Positions 1 to 64,000 of a DNA stretch of 64,000 bases are shown piece by piece. Each line of letters starts with the position of its first letter. Positions within the stretch are counted from its first letter, which is position 1. The notes below the pieces were generated by a model. It saw nothing but the letters and a program-made list of their open reading frames with translations, was not told where the DNA came from and made no database searches. The stretch lies in sequence record MN047793.1; one strand, written 5' to 3'. The translations under genes were made by a program, and so were the position numbers.

Positions 1-85
1 ATCCATTAATTTTTAATTTAATTCCACGCAACGGAATTGATTTATTTCAGTTCACGGTCAGCATCACTCCAGAACTGGAACACCT

Positions 86-301
86 TCAGAAGGCTTTTAT
101 GACTGCCAGAGGAATTCCAGTAGACCGTCCATAAGTGCATTTATTCTCTGCGATTATCAATGATTCTAACTGCTCATAACACATGGAGCACCCTTTACCG
201 GCTCCAGTATTTTGCATTAATTCTCCAATCGTCTTGCTACCGTTGCGAATAGCTTCAGCCAAATCACTATCTGTAAGACCCATACACAAACATACGTACA
301 T
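86..301 (-). CDS. bfd: Bacterioferritin-associated ferredoxin (Bfd-like [2Fe-2S] protein)
   Basis: MYVCLCMGLTD...GAGKGCSMC: CxC plus CxxC spacing and about 70 aa length typical of Bfd. Confidence 0.85.
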   Translation of the reverse strand: MYVCLCMGLTDSDLAEAIRNGSKTIGELMQNTGAGKGCSMCYEQLESLIIAENKCTYGRSTGIPLAVIKAF

Positions 302-305
302 AAAA

Positions 306-327
306 AAGCCCTGAATACTCAGGGCTT
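306..327 (-). terminator. Intrinsic terminator hairpin
   Basis: AAGCCCTGA-N4-TCAGGGCTT followed by a T-run on the minus strand, downstream of 365..1498 and abutting the bfd start. Confidence 0.75.
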
Positions 328-364
328 AATATATAACATCTGTACGTAATGTCAAGTAGTACTG

Positions 365-1498
365 TTATTCTGTATCACTATGACGTTCAATGGATGCCTT
401 TGATCCTTTCGGCCAATTATGCTTGTCATCTTTCCATTCTTGAGTACATTCGCTCTTTGTTCCAGAGAATTGAATGGTATACTTATCGGAGTCTGGAGTC
501 TTTACTTTTAATACCCACAAGTCATCCTTTCCTTCCTTCACATACGAATTAAGCGCATTTGCTAGCCAGTTAACTAACTGTGGCGGGAAGAATGTTGTGA
601 TAGGTGACATAAGAGTACTAAAATACACTTGTGCCTTCTTAATACCTTCAGCATCACCAGCGGCAACATTTTCTAGAATTTGGTTTAGCGCATCAACCGC
701 ATTCTGTTTGACCCCATCATTATCAAACCCTTTATCATCATATGCGACAATAGCTGCTTCAAGTTCTTGAATGCGACTCTTAACCACAGACTTAACACTA
801 GATGGTAGACGGATTTTAGTAGACAAATCTTTCGCCTTTGTATCGTTTTCTTTCGGAGCATTCTGATAATCTACTTCTGGTGCCTTAGTTGTAGCATCCT
901 TTTCTAGAATCATAGCAGCGATTTGCTCAGGAGTAAGCTTAACAGATTCCTTTACTTCCTTGTCATCTTTCTTTTTAGCTTTCTTATCTGAATCATCTTC
1001 GTCAGTATCCTTCTTCTCAGACTTATCATCCTTGTCTTTTTCAGACTTATCATCCTTGTCTTTTTCAGACTTATCATCCTTGTCCTTATCGGAATCGTCG
1101 TCTTTGTCGTCTTTCTTTTCTGTCTTCTTTTCATCAGAATCTGCATCTTTATCAGACTTTTTCTCTGAATCATCTTCGTCTTCGTCAGTATCCTTCTCCG
1201 AAGATGAGTCGCCGTCCTTTTTCTTAAAAGCTTCAGGTACTTCAGGTACTTCAGCAGCCTCTTTAACCTTCTCGGCTGGTGCATCTAGTTTAGCTAGAGC
1301 AGCTTTAACAACCTTAAGTTCTTCTTCAGCGTTCTTATATTGAAATGATGAACGTGATGCTGTCAAAAGCACTGACTGTAGTGAAGTTTTTGCTTTATTA
1401 AGTTCCGCTTTGTCAGATTTCTCATATTTCTTTTCAACAGAAACCGATTCTGTAATTGGGATACCTGATAATTCTTGTAGACGTTGAGTAAAATTCAT
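365..1498 (-). CDS. Hypothetical protein with central D/K/E/S low-complexity region; candidate internal head protein
   Basis: 377-aa ORF; KDKDDKSE repeats; N-terminus MNFTQRLQE. Confidence 0.6.
   Translation of the reverse strand: MNFTQRLQELSGIPITESVSVEKKYEKSDKAELNKAKTSLQSVLLTASRSSFQYKNAEEELKVVKAALAKLDAPAEKVKEAAEVPEVPEAFKKKDGDSSSEKDTDEDEDDSEKKSDKDADSDEKKTEKKDDKDDDSDKDKDDKSEKDKDDKSEKDKDDKSEKKDTDEDDSDKKAKKKDDKEVKESVKLTPEQIAAMILEKDATTKAPEVDYQNAPKENDTKAKDLSTKIRLPSSVKSVVKSRIQELEAAIVAYDDKGFDNDGVKQNAVDALNQILENVAAGDAEGIKKAQVYFSTLMSPITTFFPPQLVNWLANALNSYVKEGKDDLWVLKVKTPDSDKYTIQFSGTKSECTQEWKDDKHNWPKGSKASIERHSDTE
1017..1084. repeat. 24-bp coding tandem repeat, nearly 3 copies
   Basis: unit tcagacttatcatccttgtctttt, encoding KDKDDKSE on the minus strand. 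Confidence 0.85.
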
Positions 1499-1508
1499 AA
1501 TTAGTTCC

Positions 1509-1844
1509 TTAAACTGTTTGTGACCAGCTGGCGTGTTGCCCTCTAGCTTCTCGTAAAGCTTTGACCGCTACTGCAATCAATTCAATGTATTGCTTCCAGC
1601 GATTTTTTAAATACGCTAAAGGTTTTGGCACTTCTAATTCAGCAAAAGCGGCGTCAACCAATTCTACTGCACTACGCCAATTCTTTTCTAAATCTTTGGC
1701 AGACTTATTTATCTCTTTCTTTAAAGCAGACATAGTATCCGCAGGAAATTCATACTGCGGATCAGTTTCTATAAACACAATCTTTTTCTTTTCCGGCTTC
1801 TTTTCTTTCTTTTCATTCAGAAGCTGTAGGAATTGAAATGTCAT
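1509..1844 (-). CDS. Hypothetical protein
   Basis: 111-aa ORF tightly packed in the operon; N-terminus MTFQFLQLLNE. Confidence 0.65.
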   Translation of the reverse strand: MTFQFLQLLNEKKEKKPEKKKIVFIETDPQYEFPADTMSALKKEINKSAKDLEKNWRSAVELVDAAFAELEVPKPLAYLKNRWKQYIELIAVAVKALREARGQHASWSQTV

Positions 1845-2230
1845 TTCTTAATTTCCTTGGATTTTACGGCATCCTTTTCTGCCTTAGCTTTGGCTTTACG
1901 ATATTCATCAATCGATTTCTTATAGAACTTATTAGATTCGACCGATTTAGATACAAGATCAGAAATCGCAATTAGATTGTCAAATAGGTTGGTTGCCTGC
2001 TCTGGCGTAATAACATAATACACCTTGTCCTTATTAGAGTCTTTAGCCGCTTCTTCAGCCATCTCTTGCCGATTCCATACGTCCCACTCAACTGTCTTAA
2101 GATTAAGTACAGGGGTTGCGTCTGGATCAACAATAACAAACTCCTGGGTAGTGGGTACAACCTTTTGTCCTGTAGCACAGGAGGCCAGTACCATTGCTAA
2201 TAGCACAGATAGTAGGATATTATTTTTCAT
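1841..2230 (-). CDS. Outer-membrane lipoprotein, probable o-spanin
   Basis: Start re-assigned to ATG at 2230 (MKNNILLSVLLAMVLASC): signal peptide with LASC lipobox; overlaps the end of the upstream membrane/coiled-coil gene. Confidence 0.75.
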   Translation of the reverse strand: MKNNILLSVLLAMVLASCATGQKVVPTTQEFVIVDPDATPVLNLKTVEWDVWNRQEMAEEAAKDSNKDKVYYVITPEQATNLFDNLIAISDLVSKSVESNKFYKKSIDEYRKAKAKAEKDAVKSKEIKK

Positions 2231-2651
2231 TGGTTTTTCCTTTTGATGCATTCTCAATTCGAGTAAACACATCTTTACTTAAAGCGTTAACTTCACTTTT
2301 AATCTGCTTACTATTGCTGCCATTAGGAACAGGCTTACTGATCTTACCTAAATTGTTAAGGCGATTGTTTAGTGTGCTAGTTTCACTATTAATGTCTGCA
2401 ATGGTAGCACGTAGGTCTGCTATATCAGATAGTGCTTTTCTAGTATCAGCTTTGAACGTCTCAAATTGAGTCGTTACTACATTAACGCGGTCTGTAAGTA
2501 CAGAGTTTTTATTAGCCAAAACAACTGCCTCAGCAGCTAACGTTTGGCTACGCTGAAACTGCCATACTACCCCAATAGTTAATAGGGACATGATGACAAT
2601 GATTAGTATCCATTTGTATGCTGTAATTTTTGCTTTGATTGTAGTGAACAT
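2220..2651 (-). CDS. Probable i-spanin
   Basis: Single N-terminal TM helix (WILIIVIMSLLTIGVVW) followed by a long coiled coil; directly upstream of a lipoprotein. Confidence 0.75.
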   Translation of the reverse strand: MFTTIKAKITAYKWILIIVIMSLLTIGVVWQFQRSQTLAAEAVVLANKNSVLTDRVNVVTTQFETFKADTRKALSDIADLRATIADINSETSTLNNRLNNLGKISKPVPNGSNSKQIKSEVNALSKDVFTRIENASKGKTNEK

Positions 2652-2671
2652 GATATTTTCTCGGTATGCTT

Positions 2672-2679
2672 TATTTATC
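2672..2679 (-). promoter_or_regulatory. Late promoter motif GATAAATA
   Basis: TAAATA core about 20 nt upstream of the i-spanin start. Confidence 0.6.
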
Positions 2680-2699
2680 CGAGATACTAATCAAAATTA

Positions 2700-2999
2700 T
2701 TAATTTTGGTACTTGCGACGTATATCACGTTCATTTGTCGCCAGTCTATTTTCCAACCCATTAGTTTGTTGGGTGAGGTGACTTAATGCTCTACGAATTA
2801 CTTCAATCTTAGTTGATAGTGTGGTGTCAATCTTTTTTAGATAATTATCTGTCTTTAAGTTATACGATCGCTGATGTTTTTCCATATCAGCAATCTTAGC
2901 TCGCAAGGTTTTAATCTCGCGATCTTTTTCACGCAACGCAGAATCGACCTCACTCCTAAGTGAGGCCAATTCTTTTTGTACTGATTTTAAATCATCCAT
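2700..2999 (-). CDS. Hypothetical coiled-coil protein
   Basis: 99-aa heptad-rich ORF overlapping the exonuclease stop. Confidence 0.6.
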   Translation of the reverse strand: MDDLKSVQKELASLRSEVDSALREKDREIKTLRAKIADMEKHQRSYNLKTDNYLKKIDTTLSTKIEVIRRALSHLTQQTNGLENRLATNERDIRRKYQN

Positions 3000-3579
3000 C
3001 GATACAATTCCTAAAAATCTTATTTAGAATTCTATAAGACTTCAAAGTATATCTGATGTCTTCTAATGCGTTGTGTTCTTTACGTGGAGGGAATCCAATT
3101 TTCTCAAAAAGTTCATCCGAATCAAATGCACCGACTGCTAACAGCCCAACGGGAAATGAATCTAATGCTCTATGTGAAATTTTTAATTTGATATCAAATT
3201 TACGTAGTAATGCCTTAAAGAATGGTTTATCAAAACTTACTACATTATGACCCAACAGTGTTATAGCACTATTAATATCAAAATGCTTCATTATAAACTC
3301 TACGATAAGAATGGTAGCCTCTTCTTCATCAATTCCATTTTCTTCTAAGTATTCTTTACTTAGTCCATGGATTTCTTCAGCCTTAACATTCCACTGCGAC
3401 TCACCATTCCATTTAATTTCTAGGTATAGTGAGTCAATTTCCGCGTATGTAGTAACATCACTTACGATAAGGCCAATGGATACCATTTGGTACCCATCTG
3501 AGGGATCATCACCAAATGCCATACCACTGGTTTCACAATCAATAGCTAAAATCTTGCTGAAATGACTTCCCCTGCTCAT
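2992..3579 (-). CDS. DEDDh 3'-5' exonuclease (DnaQ-like superfamily)
   Basis: ExoI AIDCETSG, ExoII GHNVVSFD, ExoIII HNALEDI. Confidence 0.85.
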   Translation of the reverse strand: MSRGSHFSKILAIDCETSGMAFGDDPSDGYQMVSIGLIVSDVTTYAEIDSLYLEIKWNGESQWNVKAEEIHGLSKEYLEENGIDEEEATILIVEFIMKHFDINSAITLLGHNVVSFDKPFFKALLRKFDIKLKISHRALDSFPVGLLAVGAFDSDELFEKIGFPPRKEHNALEDIRYTLKSYRILNKIFRNCIDG

Positions 3580-4277
3580 TCGCTTGCTCGGTTACGTAAA
3601 ATGCGTAATACAACGGCTTGTAATTCAGAGGCTGCAACAAAAGTATTACCCTCTACATTATTGATTACTTGGGTAACATTCTCCGGTTCTAGTGGTTGTT
3701 CGGATGCATGATCTGAAGTTATAATCTTCGCCTGTCCTTCTCTCACAACACGAATGACCACACCGTTTTGGTGTTTTACAAAGAGTGCTTCATTATCAAA
3801 GCGTACATCGGTAACAAATGCGATATCTACGCCAGATGTTAGAATGGTGGATTGTAAAGACTTGATCCAAATATCGTCTCGAATGCCCTTTCGACATGCT
3901 TCGGTTCCCAATTGCTGGGCCATCTGTCGAGGCGACATATTCCAATAACTAATATTTTCTTCTTTCAATTTGCGATCATAAAATGATTCGAGTGGTACAT
4001 TGAAAATTACCGATGCTGCTCGCTTCAGGTTATCAGCAAATGCGAAGCATTCTACTTTTAATCCATGATCTTTCTGTAGAGAAAGACGGACCATGTTTGC
4101 TACCGTATCCTTGCCTGCCCCTGCTAGACCATTGATACCAATAATTACTGGTATATTATATACAGGTGGAGCGTATTGACCCATTGCAATTGTTTCTGGG
4201 TTGACTTCTGAAAAAACTGACATAAACTTATCCTTGCTGTTGTAACCCATTATATTTGAGTTACAACAGCAAGTCAA
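3576..4277 (-). CDS. Deoxynucleoside monophosphate kinase (T4 gp1-like); true start probably one of the downstream ATGs
   Basis: GINGLAGAGKDT P-loop, FADNLK, RQMAQQLGTE, VTDVRFDNE, HASE. Confidence 0.85.
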   Translation of the reverse strand: MTCCCNSNIMGYNSKDKFMSVFSEVNPETIAMGQYAPPVYNIPVIIGINGLAGAGKDTVANMVRLSLQKDHGLKVECFAFADNLKRAASVIFNVPLESFYDRKLKEENISYWNMSPRQMAQQLGTEACRKGIRDDIWIKSLQSTILTSGVDIAFVTDVRFDNEALFVKHQNGVVIRVVREGQAKIITSDHASEQPLEPENVTQVINNVEGNTFVAASELQAVVLRILRNRASE

Positions 4278-4280
4278 GAG

Positions 4281-4937
4281 TTATTGAGGTAAACCAGTGA
4301 TGCTCAAGAATTGTACATTACCGGTGGTGGTAGTTTCTGCACGCTGGGAACCATCCTTAGATTCTTGGGCACCGGGGTCAACGTCGGTTCCCGCTAAAAT
4401 TGCACGACGAATCTGGGTCTCACGCTTAATGTCGTTACCAACATTATAAATCCATAACTCTTCAAAGTTACCATCATCCATTTTGCGCTTATAGACTAAA
4501 TTCGCCCCACGTACTGTGCGGATTTCGCCTTGAAAATTTGTATCTTCTGGTGTATCAGAACCAGTAACGTCATCTGCGGATAACCCATCATCGTCAGATA
4601 ATTCTACACTATCAATACTTTGATTACCAATGTCTTCGGAAGCAGTAGCGTCATCAAAATCTTCAACAGCATTACTGAAGCCTGCTACATCATCGCCATC
4701 AGCATTTTCCGCATCTAAATTAAATTCACCAGAATCATCATCGACAAAATCGTCAATTGGCATAGAACCAAGATCACTGAAATCTAAGGGAGTATACTCT
4801 GTTTCCTCTTCTTGACCAAATTCCGCGCCTAATAGCGCATCAAGATCAATGTCCCCCAGTGCATCCAAATCTAGTTCAGTATCATCATCTAGATTAAACG
4901 CACGCATTTCTTCCCGTAGAGCTTTCAAAGTTTTCAT
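4281..4937 (-). CDS. Highly acidic hypothetical late protein
   Basis: 218 aa, Asp-rich N-terminal half; TATAAATA upstream; N-terminus MKTLKALREE. Confidence 0.6.
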   Translation of the reverse strand: MKTLKALREEMRAFNLDDDTELDLDALGDIDLDALLGAEFGQEEETEYTPLDFSDLGSMPIDDFVDDDSGEFNLDAENADGDDVAGFSNAVEDFDDATASEDIGNQSIDSVELSDDDGLSADDVTGSDTPEDTNFQGEIRTVRGANLVYKRKMDDGNFEELWIYNVGNDIKRETQIRRAILAGTDVDPGAQESKDGSQRAETTTTGNVQFLSITGLPQ

Positions 4938-4961
4938 TATAGGTTCCGTTTGCTTTGATAA

Positions 4962-4969
4962 TATTTATA
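4962..4969 (-). promoter_or_regulatory. Late promoter TATAAATA
   Basis: Exact T4 late consensus 25 nt upstream of ATG 4937. Confidence 0.75.
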
Positions 4970-5042
4970 AACTTTTAACCCATAACACATGAAATTATGA
5001 ATTCCTAAATAATGTAAATGGAAACAGCAAGTTAAGGCAAAT

Positions 5043-5480
5043 ATGAAAAAGCACACCGCGATCCCTCTAATTACAGAGCCACACCCGGAAGGCTATAATG
5101 GCTACCCGTTTATTACTCTTATCCGTTACAACGATGTAAACACTATTAACATTATCGACAATGTGGTGAATAAACAGATTATTGGGTACGTCCTAGATTT
5201 GTGTGCTCCAGCAGGACTTGATGAACAGGCAGTAGTTTCTATTGCAGAAGATTGGTTTTATAGTGACCGACAAAAACGATATCCACTATCCGTAGAATTT
5301 TCTAGACGTGAGTTATCTGGAGTAATGGCCCCGATTCTTCGATGCTATCCTACTGAATATGTAACACGAGTGATTGGACCCCTTCCAGAATATAAAATGG
5401 GTGGCGTCTTTAAGACAAAGAAGAAACGTAAGAAATCAATTCCTGCCGACATTGATTTCGTAGACCGCCGATTTAAATAA
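5043..5480 (+). CDS. Hypothetical protein
   Basis: 145-aa ORF on the opposite strand filling the gap; CTAAATA at 5005..5011 upstream. Confidence 0.65.
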   Translation: MKKHTAIPLITEPHPEGYNGYPFITLIRYNDVNTINIIDNVVNKQIIGYVLDLCAPAGLDEQAVVSIAEDWFYSDRQKRYPLSVEFSRRELSGVMAPILRCYPTEYVTRVIGPLPEYKMGGVFKTKKKRKKSIPADIDFVDRRFK

Positions 5481-5859
5481 GAGTCTTAAGTACGCTGTAC
5501 TTTACCGATTCTGTAGCGTTTTTGAATTCATCTTTTACGGTATCAGTTTGGTCAATCATACTGGTACCTTCGTCGGTTAATTGACCAGTATCATCAATTA
5601 GATTATTATTGACAAGAGTCTCTTGTCCAGCGTCAGTAACTCCTGCACGCTTTCCTGTATCATCTATATTAACTAGACCCATACTACGAAGCTGCTGGCG
5701 GGCCTGTATGACGTTCTCTGAGCCGGTAGTGGTGTCGTATGCAGTCTCAGGCGTAGGGGCTGCATAGATGCACACAAGGACGTTCTTCTGAGTGTCAGTA
5801 AGTCTGGCAGCGGGTGGAGCTTGTGGCGGTAATGCCGCCAGTTCTTTTAGAAATTTCAC
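5473..5859 (-). CDS. Hypothetical protein, possible winged-helix fold
   Basis: LTDTQKNVL...LRSMGLV...VTDAGQE pattern; resembles 55913..56398. Confidence 0.55.
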   Translation of the reverse strand: MKFLKELAALPPQAPPAARLTDTQKNVLVCIYAAPTPETAYDTTTGSENVIQARQQLRSMGLVNIDDTGKRAGVTDAGQETLVNNNLIDDTGQLTDEGTSMIDQTDTVKDEFKNATESVKYSVLKTLI

Positions 5860-6422
5860 AATATTTCAGCCTTGATGAGATGTAGTTGTAACACGATAAG
5901 AAGAGCGTAAGGAATTGCATGCGATTTTCGTAGATCACTAGGGTCACGTTTCGTATACAATTCTTTTATTACTGCTTTCTTGTTCTTAGCATATTTATCC
6001 ACTAGCTTGATTTTATTAGGTCTGATGATCGCTAAACAATCTGCTAATTCAGATACTGAACTAGGTTTAATTTTCTGGATAGTTTCAAAATGCTTGGCTA
6101 AATGAAATAGCTTCTCAACCACTTCAGGGTCTTCTAACAGAGTCCAGTCAGGCTCTATCTTTAGTAGTTCCCGAATCTCATCTTTAGATTCAAAGTTGTC
6201 CAGAATGTTAAGGTTCAACATGTCGATTTTAAAGAAGCCATGGTCTTGGGCTTCTTTATAAGGAATGGCTGCTAAGCCACTTACTTTATCTACCGGAATA
6301 TTCTGAAAGTATACCCCAACATTATGCTTCTTAAGTTCTCCATTCTCCACAATCGATGCGTGAGTGATCTTAAATAAGCTGTCCGGTTTAAATTTTGGGG
6401 TAATGTCGATGTCGATATCCAT
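5856..6422 (-). CDS. dnaE: DNA polymerase III alpha (DnaE)-like C-terminal half: palm acidic motif plus fingers remnant
   Basis: Starts MDIDIDI (PDxDxD), KHNVGVYF (HAAGVVI), GFFKIDMLNL (KFDFLGL), IKPSSVSELADCLAIIRP, RKSHAIPYA (NKSHAAAYA). Confidence 0.8.
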   Translation of the reverse strand: MDIDIDITPKFKPDSLFKITHASIVENGELKKHNVGVYFQNIPVDKVSGLAAIPYKEAQDHGFFKIDMLNLNILDNFESKDEIRELLKIEPDWTLLEDPEVVEKLFHLAKHFETIQKIKPSSVSELADCLAIIRPNKIKLVDKYAKNKKAVIKELYTKRDPSDLRKSHAIPYALLIVLQLHLIKAEIL

Positions 6423-6453
6423 TGGCGCAGTCTACCAGACTTCCAAATGTAAA

Positions 6454-7134
6454 TCAATATCCGTGCATGTTTTTGATGATGGTAATTAATTCATCAGTGT
6501 TAGTTGCCAACTGTATCATCTTGGTGTACTTAAATCTATGCTCTTCCATAGTTTTAAGAATCTCATTGGCGGTTCGCTTAAGGTTCATAACCTCTTCTAC
6601 TACTTGGCTACGTGTCCATCCATTTAATTTTTTAGAAGCTTCGATAATTGGAAATTCATTCAAACTTTTCGGCTTAGGATTCATACCAAGATAACGTACT
6701 ACCTCATCAAACTTAGCGTTAATTAGACTAATATTTTCGGGGATTAAGTTGACAGCCCAATCAGAATGTAACGACTTCAATATATTCATCGCATCAGACT
6801 TAGCAATATTGATATCAGTCAAATCGATCTGATACTTTTTTTGTCTCATAGTTCGACTAGAGATAAACTCGCGTACTGGAGTTGCCTTTTCTAAGGCATC
6901 CAATTGGGTGGCTGCGTCTTCCTTAGTATCCACAGTAGATCGCTTTACACTTCTAACCTTCGTTCGCCAATCGTTCCATCTGGCACGTGATTCGAATGAA
7001 AGCTCATTATCTTCCAATTGTGTCCAGTCACTAGTGGATAACAATAGCTGTCGCTTTGCTATTACTTCTGCCCATTCTCTATCGATGTATTCCGACGTTT
7101 TTTCTAAACGACGAATTTTAATTTTCTCAACCAT
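6454..7134 (-). CDS. Tail fibre assembly chaperone-like protein
   Basis: LLLSTSDWTQLEDN...WNDWRTKVRSV matches the SDWTQLPD...W..YR..LRD motif of phage tail assembly chaperones; lies downstream of the fibre cluster. Confidence 0.65.
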   Translation of the reverse strand: MVEKIKIRRLEKTSEYIDREWAEVIAKRQLLLSTSDWTQLEDNELSFESRARWNDWRTKVRSVKRSTVDTKEDAATQLDALEKATPVREFISSRTMRQKKYQIDLTDINIAKSDAMNILKSLHSDWAVNLIPENISLINAKFDEVVRYLGMNPKPKSLNEFPIIEASKKLNGWTRSQVVEEVMNLKRTANEILKTMEEHRFKYTKMIQLATNTDELITIIKNMHGY

Positions 7135-7301
7135 TAGATTGAATCAAATTCTTTTAAGGATTGACCGATCATAGTGAAGTCAAATCCACTATCATCCACT
7201 TCAAATACTTTATTTCCCTGACGGGCCATATCTTCAATATTAACCGGCTTTACTGAATAGCCAACAATTACATCATCACTCGTTCTAACGAAAATAAACA
7301 T
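7134..7301 (-). CDS. Small hypothetical protein (55 aa, not in ORF track)
   Basis: MFIFVRTSDDVIVGYSVKP...EFDSI; GAGGA SD; TAATG coupling to next gene; CTAAATA at 7325..7331. Confidence 0.7.
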   Translation of the reverse strand: MFIFVRTSDDVIVGYSVKPVNIEDMARQGNKVFEVDDSGFDFTMIGQSLKEFDSI

Positions 7302-7350
7302 ACAAGTTCCTCAACTTATATGTCTATTTAGAGTGTCAAAAAATGATGTA

Positions 7351-7827
7351 TTACTGTGCAGATTGGTTGGTTCCAGAGCTTCCACCGCCGCCACCGCCGC
7401 CACCGCCGCCACCGCCACTACTTGCAGCAGCTACTACATAACGGTTAATTGAAACGTTATATGTCATACCACCAGTAACTACCTGACCAGCAGCATCAGT
7501 CACTTGATAATTCACACGTAATGTTCCACTAATAGTTAATGAGCACATATTAGATGATGTAAACCCGTAACCGAATTGTGGGGAAGCGCCACCGCCACCT
7601 GGGAATGCTGACATATTCAATGTCGCATTCGATGCAGTAGGAACTTGTGGATATGAAAATGTCGTGGTGTATGGTGCTTGCCCACCACTAATATTCAAGT
7701 TACAGAAATCTGTTGCAGTACCAGAACCACATGATGCAGAATATGATTGATTTTCTGTGAATGCTGCACAATCACCACTCATGTTTACTACAAGTTGTGG
7801 GATGATATTATTACATACAATTGCCAT
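7351..7827 (-). CDS. Cys-containing, Gly-tailed putative virion protein
   Basis: Beta-rich S/T/G/N composition, C-terminal poly-Gly; own AATAAATA motif at 7848..7855. Confidence 0.55.
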   Translation of the reverse strand: MAIVCNNIIPQLVVNMSGDCAAFTENQSYSASCGSGTATDFCNLNISGGQAPYTTTFSYPQVPTASNATLNMSAFPGGGGASPQFGYGFTSSNMCSLTISGTLRVNYQVTDAAGQVVTGGMTYNVSINRYVVAAASSGGGGGGGGGGGGSSGTNQSAQ

Positions 7828-7853
7828 AATTTACTCTTAATTCTCAATATTTA

Positions 7854-9440
7854 TTAGCAAGTACCCAGTACCTGACCGGTTTCGTTATCCACAATAGTAT
7901 AGTCACTAGCAATCTGCCAAGTGCGGTTATTACCGCTACTACTTACTAATACTGGAGTCATATTAATAGTAATCGTGAATGTACGGGAGCCTACAGTAAT
8001 AGTATCAGTAACTGTTTGTGCTGTTGTACCATAAACTTGACGATTATACGGAGTTTCACCTACACCATTTAATGTAACTTTCAGGTTTAATTGAATAGCT
8101 GGTGTAGCGTTATAATATTGTACATTTCCTCTTACTGGATTCAATGCGATAGTCTGCGTAGACACAAACGATGTGGCATTATTACAAGCACAGTATGACG
8201 TACACTGGTTATAATCACCATTACCACCTGATGAGTTGGTGAATGTGGTGAATGTTCCGCCAGGAACAGATGACGCTACGAAACCTGTGCAGTATCCACC
8301 ATTGAAGCCGTTTAGCGGTGGAGTACCCGGCATATTACGACATGCATAACGCGGTGCGGCTGTCGGAGTTGGTGTCGGAGTTGCTGGTTGCGGTGCTGGG
8401 CGACAAATCTGAAGGCTTGATTGGTTCGGGGGAATGAACGCTTGAGTTGTGTCTAATACCGGGCCAGCTGTCTCGTTTGCCGTAGATGCACATACGTTGG
8501 AGAAATCACCACTACGAGTGAATGTAAATGAATATCCAGTAGCTGGTGCAGGATGATTCAAGGAAACTGTATAACAAATCTGTGCGCCAGGAAGAACTTG
8601 ACCAGTAGGATTAGCAGTAATAGTCGTAGAGTAAACTAATTGAGTTACTGACGGCGTTAACGATGGTGCTGGTGTACCAGTACGAGTCATTGTTGGTGTT
8701 GGTGTCGGTGATACACCTGCCGTTGGTGTTACTGATGGAGTTGGTGATACTACTGGCGTAGATGTACGTGTCGGCGTCATCGTTGGAGTTGGTGATGGGG
8801 CCGGAGTAGCAGAAGGAATTGGCAATTGTGAGCCTAAATTCTTATTACCCTTAATACCTACGATCAGGTAGTTGGCACATCCAAATACAGCACTGGTGCC
8901 ACCTTCAGGATTATAGAACATAGTTACATTTGCTTGGTCATCCGTTACACACTGTAGGTATGTAAAGCTGGTGTCCATAACGAATGGCGTTACAATCCAT
9001 GCACATTCATCATAATCAAACACATAACCATGCTGGTTTTGTGGTTTAGGTAATTGGCTACCATGTGCAATTACGCCCCAGTTAGATGCAATATCTCCTA
9101 CCATACCTAATGCTAGCCATGATGAACCCGTCCAAGCATATAATGATTCTTGAGTAATATTGTACCAAAGTTGTCCCTGAACTGGCTTTGTCAATAGACG
9201 TTTAGTAGTATCAGCAATAAATGATGTTGAGGTTAAGTCAGGATTACCCGGTAATAGGGGGTTTTCTTTGCACGCAAAATTCTCCAGCAAGTGGAGAAAG
9301 TTAGCATTCATATCACGACCATATTCTAGTCGCTTTCTACCAAACAACGAAAGGTCAGTTGACGAATTATCAACGTTGGTCTCCGATACTACAATAGGAG
9401 CTTTATTCTTGTCGGTATATTTAACGGTATATTCTGTCAT
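7854..9440 (-). CDS. Fibre-like paralog 1: conserved N-module, Pro/Thr linker, Ig-like domain, second linker, Cys-rich tip
   Basis: Shared motifs GRKRLEYG, LLENFAC, GQLWYN, NWGVIAHG, ANYLIVGI; PTPTPT linkers. Confidence 0.65.
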   Translation of the reverse strand: MTEYTVKYTDKNKAPIVVSETNVDNSSTDLSLFGRKRLEYGRDMNANFLHLLENFACKENPLLPGNPDLTSTSFIADTTKRLLTKPVQGQLWYNITQESLYAWTGSSWLALGMVGDIASNWGVIAHGSQLPKPQNQHGYVFDYDECAWIVTPFVMDTSFTYLQCVTDDQANVTMFYNPEGGTSAVFGCANYLIVGIKGNKNLGSQLPIPSATPAPSPTPTMTPTRTSTPVVSPTPSVTPTAGVSPTPTPTMTRTGTPAPSLTPSVTQLVYSTTITANPTGQVLPGAQICYTVSLNHPAPATGYSFTFTRSGDFSNVCASTANETAGPVLDTTQAFIPPNQSSLQICRPAPQPATPTPTPTAAPRYACRNMPGTPPLNGFNGGYCTGFVASSVPGGTFTTFTNSSGGNGDYNQCTSYCACNNATSFVSTQTIALNPVRGNVQYYNATPAIQLNLKVTLNGVGETPYNRQVYGTTAQTVTDTITVGSRTFTITINMTPVLVSSSGNNRTWQIASDYTIVDNETGQVLGTC

Positions 9441-9462
9441 GGTTTGATCTTGTTAATAAGTC

Positions 9463-9470
9463 TATTTATA
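9463..9470 (-). promoter_or_regulatory. Late promoter TATAAATA
   Basis: Exact consensus 23 nt upstream of ATG 9440. Confidence 0.75.
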
Positions 9471-9480
9471 CTTACGCATT

Positions 9481-10113
9481 TCAGCCAATATTAGTTGGTG
9501 TCATTGGTACACCATTATTGTAATTACCACGAATACCAATAATCAAATAATTTGCTAAACCTGGGAGAGCATTACTCGTTCCAGATAATCTATATTGCAT
9601 AGTAACTAGTGCTGTAGAATCTGTACCACAGCTAATTAATGACGGCTTTCCTACTACACCAGCAGGAGATACCATCCATATACAATCATCGTACTCATAA
9701 GCTAGTCCAGTAATCGGACTAACCGGGCGAGGTAGACGCTGCCCATGCATTATACTTCCCCAGTTGGCAGCATAATTTTCTCTGAGAGGTAGTGGTTTCC
9801 ATTCTAGTCCGTCCCAATAATAAGTCATACTACGCGTACTATTAAACCAAAACTGACCAATCGTGGGCTTAGTTAATTGCTGTAATGATGTACGCGAAAT
9901 ATCTGGTACAGATTTCATGAAATCCGCACTCGGCTTTTCTGGACATGCGAAATTTTCTAGAATATTAAGAAGATTGCGATTAACACTCTCTCCATATTCT
10001 GGGGCAATTCGCCCCGCTAAAGTAACGTCAAGGCTTGAATCATCAAATTCTTGTTCGTTAACAGTGATAGATTGGATATTTCTATCCGTATGTTTGATGT
10101 TATATTCGGCCAT
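9481..10113 (-). CDS. Fibre-like paralog 2: conserved N-module only
   Basis: Same N-module motifs; ends right after GIRGNYNNG with no linker or tip. Confidence 0.65.
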   Translation of the reverse strand: MAEYNIKHTDRNIQSITVNEQEFDDSSLDVTLAGRIAPEYGESVNRNLLNILENFACPEKPSADFMKSVPDISRTSLQQLTKPTIGQFWFNSTRSMTYYWDGLEWKPLPLRENYAANWGSIMHGQRLPRPVSPITGLAYEYDDCIWMVSPAGVVGKPSLISCGTDSTALVTMQYRLSGTSNALPGLANYLIIGIRGNYNNGVPMTPTNIG

Positions 10114-10131
10114 AGTGATATTTATTCCCTA

Positions 10132-11424
10132 TTAAACGGGGGTTCCCGCCTGACCGTACAAGGAAATAGTTCCAGTAACAATCTGTGATGAATCATTCTT
10201 TCTACGAATCTGGAAATTTACATACATGTTCACAACGTCGCGAGTACTTGCAATCGACCATGACAAACCATTGCCTCCCATGTCATACCATACGGCACCG
10301 TTACCCGGTGTGTTAGGTCCTGCTGGAGTACTAAATGATGAGCTTGCAGGAAATTGAGCATCGAAGCTTGATACGAATGCCAATTCGAATTCGGATGGAC
10401 TTCCGCTGAGAAGCCATTGGGTTTTAGATAGCGATCCTCCGCGATTTTGTGAGTAACCTACCGTTCCGTTATTTCTAAATCCAACAGCTGCGCCAACTTG
10501 TGCGCCAGTGTTTACCTGTGACGCAGCAGAGTATTCACCACCTACAATGATATTAGATAGTGGCGGCTTGGGCGTCGGTGTAGGACTGGCGGGTGGGGTA
10601 CTCGATGGTGCTGGTGTATTGGATGGCACTGGAGTATTGGATGGCACTGGAGTATTGGATACTACCGGCGTTGGTGACATCGTTGAGGTTGGCGTCGGAG
10701 TTGGTGCTGCTGCCGCAGAACGTGTAATAGATGGTGTGACTGATAACGTTGGAGTAGGCGTTACCGTCGCCGTCATCGTAGGAGTAACGGTAGGAGTAGG
10801 TGATGGTGCCGGTACTGCTGGATATGGACCACTTACGGCATTGCCACCAATACCGATGATTAAGTAGTTTGCGGTACCATTATGGAATTCCGTTCCACCA
10901 GAATACCGATATCTAATCGTAACCGTAGCATTATCATCTGTAGTACAGTTTAAGAAACCTACTTTTCCTAGAATAATCGATGGGGCTACCGACCAAATAC
11001 ATTCATCGTAATCGAACACTCTACCTGTGATCGGACTAACTGGTTTCGGAATTTGTTGTCCATGAATTACCTGTCCCCAGTTGGCAGCATATGCTTCACG
11101 GGATGGTAATTGAATCCACTCAGTACCTGACCAGTGGAACATATTACCTCGTGAAGTATTGTACCAAAATTGCCCAACCGTTGGGTTAGTTAACTGACTT
11201 TTACTTGTTACAGAAAGATCAGGAGAAATTGGATTACTTTGACTAAGTTCCGGACATGCGAAATTCTCAAGGATATTTAATAAGTCCTCGTTTAGAATTT
11301 CACCGTATTCGCGCCTAATCTTCCCTAACAATGTAACATCTAGGTCAGTATCGTTTACACGTTTACCCGGAACAGTAATTGGTGGGAAGCTACTATCAGT
11401 CTTGTTTACAATATAATCGGCCAT
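10132..11424 (-). CDS. Fibre-like paralog 3: N-module, Pro/Thr linker, beta-rich tip
   Basis: Shared N-module; TPVPSN repeats; tip similar to that of 14893..16146. Confidence 0.65.
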
Positions 11425-11439
11425 ATCAATATTTACCTA

Positions 11440-12732
11440 TTAGCACCGGCCGATACCAGTGTTGAAGCTGTAATTTGCTGATAATGTACCATTTGCTGCA
11501 TTATTATCACCACTACTCTTATACCAATTAGCGTTCACAACCATTACGTGGTTTACGCCATTTAGGTTGAAGTTGAAGTTGAACGTACCTGATGAAGTGT
11601 TACTCACTGATGATGGAATACGAGCGAACAATTCAACGTCGCCAGTCGTCGCACCATTAGATGCTGATACTCTAACCACGAATCGAACCGATGGGAATGT
11701 ATTCGCCATATTCGTAAACACTCGGATAACACTACCACTACATGAGTGAGAATTAGGGCCACCAGCCGCACAATAACATGCAGATGGTGTTCCTACCTGA
11801 CTGCTTCTACGTAGCGGGGTCCATACCAATTGGGTGTCACCATATCCCATACAGAATGTAGATACCGTATAGCAGTATGTAATTGGTGCAGGAGTCGGTG
11901 TTGAACTTGGTACCGGTGTAGGACTTGGTACTGGCGTATTCGAAATCTGCGGTGTTGGTGACGGTACTGGTGTTGGACTGCGAGTTAGTGTAGGGGTAGG
12001 CGTAATAGTTGCCGTAATAGTTGCCGTCACCGTTGGCGTCGGAGATGGTGTTGACGTTTGTGTCGGTGCTGGTGTCGATGAAGGTGATGGGGTTGGGGTT
12101 GGTGACGGCATTAATGGCGGTACTACTACACCATTATTATGATTCCCATCAATACCAATAATCAAGTAGTTTGCGATACCGGGTACAATCATTTCTGTAT
12201 TGGCATAGCGATAATGCATCGTCACTTGGGATGACGCATTAGTATTACAATTCATTAAATCGATTGTGCCGTTAATTGCTGCTGGAGATACTGACCAAAT
12301 ACATTCATTATAGTCAAATACTCTACCTTGAAAGTTAACTGGCTTCGGTAACTGTTGACCATTCATAACTTGGCCCCAGTTAGCAGCATAGGCTCCACGA
12401 TTTGGTATAGGATTCCATCGAGTACCATCATAGTAGTACATCAATTCTCGTGATGAATTATACCAAAATTGCCCTATGGTAGGGTTATTCAGCTGAGTCT
12501 TTGTAACACTTAATAAATCTGGAGTAGCAGTGAAAATACCTGTTGTTGCAGGGTCTTCGGGACAAGAGAAATTTTCAAGCAGATTTAGCAAGTCTTCATT
12601 AACGCCTTCTCCATAATTCTGTAGGATTCTACCAAACAAAGTTACGTCGTATGAGGTCTCATCGACTGTATCTTCAGATACAGTCGTGGTAGGTACGTTG
12701 ATATCAGTGCGTCTAACAATATAATCAGTCAT
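11440..12732 (-). CDS. Fibre-like paralog 4: N-module, Pro/Thr linker, Cys-rich tip
   Basis: Shared N-module; tip begins YCYTVSTFC...[15 protein letters not shown]. Confidence 0.65.
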
Positions 12733-12739
12733 ATACTAA

Positions 12740-14860
12740 TTAGGTTCCTGAAGGTGTTGGTGTCACCGACGTAGTTCTAGTCACTGATGGTGTTGGTGTT
12801 ACTGGAGTACTTTTCGTCACGGACGGTGTTGGTGTCGGTGTTGGTGTCACCGGAATATTAGGTACAATGAATGCTACTTCCACTGATTCGCGGTTAGCTG
12901 GAAGAGTCTGCACGGTATCACCATTAGTAAACGCGGTACCAGTATAGTTGATGATGGACATTACCGTATTCATTGAATCAGCAACATTCAGAGCTAGAAC
13001 TGTATTATTACGTACGGCAATTGAATTTAATGCGGTAGTAGCAAATCGTCCAATCAGAGATGTAGTAGCTTCAACTACTAACTGTCCGGCATTGATGGTA
13101 ATACAATCAAATGCGGTACGTGTTGGAGCAGCGGTAGGCGGATATGCTATGAATAGCTTTCCTGTCACATTATCAAATGTCATGGTGGCAACTGTATCAG
13201 ACGCAATAGTAGAGTAATCTAATGTGTCTACTAAAGTGAAGCCCACACCATCTTCAAATCTGTATGCAATCAATTCATTATCGCCATTGATTACCGTAAT
13301 GAATTCTGAATCATATGCGGCTACTGAAATTGAGGGTGATGACACACTGAGGGTGTTAGAGTCTGCAACAAATGTGGTTCCATTAAACGTATGAGTGGTG
13401 AATATGTATGTGAATGGGTCCGCTTCGGTATTGTTTACCATCATCACTTTACCATTACCTAATTTATGCACAGAATGAACGTCACGACCATCGTATTTGA
13501 TGTTGGCTACCTCATTAAATGTGCTACCAGTAAATGTAAACGCACTCAGTTTAGTTTCGATGTTACTTACAGCGGTAGTGGTATTAATTGAGGCAACATA
13601 GATGAAATTGTCGTCCACTGTCAATTCACGTGAACGATATTCACTGCTGGAACCATCAATAGCATTGATGTTATATACGCCAGACCCCAAGTTTACGCCG
13701 AATGCAAATAAGCTGTTTTCTGTAGTAGAAACATAATATTGTCCAAACATCTTACCTACTTTCGGTTGAATTGGAGCAACCTGATAGTATGCAGGATTAT
13801 ACATGGATGTTGATGTATAAGATTGGTTGAATAATTTTGTTGTCCCTAACTTACGAACATAGTACGCTTCGTCGCCATAATCCGGGTTTAGCGGACGCAG
13901 TGCTACCGCAAAAATATCACCGTTATTTGGCACTAACGATGGGGTTACCGTTATGCTAGGCGTTGGAGTAAATGTAGTTGTAGGAGTAGGCGTAGGTGTT
14001 GTCGTTGATGTTGGGGTTAATGTCATCGACGCAGTTACTGTTGGCCCTGGGGTTCCTGTTGGTGATGGAGTCGGTGAAGCTTCACGTGTTGGTGATGGTG
14101 TAATAGTACGGGTCACTGTCGGCGTAGGCGTAACAGTAAATGTTGGGGTGATCGTTGGGGTGATCGTTGGGGTCGCAGAACGTGTTGGTGTTGGTGTTGC
14201 TGTAGCTACTGGAGTAGATGTTGGGGCCGCTCCTGATTGGCATCCGATGGTGCCACGATTTTCGTTATCACGAATACCGATAATTTGATAGTTAGCAAAA
14301 CCATTATTCAATGCAGTCTGGCCTTCAAATCGGAATTGCATTGTTACACGTGCAATAGGGTCACTAAAGCAATGAACAAAGTCTACTTCCTGGGGCAGGT
14401 TGAATGGCGATACGGTCCATGCACATTCATCAAGTGAAAAATTATATCCATCAGATGAAATTGGCATTGGAATAAATTGTCCATGGCCGATAACTCCAGA
14501 ATTACCAGCAACATCATTTACCGTACTAAGAGCACGCCATGTACCAAGGGATGTACGCACGAATGGTTTGTTCTGTGTACTGTTGTACCAAATCTGTCCT
14601 GTAGTAGGATTTTCTAATAAGTTACCAAATGCAGTGTTTAAGTTTGGAGTTCCTGGGTTACCCGGTTCTTCTGGGCACGCATAATGCTCAAGAACATGTA
14701 GAATGTTCTCGTTAAAGATTTCACCATACTCCAATCGGGTCTTACCAATAAGAGCAATGTCTAATTGGTCAGTAATTAATGCCGATTTCTGGATTTGGAT
14801 AGTTCCTTTGTCCAGATTGGTGTAATAGATCACGTAACTATTGTCTGCGCAGTTTGCCAT
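12740..14860 (-). CDS. Fibre-like paralog 5: N-module, Pro/Thr linker, large beta-rich (propeller-like) domain, terminal Pro/Thr tail
   Basis: Shared N-module; about 350-aa beta-strand-rich domain; GATAAATA at 14882..14889. Confidence 0.6.
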
Positions 14861-14892
14861 TTTAAATTCCGAATATCGTCTTATTTATCCCG

Positions 14893-16146
14893 TTACTGAA
14901 CGGTTACTTGTAACACAATCACACCGTTACCCATAACGAAATTATCCGCGTCGCGTCGCACTTGTACATTAAGGGTTAATGTATACGTTCCTGGGGACGT
15001 TGAAGAGTTTTGAATCTCCCACGTTCTATTGATTGAACAATTTAGCCATGTATCCAAAAACCCTGTAGGAGTTACATTACCTGATACGCGGGTCGCTCTA
15101 ACTGAATAATTTGCCGGGTCATCATTGATCAACCATCGGGTAGGAATGTTAAACCCATTCGAATCGTATACTACCACAAGCTGAGTATTTAAAATAGAAT
15201 ATCCTACCTTGAGAGTAGACCCTACCCCCGTGGTACGTGCCACAGTTTGATTACTTAAATCAACTGTAATAGGTGCTGGACGACTTGGTGTAATGGTTGG
15301 GGTGATCGTTGGTGTTGGGGTCGGTGTCGGTGTTACTGATCGGGTCTGTGACGGCACAGGTGTCCCACTACGGGTTACCGTTGGTGTTGGTGTGGCACTA
15401 CGGGTCTGTCCGGGTGTCCTCGTTAGTGTGGGTGTTGGGGACCCTGTAACCGATGGCGTCTTTGTTGGGGTCAACGTTGGAGTAAACGTAGGCGTTGGGG
15501 TTAATCCCGGAATATTTGGGGTCGGGAACGGAACGCCATGATTACGGGTGTCTCTAATTCCAATAATCTGATAATTGGCTAAGCCGTTAAAGAGTGTTGG
15601 ACTTCCAGCACGTCTATATTGAGTGAATACCCTAGCATTAGAATCGGTATAACATGAAAGAAATATAATGCGTTGAGGTTCGGCAAATCCGAATGGGGAA
15701 ACTACCCACGAACATTCAGAATATGGGTACACGTAACCGTCAATAGAACTTACTGGTCGTGGTAATTGTTGACCGTGAGCAATAACACCAGAATTCCCAG
15801 CTACTGTGTCATTCTGTGCAAGAGCCATCCATACAGCACCATTCCATGCATGTGGAGTGTTCGTAGTTTTATTATACCAAATCTGACCTACCGTCGGCTT
15901 AGACAATTGTGGTACATACACTTGGGACAAATCTGGAGTATTAGGCTTATCTGCGTCTTCTCGTGCAGCAAAGTGCTCAAGCAGATGAACGATGTTAGTA
16001 TTGAATACTTCACCATACTCCAGGCGGTTTTTACCAATAAACACGATATCACCGGCAGTGGTAACTACCGATGACCGGGGCACGACGATTGGGGTTTTAT
16101 CTTCGTCTGTGTAATAAACTTGGTAGCGAAAGCTCGGATTACTCAT
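14893..16146 (-). CDS. Fibre-like paralog 6: N-module, Pro/Thr linker, beta-rich tip
   Basis: Shared N-module; tip WLINDDPANYSVRATRVSG...VQVRRDAD. Confidence 0.65.
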   Translation of the reverse strand: MSNPSFRYQVYYTDEDKTPIVVPRSSVVTTAGDIVFIGKNRLEYGEVFNTNIVHLLEHFAAREDADKPNTPDLSQVYVPQLSKPTVGQIWYNKTTNTPHAWNGAVWMALAQNDTVAGNSGVIAHGQQLPRPVSSIDGYVYPYSECSWVVSPFGFAEPQRIIFLSCYTDSNARVFTQYRRAGSPTLFNGLANYQIIGIRDTRNHGVPFPTPNIPGLTPTPTFTPTLTPTKTPSVTGSPTPTLTRTPGQTRSATPTPTVTRSGTPVPSQTRSVTPTPTPTPTITPTITPSRPAPITVDLSNQTVARTTGVGSTLKVGYSILNTQLVVVYDSNGFNIPTRWLINDDPANYSVRATRVSGNVTPTGFLDTWLNCSINRTWEIQNSSTSPGTYTLTLNVQVRRDADNFVMGNGVIVLQVTVQ

Positions 16147-16172
16147 TAAATATTAGGTCTTTAAGATTCTAA

Positions 16173-16180
16173 TATTTATA
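16173..16180 (-). promoter_or_regulatory. Late promoter TATAAATA at the head of the fibre array
   Basis: Exact consensus 27 nt upstream of ATG 16146. Confidence 0.75.
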
Positions 16181-16183
16181 CAG

Positions 16184-16873
16184 CTAGATTTTTAATTCAC
16201 TAACGATCTTTCGCATCGTATTTAATGACTTAGGGTCCTTCTTAAAGTTTTCTGCCCACGTATTGTGATCGATTACCGTTCCGATCAAAATTTTTTGTTC
16301 AGGAGAAGCTTCCGTTCTCATGTGTGAGATGAATCCTTTACTAATAAGCAGAATCCATGGACTTAACTTTCTAGCTACTACTAGTCTCATTATATCCGAC
16401 GACTCCATATGCTCAAACACTTCATCCAATTCACATTCGAAATGGTTGGATAAATCATACATGGTATCGATAGTTATTGATGCCATCTCTATGGGCGTCT
16501 TACTTGCATCAAAATGATGTAGATAGTCCGTGTAGATATCCATACTCGTCCACTGGGTTGGCATTATACCTTTATCAATCATAAACATAATGTAATGCTT
16601 ACGATCTGGGATACCTACTCGACTACAGAATTTACAAAATTCTACGAATGCATTGAAGTATTTGGACTCCATGAATACGTCCTGGCCTTTAACTGCACGT
16701 CCCTGAGCATTCATCCATGCTTTATAACAGTAGTATGCAGACTTACCTTTATTAGTCTGCATATATTCGTGACGTGTTTTTGCCTCACATTTATGCTTAT
16801 CCAGCCTTACCTGAGTGGTGAGCTTTTTGCAGCAATGTGGACATTCAAAGAAAGGTTTAACGTGTCCCGTCAT
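16184..16873 (-). CDS. Hypothetical protein with N-terminal C2H2/C2HC-type zinc finger
   Basis: FECPHCCKKLTTQVRLDKHKC. Confidence 0.65.
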   Translation of the reverse strand: MTGHVKPFFECPHCCKKLTTQVRLDKHKCEAKTRHEYMQTNKGKSAYYCYKAWMNAQGRAVKGQDVFMESKYFNAFVEFCKFCSRVGIPDRKHYIMFMIDKGIMPTQWTSMDIYTDYLHHFDASKTPIEMASITIDTMYDLSNHFECELDEVFEHMESSDIMRLVVARKLSPWILLISKGFISHMRTEASPEQKILIGTVIDHNTWAENFKKDPKSLNTMRKIVSELKI

Positions 16874-17322
16874 TTTAGTTCAGTTTTTATCTTTTTGATT
16901 TGCTCTTTATCATACCCAAGGTCTTCTGCCATGTCTAGAACATCTTCCAATGTCAACCGTGGCAGATATCCAATAGCCTCAGACTTACTAATATCATAAT
17001 ACTGTGCTATAGCGCTAACTGATACGGCAGCTTTTTTATCTTTACCCTTTTTCTTGATCCAAGAATAACGTTTAGATTTGCTGTCAGAGCATGCCGTCAG
17101 AAGTAGGTACATTAGTTTTGGGTGCTTATGCAACTTAAAGACCAAGGGGTTCACAATACTATTGATCAATTGCAACTGCTTTGGGCTTCCACTAGAAGCC
17201 CATCGCATGGTAAGTAGAGGAACAAACCCTTTTTGCTGTTCCAACGAAAGATTCTCGATAAAGGAGAAATTACCCTTATCCATTTCCTTCAACGTCTCAA
17301 AAATGTCTAATTTCTCGCTCAT
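16870..17322 (-). CDS. gp62: Clamp loader small subunit (gp62-like)
   Basis: Position two genes after gp44; F.PLLTMRWAS, HPKLMY, YSWIKKK, IAQYYDISKSEA pattern. Confidence 0.65.
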   Translation of the reverse strand: MSEKLDIFETLKEMDKGNFSFIENLSLEQQKGFVPLLTMRWASSGSPKQLQLINSIVNPLVFKLHKHPKLMYLLLTACSDSKSKRYSWIKKKGKDKKAAVSVSAIAQYYDISKSEAIGYLPRLTLEDVLDMAEDLGYDKEQIKKIKTELK

Positions 17323-17633
17323 CGTTCTTTAGGAATTGATAGTTTAGCATTACAGAACTTGCAGGATATATGAGTTCCATTATGAATCAATGAATTCTTC
17401 GGATGAATACATTCTTTCACCATGGCCTGTCGCATCACAAACACCTTATCTAGAATTTCCTGACGGGCATATTGAAGAGCAATAATCTGCTCTTCTAGTG
17501 GACTCATTTCTTGAACCACTTGCTCGATCTTCTTCTGCCGTCTACTCCAAGACAACTTCTCATTCTTGTCTGTGAAGTTAGCAACATTCTTAAGATCGCG
17601 TTCAATTTGTTCCGGCGTCAATGGTGTACTCAT
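17319..17633 (-). CDS. Hypothetical coiled-coil protein with C-terminal zinc-binding motif
   Basis: CIHP...CKFC; translationally coupled on both sides. Confidence 0.6.
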   Translation of the reverse strand: MSTPLTPEQIERDLKNVANFTDKNEKLSWSRRQKKIEQVVQEMSPLEEQIIALQYARQEILDKVFVMRQAMVKECIHPKNSLIHNGTHISCKFCNAKLSIPKER

Positions 17634-18568
17634 TATACATTACCCAGTCGGATAAACATAGCAGCAGCATTAATTTCGGGATCAGCAACTTGAGAATGAC
17701 GGAACAAATGGTCACCGATAATAACCACGCCTTGACTCCACTTATCATGATCGCCCTTAAACTTTCCAAGTTCATGCAAGTTTTCGTAAAGGAAACGATA
17801 TACTTCATCCCATTCATCATCGCTAACAACTGAACTAACTGCCTCACGGATACCTTTATAGTTATCCCCTTCAATCATTTCAACGATCTTAAGTTCAAAG
17901 TCAGCGGATTCATCGTCAGATGCTTCTTCAAATGGCTTCAATCGTCCATCGAAAGAGTTCTTATCGAGAGTTTCTAATACTTTACGGAAATCTGGATAAC
18001 ATGCGTCAACGTATGCTTCAACGTCATCAAGGTTTGCTTTGACCTTTTCTTTAGATAAGACGACTGCTGCACGCTCTAGCATTTGGTCTTTATCCATAGA
18101 CTTATATTCAATAACTTGTGTACGTGAGTCACTAAGCTCAGGAATAAGCTTCTGGGGCTTATTGCACGTTAGTACAAATCTGGCGTTATCGGAATATTCT
18201 TCCATCATAGATTTTAGTGTACCTTGCGCATTCGGGGTTAAACCATCAGCCTCATCCAATAGAACGATTTTGATATCACCCATAGCCATAGTAGAGATGA
18301 AGTTCTTTACCTTAGTGCGTACGGTTTCGATGTTATTATCATCGGATGCGTTTAATTTTAAGAAATCTACATCATCAACTTCAAGAAGTGATTTGAGTAG
18401 TAATGCAAGGGATGTTTTACCTGTACCGCGATGTCCCTTTAGAAGAACATTAGGGATACTTTTGTCCTCGACCCAGCGTTCGATCAGTTGGCGGTGTGCT
18501 TCATCCTTAAAAATATACTCATCTAGAGTTTTTGGACGATATTTGATGGACCATAGTTGTTTTGCCAT
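17633..18568 (-). CDS. gp44: Clamp loader large subunit (gp44/RFC-type AAA+ ATPase)
   Basis: KYRPKTL, GHRGTGKTS, LNASDD, LLDEADGL, FVLTCN. Confidence 0.92.
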   Translation of the reverse strand: MAKQLWSIKYRPKTLDEYIFKDEAHRQLIERWVEDKSIPNVLLKGHRGTGKTSLALLLKSLLEVDDVDFLKLNASDDNNIETVRTKVKNFISTMAMGDIKIVLLDEADGLTPNAQGTLKSMMEEYSDNARFVLTCNKPQKLIPELSDSRTQVIEYKSMDKDQMLERAAVVLSKEKVKANLDDVEAYVDACYPDFRKVLETLDKNSFDGRLKPFEEASDDESADFELKIVEMIEGDNYKGIREAVSSVVSDDEWDEVYRFLYENLHELGKFKGDHDKWSQGVVIIGDHLFRHSQVADPEINAAAMFIRLGNV

Positions 18569-18586
18569 TTAAAATAATACCTCAAT

Positions 18587-18624
18587 GTATTGGGGTATTA
18601 TACATAAGATTTCGACAAAATCAA
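18587..18624 (-). promoter_or_regulatory. Possible sigma70-type promoter for the clamp loader operon
   Basis: TTGATT-N16-TATAAT on the minus strand, GAGG SD downstream. Confidence 0.45.
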
Positions 18625-19430
18625 GCCTCGGGAGTATCCTCAGTCTTTGAATGAGCTACTTTCTTTTCAATGTAGCTTCTTAAAGAATCCATATCCACCT
18701 TTTGCTTCTTTTCTTCCATTTCGAATAAGGCCTTCTCTGCCGCCTTTTCTTCCTTTCTGATACGAATAGCAATATTAGTGGCAATTGTCAAGGCAATTGC
18801 AAGAGGATCAAATACTGATATTAAAATTATAATGAACCAGAATACGGCAGTGTTAGGGTTCTTACCCATTACTTCTGCAATAAACATGATCGGTCCAACC
18901 TTAGCTTTTACGTTAACTTGTTGAGTTTTTAATGTCTGTAACTCTGGAGTGATTTCAGCTAATCGCGAGTCTATAACCTTACGTTCTTCCGCAAAGCTCT
19001 TTACCAGACGTTCCTTTGCTCTAACATAGTTCGGACCAACATCAGCAATTTGTTTATCTATTTGAACTTTACGCTCTTGTAATTGCTTAGTTTCCGCGTC
19101 ATACAATTCTATCTTTTGCTGCATTTCGGCTAATGGTATAGTGTCTTTTTGGTATGCTGCACTAAGGAATCCGAAGATTCCCATTGACGTAATTATCATT
19201 AGTACGAATATGGCTGATATCAAATACAGCTTTAGTGTCATACCAATACTCTTAGCATAACGATATAAAAACGATGTTGCTACTAGCTTACCTGCTTCCA
19301 GTGACGCACCCATAATGATTACTGGAATTAATGCTCCCGTAAACAAATGCGCCAATCCATATACCGAAAAGAAAGCTGCTGACGCGGCAATAGCCAACGT
19401 CACCAGTACTAGTACAACAATAAAAGCCAT
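18621..19430 (-). CDS. Multi-pass membrane protein with coiled-coil loop
   Basis: Three N-terminal hydrophobic helices, coiled coil, fourth helix AVFWFIIILISVFDP. Confidence 0.7.
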   Translation of the reverse strand: MAFIVVLVLVTLAIAASAAFFSVYGLAHLFTGALIPVIIMGASLEAGKLVATSFLYRYAKSIGMTLKLYLISAIFVLMIITSMGIFGFLSAAYQKDTIPLAEMQQKIELYDAETKQLQERKVQIDKQIADVGPNYVRAKERLVKSFAEERKVIDSRLAEITPELQTLKTQQVNVKAKVGPIMFIAEVMGKNPNTAVFWFIIILISVFDPLAIALTIATNIAIRIRKEEKAAEKALFEMEEKKQKVDMDSLRSYIEKKVAHSKTEDTPEA

Positions 19431-19741
19431 TACATAATGTCCTTGGGTTTTTCCGAAGTGACTAAAGCTACGTAACTCTCATCAGTACGCCATAGCTTCT
19501 TTCCGTCTACGTCTACTGCCAAAGTCCACTTTAGTGGGTCAATTAAAATGTAGTCACCTACTGCAACTTCTGTCACTTCTGGACCAATCTTAACTGCTCT
19601 GCCCCAACGAGCCTTATTAGCGTCAAAGTCGTTACCGGCTAACGTAAAGCCCCATTCAGTTTCATTACGGAAAAAACCGTCACGAGTAGCTTGACAGAAA
19701 TCAAAGGCAATGCTTTTCTTAAGTAGTGTATATTCGGTCAT
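19430..19741 (-). CDS. GroES-like co-chaperonin (divergent copy)
   Basis: WGRAVKIGPEVTEVAVGDYILI matches the GroES G.V.AVG....V.VGD.V motif. Confidence 0.65.
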   Translation of the reverse strand: MTEYTLLKKSIAFDFCQATRDGFFRNETEWGFTLAGNDFDANKARWGRAVKIGPEVTEVAVGDYILIDPLKWTLAVDVDGKKLWRTDESYVALVTSEKPKDIM

Positions 19742-20079
19742 ACTGTTCCCTTTACAATTCTACGCTTAGGTTGACCCTCTGCAACGATTACAGTTTCAGG
19801 AAGTACTTCATGCGGCTGGGCCTCTTTCTGCATAGCCACATCACTTGCGCGACGGCGACGGTCTTCTTCCATTGCGGCTCGCACAGATGCTTCGTTCGTC
19901 TGCTGTTTAGCTAGAATTTCATCAGCTTTCTTTCGTGAACCACGGCGACGCTTTTTATCAATGAATCGCTCGCGCTGAGTTACAGTGTCTGGGGTTGGTG
20001 CATTCATAATTCTATTCTTGATATCCATTAAATCGAAATCAACAATTTCTCCACGAACGCTTTTTACTTTTCTACTCAT
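19738..20079 (-). CDS. Hypothetical protein
   Basis: 113-aa charged ORF; AATAAATA at 20104..20111. Confidence 0.6.
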   Translation of the reverse strand: MSRKVKSVRGEIVDFDLMDIKNRIMNAPTPDTVTQRERFIDKKRRRGSRKKADEILAKQQTNEASVRAAMEEDRRRRASDVAMQKEAQPHEVLPETVIVAEGQPKRRIVKGTV

Positions 20080-20109
20080 TTGGTTATATTCCTAAACTAG
20101 GGTTATTTA

Positions 20110-20658
20110 TTATCTGAAAAATTCGCTTAACTCTAAGCCGTATTTGATAGAATCTACATCATGCAGTCCAATAAGATATAAACAATATGAGCAACATGAA
20201 CTTCCACGTCCAGTTCCCCATACCACATTATTTCTCTCAAACTCTTCAACTATGTAGATGACCACCGTTAGAATATCAACTAGATCATATTCTTTGTATA
20301 AAGCAAGTTCTTCATCTACTCGCTCCATACGCTCATCGATATCTTCCTGTGAAAAATCATCTGATGATTCTAATTCATTTAGAAGTTTAGATAGTATGTA
20401 TTTCTTAACATCGATAGTCTTATACTTATCTGGAACTATCCATGCCGTATCGTATTCACCAAATTCCGTCTTTTTGCCTAGTTGGTCTTTTGGATTGAGA
20501 CTATTAAACTGTCTAATATCTTTGGATAATTCGGTGATAAAAATAGAACTGTCCAGCGTATTGCCGGACAGTACATAGTCATACAATGCTTCTGGTTCAA
20601 AAGAAGAATCTCCGTCATACCAGAGAATTCTTCCATTGAGTTTTGTTGCATTATTCAT
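20110..20658 (-). CDS. dnaE: DNA polymerase III alpha (DnaE)-like N-terminal half
   Basis: ERVDEELALY...YIVEEFERNNVVWGTGRGSSCCSYCLYLIGLHDVDSIKYGLELSEFFR matches DnaE RL..EL..I...G.GRGS..GSLV.Y.LGIT.VDP.KY.LLFERFL; no PHP domain. Confidence 0.8.
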   Translation of the reverse strand: MNNATKLNGRILWYDGDSSFEPEALYDYVLSGNTLDSSIFITELSKDIRQFNSLNPKDQLGKKTEFGEYDTAWIVPDKYKTIDVKKYILSKLLNELESSDDFSQEDIDERMERVDEELALYKEYDLVDILTVVIYIVEEFERNNVVWGTGRGSSCCSYCLYLIGLHDVDSIKYGLELSEFFR

Positions 20659-21035
20659 TATTCAAATTGACCAGTCGTGATAATCTTTTCTCCAGCAGGA
20701 ACGCCATTGGTGGTCCCTTGGGTACGCTGCGGCTCTGATACTGCGTCTAGTGCGCTCCCTCCAGCATTAAGTACTGGCGGTGGTGCTAGCGGTGGCTGTC
20801 CACCATAGCCCAGCGGAGCTAATACAGGACCACGCATTACTTGCGGTGATGCCCCAGCCTTATTACCATCCTTCAATTTATAGATAATATCTAAAATCAT
20901 GGCCCACTGTTCGGCATTGGGTACCCAATTCTCGCCCTGTAATGAATATGCTCCATGTAACCACATTTTAAATTCATTAATTGTCCACTCAGGCTTTTTA
21001 CTCAGGTGGTTAGTTGTCTTTTTCTTAGTTGCCAT
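20658..21035 (-). CDS. Hypothetical protein
   Basis: 125 aa; TAATG-coupled to the DnaE N-half. Confidence 0.65.
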   Translation of the reverse strand: MATKKKTTNHLSKKPEWTINEFKMWLHGAYSLQGENWVPNAEQWAMILDIIYKLKDGNKAGASPQVMRGPVLAPLGYGGQPPLAPPPVLNAGGSALDAVSEPQRTQGTTNGVPAGEKIITTGQFE

Positions 21036-21047
21036 ATTAGTCTCCTA

Positions 21048-21536
21048 TTAAGGTAAAATGTCACCGACTGTACAGTCACGTAGCATTTTCGTATAGTTAT
21101 CTGTTGGCGAAATACATACCCAATGATGTGGGCCTGCCGTATGGCAGAGCATTACGTTCTTATTCATACTTGGTGTATGGATAGTTCCGTAAGTATTATA
21201 GTCAACGACGTTTACTACATTTTTTGTTACTTTATTATGTTTATGATCAAAAAGGAATGCTGAGAAATCCCCACGGGTTAGTTCCGAGATTTCGATAATA
21301 TCGATCTGGGATGTTTCGGGTGAATAAATCAGAATATTCCAGTCTGCTGGGGCTTCTACCACATAGCCACCTACGTTAAAAGCGATTACCGGTGTGGTAA
21401 TTTCTTCCAACATCACTAGATCGTTTAACATAAAGTCCCGTTCGTTAAGATTGAGGACCCAAAAATGATCTGTTGATAGTGGTGTATCGATACTATCAAT
21501 TAGTATCGGGTAGGATTTTTCATCGGAGATTACCAT
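21048..21536 (-). CDS. Hypothetical protein, possible degenerate Hint (intein-like) fold
   Basis: VGGYVVEAPADWNILI...IEISELTRGDF resembles Hint G..I..T.DH.FL...A.EL..GD; catalytic residues absent. Confidence 0.4.
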   Translation of the reverse strand: MVISDEKSYPILIDSIDTPLSTDHFWVLNLNERDFMLNDLVMLEEITTPVIAFNVGGYVVEAPADWNILIYSPETSQIDIIEISELTRGDFSAFLFDHKHNKVTKNVVNVVDYNTYGTIHTPSMNKNVMLCHTAGPHHWVCISPTDNYTKMLRDCTVGDILP

Positions 21537-21561
21537 TTAATTTTATTCCATGCTGATATCG

Positions 21562-23103
21562 TTAGTATACAACGATATCATCCACATTGTCAAATAAATT
21601 TGCGTAGTCAATGTCCCGACGCTTAAAGTTGTATTTTTGCTCATTATAGAACTTAATACGCTCCTTCATATGCTTTGTACCAAAATTAAGATCACTGCAT
21701 ACATCATACACGTTAACGCTATCCTTATCCTTGGCCTTTCTTAAACCACGACCAATAGACTGGATAATCTGAATGAAGCTCTTGCCTGGATCAATTAAGA
21801 ATAAATTGAAGATTCGTTTAATATTCAAACCTGTTGATGCCAACTGGAATGTAGACACAACTACTACGTCATTGTGATCGGTGAATAATGCATAAATTTT
21901 CTTACGAACTTCAGATTCATCTTGGCCGTATACAAAATATGCATTCTCGATTGAATCTGCTAACTTCTTACCAAAGGGAATACCATTAACCAATACGAAC
22001 GCATTTCCTGATTCTTTTACTGAAGTTTCTACAAGATTAGCAATGAATTCGATTCTCTTCTTATTCTTTTGTAGATACGTCTTTTCTGCTGGATAATCCG
22101 GATAAAATTCTTTCTTAAACTTTTTATATGTCGTCTTGGCAGCTTCTTCAGGTCTCGCATTTTTGAAGTAGTTCCACTCAGGAGTTAAATCTTCTACTAG
22201 ACAATACAACTTCAATCGAAGTGCTGCTAACCATCCTAATTCTATCAACTCACTTGCTGGGACTTCATATACAACTTCACCAAGTACATATGTCACAGAC
22301 ATCGCTTCTGCTGGTTCCTTTGGAAGGGTACCTGTTAATCCGCACCGAATGAGTGAAGTACTTCCATAATTTACGATCATATCCTTAAGAACGTTTGCTG
22401 CTGCACCATGACATTCGTCAACGATGATCACATCAAATGCCGACATTAAGGTAGGGTTGTTTTGTAGAGATTGCCAAGTAGATACTACATTCTTAGCATT
22501 AGGCTCCTTAACATCCCCAAAGTATCTACCAACTTCAATATTAAACTTAGAAATATCTGCTGATGTCTGGTTAATAAGGTCTTTATTAGGTACGATGATA
22601 ATACAACGGAAATTACAGTGCTTGTTGTATACGTCTACAAGGGCGGCGGCGGCGATTGATTTACCAGCGCCAGTACCAGCTAATAGGATTCCGCCTACGT
22701 TGCTGGTAAGAGCATTTACACCATTTACTTGATGGTCGCCTAAAACAATAGGGTTACCCTCATCGTCAGTAAAGTCACTAAAATAGTGCTTATCGATCAG
22801 GGGCACTTCAACATTAGCAGGGCTTCTGTTATCTACAATCTTTATCTTATATCCCATATGCTTCAAGTCTGGGATAATATAACTTAGTAAGTTGATTGAT
22901 GTCTTACCATTCTTATTAAAGAATCTAATCTTGCCATCCCATCTTCCTGTCTTGTATTGAGGTTTAAAAATGTATCCTTTGGTAAAGAATCCAAGGGCAT
23001 TATAAAAATGTTCATAATGCTGGCGCTCTAATCCAACGACTACAACGTTTAACTCATCCAAGATTTTAATGGTAGCGACTTGCTTAGGTTCTGATGACGA
23101 CAT
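21562..23103 (-). CDS. uvsW: UvsW-like SF2 DNA helicase
   Basis: AGTGAGKS, IVDECHG, GLTGT, ASTGLNI, QSIGRGLR; follows uvsY. Confidence 0.9.
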   Translation of the reverse strand: MSSSEPKQVATIKILDELNVVVVGLERQHYEHFYNALGFFTKGYIFKPQYKTGRWDGKIRFFNKNGKTSINLLSYIIPDLKHMGYKIKIVDNRSPANVEVPLIDKHYFSDFTDDEGNPIVLGDHQVNGVNALTSNVGGILLAGTGAGKSIAAAALVDVYNKHCNFRCIIIVPNKDLINQTSADISKFNIEVGRYFGDVKEPNAKNVVSTWQSLQNNPTLMSAFDVIIVDECHGAAANVLKDMIVNYGSTSLIRCGLTGTLPKEPAEAMSVTYVLGEVVYEVPASELIELGWLAALRLKLYCLVEDLTPEWNYFKNARPEEAAKTTYKKFKKEFYPDYPAEKTYLQKNKKRIEFIANLVETSVKESGNAFVLVNGIPFGKKLADSIENAYFVYGQDESEVRKKIYALFTDHNDVVVVSTFQLASTGLNIKRIFNLFLIDPGKSFIQIIQSIGRGLRKAKDKDSVNVYDVCSDLNFGTKHMKERIKFYNEQKYNFKRRDIDYANLFDNVDDIVVY

Positions 23104-23548
23104 GCTCTAACTCTTTCTCTCTGATCTTTACTATATTATTTAATACATAAGACCGTTGTTTGAATGCTTCAACCACACTTCTGGCTTTGTCATACAACTC
23201 TTGGACAATTAATAATACTTCGTGTACTTCCAAATAGTCAGGATTAGCATCAATCACTTTCATTATGCTACTATCCGTATATTCCCTTTTATATGTATCC
23301 TTAGCATGTTTAAATAGTTCGCCACGTACTTGATTCTCTAACATCTCCACGAACTCTAAACTGTATTTCAGTTCTACTGCGATTTCGTCATAGTAGGCGA
23401 ACCATGATGCGTGCTCGACGCAACATAGCTCAAGATTTTTACCATCAATTACTAGTTTTTCTTCCCAGCCAGCAAGCTGCTTTCTGGCATCATCGAGATT
23501 ATCGGCCACTTTGACCAATTTATCTCTCCATGGTTTTGACTTACTCAA
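23084..23548 (-). CDS. uvsY: UvsY-like recombination mediator
   Basis: Size, helical pattern, VVEAFKQRSYVLNNIVKIR; position between uvsX and uvsW. Confidence 0.7.
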   Translation of the reverse strand: MSKSKPWRDKLVKVADNLDDARKQLAGWEEKLVIDGKNLELCCVEHASWFAYYDEIAVELKYSLEFVEMLENQVRGELFKHAKDTYKREYTDSSIMKVIDANPDYLEVHEVLLIVQELYDKARSVVEAFKQRSYVLNNIVKIREKELEHVVIRT

Positions 23549-24141
23549 TGTACTTTACCTAGGTCCGCTTTCTCATACATCATGAGTTTTTGAATTTGGG
23601 CGTCAGTGAGACTTTCTGCTGGAAAGCCTAATACTTCTACGGGTTTCGTTACTGAATCTGTAATGACAACCTTAGAAGGATCATTCAATAAAAGTTCTTC
23701 GTACTGTTCCGCTGCCTTATCTAAAACCTTAGATAGGTTTTCTGGGGTCATACTTAGAGCACTTCCAATTTTACTGATACGCTCCACGTGATCAATTAAC
23801 TCATCTACCGTTGCCATCTCCAACATAATTATTGGAAACGCAAACTTAACGAACTTATTATATTGATTTACATTACTTTCGTCAACCACTGTGCTAACAT
23901 CATTAATTATAACAGTTTCACCAATCTCTAGTGCCATATTACCTGACACTAATACTGCCTTATCTGTACCGTCAATACTTTCAATGCTATGCCATACAAT
24001 ACGACGGTTAGGAGCATTAAAAAGTTTTTGGAATGCGGGCGTTAGCCGATCTTCCGCTAACTTTAAAATATCGGTAGTATTGGTGTTATAGATTGCAGTA
24101 CGTTCTTCAAGTAGTTTGAAAATTTTACCAAGATGGCTCAT
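23545..24141 (-). CDS. Hypothetical protein
   Basis: 198-aa ORF with AGGA SD, coupled to uvsY. Confidence 0.65.
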   Translation of the reverse strand: MSHLGKIFKLLEERTAIYNTNTTDILKLAEDRLTPAFQKLFNAPNRRIVWHSIESIDGTDKAVLVSGNMALEIGETVIINDVSTVVDESNVNQYNKFVKFAFPIIMLEMATVDELIDHVERISKIGSALSMTPENLSKVLDKAAEQYEELLLNDPSKVVITDSVTKPVEVLGFPAESLTDAQIQKLMMYEKADLGKVH

Positions 24142-24157
24142 ATATGGTCCTGAGTGA

Positions 24158-24183
24158 AAGAGGCTTAGTTTCCTAAGCCTCTT
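24158..24183 (-). terminator. Hairpin with GAAA loop downstream of uvsX
   Basis: AAGAGGCTTAG-GAAA-CTAAGCCTCTT on the minus strand; short U-tract. Confidence 0.6.
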
Positions 24184-24200
24184 CTGTTTACTTATTAAAC

Positions 24201-25304
24201 TTAATCTTCTTGTGCAGCTTCCATCAATTTACGCTTGCGGGCATCTGCCGGAGATTCGACGGCTTCAACGATTTCTCCCTCAGTAGTATCTTCAATATCC
24301 TTATCTTCCTGAGCAATCATTGCTTCTAGAATTTCATCTTTGTATTCGTCAAAATTCTTACTCTGGAACTTTTTATCACCAAAAGTATACCATGCACCGT
24401 TCTGTTCAACGATACCCAAGCTAGCGGCTACCTGAAGAAGACCAAAGTATGGGTCCATACCAGTGGAATATGGGACTTCGATGGATGCTGACTGGAACGG
24501 CTTAGTGAAACGTGTTTTAAATCCATATGCCTTTAGACGAATACCCGCATATTGAGTATCGCTACGGCCAGGAATCTTCTTAGCATCTTCATCCTTAAGC
24601 ATGAACTTTGTTACTAGCAGAATTTGAGAGAATGCGTATTTTGCAGACTCCGTAAATTTCCACGCAGTTTGTGGATTCTTCTGTAGCATTGGGTCCTGTT
24701 CTTGGAATACCTGCTTAGTACATACGATAGAGATATTCAGACTCTTAATATCATGCACCCAATCTGCCAACATCGCCTTTACCTGCTTAGCGTGCTGTCC
24801 CTGATCACCCTTAACATCACCCTTTTCATAGTTAGCCGCCTGACTATCAGTGCGAAGCATATCCACTGAATCTAAGATGATTAGGAATGGTTGTGTTTCA
24901 CCATGCTTACGGTACGACTTAAGGAATGACATAACCTGTACAGTAGCCTGTGGGATGGTTGAAATACCACGATATACATAATCGTCGCGTGTAGTATCCA
25001 CACCTAATGCTTCCATAAAGTCTTCATCAAGAGCATTTTCCGAGTCTAATACGAATAGACCGCATCCTTGCTTCTGCGCTTCACGTGCAATATTACCAAT
25101 AATAAAACTCTTACCTGCGGAAGATGGTCCGGTTACAGCGGCCAACCGTCCCTGTCCGATGCCGCCACGATACATACCTGAGATAATTTTGTTGAGTAGG
25201 AAGTTACCTACACTAATCCAATAACGCGGACGCTCAGACCTGATCGAAATTCCGCCTTCTTCTAATTTCTTTTCGTCTTTTCTTACTTCTTTTAAAAATG
25301 ACAT
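24201..25304 (-). CDS. uvsX: UvsX/RecA-family recombinase
   Basis: GPSSAGKS Walker A, LDSENALD, IILDSV, KTRFTKPF; start set to ATG 25304 after GAAGGA. Confidence 0.92.
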   Translation of the reverse strand: MSFLKEVRKDEKKLEEGGISIRSERPRYWISVGNFLLNKIISGMYRGGIGQGRLAAVTGPSSAGKSFIIGNIAREAQKQGCGLFVLDSENALDEDFMEALGVDTTRDDYVYRGISTIPQATVQVMSFLKSYRKHGETQPFLIILDSVDMLRTDSQAANYEKGDVKGDQGQHAKQVKAMLADWVHDIKSLNISIVCTKQVFQEQDPMLQKNPQTAWKFTESAKYAFSQILLVTKFMLKDEDAKKIPGRSDTQYAGIRLKAYGFKTRFTKPFQSASIEVPYSTGMDPYFGLLQVAASLGIVEQNGAWYTFGDKKFQSKNFDEYKDEILEAMIAQEDKDIEDTTEGEIVEAVESPADARKRKLMEAAQED

Positions 25305-25324
25305 ACTATTTCCTTCTAACATTT

Positions 25325-25356
25325 AAGTTAAAGGGGCATTTCTGCCCCCTTAACTT
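25325..25356 (-). terminator. Hairpin with GAAA loop downstream of gp32
   Basis: AAGTTAAGGGGGCA-GAAA-TGCCCCTTTAACTT on the minus strand. Confidence 0.6.
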
Positions 25357-25375
25357 GGTATTACATGAGGCTGGA

Positions 25376-26365
25376 TTACTTCTTAGCTGCTGCGGCCTTA
25401 GCCTTGCGGGCACGTAGGCGAGCAATGATGTCATCACCATCATCGTCCTCACTAGTAGATTCGGCTTCGGCTTCAACTTCCTCTTCCTTCTCTTCATTCA
25501 CAGCAGAAGTCTTGGAAGAACGAGTCTCTTTTTCAGAATCCGGTGCCTTATCTTCCTTCACAGGAGTTGGCTTAGCTTCGCTCTTCTTAGGTTCAGCCTT
25601 TTCGGACTTCTTACTTTGAGCCGGTGTGGAGTCATCTTCGTAATCTTCACCAGTTAGATGAGCACTTAGCATGTTCTCAACTTTCTCAAAACCGAAATCC
25701 GCAGGTAGAAGAGTTTTTAGGTCAATCAGTTCTACGCTATCACGTAGCTCTGCATCAACTGCTGATGGACGACGTGCGAAGCCTGAGCCTACTGCGTAGG
25801 TACCATATTCGCCCTGTGGAGTCTTCTTGATGATAAAATCGTAGCCTTCATCTAGATCGGTGAAATCGCCAAGGTCATCATTGGAAATTTGTTCCTTGAT
25901 CTTTTCCATCAACTGGTAACCAAACTGGGTGTTTAGAACCTTACCTTCGTAAGTTTCACCCTTATCATTTGGTTCTAGCGGGTCTTCTACTACGAGTACA
26001 CGGACAAGACTGGTCTTGTTACGGTAGAAATACTTACCGTCCTTAGAAGTCTTACCTTCTTCCTTGTAATACTTACGGGATAGATTACAGATTGGGCATT
26101 CTTCGCCATACATAGCACGGCATGGGATACGCTTATCCTCACCATTAATACCAATCTTATGTTCTAGTTTGTCAATGAAGAAGATATAATCGTTGTCTTC
26201 ATTTTTGTCTGGTAGAATACGAACTCGGGCACTTTCACCGACCTTCATCTGCCAGAATGGGTAAATTTCGCTGTTGCCGAAATTACCGCCACCACTTTCT
26301 TTCTTTTCTTTTTCTTTGTTTAGCTTAGCTTTCAACTGTTCAATACGTGATAATTTAGTAGTCAT
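25376..26365 (-). CDS. gp32: Single-stranded DNA-binding protein (gp32-like)
   Basis: VRILP, CRAMYGEECPIC zinc site, GYDFIIK, acidic C-terminal region. Confidence 0.85.
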   Translation of the reverse strand: MTTKLSRIEQLKAKLNKEKEKKESGGGNFGNSEIYPFWQMKVGESARVRILPDKNEDNDYIFFIDKLEHKIGINGEDKRIPCRAMYGEECPICNLSRKYYKEEGKTSKDGKYFYRNKTSLVRVLVVEDPLEPNDKGETYEGKVLNTQFGYQLMEKIKEQISNDDLGDFTDLDEGYDFIIKKTPQGEYGTYAVGSGFARRPSAVDAELRDSVELIDLKTLLPADFGFEKVENMLSAHLTGEDYEDDSTPAQSKKSEKAEPKKSEAKPTPVKEDKAPDSEKETRSSKTSAVNEEKEEEVEAEAESTSEDDDGDDIIARLRARKAKAAAAKK

Positions 26366-26505
26366 TATAGTGTCCTCTGATATGTTCTATTAACTTTCTA
26401 ACGTTCTCGTACCAAAATTTCTGGTACAAAACTATTTAGTGCAAAACCGATGTTGTGTCACCGGTATGGAACATATCATACTTACTTAACTATAATTAGC
26501 AACAC

Positions 26506-27045
26506 TTATCTGATTATTTTTTCTTGGCGAAGATAATTGGTCAACTTGATTATATGTTTGCAGAGGCCTGAGACCTTCTGTGGGTTGACTGGAGGGTAAG
26601 TGTCTGTCTTGCGACGGTATGGCTCTGGAGCATCGCCTGTAAGCGCTCCGTCACGCTGGTCCCATACAGAGAAACGGAAGTAAAAGTCAAGACATGTGCA
26701 TCGAACTTTTACATTGGATTTGTAGGGACGTATTGGGTCAATGAAGTATGTTGAGCCATCGGTTGCTTGAATTTGTTGGCGTCCATGTCCACCTTCAGTA
26801 AAGTACTGAACTCCCGAGAAGACGATAATAGTTTCATAAAACTTGTCTTTCGATTTAGTTCTTGACTTTGCTGTTAAAGTTTTTTCCTGAAGAGAAGGTA
26901 ATAGATTTACCTCATGAACCTGTACCTTATTAGCATTCTGTTCACGTGGCGAGTCCTTGATGGTCGCACCACGTTTAGTCTGAGCAATAAGTTGGTTATA
27001 TGTTAGCTCAAGAAGCAGCTGGTGATCATTTCCGCAAGAGCACAT
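26506..27045 (-). CDS. Hypothetical protein with SWIM-type zinc finger
   Basis: VRCTCLDF...GLCKHI (CxC...CxH). Confidence 0.65.
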   Translation of the reverse strand: MCSCGNDHQLLLELTYNQLIAQTKRGATIKDSPREQNANKVQVHEVNLLPSLQEKTLTAKSRTKSKDKFYETIIVFSGVQYFTEGGHGRQQIQATDGSTYFIDPIRPYKSNVKVRCTCLDFYFRFSVWDQRDGALTGDAPEPYRRKTDTYPPVNPQKVSGLCKHIIKLTNYLRQEKIIR

Positions 27046-27545
27046 CAATACTCATCCGATGTGCTGAAACGAGAAAGCGGAGATGCGTCTGACCCACGAT
27101 CTAGTGATACCGAACCAGCTACAATTTTGTCAATATATTGGCTTAAGTATCCAGCTACTAACCTTTTCAAAAATTGTTCTTTTTCTGAATCCTGAATCTT
27201 ATCAGGTAGGTTGTTATCATTAAGGACATTAATCTTAATACTAGCACCATTTAATCCATGGCCGTCTAGTAGCTTATCTGTACTTACGGGTGCTGATGGG
27301 AAGACTTGTACTTGGTATACTCCATTCTCTCCACGCTCGATGCGTAGTGCAATTTCAGTTACTCGCTCTTCCGACTCAAACCCATCATCGTGGCGAACTT
27401 CCATAATAACGTAACTACCTTTAACGATGAAGTCACCAATACGAACAGCCGGTACGCTGGTTTGTACCTTTTTCTGTTCTTCGGTCAATGACTGAACCAC
27501 AGATTCGGTTACTACTTTATTCACTAACTTTTTAAGAAATTCCAT
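27045..27545 (-). CDS. Hypothetical late protein
   Basis: 166 aa; GATAAATA at 27566..27573. Confidence 0.6.
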   Translation of the reverse strand: MEFLKKLVNKVVTESVVQSLTEEQKKVQTSVPAVRIGDFIVKGSYVIMEVRHDDGFESEERVTEIALRIERGENGVYQVQVFPSAPVSTDKLLDGHGLNGASIKINVLNDNNLPDKIQDSEKEQFLKRLVAGYLSQYIDKIVAGSVSLDRGSDASPLSRFSTSDEY

Positions 27546-27571
27546 ATATCACCTAATTATCAAGATATTTA

Positions 27572-29224
27572 TCAGGTCAAGATAAATGGCATTACAGTTT
27601 CGTCATCATCGTATTCTTCGGTGATACCTTCACGGTCATCATCACTGTATTCCCACTTACCTTCCATCTCAATTTCTGCTCCTACACTGTACATCTTAAC
27701 ATATGCACGGTCATCGTAGCTAGCCAGTTCTTCTAGAATATGGAATATAATCAAACATGCAGCAATACAGTCGTCCGTAGCTCCTGGGTTAGCAGCATAG
27801 GAGCCTTCACGTCTGACGTAGTTCTTCATCTCATGGAACAACATGTCAGAGTTTACAGTTACTAATCCTCGTTCAAATAGTTCTTTGAATTTTAATGCGG
27901 CTTTAATTTTTTTACCCTGGTTGGTGTTGATACCAATACGCTTAGCGCCAGAATCGGAAACCATCGTAGCATACATTGGTGGGTTTTCATCGTTCTCATA
28001 TAGAGACAACATACCCTGACCAACACCATTATTTTCAATGGAGAAATATACCTCTTTGGTGAATATTTCCAAGAATTTAATGATGTTCTTAAATTGGGTG
28101 TACATCACTGGTGATGACATACTATTACTTCTATATTCCATTACTTGAATAAGTGATGGGAATTCGAATACCTGAATAACTGAATAGTCATCACCGGAAC
28201 CGGTGGCCGGGTCAACACCTACAATATAGGTGGCACTCTTATCAAGTTTCTTAAAGAATTTATGTCCAGACACTCGATAAGGATATGATGGCACATACTC
28301 TGGATGATCTTTATTCGGATCGAGGGCCAAAATGTTTTCGATACGTCTCTTTAGTACTTCTTCGGCTTGAGTGATGTAATATGAATCAAATAGTGTTCTA
28401 TCTGACGATAAGAAGCGACATTCAAATTCCTGTTCCCATTTACGTTCGCCAAGCTTACTAATCATAGCATGCTTGAACTTGGCATCACGCCCTGGCGGCT
28501 GATCCCACTTTACCCATAATGGGATAAAGTCGTCTTCTACTCTTTCTTCTGGAATTCTCGCAACTGATGCGAACCACGTTCTAGCGAATAGATTACTATC
28601 TCCGTTAGGAGTGGAGGTAATAATCATTGAACCACCCGTTGAAATGGTTGGTAGAATAGAATCCCAGAATTCTTCCTGTACGTGTGGCTTAACGAACGCC
28701 AACTCGTCACAGTAAATTAATGAGATTGATAGACCACGACCAGAATCTTTAGATGTTGTGGTTGATACGATACGAGACTTGTTGTCAAATGAACATGTAT
28801 GCTTGTTCCAGTTATCGTCATCGATACCCGGCTTCAACCAATTTGGTAACTCTTCATAAGCAAATCGAATCTTAGAAATAAGCTCCATCGCATTTGATGA
28901 TTTGTTTGAAGCAATAAGAACCGTCTTTTCAGGCTGAAATATAGCATACCATAAAAGAAATGCACATGATGTTTCTGTTTTACCTGTCTGTCGTGCAGAG
29001 AGAATAATATTGAATCGATTTTCCATATACATCTTTACCAGTTCTTCCTGATAATCGTATAAGGCAAAGCTGATTTTACCACGTTTAGGATGCTTAATCT
29101 TTACGTAGTTTCTGATAAAATAAATTGGATCACGTTCACATCGATCCAATTCAATAATCTGCTCGTGGGTATATGCTACTTGTTGGTGGGCTTTCTTAAG
29201 CCCCGGATTACTACGACCGGCCAT
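27572..29224 (-). CDS. gp17: Terminase large subunit
   Basis: SARQTGKT Walker A, IYCDELAF Walker B, ITSTPNG, nuclease GVDPATG, IENN, DDCIAA. Confidence 0.95.
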   Translation of the reverse strand: MAGRSNPGLKKAHQQVAYTHEQIIELDRCERDPIYFIRNYVKIKHPKRGKISFALYDYQEELVKMYMENRFNIILSARQTGKTETSCAFLLWYAIFQPEKTVLIASNKSSNAMELISKIRFAYEELPNWLKPGIDDDNWNKHTCSFDNKSRIVSTTTSKDSGRGLSISLIYCDELAFVKPHVQEEFWDSILPTISTGGSMIITSTPNGDSNLFARTWFASVARIPEERVEDDFIPLWVKWDQPPGRDAKFKHAMISKLGERKWEQEFECRFLSSDRTLFDSYYITQAEEVLKRRIENILALDPNKDHPEYVPSYPYRVSGHKFFKKLDKSATYIVGVDPATGSGDDYSVIQVFEFPSLIQVMEYRSNSMSSPVMYTQFKNIIKFLEIFTKEVYFSIENNGVGQGMLSLYENDENPPMYATMVSDSGAKRIGINTNQGKKIKAALKFKELFERGLVTVNSDMLFHEMKNYVRREGSYAANPGATDDCIAACLIIFHILEELASYDDRAYVKMYSVGAEIEMEGKWEYSDDDREGITEEYDDDETVMPFILT

Positions 29225-29243
29225 TAGTTATTCTCTATAACAG

Positions 29244-29939
29244 TTATTTAGAGCTAACTAGTTCAAAATCTTCATCCCACACATTCTGTCCGACCTTTTT
29301 AATTATATTATCTTTGTATTCAGTATCTGTAGATACATCAGGCCATCTAATAGTTATCTTATGCTCATCTGAATAACTATCCCATACATTCTTACATACT
29401 GAGGTAAGTTTACCTGTAGCAACTAAAATTACTTTACCAGATGATGCTCTGGTCGATGCTGACACCGCATCTAATGGAATTTTAGTAAATCCATTTACAT
29501 CTAATAGAAATACGGTATTGGCACTTCTTCCTCTTCCGGTATTAATCGAATTAATGTCTAAAACGATGATTGCATCATTATCGAATTTAATACATCTGTT
29601 ATTTGATACAACAATTTTGGGCTTTAAGAAATCTGGTAGAGTATCAATAGCATTCAATAATGTAGTACGTAATTCTCCAAGCTGACTTAATTTACTGGTG
29701 ACAGCCAATGTCAGGTGGCGTGGTTTAAATAACAATTCCCATAAAATATACGCCACACTTGCATATGATGTTCCACTTTCTCTATACGCATTAACTAATA
29801 GTAGTTGTGAAGAATCTATACGATTAAGTAGTTCGACCTGATGGTCGTATAATGGTCGTACACCATCACCCATATAAGTATTAATGAAGTATTGGTGATC
29901 GGTTTCGCATTTTACATATTCGGTAATGATGTCAGTCAT
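29244..29939 (-). CDS. Terminase ATPase-domain paralog with degenerate P-loop, no nuclease domain
   Basis: CETDHQYFINTY/LYDHQ vs CERDPIYFIRNY/LYDYQ in gp17; YRESGTS vs ARQTGKT; WDEDFEL vs WEQEFEC. Confidence 0.7.
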   Translation of the reverse strand: MTDIITEYVKCETDHQYFINTYMGDGVRPLYDHQVELLNRIDSSQLLLVNAYRESGTSYASVAYILWELLFKPRHLTLAVTSKLSQLGELRTTLLNAIDTLPDFLKPKIVVSNNRCIKFDNDAIIVLDINSINTGRGRSANTVFLLDVNGFTKIPLDAVSASTRASSGKVILVATGKLTSVCKNVWDSYSDEHKITIRWPDVSTDTEYKDNIIKKVGQNVWDEDFELVSSK

Positions 29940-29993
29940 ATATAAGTCTCTAAGTTGTGAATTATATAGACGCAAATAAAAACTGTGAGCATA

Positions 29994-30017
29994 AAAAAGG
30001 GCCTTTCGGCCCTTTTT
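29994..30017 (-). terminator. Intrinsic terminator, GAAA loop
   Basis: AAAAAGGGCC-GAAA-GGCCCTTTTT. Confidence 0.8.
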
Positions 30018-30018
30018 A

Positions 30019-31161
30019 TTATCCTAGTAAGATTTCTGTGTGGGTATTATACGATTTCAGTAAATCACTTACATCGAGCAACTTATAGTAATTACTTACA
30101 TCATTTTCATATGTACCATATCGTGTTGCAAACTTTGCTGTAGGATGAAACGAATCTGGGGTAATGGATACGCCTAATGGTAACACTGTTGTATATGGAG
30201 CAAATATGTAGCCTACGTCAACTGGACCGGATTTACCCTTATAACCAATAAGAACTTTTCCGGAAAGACTACTAGCCATTGATGAATACACCTGAATGTC
30301 GTTACTTAACGTTCCTACGTGTATGATACTTGAATAACTACAATCACCACTAAATGTAGTTCCCACTGACTCAAATAGTTTGCTATTTTGTAATAATGAC
30401 ACAACATCAGGTGATGTCACTATCACATTACTATTACCGCGCAGTGTGTCGCGTGCAATAGCACGACTGTCTCGGTTAATTGATTGTATCAATTTTCCGA
30501 CTATTGCTTCTACTGAATTTGCTGAAAGTTCTACCAGTGAAGTTTTATCAGCTAATTCTGTTAGGTTATGCAATACTAAAGTTGTAATTTCATTTGAAAT
30601 TTCTGATCCAACAGCATTAACCAATTCAGTAGTAATATCTAAGTCATGTCGATTATTAAAATCTTGAGCCGCTTCAATACTATATTGAACATTAAGTTTT
30701 TTACTAAAAGCTTCTACCACATTACTAACAATTTCTAATTTAGCAGTTGGTAAAAGCTGCCCAATTCCTAACAATGTTCCGCCAGCATCAGATTTAGGCG
30801 GTGTATATTTCATAATAAACACCTTTGATACCGGTGCTGATATGGGTTGAACTCCTACAATAGGGTCCAATTCCGCATAAGCGTTAACGGCTCTAAACAC
30901 AATATCTAATGTTCTATGAGCTTCGTCACTATCTTTAGTTGATTCCATAATCAACTTTACTTGAACAGGTAATACATATTTAAGCAATTCAGACGATGGA
31001 GAGGTTTCTAGAAAATGTTCTACTTTAGCGTCCAGCTGCTTTTGTAATAAAGCCGCTTCCTTCTTAACAACCCATTTCTTAATTTCTGACAGCCACTTGC
31101 GAGTAGTTACTGGACTGAGTTTATTTAACAGAAACTCTTCAACCTTTTTTAAATTTAACAT
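30019..31161 (-). CDS. Major capsid protein paralog (gp23/gp24-like)
   Basis: IVGVQPISAP, YSIEAAQD, IARDTLRGNSN, LIGYKG, VGYIFAPY, ATRYG all align with the MCP at 45720..47111. Confidence 0.8.
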   Translation of the reverse strand: MLNLKKVEEFLLNKLSPVTTRKWLSEIKKWVVKKEAALLQKQLDAKVEHFLETSPSSELLKYVLPVQVKLIMESTKDSDEAHRTLDIVFRAVNAYAELDPIVGVQPISAPVSKVFIMKYTPPKSDAGGTLLGIGQLLPTAKLEIVSNVVEAFSKKLNVQYSIEAAQDFNNRHDLDITTELVNAVGSEISNEITTLVLHNLTELADKTSLVELSANSVEAIVGKLIQSINRDSRAIARDTLRGNSNVIVTSPDVVSLLQNSKLFESVGTTFSGDCSYSSIIHVGTLSNDIQVYSSMASSLSGKVLIGYKGKSGPVDVGYIFAPYTTVLPLGVSITPDSFHPTAKFATRYGTYENDVSNYYKLLDVSDLLKSYNTHTEILLG

Positions 31162-31211
31162 ATTAATCCTTAGTTTGATTTTATATAGTGGTACTTTTGA
31201 AACGTGAGCGC

Positions 31212-32117
31212 TTAACTAGTCCATGTAGAGTCGTGATTTACGTTGTTATCATAAATCGCCCATTCTACAATATCTTTAGCTCCAAACTCATAACCGCTTT
31301 CGGCCAGTTCACCTTTAAGGCGCCCTAATCGTGCTAGAAAGGTTTCATAATCACAATCATTATGACGAATAGTAATCATGAAGATAACTGTACCATTGTT
31401 ATGTTTTTTAAGCGCATTACGTGATAAATGTGACCCTGGGTGACGCTTACATAGGTAATAAAGACTTTCTTCCTTACCATCTGGTACCGTAACTGGAATA
31501 TGAGCTTCAAAGTAGTTGTCATCTGATCGTTCAGTAGATGAATGCGGGTGCCACGGCACCGTCTCAATCTTCTGCCTTACTACCCGATAGCCACGGTCTT
31601 CCAATTCAACAGTAATACGATCTACCTCATCGATTACCGTCTTATTAGTACCTACTAAGGTAGATGAGGTCATTACATCCTTAATAACTCCATTAGATTT
31701 TGTATGGAGGTCAAGCACTACTGGCTTTACTCCGATATCCTTACAGTCGATAAGGAACTTCTCATAAGATTCAGCCTGTTTGACTGTTACATGAATCTCA
31801 TAAGGATATGCGTCTTGACTAGGCATACTCTGAAGTTTTTCCCAATAGTAAGTCTTTTGGGTAAGGGCTTTGATCAGCTTTTCGTCAGAAATTTTACAGC
31901 GCATAGCGATTGATGCTGCTACTAGAATTACGTCAGCTACCGCAAGAGCAAGCATCTCCTTATCTACAAACTTATGGCGTGAGCCTTCAGCATTATCGTA
32001 TGGTAGGACAACCTTTGCCAGTTCTCCACCTTCTTCAAATAGTTTAAGGGCTTGTTGAGATAGCGACTTACTATCTTTCAGAGATAGTTGCCGAATGTGT
32101 TCAATTAGTTCTTTCAT
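31212..32117 (-). CDS. MazG-like NTP pyrophosphohydrolase domain fused to an uncharacterised C-terminal domain
   Basis: LKLFEEGGELAK...VADV; C-terminal YEIHVTV and YFEAHIPV. Confidence 0.6.
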   Translation of the reverse strand: MKELIEHIRQLSLKDSKSLSQQALKLFEEGGELAKVVLPYDNAEGSRHKFVDKEMLALAVADVILVAASIAMRCKISDEKLIKALTQKTYYWEKLQSMPSQDAYPYEIHVTVKQAESYEKFLIDCKDIGVKPVVLDLHTKSNGVIKDVMTSSTLVGTNKTVIDEVDRITVELEDRGYRVVRQKIETVPWHPHSSTERSDDNYFEAHIPVTVPDGKEESLYYLCKRHPGSHLSRNALKKHNNGTVIFMITIRHNDCDYETFLARLGRLKGELAESGYEFGAKDIVEWAIYDNNVNHDSTWTS

Positions 32118-32160
32118 TACAAGTTTCCATTAATGTTTAAATAGTATCATATTTCAGATA

Positions 32161-32194
32161 AAAAGAAAAGGACGATTTCTCGTCCTTTTCTTTT
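32161..32194 (-). terminator. Intrinsic terminator, GAAA loop
   Basis: AAAAGAAAAGGACGA-GAAA-TCGTCCTTTTCTTTT. Confidence 0.85.
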
Positions 32195-32211
32195 TCATAT
32201 TAGTTGAGGAA

Positions 32212-32778
32212 TCACTTACGAATTTGAATTCCGTCATCAACACCAGTAGCATAAGCCTTATTGGAATGTGTGCTGGTGATAACTTTAATTTCATCAAGGT
32301 CAATGCGTGGGAAATCATTTACCTTACTGAGCCAGAATCCTGACCATAGACGCTTAAGCTGGGTAGTGTAAGCCCGCTTTTGGTCAATCAATTCTCTCTG
32401 AGAATTAGTGAACTCTTCTCGATTGGCTTCGATGCGCTGAGATAGTCGTGTATACAATGTGGGGTCTAGGTTAGGATTCTGTTCCTTAATCCATTGCATA
32501 ACAGCACCGGACCCATTCTCGCCATAGCGACCCTGCATTGCAGCAGCATATACTTCTTTCAGGTCATCACGATACATTGTGTTAACCTGTGCCATTTCAG
32601 CAATCTGAGTAGAGTGCTTACCTAACATTTGTTGGTTATCAGTTAGCTTGGCTTTCAACGATTCCTCGGTTGAGACACCATAGTTATCATACGATACGTA
32701 AGAAACTACAGCAGTGAGGCCAACAAGAGCAGTAATAAACAGTAGAGCAGCTAGAATTACAACAGTGAGCTTATTCAT
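32212..32778 (-). CDS. Membrane-anchored helical protein (LemA-like topology)
   Basis: N-terminal TM helix then all-helical soluble domain. Confidence 0.55.
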   Translation of the reverse strand: MNKLTVVILAALLFITALVGLTAVVSYVSYDNYGVSTEESLKAKLTDNQQMLGKHSTQIAEMAQVNTMYRDDLKEVYAAAMQGRYGENGSGAVMQWIKEQNPNLDPTLYTRLSQRIEANREEFTNSQRELIDQKRAYTTQLKRLWSGFWLSKVNDFPRIDLDEIKVITSTHSNKAYATGVDDGIQIRK

Positions 32779-32779
32779 T

Positions 32780-33985
32780 TTATTTCCTTTTTAGAATTTT
32801 GTAGTAATCACTACGGGTTAGGTTTCGGTGGTTATGTACAAGTGAATCGAATGGGTTGTTATTATAAAAGTACAGCGTCATCCCTGTCAAGATAATTAAT
32901 TGAAAGATTACGAATCCAAGTAGTGCTGCCATAGATGGTGTGTATTCATCTTTAAGGTATTCATAGTCTTTCATTTCCTTACGGTGAAAATATTCTTTGA
33001 TAGATGAAGTAATCGTAGTCCCTAAAATCAATGGGTCATCAAATTTACCCGTCTTAGCAACATCTTTTATACGGTCACGTAATTGAACTGCAAGCATTTC
33101 ATTACCAGAATTTTTACCAAAGGTAATCGTATCTACCCATGTAAGTTGTCCAGATTCCATACCCATAATTACAATAACGTCATTTTTCTTACCGCCTAAC
33201 CAAGCACGCTCTAGAGCATATCTATATTCAGGCAAATTAGTTCCTACAAATACTGCAATGATATTGACTTGTTTAGTTCCACCAAGAACACGCAATTCAT
33301 TATTTAAAAATAAATTAAGCTCTTGGGCCTTCGGATACGATGCTTTTACCTGAACGATGCGATTATATCGATAATAATCATAAATTTCAGGATACGCAGG
33401 AATCATACCCGCCCACTTTGTGATGTCAGCGTCTTTCTCTTTCATTGAAAAGAGGCTTGATGGAGAAGCCATTACATAATTCAAATACGTATCACTATTT
33501 GATGCAGGCTCTCCAATTTTAACTTCACTCCATCGTGGAGGAGTGTTTACTCCTTGCCGGTCAATACGTGATATTTCCATTGTACCGACGGTAGTATACA
33601 CATTCCAATCATAGTCTACGCTATGTTCATAACATGTTGAACATGTAGTAGTACATGTCCGTTGCGCTCCTGTGCCGGAGCATGATTGATAACAATTACA
33701 TTGGTAGCTATGACTGCACGATACGGTCTGCTGCTCCTTACCAGTAACACTACCGTTTACGATAGCATAATCATACATGTCCTTATAATAAACACATGCT
33801 AGAAAAATTCCGCCTACAAGAGATGTAATAGATGCTTTAACCAGCATCTCTGTTGTACTAATCTTATGAGGAAATAGTAGATGTGCAGCCACAGACCAAA
33901 CAACAATAACAACGATGCTGATGATAAACAGAATCATGAGAGGTTTCCTAAATGTTGACTTATAATAAATCAACAAATTCTTCAT
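32780..33985 (-). CDS. Membrane protein with Cys-rich periplasmic segment and C-terminal TM helix
   Basis: Two N-terminal TM helices, CSHSYQCNC...CTTTCSTCYEH, C-terminal TM. Confidence 0.65.
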   Translation of the reverse strand: MKNLLIYYKSTFRKPLMILFIISIVVIVVWSVAAHLLFPHKISTTEMLVKASITSLVGGIFLACVYYKDMYDYAIVNGSVTGKEQQTVSCSHSYQCNCYQSCSGTGAQRTCTTTCSTCYEHSVDYDWNVYTTVGTMEISRIDRQGVNTPPRWSEVKIGEPASNSDTYLNYVMASPSSLFSMKEKDADITKWAGMIPAYPEIYDYYRYNRIVQVKASYPKAQELNLFLNNELRVLGGTKQVNIIAVFVGTNLPEYRYALERAWLGGKKNDVIVIMGMESGQLTWVDTITFGKNSGNEMLAVQLRDRIKDVAKTGKFDDPLILGTTITSSIKEYFHRKEMKDYEYLKDEYTPSMAALLGFVIFQLIILTGMTLYFYNNNPFDSLVHNHRNLTRSDYYKILKRK

Positions 33986-33993
33986 GTCAAGTA

Positions 33994-34143
33994 CTATCGT
34001 ACATGTGGATCAACACCTGTTCCTGAACAGAACATGCACGTGGTTGGACCATTCTCTTTACACGCTTCACATATAACGGTCCCATCACACGTTTCGCATA
34101 GCAATACTCCACTACCTAAACAAATTAAACACTCATCATGCAT
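33994..34143 (-). CDS. 49-aa DnaJ-type zinc-finger mini-protein (not in ORF track)
   Basis: MHDECLICLGSGVLLCETCDGTVICEACKENGPTTCMFCSGTGVDPHVR: four CxxC, two with CxxCxGxG. Confidence 0.75.
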   Translation of the reverse strand: MHDECLICLGSGVLLCETCDGTVICEACKENGPTTCMFCSGTGVDPHVR

Positions 34144-34876
34144 CAATATAGTCCACTGAGTGATAATTTGACATAGTTCTTTTCATAATTGAATAAGCAT
34201 ACGGACTTATAATAACAAGCCGTGGTACTACTTCCTCGGTAACAGTAATTCTGTCCAAGGCATTAGCCTCATACATTCCATCATAAGGCATATATGACGG
34301 TTTATTAAGTTTTCTGTGTCTGAGTGAAGCTATATCCGCCTGTATTCTATAAAAGTTATCATCAGTCATGGCTCCGCATGGATCGTCTATACAGATTGTA
34401 TTGATATCATATGGTATGCGATACCCTCGGTATACACTAGACATAGTTTCCCATTCGAGCATTGTCTTATTGTATTCATTGGAAATTATATTACTACCCC
34501 TGGTGCGTGCTAAGTCATTACGTAAGTACATATATGCAGTTTCATACATATCTTTACTATACGCATAATGGTGATTATTAGGCACTATTAATAAATTACT
34601 TATATTATAATAAACGGAAATTTCCCATAGCAAATAATTCGCTATAATTGTACTAATTCCTCTCCCACGGTTAGTATTATGTGTATTAATAAACACATAA
34701 TCGTTAGACAACATCGAATCTAAAATTCGTTGCTGTAATTTGTTAATTCGCCTACCTTGAAGGCCCATATGAAGCATGATGGAGGTATTTGCACATCTAG
34801 ATAACATAAAAAATCCTACATTTGACTGTAGGATTTTTTCATACTTATTACGACTTGTCAATACTTGGCTCGCCAA
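34136..34876 (-). CDS. Second, more degenerate terminase-ATPase-like protein
   Basis: NKLQQRILDSM...NRGRGISTIIANYLLWE parallels LYDHQVELL...RESGTSYASVAYILWE; ICIDD at Walker B position. Confidence 0.45.
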   Translation of the reverse strand: MASQVLTSRNKYEKILQSNVGFFMLSRCANTSIMLHMGLQGRRINKLQQRILDSMLSNDYVFINTHNTNRGRGISTIIANYLLWEISVYYNISNLLIVPNNHHYAYSKDMYETAYMYLRNDLARTRGSNIISNEYNKTMLEWETMSSVYRGYRIPYDINTICIDDPCGAMTDDNFYRIQADIASLRHRKLNKPSYMPYDGMYEANALDRITVTEEVVPRLVIISPYAYSIMKRTMSNYHSVDYIDA

Positions 34877-36558
34877 CGTCCATTTATAATATGAATTAGA
34901 GTGCGCTTACCATCTGGGTACACCACGGCATGCGTAGTTAGCCATGAACTAGGGCCGCTATTATAGCCTAAGTCCAGTTCGCTACTAGTACCCACTTGAT
35001 AAACGCCTTCATAAATTCCTGGGCTATGACTATGACCAATGATTGCCTTGGCTCCAATCTTACTCATATTCTGAATTGATCCGCGAGCACCGTTTGGTCC
35101 TTGGTCGCCATGGAATCCCAGTTCGATATTACCTACTGTCAAGGATTCATCACGCTTTAAGAAATGGGTATTGTCCGCAGCCTTTAAACCGGTCTGCTGA
35201 TCTGGATTGAAGCACCAGAATTCAAATGGATCAAACGCAGAGAACCTACCATTACCAGTCTGCTTGACACTCTTATACTGGTTATATTTCATATAGTAAA
35301 AGAATCGTGCATTCTTTGGATCATTTAATGGATTAGCTTCGCGTAGCCAACGGTCAAATGCTTCGTCGTGATTACTCTTAACGATAACATTTAATGATTC
35401 TGGATCATTGTACTTGTCCACCAAGTCCGCAGAAATTTGTAGTTCCGCTTCAACATCATCGTTACCAATTAAATGCTTTGCGAAGTTAAGTAAATCGTCT
35501 CCACGGTGATGGTGATTACGTGAATAGAAGTCAGTAAGGTCATGGAACACGCGCATCTCTGGACGTAAGACTTTGACGATACTATCTTCATTTGAGTAGG
35601 TAGCAGCTTCTACTTGCTTATCCAGAAACATTGCATGCGTATCGCCGGTCACTAATGCTGCTACACGATGGCCTGTAGTAATTTCATTAGTTGTGTAATA
35701 CGAGTCTAGATCATAGAATGATCCATCTGAATGGGAATGGACGTGACGAATATGGAATTCTTCATCAGTTACTTCCACTACCAACGCAGCAAGACTGTGG
35801 TGGAACTCACCCTTAAATCCTGCTTTGGAATCAGTATAGTTAGGGATAGTTACCGCACCAGTTGTAGTAAGAATCTTAGGAAGTTCCTTATTTGGCGTAG
35901 GTACAGTCTTTAGTTGAACCTTTGGGTGTCCGAACACTGCTGATGATGAACCAGTATATCCCTCAAATCCTGAAAGAGGTTGTACGGCTGTTGGTTGAAT
36001 CTTAACACCGCCGACAAGTACTAATTCTGGACAGATTTTTAGATTACCACGAACCATATACGGGTCTAATGCACTATCCCAAGTCTCATAATCTTTATCT
36101 GTGAATACTGATGTAGGATTCTTGTATCGATATGGAATGACTAAAAGTTCTGCGTTATTTTCTTCGCAATAATTTAATAGCGAAGCAAAAAACGGTTGAT
36201 GGATAGGTGTGTTATTTTGCGCGGAAGTAATCAGGTAACGGCCGACGCGACGTGGACCATCTGATTTAATCGTGTCAACGATGCTGCTAGCAGATGCGAT
36301 CTTACTTTTTGCTTCAGCAATTTCTTTACGAAACTTATCAAGTTTATCTGGAGTTAGCGTGGACACGCCATCTTTAAGTTTTGGTAGAGATACACCAGAT
36401 TGGTACTTGACGTTTAGGACACGACGCCTAATAGAATCTGCTTTGATTCCGAAGAAATCGGCAAGATCATTATTGGTCCACTTGTGTTTATGTGCGGTGC
36501 GATAATGTAGAACGAAATCTTCTAACTCTTGACGACGCTTTATATCTTTATGAGACAT
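34858..36558 (-). CDS. Large calcineurin-like metallophosphoesterase/nuclease with N-terminal HTH-like region (T5 A1-like)
   Basis: ITSAQNNTP, GDTH, HDLTDF, SNHD, FHGD, GHSHS. Confidence 0.65.
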   Translation of the reverse strand: MSHKDIKRRQELEDFVLHYRTAHKHKWTNNDLADFFGIKADSIRRRVLNVKYQSGVSLPKLKDGVSTLTPDKLDKFRKEIAEAKSKIASASSIVDTIKSDGPRRVGRYLITSAQNNTPIHQPFFASLLNYCEENNAELLVIPYRYKNPTSVFTDKDYETWDSALDPYMVRGNLKICPELVLVGGVKIQPTAVQPLSGFEGYTGSSSAVFGHPKVQLKTVPTPNKELPKILTTTGAVTIPNYTDSKAGFKGEFHHSLAALVVEVTDEEFHIRHVHSHSDGSFYDLDSYYTTNEITTGHRVAALVTGDTHAMFLDKQVEAATYSNEDSIVKVLRPEMRVFHDLTDFYSRNHHHRGDDLLNFAKHLIGNDDVEAELQISADLVDKYNDPESLNVIVKSNHDEAFDRWLREANPLNDPKNARFFYYMKYNQYKSVKQTGNGRFSAFDPFEFWCFNPDQQTGLKAADNTHFLKRDESLTVGNIELGFHGDQGPNGARGSIQNMSKIGAKAIIGHSHSPGIYEGVYQVGTSSELDLGYNSGPSSWLTTHAVVYPDGKRTLIHIINGRWRAKY

Positions 36559-36569
36559 GTTATTTCCTG

Positions 36570-37064
36570 TTATTCTTTATCTTTCTTTACTTCTACTACT
36601 TCAACATCAATGGTGTTCTTTTCTTCAGCTTCACGTGCATCACGAAGCTGTTTTAGTAAATCATTACGATCCATAACAAGTAGAGTTTGTGAGTTTGTGC
36701 TTTTACTAGCAGCATTCTTTCTCGCAATAAGTCTATCTTTGTTTTCTTTAAGTTGTGCCTTTTTTGATAATGCCGCCAGAGCAGTATTCAATAATTGATT
36801 ACTTACTTCGGTAAGGCGAGCAACTAACTTAGTGTCCGCAGTGTCAACCATTTCTTGGATATTATCATATCCACTTAAGGCAGCGTCTGCGATTTCTTGG
36901 AAAGATGATTCAATTTCCTTATCCTTTGGATCAAACTCTTCATAATCTGCAATCTCTGTATTACGTTGGTACTTAATTACCTCCGTAGTTCCTGGCTCTA
37001 TGTTCAAAAAATCCTCTAACGGGTTTTCTGCAAGTTTTTCGATTATGTCAATTTTGCGAATCAT
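36570..37064 (-). CDS. Probable terminase small subunit (gp16-like)
   Basis: ARLTEVSNQLL...TNSQTLLVMDRNDLLKQL resembles gp16-type R..EV...L....NN.L~G...DL.K.L; AATAAATA at 37087..37094. Confidence 0.5.
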   Translation of the reverse strand: MIRKIDIIEKLAENPLEDFLNIEPGTTEVIKYQRNTEIADYEEFDPKDKEIESSFQEIADAALSGYDNIQEMVDTADTKLVARLTEVSNQLLNTALAALSKKAQLKENKDRLIARKNAASKSTNSQTLLVMDRNDLLKQLRDAREAEEKNTIDVEVVEVKKDKE

Positions 37065-37089
37065 GATTGGATACCTTTAGTGACTCTAT

Positions 37090-37344
37090 TTATTGGTCAC
37101 TAGAGGTTGTGTCCTGTGTTTTCTTTGAAACCCATTCCGTGATTTGTTCCTTAATCTGAACCAGTTTAGCATTGTACAATATCTCAGTCTGCTCCAATTT
37201 AAACACCGCATTGGTACGATCTTGATTATACACGTCCAATGTTTTAATTTCATTTTGAATCTCAAGTGGTAAGTCTAACACAGAAACCGATTGGTTATCT
37301 ACTGTGATGTTTTCTGTTGGAACTGTAACAAGTGGGTATTTCAT
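37090..37344 (-). CDS. Hypothetical protein
   Basis: 84-aa ORF coupled to the helicase stop. Confidence 0.6.
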   Translation of the reverse strand: MKYPLVTVPTENITVDNQSVSVLDLPLEIQNEIKTLDVYNQDRTNAVFKLEQTEILYNAKLVQIKEQITEWVSKKTQDTTSSDQ

Positions 37345-38894
37345 TTTGAATCTCCAAGATAGTTAATCGATGACATCAAATCTTCTAGGCCGTTTCCGTT
37401 AGATAATTTTTTCTTAATTACCTTTTTGGGTGGAACTGGCTCAGGGGTATCTTCTTCCCACGGTACTGCGTCTAATGGAGTAGATGTCGCTACAGGAGTT
37501 GGTTTACTGCTAGGCTTATCATCGTCATAAGATAATAATGCCTGCCCATCATTGTCTTCCTGACTATCATCAGCGGTATAATTATCTCCACCTGGGAGCT
37601 TAAGATTAGTCGTCAGACTATTCATGAGTTTCTTCTTTTTAGAAGGAATTGCCATGATGTTCGTGGTCTTAACGATACCGTCCGTAATTTGTAGAGTATC
37701 CGCGTTGAATTTAAGCTGTTTTGATGTTCCTACTGCTGATGAAGATCGCGTTTTTAAGAAATGAATAATCATATCTCCTTGTACACGCATAGCAGGGTCC
37801 ATAAAGATTGAAATATAATTATCCACAGTGTTTACCTTAGTAATACCACCAGCAATTACGCCTTGGTCTGGTGATGGCATGCGTAACGCTTCGCGATTCT
37901 GCTGGGATGCAGATAGCATGATAGCATCATAGACGTAAGCTACTTCCGAAAGCTGTTCTGACTTCAGCTTATCTTGCTCCGATACTCCCATAGACTTAAC
38001 GCCACCATTTGGGGTCATTAGATCGAGGTAGTCAACAATAATTACATCAGGCTTGGCATTGAATGTAAGTTCGTAATGCTTTAAGTATGATCGAATATCG
38101 TTAGCAGTAGACCCGTTAGGAATACGTTTGATTAAGAATGAACCACCATTAGTGGACTGCTCCATTAATCGCTGGCTGATTAATGGAATATTATCCTTCC
38201 ACTCCATCGCCTTAGTTCCAGACATAATTGCGCTGTTACGCAAAAAGATCATGTCTTCTGAAAGTTCTAAGGATAACAGTAGGACTCTATATCCACGTGC
38301 TGCATAGTTTGCACCAATATTGGCAAGCATGATGGATTTACCACCACCAGAGTTTGCCGAGAATAATGTAAATTGCTTACGCGCAAGTCCACCACCCAAC
38401 GGCTCATCGATACCAAGAATTCCGGTAGGTTCGTATATTTGATGATCTACAAGGCGTCGTAGACGTTCTTCAGGGTCCACGAACATGTCCACACCCACAT
38501 CCTTAGCCAGTCCAATTTCTAGTGCTGCTTGGATAGCTTGGTGGATTGTAGAGAATTGTTGTGTATCCCGACTCATTACCTTTGGGATAGAGTCTTGGAT
38601 AGCATTAAATAATGCTTGTTGCTTACAGAATAACTCAATCTCATCACATGTAGACTGTTCTTCTGATACCGGAATAATTCCACGTTCCTCATAGTCCATT
38701 TCACCGAACTTTGCAACTACAGCTTTCATGCTGGGGATATTGTGGTATTTTTCGTAATACTCCGTGATGTATTGGACCGTGGGTCGATACTCGGGATCAA
38801 AAAATTCAGAATCTAGGATGCTGATACATCTTGAAAACACTTCTTTACTCGAAAGAAGCGTTTCAATGGTTAGTTTTTGTTCGTTAGAATTCAT
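37341..38894 (-). CDS. gp41: Replicative DnaB-like helicase (gp41-like)
   Basis: ANSGGGKS, LSLELSE, IIVDYLDLM, SASQQNR, FLKTR. Confidence 0.9.
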   Translation of the reverse strand: MNSNEQKLTIETLLSSKEVFSRCISILDSEFFDPEYRPTVQYITEYYEKYHNIPSMKAVVAKFGEMDYEERGIIPVSEEQSTCDEIELFCKQQALFNAIQDSIPKVMSRDTQQFSTIHQAIQAALEIGLAKDVGVDMFVDPEERLRRLVDHQIYEPTGILGIDEPLGGGLARKQFTLFSANSGGGKSIMLANIGANYAARGYRVLLLSLELSEDMIFLRNSAIMSGTKAMEWKDNIPLISQRLMEQSTNGGSFLIKRIPNGSTANDIRSYLKHYELTFNAKPDVIIVDYLDLMTPNGGVKSMGVSEQDKLKSEQLSEVAYVYDAIMLSASQQNREALRMPSPDQGVIAGGITKVNTVDNYISIFMDPAMRVQGDMIIHFLKTRSSSAVGTSKQLKFNADTLQITDGIVKTTNIMAIPSKKKKLMNSLTTNLKLPGGDNYTADDSQEDNDGQALLSYDDDKPSSKPTPVATSTPLDAVPWEEDTPEPVPPKKVIKKKLSNGNGLEDLMSSINYLGDSK

Positions 38895-38975
38895 GCTGTT
38901 CCGTTACTTATGGCGAGAACATTAGCATTTGTAATTATAATTATCAAGTGCTTTATTGCATGACAAAACTAATAG

Positions 38976-40634
38976 TTAAGATTTTTTATTATAATCTTCT
39001 GAAAGTTTAGATGGTGGAGTCACCGAAGACGTTTCCGGATTATCGTATTCTTGGAGAAGTGGCTTAGCGTCTCGTATACTAGCACGAGTATCCCTTTCAA
39101 GGAATAGCCATTTATTCTTCTTAGCAGACCATCTATAAAGTCGTGCAGGAATGTTCTTACCTACATATGTATACGTGAGACGATGGTATGCACCATCATC
39201 TGGGTTTTTGGGCCATTCATCTGATTCAGTAAACGATTCACCATTAGGCGGCATAGCGTCTAATCCATACACGCTACGATTTCTATCATGGCGTCGCATA
39301 TCTTTACCTTTCTTATCACCCCAATCAATTACATCCTGAGATAATTTAGCTACACCAGAATAATCAACACCTTTCTCCGGGACCATAGTATTAGCCTCCG
39401 CATCAATATTTTGAGTAATACTTGAATAGTCTTGGTATTTCTTATTATTGACACCATCATCAATATCCATCAAGCCGGACTCGTTCATAGTACGGGTCAA
39501 TTTACCCATAATATCCTGTGTCTCTTGAGTAGCCATTGCTGGCTTACAAGTCAGTTTCTGTATAGTCGGTTTCCATGTAGGGGTGTAGCCATTAATGCTC
39601 CAACCCACATCGTGAACTTCTAAGTACTTTAACACCGGCTTCATGTCTGGAGTATACTGTGTCTCACTAGGGAGTTGAACAATATCACCAATTACAAATG
39701 GACGGCCTAATCGTGCTACCGTATTACGGAAGCCAACTTCGAGATATACGTTATCAGTATCAAATGCCATGCCCCATTTATTATTAACACTCTGCACGTC
39801 GTTAGGCATATATGAGCATTTCATGGTAACAGCTTCTTCCTGATAATCGCGGTCACGATTCTCTAAAAGGAATTTGTCTTGAATATTTGATATAGCAGTT
39901 TTTTCGTAATCGATTAACTGAAGTGCTCTTACTGACCAAAAATCATCAACCCCGCCATTAAATTTGACAGGACGTAATCTCCAGTATCTTGAGGGTACAC
40001 TAGAATTGAATGATAATGTCGCCATACCATCACAGTCGGCTACATCTACCATAGCTACACCAAACCACTTCTTACCATCAACCGAACGCTCAACGCGTAC
40101 TTTAGTAACTCGATTAACTGAGTTACACCCCTGAACAATTTTGATTGTAGAAATATTCTTTTTTACGTAGGTTTCGATACCGTAGCGTACACGACCATTT
40201 TCCAGTAGAATTGGACCAAAGTCGTATCCAATGAATGCTTTCCCTACAACATCCGCGCCAGTTTCCGCAGAACGCCATTCGGTCACATACTTATCGAATG
40301 CGTTCTTTGGGGGGAAGTTTCCAAGATAACTGCTAGCCATTGACGCACCCGTGCCACTAAGATCAGTTAACGACCCCTGTTCGTGAACGCCTAGTAATTT
40401 ATGTACATTTAATATAGCGCCACCAACATTGATTACTTCCTCAATATAATCAGTGATTACACAGGTCTCATCACTTTGACTTAAATCCCAAGGGCTACAT
40501 GGGTCATTTTCTGGGCACAAGGTAGTACCATCCGGTTGCACTACACAACCGGTATTAGTATCAACCCCATTTTCATCAATCGTACATTCGTTATATTGTC
40601 CGCCGCACGGCTTACATGGATTATTCATACTCAT
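38976..40634 (-). CDS. gp14: Neck/head-completion protein (gp14-like) with inserted F5/8 type C (discoidin) domain
   Basis: Follows gp13; IQDKFLLENRDRDY; insert ASSYLG...KNAFD...WRS...GYDFG...RSVDGKKW...SRYWRL. Confidence 0.65.
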   Translation of the reverse strand: MSMNNPCKPCGGQYNECTIDENGVDTNTGCVVQPDGTTLCPENDPCSPWDLSQSDETCVITDYIEEVINVGGAILNVHKLLGVHEQGSLTDLSGTGASMASSYLGNFPPKNAFDKYVTEWRSAETGADVVGKAFIGYDFGPILLENGRVRYGIETYVKKNISTIKIVQGCNSVNRVTKVRVERSVDGKKWFGVAMVDVADCDGMATLSFNSSVPSRYWRLRPVKFNGGVDDFWSVRALQLIDYEKTAISNIQDKFLLENRDRDYQEEAVTMKCSYMPNDVQSVNNKWGMAFDTDNVYLEVGFRNTVARLGRPFVIGDIVQLPSETQYTPDMKPVLKYLEVHDVGWSINGYTPTWKPTIQKLTCKPAMATQETQDIMGKLTRTMNESGLMDIDDGVNNKKYQDYSSITQNIDAEANTMVPEKGVDYSGVAKLSQDVIDWGDKKGKDMRRHDRNRSVYGLDAMPPNGESFTESDEWPKNPDDGAYHRLTYTYVGKNIPARLYRWSAKKNKWLFLERDTRASIRDAKPLLQEYDNPETSSVTPPSKLSEDYNKKS

Positions 40635-43567
40635 CCTAAAATGAAATGGCTTCGCATTCCAACACCAACAGCATCTTGCATTACCATATCTGATAATTCG
40701 TCTTCTAATGCTGTGCGTTCAGCTTCTACTTGAGTAGATAGTTCACTAGCATTTAATGTAGTTGAACCATTTGGACCCGGTAATGTTTGGAACTTACCTC
40801 TAACAGCGGCCAACATACTTTTGGCTTCCATAATTGCCCAACGCTGAATAAAATGGGAGGTCTCGCGGTCAGTTAATAGGTCTTGCTCTGTACGTTCAAT
40901 CATACAATCAATCAATACTCGTTCCTTACCGCCAAGTGAACTATGCATACGTAGCTCACGTGTTCGCTCTGTCCACTGATACATTATTCTCTCGGCAAAT
41001 AAGGTTTCTAACTCTTCCAAGTAAGAAGCGGTCAAGTGATATGTCAAAATATCGAATGTTCCCAGAGTATACATCTGCTGGAGTGCGGCATAAGAGAACA
41101 TATCATTCTGAGCATAATTCGTTTTAAATGCAGTACCACGTGTTCTATAAATGCTCGTGATATTGGTAATCTTATTGAAGCCAACACACTCATTAGTTAA
41201 TTGATAAACTTGTTGGTTTGGCTTCATATCTAGGAAGAATAACCCTCGTAGATAGCCGAAACTAGAACGCTTACGAATAACAAGTAATGCATTATCAATA
41301 GCGTAGTCCAATTGTTCTTTAGTAAGCTCTACTGTAACTGATGGAGCACCTAATGCAATACGAATCGTGTCAGCAAGCTTACGACGCTCTACAGGGTCAC
41401 CATCGTCACCGATACCTAGCTGCTTATAGGACGGGCCTCCTACTAGACCTGTAGAGCCTCCCACGGCATCATGATACATCACTGATGGACGTAGATAGGT
41501 GAATAGATTGTCGGTTTCGATTAGTACTTTAAATTCAGTATCACAGTCTGTACAACCACGCTTCTTTGTTCTGAAGCGAAGCGTTTCACGTTCTTCCTTA
41601 CAGGTACGGTATCTAAATTCCACACTAGCAAACGCGGTTGTAGGAATCCATGTAACTCCGTCCCATTCTAATAGAACGTCATCAATGGTGTTAAACCATA
41701 CGTCACCCTTTTTTGGTATTAACGGAATCGTACTGAAATATACTTGAACCCATTCACCATTACGGCGGACCATTAACTCCTGCATGTCCGGATTATACCA
41801 GAACACATCGTCAGAGATTAGATATGGATTATTATCAGAAATGATAGGAGAAAGGTCAATCCAGTTTGCACCGTCCCATTCCTTCCATTTATCTTTCCAG
41901 TTCCAAATAGTTCCAACTGGAAGATTCTTCGGGTCATACTCACTAAAGATCACTTCAGCCTCATCACAGCCGGCTGTTAAGATTTTAATAATTTTGTTAG
42001 TAGTTGGATTGTACCACACTGCACAGTCCGGCAGTGCTGATGGAATTCGTGGGTCAGTTGCCGTCTGATAGAACGCTGCTACTTCAACCCACTTCCCATT
42101 TACCGCATCCCATGCAAAGATTTTATCTCTTACAGAATTCCACCATGTATCACATGATTTACGATTGGTAGGGTCAGTCGCGAATGCCAAATATCCAGCT
42201 TCTACCCATGTGTCGTTAGCAGCATTACGTTGATAGAATTTTCCGGTTGATGGGACAAACCAATACATTCCTGCAACTGGTACAGGGGTCTTAGGAAAAT
42301 TACCAGATTTAGTAGGTTCTTTATACACTACATTTTCTAGTAAAACAAATTCTCCATTAAGAAGTACTTTCATCTTCTTTTCGGTTTCATCGTACCAATA
42401 AGTACCTTCATCGAGCATATTAGGATCAACAGCCCAATAGATTACATTAGCATCTTCCCATTTTTTAAATTCTGTAGACCAATGGAAAATACCTAAAGTT
42501 GTAGTGTCGTACCAATACGTGTTACTTCCGATTAACGGTGGAAGAAGTGGATTGCGCTCAGAAATGAACACACATAGTTTACACCAATGGTTGTTATCCC
42601 ATTCCCAAGCATCTGTACCATCAAACCAAATCTGCCCATCAACAGGTTTCGTTGGGTCAGTTTCCTGAACGATAATATTAGTGACCTCTACCCATCCATT
42701 ACTTTGGTAAAGTGATAGCTTCTTTGTTTCTGGACTATACCAATATGTCCCGATTAATGGGATTGCCGGATTACTTTTTGACCAGATTAAATCTTGTTCT
42801 AGATTTTTCCAACCATCCCAGAGAAATAACGCTTCATTAGCTTCATCAAGGTAATATTCTCCTGTATTAGGAGCATTAGGTCCGCGTGGTGGACATGCAG
42901 ATTCTGCGAATGCTACATTAATAGCATCTACTAAAGATTTATATGTTAAGGCTTCACGACCCTTTATAACAAACTCGTGACGCTTACAGCACATCTGTAT
43001 AGCAAACTTATATTCACGATTTGCTTCTAAGCCACTTAAATTATTGATAGAAACTGGTACCTGTGAAACGATACTGATATCTTGATATGCAGACGTATCG
43101 TCAGTCAGCTTTTCGCCCACACCACTTGGTAGAGAATATGCATGCACACCTTCTCTATGGTATCGACCTTGTGCGTCTACTGCATATCCAGAAATATAAT
43201 ATGGGGTACGTGGAGACAAACCGTCTATATCTAATGATACGGTCTTTTTGTCATTATAAAAAGCACCTACTACCAGAGAAGTATCTAATTTATCTCCGAC
43301 ATGTACGTCACGATCCCCCGTAGCGTCAGCATTATAATACTTGGCGTCTTTGGGGGAAGTGCTCAGATAATTAGCTGGTACATTGTCAAGAGTTACTACA
43401 ATACCGTCATATGCTTGATTTTCAGCATTACATCCAACTGATGGACGAGGAATGTTCCAAGTAATACGACCAGTCGTTTCTGATAAACGAACGAACTTGA
43501 TGGTAATCTCTTGACCTTCTTTGCGGATTTGATCCGGGCCATCTGCGAATTTAGTATATGTTCCCAT
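40631..43567 (-). CDS. gp13: Neck protein (gp13-like C-terminal domain) with FN3-like N-terminus and Trp-rich repeats
   Basis: LGAPSVTVELTKEQLDYAIDNAL, GKFQTLPGP, LNASEL; GLSPRTPYYISGYAVD; many G..W(Y/F)...W repeats. Confidence 0.75.
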   Translation of the reverse strand: MGTYTKFADGPDQIRKEGQEITIKFVRLSETTGRITWNIPRPSVGCNAENQAYDGIVVTLDNVPANYLSTSPKDAKYYNADATGDRDVHVGDKLDTSLVVGAFYNDKKTVSLDIDGLSPRTPYYISGYAVDAQGRYHREGVHAYSLPSGVGEKLTDDTSAYQDISIVSQVPVSINNLSGLEANREYKFAIQMCCKRHEFVIKGREALTYKSLVDAINVAFAESACPPRGPNAPNTGEYYLDEANEALFLWDGWKNLEQDLIWSKSNPAIPLIGTYWYSPETKKLSLYQSNGWVEVTNIIVQETDPTKPVDGQIWFDGTDAWEWDNNHWCKLCVFISERNPLLPPLIGSNTYWYDTTTLGIFHWSTEFKKWEDANVIYWAVDPNMLDEGTYWYDETEKKMKVLLNGEFVLLENVVYKEPTKSGNFPKTPVPVAGMYWFVPSTGKFYQRNAANDTWVEAGYLAFATDPTNRKSCDTWWNSVRDKIFAWDAVNGKWVEVAAFYQTATDPRIPSALPDCAVWYNPTTNKIIKILTAGCDEAEVIFSEYDPKNLPVGTIWNWKDKWKEWDGANWIDLSPIISDNNPYLISDDVFWYNPDMQELMVRRNGEWVQVYFSTIPLIPKKGDVWFNTIDDVLLEWDGVTWIPTTAFASVEFRYRTCKEERETLRFRTKKRGCTDCDTEFKVLIETDNLFTYLRPSVMYHDAVGGSTGLVGGPSYKQLGIGDDGDPVERRKLADTIRIALGAPSVTVELTKEQLDYAIDNALLVIRKRSSFGYLRGLFFLDMKPNQQVYQLTNECVGFNKITNITSIYRTRGTAFKTNYAQNDMFSYAALQQMYTLGTFDILTYHLTASYLEELETLFAERIMYQWTERTRELRMHSSLGGKERVLIDCMIERTEQDLLTDRETSHFIQRWAIMEAKSMLAAVRGKFQTLPGPNGSTTLNASELSTQVEAERTALEDELSDMVMQDAVGVGMRSHFILG

Positions 43568-43602
43568 TGTTACTCTCTATTTGTTGGAGTATTTATCACT
43601 AA

Positions 43603-44283
43603 TTAATGATCAACAGGTTCGATGAGTTGACCCTTATACATCTTACCAGTAATATCACCATTTAGACTTCTGATCGAACGCTCGGCATCACCAAGAATCG
43701 TCGTCATTAATAAATTAATCATTAATAATAGAGTGTTCGTTCTGGCGATGTTTGAGGAATAGATACTAGTCTTACCAATAGTTTCTACTTGATTGAATAG
43801 CATGTCGATAAATGGATGAATCCATCGAGAGAACTTAGTGATAACAACGTCCGGAATACCTTCCATTCGAGAATTTGCTGTGGCCGTAGAAACCATTGCA
43901 CTTAATCGGTTAGTAATTTCGATAGTCCACTGTTCTGCTGACCAACTTTTCATTTCAGTTGCAGCAATATCTTTACAGCCGTCTAAAATAGCAGTGATGT
44001 AGATACGCAAAAGATCAATAACGATACGCTGACGTACAGGAGCTTCAGGGAATACTTCAAGATTCGGTATCTCAAATGCTAGTCTATACTGTGCAGTAGA
44101 AAACACTGTGTGGTAACGTAATTCAGTTTCGTTACCCACACGAATACCACTACGCTCGGCAATCTTCTTAAAATTGATCTGTTTAATCCACTGCATAGCA
44201 GCAGTACCGCCAAGACATAGTAGGATGAAGGCAACAAGACCCGGCCACCCTACTTGTAGCAGTATTTTCGCAAAGATTTCCAC
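43603..44283 (-). CDS. Single-TM membrane protein, holin candidate (T4 T-like topology)
   Basis: One N-terminal TM plus about 190-aa soluble domain; close to the endolysin; AATAAATA at 44309..44316. Confidence 0.4.
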   Translation of the reverse strand: MEIFAKILLQVGWPGLVAFILLCLGGTAAMQWIKQINFKKIAERSGIRVGNETELRYHTVFSTAQYRLAFEIPNLEVFPEAPVRQRIVIDLLRIYITAILDGCKDIAATEMKSWSAEQWTIEITNRLSAMVSTATANSRMEGIPDVVITKFSRWIHPFIDMLFNQVETIGKTSIYSSNIARTNTLLLMINLLMTTILGDAERSIRSLNGDITGKMYKGQLIEPVDH

Positions 44284-44307
44284 TGTTGATCCTAATAGTT
44301 TATACTA

Positions 44308-44655
44308 TTATTTATTTTTCAGTGTAAGGTTATTCGATTTAATTTGTTTACATTTTGTCCCTGTCCAGTCTTGCATCTTATTAGATGTCCAACAGGGGAT
44401 GTATTCTTTGTTGGTGTCCGTGATAACTACGAACTTTTTGAGTATGGGAGTCGTCTTCTCAAACTCCCATAGAATTTTAACTACGTCTGTCGGCTTAAGT
44501 GACAAGTATAATTTCTCTTTATCGTAAGATTCCAATACAGGAATTTTACAGTACTTAGTCACAGTGTACTCAATAGTATGGGTAATGTTTTCTACCCCTG
44601 CTTTTTTGAGCAATTCCTTTGCTTCATAGTACTGTTTAAATGAGATATGTTTCAT
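44308..44655 (-). CDS. Hypothetical protein
   Basis: 115 aa; N-terminus MKHISFKQYYE. Confidence 0.6.
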   Translation of the reverse strand: MKHISFKQYYEAKELLKKAGVENITHTIEYTVTKYCKIPVLESYDKEKLYLSLKPTDVVKILWEFEKTTPILKKFVVITDTNKEYIPCWTSNKMQDWTGTKCKQIKSNNLTLKNK

Positions 44656-44657
44656 GC

Positions 44658-44924
44658 TTACCGTAAGTCAATGTATGCCAATTCTAAGTTACTGCGGATA
44701 AAAATATCCCAGCCACATATATCTAGTCTTTCACTTTCCGTAATGAAATCCACAATGAATACATTACCATGAATGTAGCCAGATATGAAGTCTACAACTT
44801 CTCCGGCTACTTTACGTCCATAATAAACCTTACCTTCATCAATAAACCAAACGGTGTCAATATTAATATCAACACCGTAGTTAGTTATGGCTCTCTTAAA
44901 ATATCGTTGTTGATCAATATTCAT
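44658..44924 (-). CDS. Hypothetical protein
   Basis: 88-aa ORF coupled to the endolysin stop. Confidence 0.55.
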   Translation of the reverse strand: MNIDQQRYFKRAITNYGVDINIDTVWFIDEGKVYYGRKVAGEVVDFISGYIHGNVFIVDFITESERLDICGWDIFIRSNLELAYIDLR

Positions 44925-45637
44925 TTAATATTTAAAATGGTCTTTGCTAGCTTGAGATATTTCTGTCGATCATCTAGGCCATTAGGAGTTGCTTTGTGTT
45001 CAGAATTTCCTAGGTTAATAACTTTGGATACTCTGAGAACATCATCTTTATCCGCCCATTTTGATAGATTGTTATTATCCCAATACCACAATGATGATAA
45101 CACCGCATCTAATGGCTGTGCAGCTAGTGTCGGGTCATCAACTAAACGATTATCTCCATACTGAGCTTGTGAATATGATGCATAATTTCCTTTACCTGTT
45201 AACTGGAAGTATCCACGACCACGATACTTAAATCCATCACCACTAGCTTCATTACCATTACCGTTTCGATTAGCATATGCTCGATTAGCAATAGCTTCTG
45301 GCTTACGTGCATATTGATTACGAATTGCATCAGTAGGAAAATACTTGGAGAAAGTAATTGCTAGACCGTCCGCACTATAATTTGTATTTTCAGTAGTTTT
45401 ACTGAAAAGGGTAGATTCATGTGCAGCTTGTGCTAAAAAATGTGCGATGCGAAGTGGTGTATTTACTTTGCTGGCACTAATAGCTTTTACGATTACATCA
45501 GCTGCATCAGCTGGTAGCTTTGGAGCAAATTTTAGTAGTAATTCTTTAGTTAATATAGACACAGAGGTCTCCTTTACTGGTAATAGGTCTAGCCCTGGAG
45601 TTTCAAAATACTTGATAAAAGGGTTGAATTCGTTCAT
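44921..45637 (-). CDS. Glycoside hydrolase family 19 endolysin
   Basis: RIAHFLAQAAHES, YRGRGYFQLTGKGNY, VSKVIN; start set to ATG 45637 because the longer frame runs through the terminator. Confidence 0.9.
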   Translation of the reverse strand: MNEFNPFIKYFETPGLDLLPVKETSVSILTKELLLKFAPKLPADAADVIVKAISASKVNTPLRIAHFLAQAAHESTLFSKTTENTNYSADGLAITFSKYFPTDAIRNQYARKPEAIANRAYANRNGNGNEASGDGFKYRGRGYFQLTGKGNYASYSQAQYGDNRLVDDPTLAAQPLDAVLSSLWYWDNNNLSKWADKDDVLRVSKVINLGNSEHKATPNGLDDRQKYLKLAKTILNIK

Positions 45638-45665
45638 AAGATTATTTATTATTAATTGACCACAC

Positions 45666-45702
45666 AAAAAGAAATGGAGCCTTTCGGCTCCATTTCTTTT
45701 TT
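45666..45702 (-). terminator. Intrinsic terminator after the major capsid gene, GAAA loop
   Basis: AAAAAGAAATGGAGCC-GAAA-GGCTCCATTTCTTTTT. Confidence 0.85.
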
Positions 45703-45719
45703 CTTCAACCACCAATCAA

Positions 45720-47111
45720 TTAGACTTGGCTTAGGTTTAGGACATTTAGACGACCGTAGTAGTCGGCTGAGTTACCTAGTGACGTGGTTGGGTCAGTGAA
45801 GGCTAGCTTCGCGTAACGTGTCATTAGGGACATGCTTGGGTTGTAGGTATCAGCATTTAGCACAACACCGCTTGCCATTAGAGGAATGTATGGGCAGTAG
45901 AAGTAGCCTGCGTCAGTTTCACCGTTACCACCCTTGTAACCTAGTAGGATACGGTTTGTTGCGCTTGCGCCTAGTTGCTCTTGGTTCCAAATGTAGCTGT
46001 AAACCTTGATGGTGCCGTTTAGAGTACCAACCAACATTGTGTTGTTCGGACCCTTGAATGAACCAGCAACCGCAGGAGCGAACACAGCCTTAGCAGCTGA
46101 CTGTAGGATTGACACGATGACTGGAGAAACTACGATGTAGTTAGCAGCACCACGACGAGTCTTACGAGCGATTTCGTTCGCGATTTCGTTGATGTATACG
46201 GCTAGGTGTGAGTAACGGTCACCTGACCATGCTGGAGCATAAGCACCACCGGCTGAAGCGTTGAAATCGAAGGTGCGAACAGTACCAGCTAGGCCGTATA
46301 GGTCCTGGATGATTTCTGAGTCTAGTTCCTGTACGATTTCTGCTGAAAGAACCTTAGTCATTTCTGACTCTAGGTCTAGGCCGTGCTGGCTGTTTAGGTC
46401 CTGCATAGCTTCGATTGTCCAACCAGCCTGTAGCTTACGTGAACCAGCTTCGACAGCCTGTGAGATGACCTTTAGGCTCATCTTACGACCACCTGAAGAC
46501 TCTAGGTGTCCGCCACCGCCACCTAGTAGTGAACCACCTACTGGTACGCTGTAAGCACCGAAGTTCATGGTACCAGCATCGTATGAAGTTACGTTGTCAG
46601 CAGCCGGTGAACCCCATGCAGTACCTTGACCAGTAGCAGCATTGATGTTACCCGGTGAAGCTGGGCCTAGGCCTGAAGAACCGGCAGGAACGCCAGTACC
46701 GATTGTGCCTGAGTAGAACTGACGGATTGGCTTGGCGTTACCGAAAGCTTCGTCACCAGCTACGATGTCATATCCACCAAATAGTGAACGTGATGCAGCG
46801 TGCTGTGCGTCTTCAGCGTAGGTATAGCGCATGGTGTAAGCCTGTGAAACTGGGCCTGACATCGGCTGCACACCGACTAGTTCTGTTGCGATGGTGCCTG
46901 GGATAATACGGCGAATCATCGGAAGAAGAGTCTTACGGAAATTAGCAATATCAGCAGTTTGTACAGCACCGGCAGAAGCAGTTTCGTTTAGAAGAGCAGA
47001 CTTCTGGTTTTCTAGTAGCGGAGCTACGATGCTTTTCTGGTCAGGTGATAGACCTTCTAGTAGAGCGGACTTAGCTTCCTGCCAGCCAGTGGTTAATAGT
47101 TCGGTAGACAT
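45720..47111 (-). CDS. gp23: Major capsid protein
   Basis: LVGVQPMSGP, WTIEAMQDL, IARKTRRGAAN, LGYKG, GYFYCPY, MTRYA; AGGAG SD. Confidence 0.95.
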   Translation of the reverse strand: MSTELLTTGWQEAKSALLEGLSPDQKSIVAPLLENQKSALLNETASAGAVQTADIANFRKTLLPMIRRIIPGTIATELVGVQPMSGPVSQAYTMRYTYAEDAQHAASRSLFGGYDIVAGDEAFGNAKPIRQFYSGTIGTGVPAGSSGLGPASPGNINAATGQGTAWGSPAADNVTSYDAGTMNFGAYSVPVGGSLLGGGGGHLESSGGRKMSLKVISQAVEAGSRKLQAGWTIEAMQDLNSQHGLDLESEMTKVLSAEIVQELDSEIIQDLYGLAGTVRTFDFNASAGGAYAPAWSGDRYSHLAVYINEIANEIARKTRRGAANYIVVSPVIVSILQSAAKAVFAPAVAGSFKGPNNTMLVGTLNGTIKVYSYIWNQEQLGASATNRILLGYKGGNGETDAGYFYCPYIPLMASGVVLNADTYNPSMSLMTRYAKLAFTDPTTSLGNSADYYGRLNVLNLSQV

Positions 47112-47191
47112 TTTTAACTCCTATGTTATGTAAATTTGTCTTAAAATTTGAAACGTTTATTACTTTATACAGCCTAAATAATCAGCTTAAA

Positions 47192-48148
47192 TTAGTGGTT
47201 AATGCCGGCTAGACGCTGAAGATGTAGAGCACCTTCACTTAGTTGTGCCGGGGCTGGTTTTTCTTCTGGTTTAACACCTTCAGAATCGCCAGTTACCAAT
47301 ACAACTGGTTCTTGCACGGGTTCAGCCACTGGGGCTTGCTCACCTTCGGCTAGTACAGGTTCCACAGGAGTGGTACTTTCCTTCTCCGAACTATCTACAC
47401 TTTCGTGTAATACACGACCAATAAACTTCTGGTAGGATTCTTCAAGCTTATCCGTAGGGACAGTCTTTAGAATTGCTTCCATAATTTCGCGAGGGTGACC
47501 CTGTAGTGAAGCTAGGGTTTCATCAAGCTTGGTCTTACGCTCTAAACGAGCAGTTTCTTTTGCAGCTTCAGCAAGCGCTTCATCGCGTGTTGCTAATTCT
47601 TTACGGGCTTCTTCTAGTTGAGCAGTTAGCTCTTCTACACCATTATCAGCAGCAGTGAATTGCTCAACTTCAGACTGGAATGCTTCGAAGATTTTACGAC
47701 CGAGATTGATTTTACGAACTTCGGCAATAGATTCTTTTAGCTCTTCAACTTCTTCAGTTAGGCGCATTTCTAGGAATGTATCTAGACGCTCAACTAATGT
47801 GGTCATATCTTGTTGTACTGCTTCAGCCAACTTTGCACGTTCTGTAACTAATTCAGCGGCCTTTTCAACTTCAAGATCGCGGAACTTTTCGATGTCATCA
47901 CGTAGCTCTTCTAACTGTTCCTTTAACATCTCTTCAACCTTAGTATCGAGGGCTTCAATTAAAGCCTCACGGTCAGCAGCAAACTGCGTAGCGTATTCGA
48001 CAACTAGGGCATCCGTTTTTTCAGCAACTTGACGATTGACTTCAGTATCAACCGCTTCGTTCATTGCAGTCTGGATAGTGTCGGCAAGTTCAGTACGAGC
48101 TTCCTCGTTCAGTACTTCCGATAAAACCTTTTCTAGTAGTTCTTTCAT
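47192..48148 (-). CDS. gp22: Prohead scaffolding/core protein
   Basis: Acidic coiled coil immediately upstream of MCP; GRKIFEAF, KFIGRVL; start ATG 48148 with GGAG. Confidence 0.8.
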   Translation of the reverse strand: MKELLEKVLSEVLNEEARTELADTIQTAMNEAVDTEVNRQVAEKTDALVVEYATQFAADREALIEALDTKVEEMLKEQLEELRDDIEKFRDLEVEKAAELVTERAKLAEAVQQDMTTLVERLDTFLEMRLTEEVEELKESIAEVRKINLGRKIFEAFQSEVEQFTAADNGVEELTAQLEEARKELATRDEALAEAAKETARLERKTKLDETLASLQGHPREIMEAILKTVPTDKLEESYQKFIGRVLHESVDSSEKESTTPVEPVLAEGEQAPVAEPVQEPVVLVTGDSEGVKPEEKPAPAQLSEGALHLQRLAGINH

Positions 48149-48190
48149 AACCTTTTCAACTCCTGATATAATTTGCAAAAATTACCCTAT

Positions 48191-48198
48191 TATTTATA
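48191..48198 (-). promoter_or_regulatory. Late promoter TATAAATA for scaffold-capsid operon
   Basis: Exact consensus upstream of the scaffold gene. Confidence 0.8.
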
Positions 48199-48300
48199 TA
48201 GGCTGAATTTAATTTCATATAATGATATGCATACATATCTAAGTTGTTGTTTTATAAGGTATTTTTATTTGTACAATATTTCAAAAATTATCTTAAGGTG

Positions 48301-48329
48301 TTGATTGTCAAGGATAAATCTGGTATATT
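48301..48329 (+). promoter_or_regulatory. Sigma70-type promoter
   Basis: TTGATT-N17-TATATT with TG extension, upstream of ATG 48352. Confidence 0.55.
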
Positions 48330-48351
48330 CGCCTTAATAAAAGGTATCTAT

Positions 48352-48585
48352 ATGTCAGAATTAAATTCCCGCGCATCACTATTAAGTGCCAAATACATTC
48401 GTCAGGCCAGTCCTGACATGATGTTACCTCCCACTAAAAAACGTGGCTTACAAGCTGAAATCAATAAAATTGATTCAGTTCGTAAAACAATAATTAATAA
48501 CAATATTGATAAAATGGAACTACTAAGGTTCCGTACCGAACTACAGAAATTGGTGTCGGCAACTAATGAATTAATCTCAGGCTGA
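48352..48585 (+). CDS. Hypothetical protein
   Basis: MSELNSR start with AAGG SD; 77 aa. Confidence 0.55.
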   Translation: MSELNSRASLLSAKYIRQASPDMMLPPTKKRGLQAEINKIDSVRKTIINNNIDKMELLRFRTELQKLVSATNELISG

Positions 48586-48610
48586 TCTAAATATTCCACT
48601 ACGGTGAAAT

Positions 48611-48877
48611 ATGATTAGTCTAAAAGATTACACGGAGTTATTACGTATTATAGAAATTGATATTAAAGATGCTGATCCGCACACAGCATATAATGTTGCA
48701 AAAGAGTTATCGGTCATTTACCTAAAATGTACGTACTCTATAAGTCAACCTAACTTAATTTCTAGGTTGACCAGTTTAAGCGGATATCTCACTAAAACAT
48801 GTCCTCATGAAAGTGATATTGCTAACATGCTTCTTTTGGATATTATTGAGAAGATAAAAAAAGAAAACGCTGCTTAG
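48611..48877 (+). CDS. Hypothetical protein
   Basis: 88 aa; ends inside the terminator hairpin. Confidence 0.55.
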   Translation: MISLKDYTELLRIIEIDIKDADPHTAYNVAKELSVIYLKCTYSISQPNLISRLTSLSGYLTKTCPHESDIANMLLLDIIEKIKKENAA

Positions 48878-48900
48878 TATTTCAACTTAAGCAGCGTTTT
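48864..48900. terminator. Bidirectional terminator
   Basis: AAAACGCTGCTTA...TAAGCAGCGTTTT between convergent genes. Confidence 0.75.
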
Positions 48901-48916
48901 TAAAAAATTACTAGTT

Positions 48917-49627
48917 TTACTTACTAATATTTCTAGAATAAAATTCATCCATAAGTACAGTTATATACGTACTCACATGATGATACTTCGTGCAGTTCAA
49001 GAATTTTACTTTTGGTTTGATCCAGAATTCTGGCTTAGCTCTGCTCCATCCTGCAAAGAAAAAGCTTGGTGGAAGGTTAGGTACGAAGTCACCTAAGACT
49101 CTATAGCCTAAGTAATTTACTGAATCCAATAACTTTTCATTGAAGAATACTAACGGGGAAGCAAAGGCAATTGCGCAGGCTTTATAGTGTTCGGCAGCAA
49201 TTAATGCTAAAGCACCGCCTAATGAGTGTCCAGTGAATATAACAGACTTATTCACAGAAATTAATTCAGAAATCACTTTGTCACAATCAGCAAAAGCCAT
49301 CACGAACCCACGATGTGCCTTTTTACCAGATTTAGTTTTCTTTGGAATAAAATTTAGTGCCCTTTTGGTATTGGACCATAAAGAGAATTCTGTCCCACGG
49401 AAAGCAATAAATTCCTGTCCCATGTATTTTACATAAATGAACTTCAACCCATTAATCTCTACAACAGTCAATGTAGTTATGTTAAGTTCTTTACATATCT
49501 TCTCGATAAATTCATTACTGAAATATACTAGAACAGATAATAGTAATGATACACCATTAACGTCTAGCTTATCTTGAGCTAAAATATGTTTGTACAATTT
49601 GCGAAACGAAAGTAGACGGGCGTCCAT
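48917..49627 (-). CDS. Class 3 lipase / alpha-beta hydrolase
   Basis: AFRGTE, AHRGF, FTGHSLGG nucleophile elbow, GDFVPNLP, C-terminal His. Confidence 0.85.
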   Translation of the reverse strand: MDARLLSFRKLYKHILAQDKLDVNGVSLLLSVLVYFSNEFIEKICKELNITTLTVVEINGLKFIYVKYMGQEFIAFRGTEFSLWSNTKRALNFIPKKTKSGKKAHRGFVMAFADCDKVISELISVNKSVIFTGHSLGGALALIAAEHYKACAIAFASPLVFFNEKLLDSVNYLGYRVLGDFVPNLPPSFFFAGWSRAKPEFWIKPKVKFLNCTKYHHVSTYITVLMDEFYSRNISK

Positions 49628-49657
49628 GATTTATCCTCATAAGGTATATCTTATGTA

Positions 49658-49945
49658 TCAAAAATGACGGTCTATATCTGATAGAAATTCTTCGCAGATG
49701 GTCTTGAAATATTCAATATCGGAAGTGCTTAGAGTGGAGCCGTAAGGTAATCCAGATACTGCTTTATTATTCGACATAAGCTTCTTCAATGTCACATAGT
49801 CATAGATTACTTGATCGTCAGCCTTAATATGCCATACAATTAATCTTTGATAATCTTTGGTAGCAGCAAACGCTTTGTCCCAATACGTATACCAGTCAGA
49901 AGTTTTAAACTCTGAATATACTTGATATGTGATATCTTTATTCAT
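49658..49945 (-). CDS. Hypothetical protein
   Basis: 95 aa, TAATG-coupled. Confidence 0.55.
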   Translation of the reverse strand: MNKDITYQVYSEFKTSDWYTYWDKAFAATKDYQRLIVWHIKADDQVIYDYVTLKKLMSNNKAVSGLPYGSTLSTSDIEYFKTICEEFLSDIDRHF

Positions 49946-50145
49946 TATGCGTCTTGTGTATAGTGATTAATTTTGCCACATGATTGACATGTACGAGTAT
50001 ATACATTTTCTACCCTATATGGTGGCTCATTTGTATAGAATGCATTCCTAGACCAATAGACATCAGTACTTTTCAAAAGCGTTGATTTACCCCAGACGTG
50101 CCATCCAAATTTACATAACAATTGCGATGATCTACTAAATTGCAT
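49945..50145 (-). CDS. Small Cys/His protein
   Basis: Start re-set to ATG 50145; LLCKFGWHVW...RTCQSCGK, a pattern common in small phage proteins. Confidence 0.6.
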   Translation of the reverse strand: MQFSRSSQLLCKFGWHVWGKSTLLKSTDVYWSRNAFYTNEPPYRVENVYTRTCQSCGKINHYTQDA

Positions 50146-50302
50146 CACTGACCTCAACGGCAGTATCAGCCTGATGGTCTTCACATGATTTATGTGTACC
50201 ATTAAAACATGATTCACACCAATGTTTAACCATCCATAATGTAGGTCTCAAGATATCAATTGCACCTACTACAGCCATAATTTCTTGCGGACAAATATGC
50301 AT
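50135..50302 (-). CDS. Small hypothetical protein (55 aa, not in ORF track)
   Basis: MHICPQEIMAVVGAIDILRPTLWMVKHWCESCFNGTHKSCEDH...; GGAAG SD; overlaps next start. Confidence 0.55.
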   Translation of the reverse strand: MHICPQEIMAVVGAIDILRPTLWMVKHWCESCFNGTHKSCEDHQADTAVEVSDAI

Positions 50303-50318
50303 AATCGCTTCCAAATAG

Positions 50319-50340
50319 CTTCTCCCCTTTCGGGGAGAAG
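50319..50340 (-). terminator. Hairpin with GAAA loop after groES
   Basis: CTTCTCCCC-GAAA-GGGGAGAAG. Confidence 0.55.
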
Positions 50341-50348
50341 ATTAATTT

Positions 50349-50660
50349 TTACAGTTTAAAGTCTTTAACCAATACCGCAAACACGTCATCAGTTCGTACC
50401 ATTCGATGAGTCTTGTCTAGTTCAACGCCAGTACTAATACTAATCAGTACAGTGTCTCCAACCTTGATTCCTGTTGGAATATATGAACCAGTCTTATCAC
50501 ACCACTTACCGGGACCAACGTCCAGCACTAGCGCATTTACGGTGGGGGAGATGGATTGTGGGTCTTGGATCAACAGGAGTCCGCTGGCAGTCTGTGTCTG
50601 CTTTGTACGTTCTTCTACTTGAAGAATTACGGAGTCTCCAAGAGCTTTATACTGGGTCAT
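50349..50660 (-). CDS. groES: GroES co-chaperonin
   Basis: KALGDSVIL, TASGLLL, VLDVGPGK, IKVGDTVL, DDVFAVL. Confidence 0.88.
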   Translation of the reverse strand: MTQYKALGDSVILQVEERTKQTQTASGLLLIQDPQSISPTVNALVLDVGPGKWCDKTGSYIPTGIKVGDTVLISISTGVELDKTHRMVRTDDVFAVLVKDFKL

Positions 50661-50848
50661 ACTAGTTCTCCTGTGACTGGTGCGGAATCTTCTGCGCGAT
50701 ACATGACATCTGACAGTACAGTTTCCATTGTTGTTACAACTTCACGCAATTTACCCTTTTCGGTAGCGGTAAGAGCGTTAAAATTTCTTTTTGATGCCGG
50801 GGATTCGCGATTTAATTTACGAAGCATCTTTGCCATTTTACCATTCAT
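50657..50848 (-). CDS. Hypothetical protein
   Basis: 63 aa with GAGG SD, coupled to groES. Confidence 0.6.
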   Translation of the reverse strand: MNGKMAKMLRKLNRESPASKRNFNALTATEKGKLREVVTTMETVLSDVMYRAEDSAPVTGELV

Positions 50849-50889
50849 ATAATTTCCTCAATTAAGTTAATAGTCTATCAGAACAATCA

Positions 50890-51396
50890 TCATAAATCAA
50901 CATATTGTTTAATTATGTTAACATCATTTGATAAAGTAAGGTGACCATTATGATCCCTAAACCATCCAAACTGTGCATCAGTTTTATTACCATACACCAA
51001 TACTTGCATCACTTTATTTCTACTATCATAATCATAAAGTTTTAGCATAGATTTATTGGATACAGGCATAACCATTATGTAGTTAGGAGCAGTTTTAGTC
51101 TTTTTGTGGATATCAGTTAGATTAAGCTTCATTATCCGCATCATATACTCATCTTTCCGATATTCTGTTTTCGGAACACCAGTTATAGAAGTAATAACCG
51201 TCAATAATTCATCACAGACATCCAATACACTTAATCTCGTAGCTCTATTCTTTACTAAAATTAACTGACATACTGCCGTTAATTCGAGTTGATAGAAATC
51301 TAATACAAATTGAGGTAGATGGTGATGTGAGGTACTAAAGTATTTTTGTGCATACGTAAAATATGCCTCTTTCTCGGATAATGAGAGTTTAATCAT
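50890..51396 (-). CDS. Hypothetical protein
   Basis: 168 aa, ATGA-coupled to the SLOG gene. Confidence 0.55.
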   Translation of the reverse strand: MIKLSLSEKEAYFTYAQKYFSTSHHHLPQFVLDFYQLELTAVCQLILVKNRATRLSVLDVCDELLTVITSITGVPKTEYRKDEYMMRIMKLNLTDIHKKTKTAPNYIMVMPVSNKSMLKLYDYDSRNKVMQVLVYGNKTDAQFGWFRDHNGHLTLSNDVNIIKQYVDL

Positions 51397-51938
51397 CGTG
51401 CGCCAGCTAATAGATAAAAGTTTTCGAAAGCATCCATGTATCGTCCAGTAGTGACACTACCTAAATTTAGACATGGAACGTTGTACTTTTTGGCTAACTT
51501 AATTGCTGTGGCCGTTCCGCCTGTCAGGAGTCCGCCAGGAGTCCAGCATATCACAAACTTACTAGGAGTATCTAACGTCTTACCAAGTATTTGATATACA
51601 TTGCGTCCATGAAGTCGCTGCCCTTGACAGTTGTTATATAACATCTTTGGGGAATCCCACTTAGGATGTACAGACTTTGCGATAGCTAATGCCTTATCGC
51701 ACACTCCATATAGTGGAGACTGATGGCCTTTAAATCCCTGTTCAATGATGTAGATGCGCTTATTGTCTGGATTAATTATTCCATTTTCAAAGAATCTATC
51801 AGCGCCCCTAGCACCTCCAGAACGTAATATATAACCCTCACTTTCTAGAAAAGTAGATATACGGGTCATCACTGTTCCTACCTCTTCCGGAGTCTCACGT
51901 GATCCTATCCCTGCAAAATATTCAGCATCATCCATCAT
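51393..51938 (-). CDS. SLOG-superfamily protein (DprA/Smf/YspA-like)
   Basis: FAGIGSRETP, LRSGGARGADRFFE, RNVYQILG, VICWTP, GGTATAI. Confidence 0.8.
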   Translation of the reverse strand: MMDDAEYFAGIGSRETPEEVGTVMTRISTFLESEGYILRSGGARGADRFFENGIINPDNKRIYIIEQGFKGHQSPLYGVCDKALAIAKSVHPKWDSPKMLYNNCQGQRLHGRNVYQILGKTLDTPSKFVICWTPGGLLTGGTATAIKLAKKYNVPCLNLGSVTTGRYMDAFENFYLLAGAR

Positions 51939-52360
51939 TTCAGTAATACCGATATCCAACTGACATTACCACGTAATACTGCATTAAGAAAGATTTCTGC
52001 TTCTATATCTAAATTTACATTACGAATATTATGTAATGGCATTTGGAAAATTTGTTCATCTTCCATCGTTTTAATAGAATCAAACTGAGTATTAGGCAGT
52101 TTGATATACATGAATAGTACTGACATATCCACTGACTGGCTCTGAAGTATTCCAATATGTTGCCAGTCTTGGGGATCAGTACTTACTCCACACTCTTCGG
52201 CAAACTCACGGGCCATAGCCTCATTAGGTGAATTATCGGTGTCTTCTATTTTCCCACCAAGTCCGTTATATTTTCCAGCAAGAAATTTTGGCCGGTTCTT
52301 TAAAACCAACGCCACTTTCTTCATATCATAATCAAACGCAAATCCGCACACATAATTCAT
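51935..52360 (-). CDS. Nudix hydrolase
   Basis: GGKIE...EAMAREFAEECG Nudix box. Confidence 0.9.
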   Translation of the reverse strand: MNYVCGFAFDYDMKKVALVLKNRPKFLAGKYNGLGGKIEDTDNSPNEAMAREFAEECGVSTDPQDWQHIGILQSQSVDMSVLFMYIKLPNTQFDSIKTMEDEQIFQMPLHNIRNVNLDIEAEIFLNAVLRGNVSWISVLLK

Positions 52361-52896
52361 AGAGCATTTCCTAAAGGGTCTTCTTCACTGCCAAACAATT
52401 CTAGTGCCTTACTATAATTCTCATACGAGAATCCATTATAAGGGTCAGTTTGGATAAATCTTTTATGTTGATGGTCATGGAAGTCATAGCTATCATCAAC
52501 AATAATATACTGAAAATTGGTAATACCTACTGTATGGCTGTCGATCCATGCCTGGATTTCGTCCCCACGAAATCCATTATCGTGACGGCCAGTAACACCT
52601 ATGATGCGTTCATCTGGTCCACTAGACCAACCAAATTCCGTATGGAAAATTTTCCGAATATCATTAATGTTTATGGCTTTACGCCATGCAGATGACACTA
52701 CAATATAAGCATCGAGTTTATTACAAATCTGCCAGATTAACTTTACAGCCACAGGGTCAAATCCTGATGCAATCTTATGTCCTGCCAGGATGGCATGTTT
52801 AGCCTGCAATGCGTTAACACATTTCTGGTCAGCTACGACACTTCGTACTGAATTAATAACTCCATCAAAATCGAGGAAGATAATTTTCTTTTTCAT
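52357..52896 (-). CDS. HAD-family phosphatase (Swiss Army Knife RNA-repair-like type)
   Basis: IFLDFDGVIN, VVSSAWR, RGDEI, IIVDD, TDPYNGF. Confidence 0.8.
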   Translation of the reverse strand: MKKKIIFLDFDGVINSVRSVVADQKCVNALQAKHAILAGHKIASGFDPVAVKLIWQICNKLDAYIVVSSAWRKAININDIRKIFHTEFGWSSGPDERIIGVTGRHDNGFRGDEIQAWIDSHTVGITNFQYIIVDDSYDFHDHQHKRFIQTDPYNGFSYENYSKALELFGSEEDPLGNAL

Positions 52897-53333
52897 TGTA
52901 AGAATCCATCACGTACTTTCATAATAATTTTACCTAAATGGTTTTGTCCCACTCCATTACAGATACCCCAATACACATCACCCCATGTGTTTCCTTCAAG
53001 AATCAGCATACCTCTAGTGTCTAGAAGTTTTTGTCTTAAAGTATCATTGGATGCATATTTCTCCCGAGTGAACTGTTCCATCAGAATGAGTTTTACATCA
53101 TCCCAATCTGGACGTACTGTAATCCTTCCACCTTTTTCTATAGGTTTACCATATGACTTTGCCTTGCCCGGCGTTTCCGCAGACATGATTAGTAGGTAAT
53201 CTTGTAGATTGGTAGTTTTAGCAGCCTGATAGTAATGCTCTACCGACAATAGTCTAGTATAATCATGAATCCAAAAGTTAGATAACCATCGGTTCTCACC
53301 ACTAAACTCTGCAATTATTGATGTGTACTTCAT
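52893..53333 (-). CDS. NADAR family protein (YbiA / T4 gp30.3-like)
   Basis: WLSNFW, SVEHYYQAAK, AKSYG, WDDVK, EGNTWGDVYWG, GQNHLGKIIMKVR. Confidence 0.9.
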   Translation of the reverse strand: MKYTSIIAEFSGENRWLSNFWIHDYTRLLSVEHYYQAAKTTNLQDYLLIMSAETPGKAKSYGKPIEKGGRITVRPDWDDVKLILMEQFTREKYASNDTLRQKLLDTRGMLILEGNTWGDVYWGICNGVGQNHLGKIIMKVRDGFLQ

Positions 53334-53399
53334 TTTCTGTACAAAACCTATGAGTTAGATAAATATGATAATACCATAACTGGACATAAAGGACAACCC

Positions 53400-53978
53400 A
53401 TGAAATTGCTACAAGAACTACATTCTGACAACCTACTACAACAACTAGAAAGAAATATCAATTTTCTTGAAGCTGAGCGTAATGAACTTCTTACATATGA
53501 AGTCCGTATTGTAGAATTCGGTCATGATGAGAATACACTTAACCAAATCTTAAATGATGCTGAACGAAGAATTGAAGCAGCCCGCCGTGGTATGTCCTTA
53601 GCTAGTAAAATTAAAGACCCTGCCGAACGTAAACTTCATATCAGTAAGATGATGAGTCATCTTAACCGCACTCGTACGTTACTAGATCGTGTAGTTAAAG
53701 AATTCTTCCCTGAAAAGCCGGGTGCCGAATCTACGGGTACTCAGACTGGTAGTTCCGATGAATATCTAACCCCACAACAAGCTGCTGAAACTTTAGGGGT
53801 TCATACCAGCAAACTCCAATCATTAGTGTCATCAGGTAAATTAAAGATGTATAACGATGGTGGTAGATGGGCACTTAAGGGTTCAGAAGTTCAAGCCATG
53901 CTTAATGGTGGTGCTAGTGCAAAGCCGCAACCCGGCTCTACCAGTAACAGAGCTAATTTCATGCAATATGTTAAATAA
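53400..53978 (+). CDS. Late protein with N-terminal helical domain and C-terminal excisionase-like HTH
   Basis: YLTPQQAAETLGVHTSKLQSLVSSGKL...GGRWAL; GATAAATA at 53358..53365. Confidence 0.7.
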   Translation: MKLLQELHSDNLLQQLERNINFLEAERNELLTYEVRIVEFGHDENTLNQILNDAERRIEAARRGMSLASKIKDPAERKLHISKMMSHLNRTRTLLDRVVKEFFPEKPGAESTGTQTGSSDEYLTPQQAAETLGVHTSKLQSLVSSGKLKMYNDGGRWALKGSEVQAMLNGGASAKPQPGSTSNRANFMQYVK

Positions 53979-54007
53979 AATAAACCCGCCTTTGGCGGGT
54001 TTATTTT
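53977..54007. terminator. Bidirectional terminator
   Basis: AAAATAAACCCGCC-TTT-GGCGGGTTTATTTT. Confidence 0.85.
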
Positions 54008-54192
54008 TAGTACTGACCGTTATTTTTGAACCAATTGCCTTTAAGGGTAATCCCTGAAGCATATACACGGTTATCTCTAACCATTGGTGCATCTTCTTCA
54101 CAATCACATTTCTGCGAATTCTCTGTGGATGATGTCACCAAACGGTCTTTTTCCGTTTGGCATTTGGTACAAATATAAGTAAAAATAGGCAT
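54007..54192 (-). CDS. FmdB-like zinc ribbon protein
   Basis: MPIFTYICTKC...CDC...ITLKGNW; GGAG SD; CTAAATA at 54212..54218. Confidence 0.75.
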   Translation of the reverse strand: MPIFTYICTKCQTEKDRLVTSSTENSQKCDCEEDAPMVRDNRVYASGITLKGNWFKNNGQY

Positions 54193-54222
54193 CACAAATC
54201 TCCAAAAAGACTATTTAGAATT

Positions 54223-54789
54223 TCATTTTGCGAATTCATTTACTTGTTTACGAGAATCCATAAAGCTTTTAACCTCTTCATATGCCAGTGGGCGGTATGG
54301 GGCATATCCTAGAACGAACGGCGCGTCTACACCAACGTCTACGGACTTACCATAGGGTTCCATAGTTCCATGACAATGACCATGAAGCTGCCATCCACCA
54401 TGTGCTGAATAGTTCCATGAACGGCCAGGAAAATGGTCTAGAACAATCTTCTGTTTGTCCACACTCAGTACCTTACGCTCGTACATACTTTCGAACAGAC
54501 CTCGTTCTACTAGGAACTCTCGGTTCTTCTTAAGTAGATGGCAGTGATTACCAAATACAGCATGCTTGTGTCCATTAAGTCGTGATAGAACGTCAACTAC
54601 CTTTTCCATGTTGGACAAAAATGTGAAGTCTCCTAATTGCCACACGGTATCCTGTGGTTTGACTACCTCGTTCCAAGCTTTGATTAGGCCTTCATTCATA
54701 TCATCAACATCCGTGAACGGACGGTTACTATGCTTGATAGAGTTGGCATGCCCAAAATGTAAATCGGATGTAAAAAATAGAGATGACAT
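54223..54789 (-). CDS. Calcineurin-like metallophosphoesterase
   Basis: FTSDLHFGH, LGDF, GNH, DHFP, LHGHCH. Confidence 0.88.
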   Translation of the reverse strand: MSSLFFTSDLHFGHANSIKHSNRPFTDVDDMNEGLIKAWNEVVKPQDTVWQLGDFTFLSNMEKVVDVLSRLNGHKHAVFGNHCHLLKKNREFLVERGLFESMYERKVLSVDKQKIVLDHFPGRSWNYSAHGGWQLHGHCHGTMEPYGKSVDVGVDAPFVLGYAPYRPLAYEEVKSFMDSRKQVNEFAK

Positions 54790-54791
54790 AA

Positions 54792-55388
54792 TTATATACA
54801 GTGGTTGAATAAATGTGAGATTTTATTATAGCATACTACTCGATCAAATGTAAAGGTCTTTGGCATAGATTTCCATACCTTTTCTAACTTATAAGGCTCT
54901 TTGCCTGGAGTGTACCATACTCGGTGATCACGCATAAAAAAGTAGAACATGGTGTATGCATTAGCTTTCTGAATGTATTCAGGAATGTTTACATCCACAT
55001 TCCATTCTTTAAATTGTGCTACTGTCCGACGTTCGCAATCAATTTCGACATTGTAGTAGGCTACTACAGATTTATCTAAATCTTTTTCAGTGAAACCGTC
55101 TTGTCCATTAATCCAATCCCAAATTTTACTATTGTTCTCAAGTGCTTCCCATACTGCCGCCCTTTCAAGGTACTGCCGCATATGGGAGAATTCATGAACC
55201 AATAGTTCTAAATTCCCACCCTTGGCAATAGCCAGGGTGGGTGTGGCTCCGTCTACTCCTGGGTCAAAATATCCATTAGATTTAATCCCATCCTGTAATG
55301 CGACGGTCTTTCCTCTACCTTGATAGAATCTAATTCCGTTTTCTTTACATTCTTGTTTTACTAGACGCTTAACTTCATCAAATTGCAT
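54792..55388 (-). CDS. Hypothetical protein with HExxH motif (zincin-like)
   Basis: LLVHEFSHMRQ, downstream EIDCE. Confidence 0.6.
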   Translation of the reverse strand: MQFDEVKRLVKQECKENGIRFYQGRGKTVALQDGIKSNGYFDPGVDGATPTLAIAKGGNLELLVHEFSHMRQYLERAAVWEALENNSKIWDWINGQDGFTEKDLDKSVVAYYNVEIDCERRTVAQFKEWNVDVNIPEYIQKANAYTMFYFFMRDHRVWYTPGKEPYKLEKVWKSMPKTFTFDRVVCYNKISHLFNHCI

Positions 55389-55401
55389 TTAAATCCTAAT
55401 A

Positions 55402-55785
55402 TTACAATAGTGGGTATTTCTTGGTATACGGGTCCAAAATTTCTGAACTATGTGGACCAATGGCGATACACGTATTCGTCGGTACACCATTGAATACCGT
55501 ATGTCCATTGTCAGTGATTAGACTAACACGAAGTCCAGCAGCTTTCACCTTCTCATAAAGCTCAATAAGTTTCTTTTCGCTTTTTACTGATACTGCAATC
55601 TTAGTAAATGAGCCAGTTATCCATTCCTTAAGGTCAGGGTCCTCTAATCCAAGACATAGGCTATCTTCGACTCTCCGCATAGAGTCCAACAACACCTTCA
55701 TCGAAGCATGGGCCGCTTGGGCCGCTATCTTTCCCGGACCCATACCCAAATCAGTTCTCACGACTATAATTTGTTTCACACTCAT
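55402..55785 (-). CDS. pth2: Peptidyl-tRNA hydrolase, Pth2 type
   Basis: KQIIVVRTDLGMGPGKIAAQAAHAS, TKIAV, ITDNGHT, TCIAIGP. Confidence 0.92.
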   Translation of the reverse strand: MSVKQIIVVRTDLGMGPGKIAAQAAHASMKVLLDSMRRVEDSLCLGLEDPDLKEWITGSFTKIAVSVKSEKKLIELYEKVKAAGLRVSLITDNGHTVFNGVPTNTCIAIGPHSSEILDPYTKKYPLL

Positions 55786-55809
55786 AACACACTCCTTTGA
55801 CGATTTAGC

Positions 55810-55838
55810 ATAATACCACAATCACTCAGGCTTGACAA
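55810..55838 (-). promoter_or_regulatory. Sigma70-type promoter for the pth2 operon
   Basis: TTGTCA-N17-TATTAT with TG extension on the minus strand. Confidence 0.65.
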
Positions 55839-55871
55839 ACGTAAAAATGTGGCTAGACTTTGGTCCTACGT

Positions 55872-55879
55872 TATAAATA
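55872..55879 (+). promoter_or_regulatory. Late promoter TATAAATA
   Basis: Exact consensus upstream of ATG 55913. Confidence 0.75.
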
Positions 55880-55912
55880 CCTAAAACGCTATTCCAACAG
55901 GACACCATATAA

Positions 55913-56398
55913 ATGAAAATTCAATCAATTCTTAACGAAGATTTTGCTCCGACCACTCCTCCTACCGCTACTGATGATACTGGCGCGGCACCACAGACCC
56001 CCGTTGAAGACGGTGGTGATAGTCTTCGTTTCAATGATCTAAGTGCTGCACAAGTTGGTACCCTAAAGCGTATTGCTAGCGGTGCTATCGATGTTGATAG
56101 TGCTAGCGACAGTGACTATGACACTATGGTAGAACTAGCTGACCTCGGCCTTCTAGACCAAGAATATAATGTCAATGAACGTGGACAGAAAGTTATTGCT
56201 ATCGCCAAGCGTCTAGGCGGAAGCTCTGATATCTTAGCAGCCCGCGCTAAGCAAGATAAGTTACGTGGTGGGGCTGGTGCTCCTCAAGTTACTAATGATG
56301 GTGGTTTGGATACTGCCGATCTAGGTAATGATGTTCCTCCTGCTGAAGATTCCGAACTAGATGACGATGGTGAATACGATTTTCGTCTAAACCGTTAA
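55913..56398 (+). CDS. Hypothetical late protein, possible winged-helix core
   Basis: MKIQSILNE start; LSAAQVGTL...LADLGLL...VNERGQK. Confidence 0.6.
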   Translation: MKIQSILNEDFAPTTPPTATDDTGAAPQTPVEDGGDSLRFNDLSAAQVGTLKRIASGAIDVDSASDSDYDTMVELADLGLLDQEYNVNERGQKVIAIAKRLGGSSDILAARAKQDKLRGGAGAPQVTNDGGLDTADLGNDVPPAEDSELDDDGEYDFRLNR

Positions 56399-56420
56399 TT
56401 TTTGTTTTCACTCCTGAGAA

Positions 56421-56454
56421 CTAAAAAACCCACCGAAAGGTGGGTTATTTTTAG
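56421..56454. terminator. Bidirectional terminator, GAAA loop on plus strand
   Basis: AACCCACC-GAAA-GGTGGGTT with flanking A and T runs. Confidence 0.8.
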
Positions 56455-56467
56455 CAACAACTTTATA

Positions 56468-57103
56468 TTACTTGTTATACTTCAAATACTGCGCTACGAA
56501 TTCATGTACACTTTTCTTAATGTACTTCTGTGCATCAGGGTCGTGAAGAAGAGCCTCTGACAGACTAAGAATTTTGCGACCTGATTTAAGTTCTTCTAGT
56601 GCCTCATATACCGGCGTCGGGTAAGCACCTTGAGCCGATGGTGTAGCCACCAAATCAATCGTCTGTAGGTTGAAGTTAGATACGATAGATTCATTAACTA
56701 CGCCAGTACCACGACTAGATACACCATAACGAACGCCTGAATTAGCAAGCTCTTTAGCAATCTTACCGACTGGAGTATCTAGTAGCTTCATCTTACCATG
56801 AACGTTGGGGCCATCCATCCATACCTCAGTAATTACATGCGATACACATGCGAGGTTAATGGAAATTCGATCAGCGGGATGGTCCAATTCACCAAATACA
56901 CCGCCATACTCTTTGATACTCTGCTTCATCCCATTCACCGCCATAGACATTTCAGTCATAGGGTAAATACGACCATTACGGTTTTTTACATCAGCTTGCA
57001 TAACGATGCCTGATAAGAATACATTCTTACCGTCGTTTTGTGCTTCTGTAATAATATTACCTTGAGCAGCATTAAGATGCTCGACCAGAATCTTACTTTC
57101 CAT
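56468..57103 (-). CDS. gp21: Prohead protease
   Basis: NRNGRIYP, GELDHP, LLDTPVG, GVSSRG, DLVATPS. Confidence 0.95.
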   Translation of the reverse strand: MESKILVEHLNAAQGNIITEAQNDGKNVFLSGIVMQADVKNRNGRIYPMTEMSMAVNGMKQSIKEYGGVFGELDHPADRISINLACVSHVITEVWMDGPNVHGKMKLLDTPVGKIAKELANSGVRYGVSSRGTGVVNESIVSNFNLQTIDLVATPSAQGAYPTPVYEALEELKSGRKILSLSEALLHDPDAQKYIKKSVHEFVAQYLKYNK

Positions 57104-57516
57104 TACACATCCCCTCTTTTGGTGTATCGGCTGATTAGGAATGAGTACAACTCTTCCAATGCACTAAATTCTTTACTGAAGCGTCCACCATCTTCGATGA
57201 AATTGATACCGCTGTCGAAGTCAACCGGGTCACTTTGTAGTACACCGACCTGTTTACCTTCAACAAATACACGGTCTCCACGTAGACGCACTGGGCTATC
57301 CACTTGAGCATCAAACATCTCTGAAACTGCTACTAGCTTACTTTCCTGTACTGGCGTTGGTGCAGGTTCTACTACTGGTTCTACTACCGTAGTGTTATAT
57401 CCAAGCACTTCTTGAGTTTTAGCACTCACGTAAGTACTGAATGCAGCTTTTGCAGCTTCCATATCATCGTTGATGATGCCATCGATTACTGCGCTTAGTT
57501 GTTCACGTTTATCCAT
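57103..57516 (-). CDS. Hypothetical protein in prohead cluster (gp67/gp68 position)
   Basis: TAATG-coupled to gp21; synteny only. Confidence 0.5.
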   Translation of the reverse strand: MDKREQLSAVIDGIINDDMEAAKAAFSTYVSAKTQEVLGYNTTVVEPVVEPAPTPVQESKLVAVSEMFDAQVDSPVRLRGDRVFVEGKQVGVLQSDPVDFDSGINFIEDGGRFSKEFSALEELYSFLISRYTKRGDV

Positions 57517-57529
57517 TATTTTGGTCCTG

Positions 57530-57754
57530 TTATTGAATTGCGTTTACTATCTTTAAGTATGTAGATAGTTTATGGTGATCGCATACATCAGCCTTTTTAG
57601 TCGGCGTCTTTACTGGTTTTGATTCTTTAGATGTAGTAATTTTGTCAGACTGTTTTGACTGAACAACGTTATTACCAAATAATGTAGTATTAGGGTTTGC
57701 AATGTTTGCAAAATAAAACCCTGATTCATTTAAGTAGTCAGAAAATTTATTCAC
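57530..57754 (-). CDS. Small hypothetical protein
   Basis: Probable GTG start overlapping upstream stop giving MNKFSDYLNES. Confidence 0.45.
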   Translation of the reverse strand: MNKFSDYLNESGFYFANIANPNTTLFGNNVVQSKQSDKITTSKESKPVKTPTKKADVCDHHKLSTYLKIVNAIQ

Positions 57755-58097
57755 CACCGCCACCTTCTCCTCCACCATCAGATTCCCCAGTATTGGAGTT
57801 ACTGTTGTGCCATCCAGCAGGAGCTATGCCTGTCCCATGCTTACCTTTAGCAAGCGTCGGTAGTTTCTTCTTTTTTGTGGGAATTGTTTTCGTGGTGAAT
57901 ACGTTAGGTACTGTTGCTCCACCGTCCGGTGCACCCGGTAATGTACGGGTCTTTACATTACCGAAATCTTCGGAAACCACGTCTCCCTTTAATAGGGTGC
58001 GTACTCGACTTTCCAAATACGCCTTTAAATGGATACTCGCTTGTTCTGTCTGTCCCAAGCGAAACGCTTCCAACATTTTCTGTAAATCTACATTCAT
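57747..58097 (-). CDS. Hypothetical late protein with Gly/Glu tail
   Basis: AGAG SD-like, AATAAATA at 58119..58126. Confidence 0.55.
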   Translation of the reverse strand: MNVDLQKMLEAFRLGQTEQASIHLKAYLESRVRTLLKGDVVSEDFGNVKTRTLPGAPDGGATVPNVFTTKTIPTKKKKLPTLAKGKHGTGIAPAGWHNSNSNTGESDGGGEGGGGE

Positions 58098-58147
58098 AAT
58101 AATTCTCTATTGTAGATTTATTTATTACACCAACAGTTATCCGTTAC

Positions 58148-59914
58148 TTATTTTGGCTGATTTTGATTATTTTGTTGAGGTTTAGGTGTATTAGGTTGGT
58201 TGCCGCCTTTAGCTGATGCTCCTGCGTTACCTTCATCTCCTGCATCAGGATTATCAGTATCAACATTGTTACCATCTAGTCCAGAATCATCACCGAGTTC
58301 ATCTAGGCCAGCCTGATCCCCGCCGCCACCTTGGAACCCTCCACCGCCTCCACCGCCAGCTAGACCACCGTCAAATCCACCAGCTTCTGCATCCTCTGGG
58401 AAATAAAGAATTGGTAGGTCACGAATACTGTCCTTATTCGGGTCAATACCACGCTCTTCCCGTAGCATACGTTCATTGGTGTTGATTTCTTCCTCAGTTA
58501 ACTGTCCGTACTTCTTCATAGCAAATCGCTTAGAGAAGTGTCCAATACCATCAGCAGAAATTAACGTATTAAGTAGTTCAGTATCCATCTGCTGCTCTTT
58601 AGACTTAGAGAAGTTGGACGGTTGTGGTAACTCTAAATGATATAGCGACGGGTCAATACGAATATTATTGTCATGTAGGAATCGCTTAAATTCTTTATCA
58701 AATACTTTTTCGATATTCGCTTGTAAACGTTCGATATACAATGAAAACTTAATTTCTTGAAGATATGCAATACCTACACGACCATCATTGAAAATAGCTC
58801 CGCCGTCAGATGAACCATTAATATAAGATTGGGGGATGCGTAACCCCATCCACATCTTATTGAAGAAGTAATCTAGGTCTTGTAGTTCACCTAAGTTCTG
58901 TCCGCCAGGAAGTACGTCTACACGACTACCTTTACCCTCATGGTTTTCAGAGAAAAAGAAATCCTCATTCATTGATGCTGGATTATAAATGCTATCAATT
59001 GAACTAGTTCCGTCAGAATTTTTAGCCGGAATCTTCTTCTGTTTAATTTCGTTTCTAATTTGTTCTAAATGTGTTGCCACTTTATGTGGCGGCATTCTAC
59101 CAGTATTAATAGTGAATACTCGACGCTCTGGTGCACGTTGAACACGATAAATGATTAACGCATCTTCTAGAAGTTCTTTTTGCTTAAACGCTTTATATGA
59201 TGTACGTAAAATAGAATTACCGAATGGTGCTTCATCACTCATATCATCACTTAAAGTGAAGCGAATAACATCATCCTTATCAAATACACTTACCGCATTA
59301 TCACCAATATGATTATTACTTGATAGATTAAAAGCAACTCCCATACTAGCCATTTGAGGAACGGCCGTTTTGGAATCACTCTTAATATGCCAGCCCTTGA
59401 CATCAGTAATATCAATTTCTGAAACTATAGCTCCAATAACACTCTTTGGATGTACGACAATATACTTACCATTCTTCTTTTTTGGTCTAAAAAAGAATAA
59501 GTCGCCATATTTTACTGTATTTCTACAAATTGGAAACATACGGTCTCTCCAATTATGGAGTACGCACCATGTTTTTAATGCCGCTTTTAACGTAGTTACT
59601 GTATTAGCCGGTACTAGGTTATTACCACTAGGCGTTACCGTTAATTGTAACGGCTCATGATTTTTGCCGTTATTACCGCACATCTCTTCTGCAATAATAT
59701 CTAATGCCATAGCAACATGAACGTCATTATCCATAACATCATATTCTCGGTATCGATGTAAACGAGAGGATGACCCTTGAACTAGGCGATTATACCAAGC
59801 ATGATTACCATAAGCTCCCGAACCGGTAGTGTCGTGACTATCGAGAGTGTCCACTCCTTGCGGATTAGGAGTTACGATTTTATAAAATGATGTTACTTTA
59901 GGGGTCATTGACAT
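58148..59914 (-). CDS. gp20: Portal protein
   Basis: EDALIIYRVQRAPERRVF, EDFFF, LPGGQNLGE, L.IP.S; CATAAATA at 59935..59942. Confidence 0.95.
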   Translation of the reverse strand: MSMTPKVTSFYKIVTPNPQGVDTLDSHDTTGSGAYGNHAWYNRLVQGSSSRLHRYREYDVMDNDVHVAMALDIIAEEMCGNNGKNHEPLQLTVTPSGNNLVPANTVTTLKAALKTWCVLHNWRDRMFPICRNTVKYGDLFFFRPKKKNGKYIVVHPKSVIGAIVSEIDITDVKGWHIKSDSKTAVPQMASMGVAFNLSSNNHIGDNAVSVFDKDDVIRFTLSDDMSDEAPFGNSILRTSYKAFKQKELLEDALIIYRVQRAPERRVFTINTGRMPPHKVATHLEQIRNEIKQKKIPAKNSDGTSSIDSIYNPASMNEDFFFSENHEGKGSRVDVLPGGQNLGELQDLDYFFNKMWMGLRIPQSYINGSSDGGAIFNDGRVGIAYLQEIKFSLYIERLQANIEKVFDKEFKRFLHDNNIRIDPSLYHLELPQPSNFSKSKEQQMDTELLNTLISADGIGHFSKRFAMKKYGQLTEEEINTNERMLREERGIDPNKDSIRDLPILYFPEDAEAGGFDGGLAGGGGGGGFQGGGGDQAGLDELGDDSGLDGNNVDTDNPDAGDEGNAGASAKGGNQPNTPKPQQNNQNQPK

Positions 59915-59965
59915 AGATATTCTTTAGCTTTGGTTATTTATGGCGGTCCGGATATAGTGAGCAGA

Positions 59966-62689
59966 TTAGAATTTAGACATATACGTTTCTTGCAGCGAAT
60001 CAATCTGCTGTTGGGCACGAGTGCGTACATTCTCATGAGCACGGTCTCTCTCTTCCCGTTCACGATCTTCTTTCTTAGCGCCCTTCATTTCACCTAATGC
60101 TTCTTCTTGGATAGCTACCAATCTATTCATAGGGTCTAACTGATTAGCAGGTATCGCGTTACCATCAGCATCACGTTGAATATTATTAACACCATCAATA
60201 GCTACATTAATACCATTATTACGCTTACCATCTACCAATGAGCTATTTCTACTACGAGTAGCCGCACTAACTAATTGATTAAGTTGCTGAACTGCTGCTG
60301 CACGATCAGCCTCTTCTTCCTGTACATTTCCGAAAATCGTACCGTTCCATGTACCAACCTGCCGCATACGGACAAATTCGTCTATATCGCTTTGGTCATA
60401 CTTTCCAGTTTTAGATACACGGTCAGCAATTCCAGACCATGAAGAACTGTTTTGGTTACCAGCCCAGTCAGAAATCGCAGTAGCTCCATATCCAAGTGGG
60501 TTCAGTATTTTACTTACGTTTTTGTAGAGGTTGTTGTCACTGTAGTAGGCATCCTGGCCTTGGCTACTCGCCATCGAGCCTATACCCCATCCTGCGGCTC
60601 CAGCAAGACCTACACCACCCAATCGTGATCCTACACCAGCTGCCGCCGCTCCAGCGCCACCACCGGCTCCTAGTCCGAACAAGCTACCTAATCGTGCTCC
60701 TAGTCCGGCTCCAGCGCCCGCACCGCCACCAGCCCCAAACACGGAGCCTACCGCACGAGACGCGTACTTACTAATCAAATACGTCTTTGCCACATCACCT
60801 ACCGTGTTAGCAGCACCCATTAGCATTCCGGCTCCTGGGGCTTTAGTACCTCCACGAATAGTTTCAGAAAATTCCTGCACGGCCAAATCGAATTTAGAAA
60901 CACTGTCCTGTTGTAACTTGGCATTAGTGTCCATAGTCTTCGTGAAATCCTCGAAACTGATGTTTCCACGAGAATTACGAATATTCTGTGCCGCAATGTC
61001 AGCCTCACCACCAGACGCAATATCATAACCAGCGTTTCTCTGGAAGATGTCTGAGATAAGTTGGGTACGCATAAAATCACTAATACCTGCGGAGAATCCA
61101 CCGTTTCGTGCAGTATTAGATGAACCGGCCCGGTTCGCATTATTAAAACTATTGCGACGGGCACGTAGTTCAGCATATGAAGTCTTTTCACTAGCATTCA
61201 AATCGAAACCAGCATCACCACGTCTAAGGATATCGGTCTCTAATGAGGATTGTGTTCCACCTTGGCGGACAAATTCATTAGATGCCAATTGGGAGAATAT
61301 ACCCTTACGGATTCTGTCCCCAATATCGGCATATCGTGCATTATGACGCATCTGTTCCTGTTGCTGCATGAATTGGATGTCATAACCCATCCACTTCACT
61401 AACTGCATTCTAGTTGCTAATTCTTTTTGGATGGCAGCTTGTTGTTCTAAAGTACCCGCCTTACTGAAATCTAATAAATTAGATGTCTGGGTAGAGTAGT
61501 CCTGAATCATTGCAGCAGCTTCTTGAATCGTTCCACCAAATGATTGTTGGATGCGTTGAGCATCCTTTTGTAGGGTAGAGTTCAAATCGCTGTCAAATTT
61601 ACGGCCAGTACGATACGCACTACGCATCATCCCTTGGGTAAAGTCTAAGGCTTCCTTACCTGTGATACCAACCATCTTAGCCTGATCAGCCCAAGTCTTT
61701 AGTGTACCGTCAGAAACCGAATTAACCCGCTTACCAAATTCGCTGATTACATTTAGTACATCACGATTCGTAGCACGGAATTGGTTCAATTCATCTGAAG
61801 ATACGCCCATACCAAACGACTGCATGTACTGGTTTTCTGTAAAACCTGTCTGTAGTCTTGATTGTATGAAGTTAGGTACCGACTTTACATCATTGATTGC
61901 TCCCGAGCCAATACTCTTAGTGAAATTGGACAAAGAACTCTGAAAGTCTTTTTTGGCCTTATTTAAACTATTAGTAAGATCCGCAAGGAAGTTTTTATTT
62001 AACGCACTAATAGCAGCATACTGTTCATTTAACTGCTCAACACCTAAACGGGCATTATCCGTTAACTTGGTACCAGAGTTTGACAGCAGACGTTTTAGAA
62101 ATTTATCTAATGGTCCATTAATAAATGCATCAGCACCATGGACGCCACTTTGCTCAACCTTGGCACGTGCGTCCTGAATTTTTTTCAGCTTGGCATTAAA
62201 CACTACCTGATTAGCAGCATAATGCTCTTGGTTTTGAACAAGGTCATTAACTGCTTCCGTTAATTCTGCATAGTCAGAATTTAGTTCAGTTAGCTTCTTT
62301 ACGTTACCGCCGACTGCCTTGATATAATCCATACCTTGCTTCGCAGCTTTAGCATAAATCTGACTTTGGGTTTCAGCGGCATTTTGAACAACATCCTCTA
62401 AATTAGAAAATGCTTTATTCAATGGGTTTATGGACTTAATGGTTTCCTTAAAATGGTCAGCAATACTTCTTCCACCACTTTTGAATGACTGCTGAAGCTC
62501 TTCTAAATTTTTAGCAATAGCAAGAAGATTTTCATTTGTCTGTTGGATGGATTTATTACTACCTCCACGGCTTGGTCGAGAGCTACCAGACCCATTATTA
62601 CCCGAAAATGAGTTTCGGCTCTTTAGTTGGTTAGTTAGTTCTTCAACCGCTTTTCGCAGTAATTCTAAATTTCGATCAGTCTGTGACAT
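59966..62689 (-). CDS. Large helical virion protein, tape-measure-like
   Basis: 907 aa, long alpha-helical/coiled-coil character, Gly/Ala-rich hydrophobic stretch; AATAAATA at 62719..62726. Confidence 0.45.
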   Translation of the reverse strand: MSQTDRNLELLRKAVEELTNQLKSRNSFSGNNGSGSSRPSRGGSNKSIQQTNENLLAIAKNLEELQQSFKSGGRSIADHFKETIKSINPLNKAFSNLEDVVQNAAETQSQIYAKAAKQGMDYIKAVGGNVKKLTELNSDYAELTEAVNDLVQNQEHYAANQVVFNAKLKKIQDARAKVEQSGVHGADAFINGPLDKFLKRLLSNSGTKLTDNARLGVEQLNEQYAAISALNKNFLADLTNSLNKAKKDFQSSLSNFTKSIGSGAINDVKSVPNFIQSRLQTGFTENQYMQSFGMGVSSDELNQFRATNRDVLNVISEFGKRVNSVSDGTLKTWADQAKMVGITGKEALDFTQGMMRSAYRTGRKFDSDLNSTLQKDAQRIQQSFGGTIQEAAAMIQDYSTQTSNLLDFSKAGTLEQQAAIQKELATRMQLVKWMGYDIQFMQQQEQMRHNARYADIGDRIRKGIFSQLASNEFVRQGGTQSSLETDILRRGDAGFDLNASEKTSYAELRARRNSFNNANRAGSSNTARNGGFSAGISDFMRTQLISDIFQRNAGYDIASGGEADIAAQNIRNSRGNISFEDFTKTMDTNAKLQQDSVSKFDLAVQEFSETIRGGTKAPGAGMLMGAANTVGDVAKTYLISKYASRAVGSVFGAGGGAGAGAGLGARLGSLFGLGAGGGAGAAAAGVGSRLGGVGLAGAAGWGIGSMASSQGQDAYYSDNNLYKNVSKILNPLGYGATAISDWAGNQNSSSWSGIADRVSKTGKYDQSDIDEFVRMRQVGTWNGTIFGNVQEEEADRAAAVQQLNQLVSAATRSRNSSLVDGKRNNGINVAIDGVNNIQRDADGNAIPANQLDPMNRLVAIQEEALGEMKGAKKEDREREERDRAHENVRTRAQQQIDSLQETYMSKF

Positions 62690-62749
62690 TGGATAAGTAA
62701 GCCATTAAGGTTATAGTGTATTTATTTGCTTACCATTTTCATAAAGTAG

Positions 62750-62778
62750 TTGACATTATATTTGAATATAGATATTAT
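62750..62778 (+). promoter_or_regulatory. Sigma70-type promoter for the late sigma gene
   Basis: TTGACA-N17-TATTAT. Confidence 0.75.
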
Positions 62779-62809
62779 ACGTACATCGGCTCTATACAGG
62801 AATTTACTT

Positions 62810-63397
62810 ATGACCGAACTTAAGACCAAGAAAAAGAAGAACTATATTAATAACTCTGACCTTCTGATTGAAATCGAGAAGAGTCATAAGCAAAACCGTA
62901 TGACTGAAGAACTCGGAAATATGCTATTGCTGCTAAACAAACGGTATATCCAAATTCCTCGTTTTGCGAAATATACGTACACTGATGATATGCAAGGCTT
63001 TGCTCTTCTTACATTATGTAAGATTTGGAAAGGTTTCGATGCATCAAAAAGTCAAAATCCATTCGCGTATTTTACCCAATGTATCCATAATGCATACTTC
63101 CAGTTTAATAACTTAGAACGTAAGCAGCGAGATATTAAGGATGAGATTCGTATCAATAATGGCCTAAACGCATCATTTAACTATGCGGACCGAATGAATG
63201 CAGATTCGAGCGACAGCGATGCCAGTGGTGACATAGATTATATGGACATTCATGACTCTATCGATCCATATAAGGAAGATAGTGCATATGATCCCACTGC
63301 TCCAGGCGAAGTCATTGTTTTGGATGCTGCCGAAATCAAGGTTCTTGAAATTGGTGCAGAGTTTTTCAGTGATGATGTAATTGGTGAAATCGATTAA
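62810..63397 (+). CDS. gp55: Late-transcription sigma factor (gp55-like)
   Basis: NYINNSDL, YTYTDDM, FDASKSQNPFAYFTQ, ERKQRDIK; start ATG 62810 after AGGA. Confidence 0.88.
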   Translation: MTELKTKKKKNYINNSDLLIEIEKSHKQNRMTEELGNMLLLLNKRYIQIPRFAKYTYTDDMQGFALLTLCKIWKGFDASKSQNPFAYFTQCIHNAYFQFNNLERKQRDIKDEIRINNGLNASFNYADRMNADSSDSDASGDIDYMDIHDSIDPYKEDSAYDPTAPGEVIVLDAAEIKVLEIGAEFFSDDVIGEID

Positions 63398-63424
63398 AAA
63401 AAGGCCCGCTAAGCGGGCCTTTTT
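63398..63424. terminator. Bidirectional terminator
   Basis: AAAAAGGCCCGC-TAA-GCGGGCCTTTTT between convergent genes. Confidence 0.85.
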
Positions 63425-63999
63425 TATGCTACATCTTCTTCTGAATTAAGGATGGTAGAGAACCCATTCCTTAATTCAATTTCAAGTCTGCTATCGAACA
63501 TGTTACTTACTTCATCACGGTGTGAGATAACAAACATACTTAACTTGTTCTCAATACCAATAGCCTTGATCATCTTCGCCGCAAGGGATACTCCGACGTT
63601 ACCAAGACCCACGTCTAGGCACTCATCAAGGATACAGAGGTTGATACGTCCGAAACGTGACTGGAGTACGTCACGGAACGCGAACGCAAGGCATAGATTC
63701 ACACGGGCCTTCTGACCCGCAGAGAAATTACCATACTCATAAGGCTCAGAGAACTGAGAAATAGACACGTCCATTTGTTCAGTAAACTGAATTTTGTGAG
63801 GCAGTCCAATCTTATCCAAATTATAGCGGAGCCTACTGTTCAACAGGGGGATGCTCTTGTTAAGTAAGGCTTTACGTACAAATGAATCTTTTTTGGTCAA
63901 CAACTTCAGCAAGAAGTCTTGATGCTTAATCTTCTTATCTAGAACGTTAACGCGATCATGGTCTGCTGCTTCCAGCACCGTTTCCTTTAACGAATCGAC
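63424..63999 (-). CDS. gp46: Recombination endonuclease ATPase subunit (gp46/SbcC/Rad50-like), C-terminal part; 5' end outside window
   Basis: FSAGQK signature, ILDECLD Walker B/D-loop, VISHR; frame open to window edge. Confidence 0.9.
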   Translation of the reverse strand, partial: VDSLKETVLEAADHDRVNVLDKKIKHQDFLLKLLTKKDSFVRKALLNKSIPLLNSRLRYNLDKIGLPHKIQFTEQMDVSISQFSEPYEYGNFSAGQKARVNLCLAFAFRDVLQSRFGRINLCILDECLDVGLGNVGVSLAAKMIKAIGIENKLSMFVISHRDEVSNMFDSRLEIELRNGFSTILNSEEDVA

Positions 64000-64000
64000 T

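Follow-up and report, generated by a model that had tools for sequence, protein, structure and literature searches.

Two intact genes for predicted catalytically dead paralogues of the large terminase ATPase domain in the Xanthomonas jumbo phage Xoo-sp13

Viral packaging motors are usually regarded as rings of a single ATPase, the large terminase (TerL), assisted by a small terminase. Why should a phage encode, besides its TerL, further proteins that resemble the ATPase domain of this enzyme and lack the residues for ATP hydrolysis? The question is raised by a stretch of 64,000 nucleotides of sequence record MN047793.1 (the window), whose source is the Xanthomonas jumbo phage Xoo-sp13. The genuine large terminase of this phage (27572..29224, minus strand; 550 aa) has both an ATPase and an RNase H-like nuclease domain, is matched by both PF03237 and PF17289, and has relatives with 70–77% identity. 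A TerS-like gene is located at 36570–37064 on the minus strand (phrog_445, 6e-17). Within the window PF17289 matched only the real TerL, and PF03237 detected neither of the two additional genes, here designated copy 1 and copy 2. As read from its sequence, Xoo-sp13 thus appears to possess a real TerL plus two intact, enzymatically dead paralogues of the TerL ATPase domain. The best explanation is that both copies derive from the N-terminal ATPase domain of a T4-type large terminase; in both, the nuclease domain and two residues predicted to be required for ATP hydrolysis are gone.

Copy 1 (Xoosp13_242; 29244..29939, minus strand; 231 aa) was characterized by BLASTP, PHROG, fold and motif comparisons as a putatively dead paralogue consisting only of the TerL ATPase domain. 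Against its own TerL, BLASTP aligned it with residues 18 to 268 (27% identity, E 4e-23), an alignment that comprises the entire ATPase domain. It matched phrog_5989, "terminase large subunit" (4.4e-28), and the T4 gp17 ATPase domain 2o0h (5.7e-9), and its AF2 model (pLDDT 90) had the gp17 ATPase 2o0j as top fold match (TM 0.86, E 3.9e-14). The original prediction that copy 1 extends along the whole gp17 ATPase domain was confirmed by these comparisons, and the motif alignment agreed with the two replacements that it had described: Walker A reads R-E-S-G-T-S versus R-Q-T-G-K-T in TerL, with Lys changed to Thr, and Walker B reads L-L-D-V-N-G versus C-D-E-L-A-F, with Val in place of the catalytic Glu. 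The predicted absence of a nuclease domain was also correct, as the C terminus coincides precisely with the ATPase/nuclease boundary. On the other hand, the P-loop Arg and Gly, the Q-motif Gln and the arginine of a G-R-G motif are retained; extrapolated from a HMMER alignment, this arginine corresponds to the arginine finger R139 of P74-26. In comparison with the T4 gp17 ATPase (2o0h, 2o0j, 3cpe), copy 1 therefore has in common the fold, the Q motif, the P-loop Arg and Gly, the arginine finger and a C-motif of the form [ST]-[ST]-G, but it differs in the lack of the nuclease, the Walker A Lys and the catalytic Glu, and in evolving 20–100 times faster.

The GenBank annotation of Xoosp13_242 as "terminase small subunit" is wrong, since all function-labelled PHROG matches were to "terminase large subunit". 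The TerL start lies 19 nt past the copy 1 stop. That copy 1 might be fused to TerL by read-through or frameshifting was ruled out because of the TAA stop, this 19-nt spacer and the different frame, and also because TerL has a complete ATPase domain of its own. Upstream of copy 1 and directly 3' of a gp23-like gene, a GC-rich, terminator-like hairpin followed by a T run was read in the sequence (29993..30017, minus strand). The T4-late-promoter-like motif CTATATAA is situated at 29962..29969 (minus strand) and precedes the copy 1 start by about 25 nt; it occurs three times in the window, always on the minus strand and each time 20–50 nt upstream of a gene start. In view of this motif, copy 1 and terL resemble, and might tentatively be considered, one bicistronic unit, and copy 1 is probably co-transcribed with terL.

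Word-index and IMG/VR searches with copy 1 and copy 2 returned only each protein itself; the orthologues of copy 1 were found through terL neighbourhoods. Copy 1 is present in six of about 15 XacN1-like phages, namely Xoo-sp13 and five others with fast-evolving orthologues (loci L012, L021, L023, L026 and L028). All six genes adjoin terL, being placed 0–40 nt upstream of it or overlapping its start, and all six proteins stop at one alignment column, E-[FY]-E-L. The Walker A Lys is absent from every member (T, L, L, G, V and V in Xoo-sp13, L012, L021, L023, L026 and L028, respectively), as is the catalytic Glu, the orthologues reading D or E followed by S, A, T or I. The P-loop Arg and Gly are kept in 6/6 members, and twelve core positions are invariant across paralogues and TerLs. 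The G-R-G motif lies about 10 residues ahead of Walker B, and its Arg is conserved in three of the six and replaced by Lys in another one; the arginine finger is gone in L026 and L023, the latter also being devoid of the Walker B Asp. In the tree, the six members group in a single clade (99/94), and their end branches measure 2.5–10 substitutions per site versus 0.01–0.5 for TerL, and copy 1 identities are 25–29% where those of TerL are 74–77%. Nine of the approximately 15 XacN1-like loci do not have copy 1, XacN1 included; ORF256 of XacN1, which occupies the same place, was discarded as its counterpart because it is unrelated to copy 1. At L024, neither the copy 1 nor the copy 2 family was present.

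Copy 2 (Xoosp13_247, "hypothetical"; 223 aa) is an eroded TerL-ATPase-like protein recognized through profiles, HMM matches and the ESM Atlas. Its frame had been given as 34136..34876; the frame is intact, but its start was not sustained. A perfect 13-bp hairpin with a T run (34808..34839, minus strand), between the T5-A1-like gene and the copy 2 ATG, abuts the ATG at 34807, the homologues align from that Met, and the GenBank start is identical. For these reasons copy 2 was delimited to 34136..34807 (minus strand), and 34807 is the most likely start according to the sequence. At the P-loop position copy 2 reads N-R-G-R-G-I-S-T and at the Walker B position I-D-D; like copy 1, it ends at the ATPase domain boundary and has no nuclease domain. 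BLASTP of copy 2 against TerL gave no match, and the value against phrog_5989 was only 0.0077. Profile comparison with hhalign related the copy 2 family to the copy 1 family (93% probability, E 3.6e-7, 138 colinear columns) and to the TerL N-domains (E 1.8e-4, 51 columns), and the copy 2 family HMM matched copy 1 (6.5e-7), the phiM12 truncated terminase (4e-5) and the CBB TerL (2.2e-4). All its look-alikes in the ESM Atlas were terminase N-domain (Terminase_6N) clusters (feature score 0.95–0.96, structural TM 0.67–0.70). The AF2 model was poor (pLDDT 54): many RecA-like ATPases tied at Z 6.6–6.9, gp17 among them at 6.8, and Foldseek with this model retrieved nothing significant. Descent of copy 2 from TerL is thus supported by profiles, HMM and ESM Atlas, though not by BLAST, and the TerL ATPase fold is probable on these models. 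The expectation that this frame is a more eroded TerL copy, with RGRGIST at its P-loop, was substantiated by the profile match to copy 1, and an offshoot of the copy 1 fold, more eroded and established at a second locus, is the best explanation.

The copy 2 locus lies beside the T5-A1-like gene, 4.9 kb from terL. Its family is known only from XacN1-like phages, with eight members, and no published description of it was found; an exhaustive HMMER search with copy 2 yielded one relative, P0003. In all eight members the Walker A Lys is absent, and the Q-motif Gln and P-loop Gly are invariant. Among the nine genomes that could be assessed for both families, two had both, two only copy 1, four only copy 2 and one neither; these counts do not depart from independence and thus give no sign of a mutual substitution of the two families.

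Are these genes merely remnants? It could be argued that copy 1 is a leftover of a partial terL tandem duplication or a leader ORF, open merely because translation or transcription of terL passes through it, and that copy 2 is debris of recombination or homing, neither having a function as a protein. The surroundings would suit this, terL being a hot spot of mobile elements with inteins (P0073; Buttimer 2017, PMC5259590), split in L018 and accompanied by nearby GIY-YIG genes, as would the frequent losses and the XacN1-type copy 2 proteins, which are chimeras with a capsid-gene fragment. Nevertheless, the frames are open in 14/14 family members (six of copy 1 and eight of copy 2) at 18–30% amino-acid identity, that is, among saturated orthologues, a divergence at which an unconstrained frame would have closed. 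At the base composition of this DNA, a random codon is a stop in about 0.066 of cases, and we estimate from this that a neutral frame of 223 codons would stay open with a probability of about 2e-7. Additionally, the L028 orthologue of copy 1 is represented by 12 natural variants of full length, and none of these has a nonsense change. The twelve invariant core positions, the confident folding of the copy 1 model and the single terminal domain boundary of all members also speak against remnants, and copy 2, which is not upstream of terL, is nevertheless open in eight genomes with its Q-motif Gln and P-loop Gly. The absence of protein function is therefore considered unlikely. From the frames that remain open at such identities it follows that selection maintains both families, and the sequences thus support the view that these are genes upheld by selection and not pseudogenes.

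Copy 1 belongs to a gene type that is already in the literature. A "truncated large terminase" upstream of terL was noted for CBB_274, for the 121Q, Rak2 and GAP32 counterparts, and for the Sinorhizobium phages phiM12 and phiN3; the incomplete domain was recorded there, without motif analysis or function (Buttimer 2017, PMC5259590). Like those of the Rak2-like phages and phiM12, copy 1 is an ATPase-only TerL paralogue whose gene directly precedes terL in the same orientation, and the copy 1 family HMM matched the ORFs upstream of terL in phiM12 (4e-36) and CBB (3e-13). When CBB, 121Q and phiM12 were included in the tree, all nine paralogues lay to the same side of one branch (74/85), a grouping to which long-branch attraction may contribute in view of the very long branches. 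The CBB and 121Q copies also lack the Walker A Lys, whereas the phiM12 member has G-K-T and D-E intact, so that the family is not uniformly dead. Copy 2, at its different locus, has no counterpart in the Rak2-like phages or phiM12. T4 vs.8, an ATPase-only homologue of the gp17 ATPase domain that activates EcAvs2 (bioRxiv 10.64898/2026.04.30.721860), is comparable to the copies as a short, free-standing TerL-ATPase-like protein that a T4-type phage has beyond its real terminase. In contrast, its Walker A (G-K-S) and Walker B (D-E) are intact, and it does not adjoin gene 17; kinship with it was unsupported (hhalign E 0.053 and 0.64 against the two families).

Among the functions proposed in the original prediction, copy 1 is best matched by that of a regulatory subunit in the packaging motor, because of its fixed site by terL, its fold, the P-loop Arg and Gly and the mostly kept arginine finger. 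We therefore favour, tentatively and at somewhat less than even chances, a role of copy 1 as a non-catalytic motor partner that binds TerL and affects packaging. Copy 1 would dock on TerL by the side-by-side ATPase interface used between the subunits of the TerL ring; it would not itself hydrolyse ATP, and most members could still offer a trans-acting arginine to TerL. In this way, it would tune how the motor assembles or fires, and copy 2 may act in a similar capacity. Subunits of comparable design are known from other P-loop ATPase assemblies, such as the clamp loader (delta and delta-prime) and F1 (alpha), where paralogues that are dead or do not hydrolyse ATP retain fold and interface and operate next to catalytic subunits. 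These are essential, conserved and stoichiometric, whereas copies of the Xoo-sp13 type evolve quickly, and many relatives do without them. Several observations count against the motor partner. Copy 1 is missing from nine of about 15 loci and is therefore dispensable, which is atypical for a motor subunit, and its very high rate suggests a weak or shifting constraint. The loss of the arginine finger in two members and the distance of copy 2 from terL point in the same direction.

This rapid evolution and patchy presence, resembling those of conflict genes, would also suit a different role, in which the dead ATPase copies, perhaps together with the gp23-like paralogue, bind host sensors that recognise conserved phage folds, of the Avs1-3 or Upx type and the like, without triggering them, or shield TerL from such sensors. 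The copies sit in a hypervariable island that extends from the A1-like gene to terL, and EcAvs2 and Upx sense the TerL ATPase domain alone (bioRxiv 10.64898/2026.04.30.721860). This island also harbours a fast-evolving capsid paralogue, homing endonucleases and an RNA ligase. However, no defence or anti-defence model matched in PADLOC. In the EcAvs2–terminase structure the interface is sealed through ATP bound by the active site of terminase (bioRxiv 10.64898/2026.04.30.721860), an ATP that a P-loop without Lys probably cannot supply, and T4 vs.8, the sole ATPase-only TerL-like protein tested, activates EcAvs2 rather than blocking it. A binder that bars sensor oligomerisation would be unprecedented, and the fixed, terL-coupled site of copy 1 would be left unexplained. 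This role is accordingly held to be improbable. The broader proposal that the whole island is an anti-immunity "mimic" locus, whose dead TerL-ATPase copies and gp23-like paralogue soak up or jam bacterial pattern-recognition sensors for the conserved folds of terminase and capsid, is regarded as quite improbable. Thus, the original prediction stands as regards dead, nuclease-less and retained genes, in agreement with the motifs and open frames, while nothing was found in support of an Avs decoy.

A dead subunit with a ring interface is, moreover, the classic dominant-negative design, and copy 1 could be a weapon directed at co-infecting relatives, whose packaging rings it would poison while its own TerL tolerates it. 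Its quick divergence and lineage-specific loss would fit, but it is expressed in cis, directly alongside its own terL, and the TerL N-domains of the clade are 76–85% identical, which leaves scant scope for discrimination between self and non-self. Such a weapon is very unlikely.

To return to the motor partner, a selectively kept and predicted dead TerL paralogue recurs by terL across Rak2-like, XacN1-like and phiM12-like phages. Xoo-sp13 adds a well-resolved case with orthologues, a second eroded family elsewhere in the genome and a correction of the GenBank annotation; no new principle is revealed, since the gene type is known from the literature. Both genes are short and easily expressed, and a direct test is therefore feasible. 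If the reading of copy 1 as a partner of the motor is true, some large phages would use a non-catalytic subunit to run or regulate their packaging motor; otherwise, a fold sensed by immunity may have been copied for use in conflicts with the host.

Copy 1 of Xoo-sp13 (29244-29939, minus strand, 231 aa, Xoosp13_242) was 27% identical to the large terminase (TerL) of the same phage along the whole ATPase domain (BLASTP, E 4e-23), and matched PHROG 5989 'terminase large subunit' (4.4e-28) and the T4 gp17 ATPase domain (2o0h; 5.7e-9). Its model, based on an alignment that included orthologues and TerL N-domains, had a pLDDT of 90 and a TM score of 0.86 on gp17 ATPase structures. The P-loop of copy 1 is A-Y-R-E-S-G-T-S (S-A-R-Q-T-G-K-T in TerL), the Walker B region is F-L-L-D-V (I-Y-C-D-E-L in TerL) and the C-terminus coincides with the ATPase/nuclease boundary. 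The BLASTP, PHROG and gp17 matches, the model and the motifs all agree with the original prediction, which had described copy 1 as a gp17-type ATPase domain with a broken P-loop and no nuclease domain. The GenBank label of Xoosp13_242, 'terminase small subunit', is unsupported: the gene is a paralogue of the TerL ATPase, and Xoosp13_249 (36570-37064, minus strand; phrog_445, 6e-17), with no function annotated in GenBank, is the TerS-like one.

Positions are those of the window, 100% identical to Xanthomonas phage Xoo-sp13 (MN047793.1, 309 kb), and equal the record position minus 124000. In transcription order, the minus strand encodes a DnaB-like helicase, the TerS-like gene, a T5-A1-like gene (34858-36558), copy 2 (34136-34807), a small zinc-finger ORF (33994-34146), a membrane protein of 401 aa, a virion protein of 188 aa, a MazG-like gene, a gp23-like paralogue of 380 aa (30019-31161), copy 1 and TerL (27572-29224). 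A terminator-like hairpin 3' of the gp23-like gene is followed by the late-promoter-like CTATATAA and then by copy 1, whose stop lies 19 nt from the terL start. CTATATAA resembles T4 TATAAATA and is a candidate late-promoter motif. The 64 kb contain only three occurrences (29962, 31181 and 48194), each on the minus (coding) strand and 20-50 nt 5' of the start of a gene: copy 1, the gp23-like gene and a gene whose start is at 48148. The gp23-like paralogue covers PF07068 positions 129-354. Only about one in two XacN1-like loci has it, and its identity is 22-37% where adjoining genes show 48-95%; a gp24-like vertex protein is one candidate identity, some other rapidly evolving accessory copy another. 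The gene for the genuine major capsid protein lies at 45723-47120 (minus strand; full-length Gp23 match, 3e-100).

Since direct searches with copy 1 returned no orthologues and the XacN1 gene occupying its place is unrelated to it, terL neighbourhoods of relatives with a TerL 63-77% identical were collected from Logan, ENA and JGI contigs. An ATPase-only TerL paralogue was located directly upstream of terL in six of about 15 loci (the window, L012, L021, L023, L026 and L028). These six orthologues form one clade (99/94) and share a common stop column in the alignment. Without exception, their Walker A Lys and catalytic Glu are missing and their P-loop Arg and Gly are kept. The Q-motif Gln is also retained in most of them, as is the Arg (or Lys) of a G-R-G motif ahead of Walker B; this Arg would correspond, by extrapolation of the alignment, to the trans-acting arginine finger R139 of P74-26. 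Their end branches measured 2.5-10 substitutions per site, those of TerL 0.01-0.5. Identity to copy 1 was 25-29% for the four orthologues alignable by BLASTP, compared with 73-76% for TerL, and the L023 orthologue was detected by HMM only. Three bases separate the orthologue from the terL start in L026, and in L028 its stop overlaps that start. Copy 1 has been lost repeatedly among XacN1-like phages. Additionally, one of these relatives carries a PrkA/DUF444/SpoVR trio in a variable island a few kb upstream of terL (L026:1566-6332).

Copy 2 (34136-34807, minus strand, 223 aa, Xoosp13_247) showed no similarity to TerL by BLAST. The gene begins with the ATG at 34807, which a 13-bp hairpin immediately precedes, and not with the TTG at 34876 to which it had been extended. 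Its sole relative in the whole library was P0003 (30% identity), encoded on the syntenic Logan contig L005, and its N-terminal part matched XacN1 ORF261 (E 1e-5). Eight genomes have a member of its family in the same position, following the A1-like gene; the family is confined to XacN1-like phages. The consensus consists of a Q motif, R-G-x-G-I-[ST]-T at the P-loop, R-G, a hydrophobic strand ending in Asp and a later strand, which is the TerL ATPase motif order without the Lys. In profile-profile comparisons the family matched that of copy 1 (93% probability, E 3.6e-7, 138 colinear columns) and TerL N-domains (E 1.8e-4, 51 columns), and its HMM had matches in copy 1, the truncated terminase of phiM12 and two genuine TerLs. 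The AF2 model was poor (pLDDT 54), with only tied RecA-like matches, including terminases at Z 6.6-6.8; in the ESM Atlas, sequence features and the Atlas model alike put copy 2 with clusters of terminase N-domains. Very probably, copy 2 derives from a TerL ATPase, being closer to the family of copy 1 than to TerL itself; it represents a more eroded variant, located at a second site.

The zinc-finger ORF, whose start overlaps the copy 2 stop, is unannotated and encodes 50 aa; its four CxxC(x)G zinc-knuckle motifs belong to the DnaJ/BSD2 cysteine-rich type (BSD2_CRD 5e-5, DnaJ_CXXCXGXG 0.02). This ORF was not present in L005. In XacN1-type phages the copy 2 homologues are chimeric (L020:3650-4435, L022:3639-4490 and L002:16583-17368, the latter XacN1 ORF261), with a TerL-ATPase-like body and 40-50 C-terminal residues matching the gp23/gp24 N-terminal motif (V-G-V-Q-P-M; PF07068 positions 6-51). 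By tblastn this segment matched the capsid genes of over 1600 T4-like phages. The chimeras suggest truncation and fusion of a neighbouring capsid-paralogue gene.

Frames were open in all 14 members of both families at 18-30% identity, the likelihood of a neutral frame of such length and composition staying open was estimated at about 2e-7, and none of 12 full-length natural variants of the orthologue in L028, which differ at about 11 sites, had a nonsense change; these data indicate selection for a protein, but a loose one. The contrast with neighbouring genes was sharpest for L005: its identity to Xoo-sp13 was 95% for the A1-like gene, 82% for the MazG-like gene and only 29% for copy 2. The observation of two ATPase-only terminase paralogues is borne out. 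A 'leader ORF' or debris without a protein role fits the setting, which is rich in mobile elements, but accounts neither for the conserved core nor for copy 2. terL itself is a hot spot for such elements in this group: in more distant relatives it is interrupted, being split in L018 (5539-8045) into pieces of 129 and 349 aa by an insert of about 1 kb, while P0073, a TerL of 956 aa, contains LAGLIDADG/intein domains. In the nine genomes with both places visible, two had both copies, two copy 1 only, four copy 2 only and one neither, with no departure from independence.

Modelling and motifs show copy 1 as a predicted folded, non-hydrolysing TerL ATPase module, putatively co-expressed with terL. 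The most economical model would be a non-catalytic partner using the TerL ring interface; such a predicted motor partner is a tentative proposal, given somewhat less than an even chance, and its dispensability and speed of evolution are against it. Less likely is a conflict function, in which the protein would act as a decoy for terminase sensors or would poison rival phages; this would agree with the evolutionary pattern. A decoy for Avs2 also meets a structural objection, because what Avs2 reads is the ATP in the active site of the terminase (bioRxiv 10.64898/2026.04.30.721860).

Truncated terminases have been noted before: phage CBB has two gp17-domain proteins, of which CBB_274 is a truncated large terminase, a feature common to Rak2-like phages, phiM12 and phiN3 (Buttimer et al. 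2017, PMC5259590). An HMM of the six copy 1 orthologues matched the ORF located 5' of terL in phiM12 (4e-36), CBB (3e-13) and, weakly, 121Q. A joint tree had a branch (74/85) with all nine paralogues to one side, where long-branch attraction is possible. T4 vs.8, which activates EcAvs2 (bioRxiv 10.64898/2026.04.30.721860), is a different, apparently independent ATPase-only TerL-like protein with intact motifs. Copy 1 is a new member of the previously noted truncated-terminase family. The CBB and 121Q copies also lack the Walker A lysine, whereas the phiM12 protein (L038:2265-2885), unlike the Rak2-like and XacN1-like copies, has G-K-T and D-E intact and may still be an active ATPase. Because phiM12 retains these motifs, the truncated-terminase family probably began as an active ATPase-only paralogue whose catalysis was lost later.
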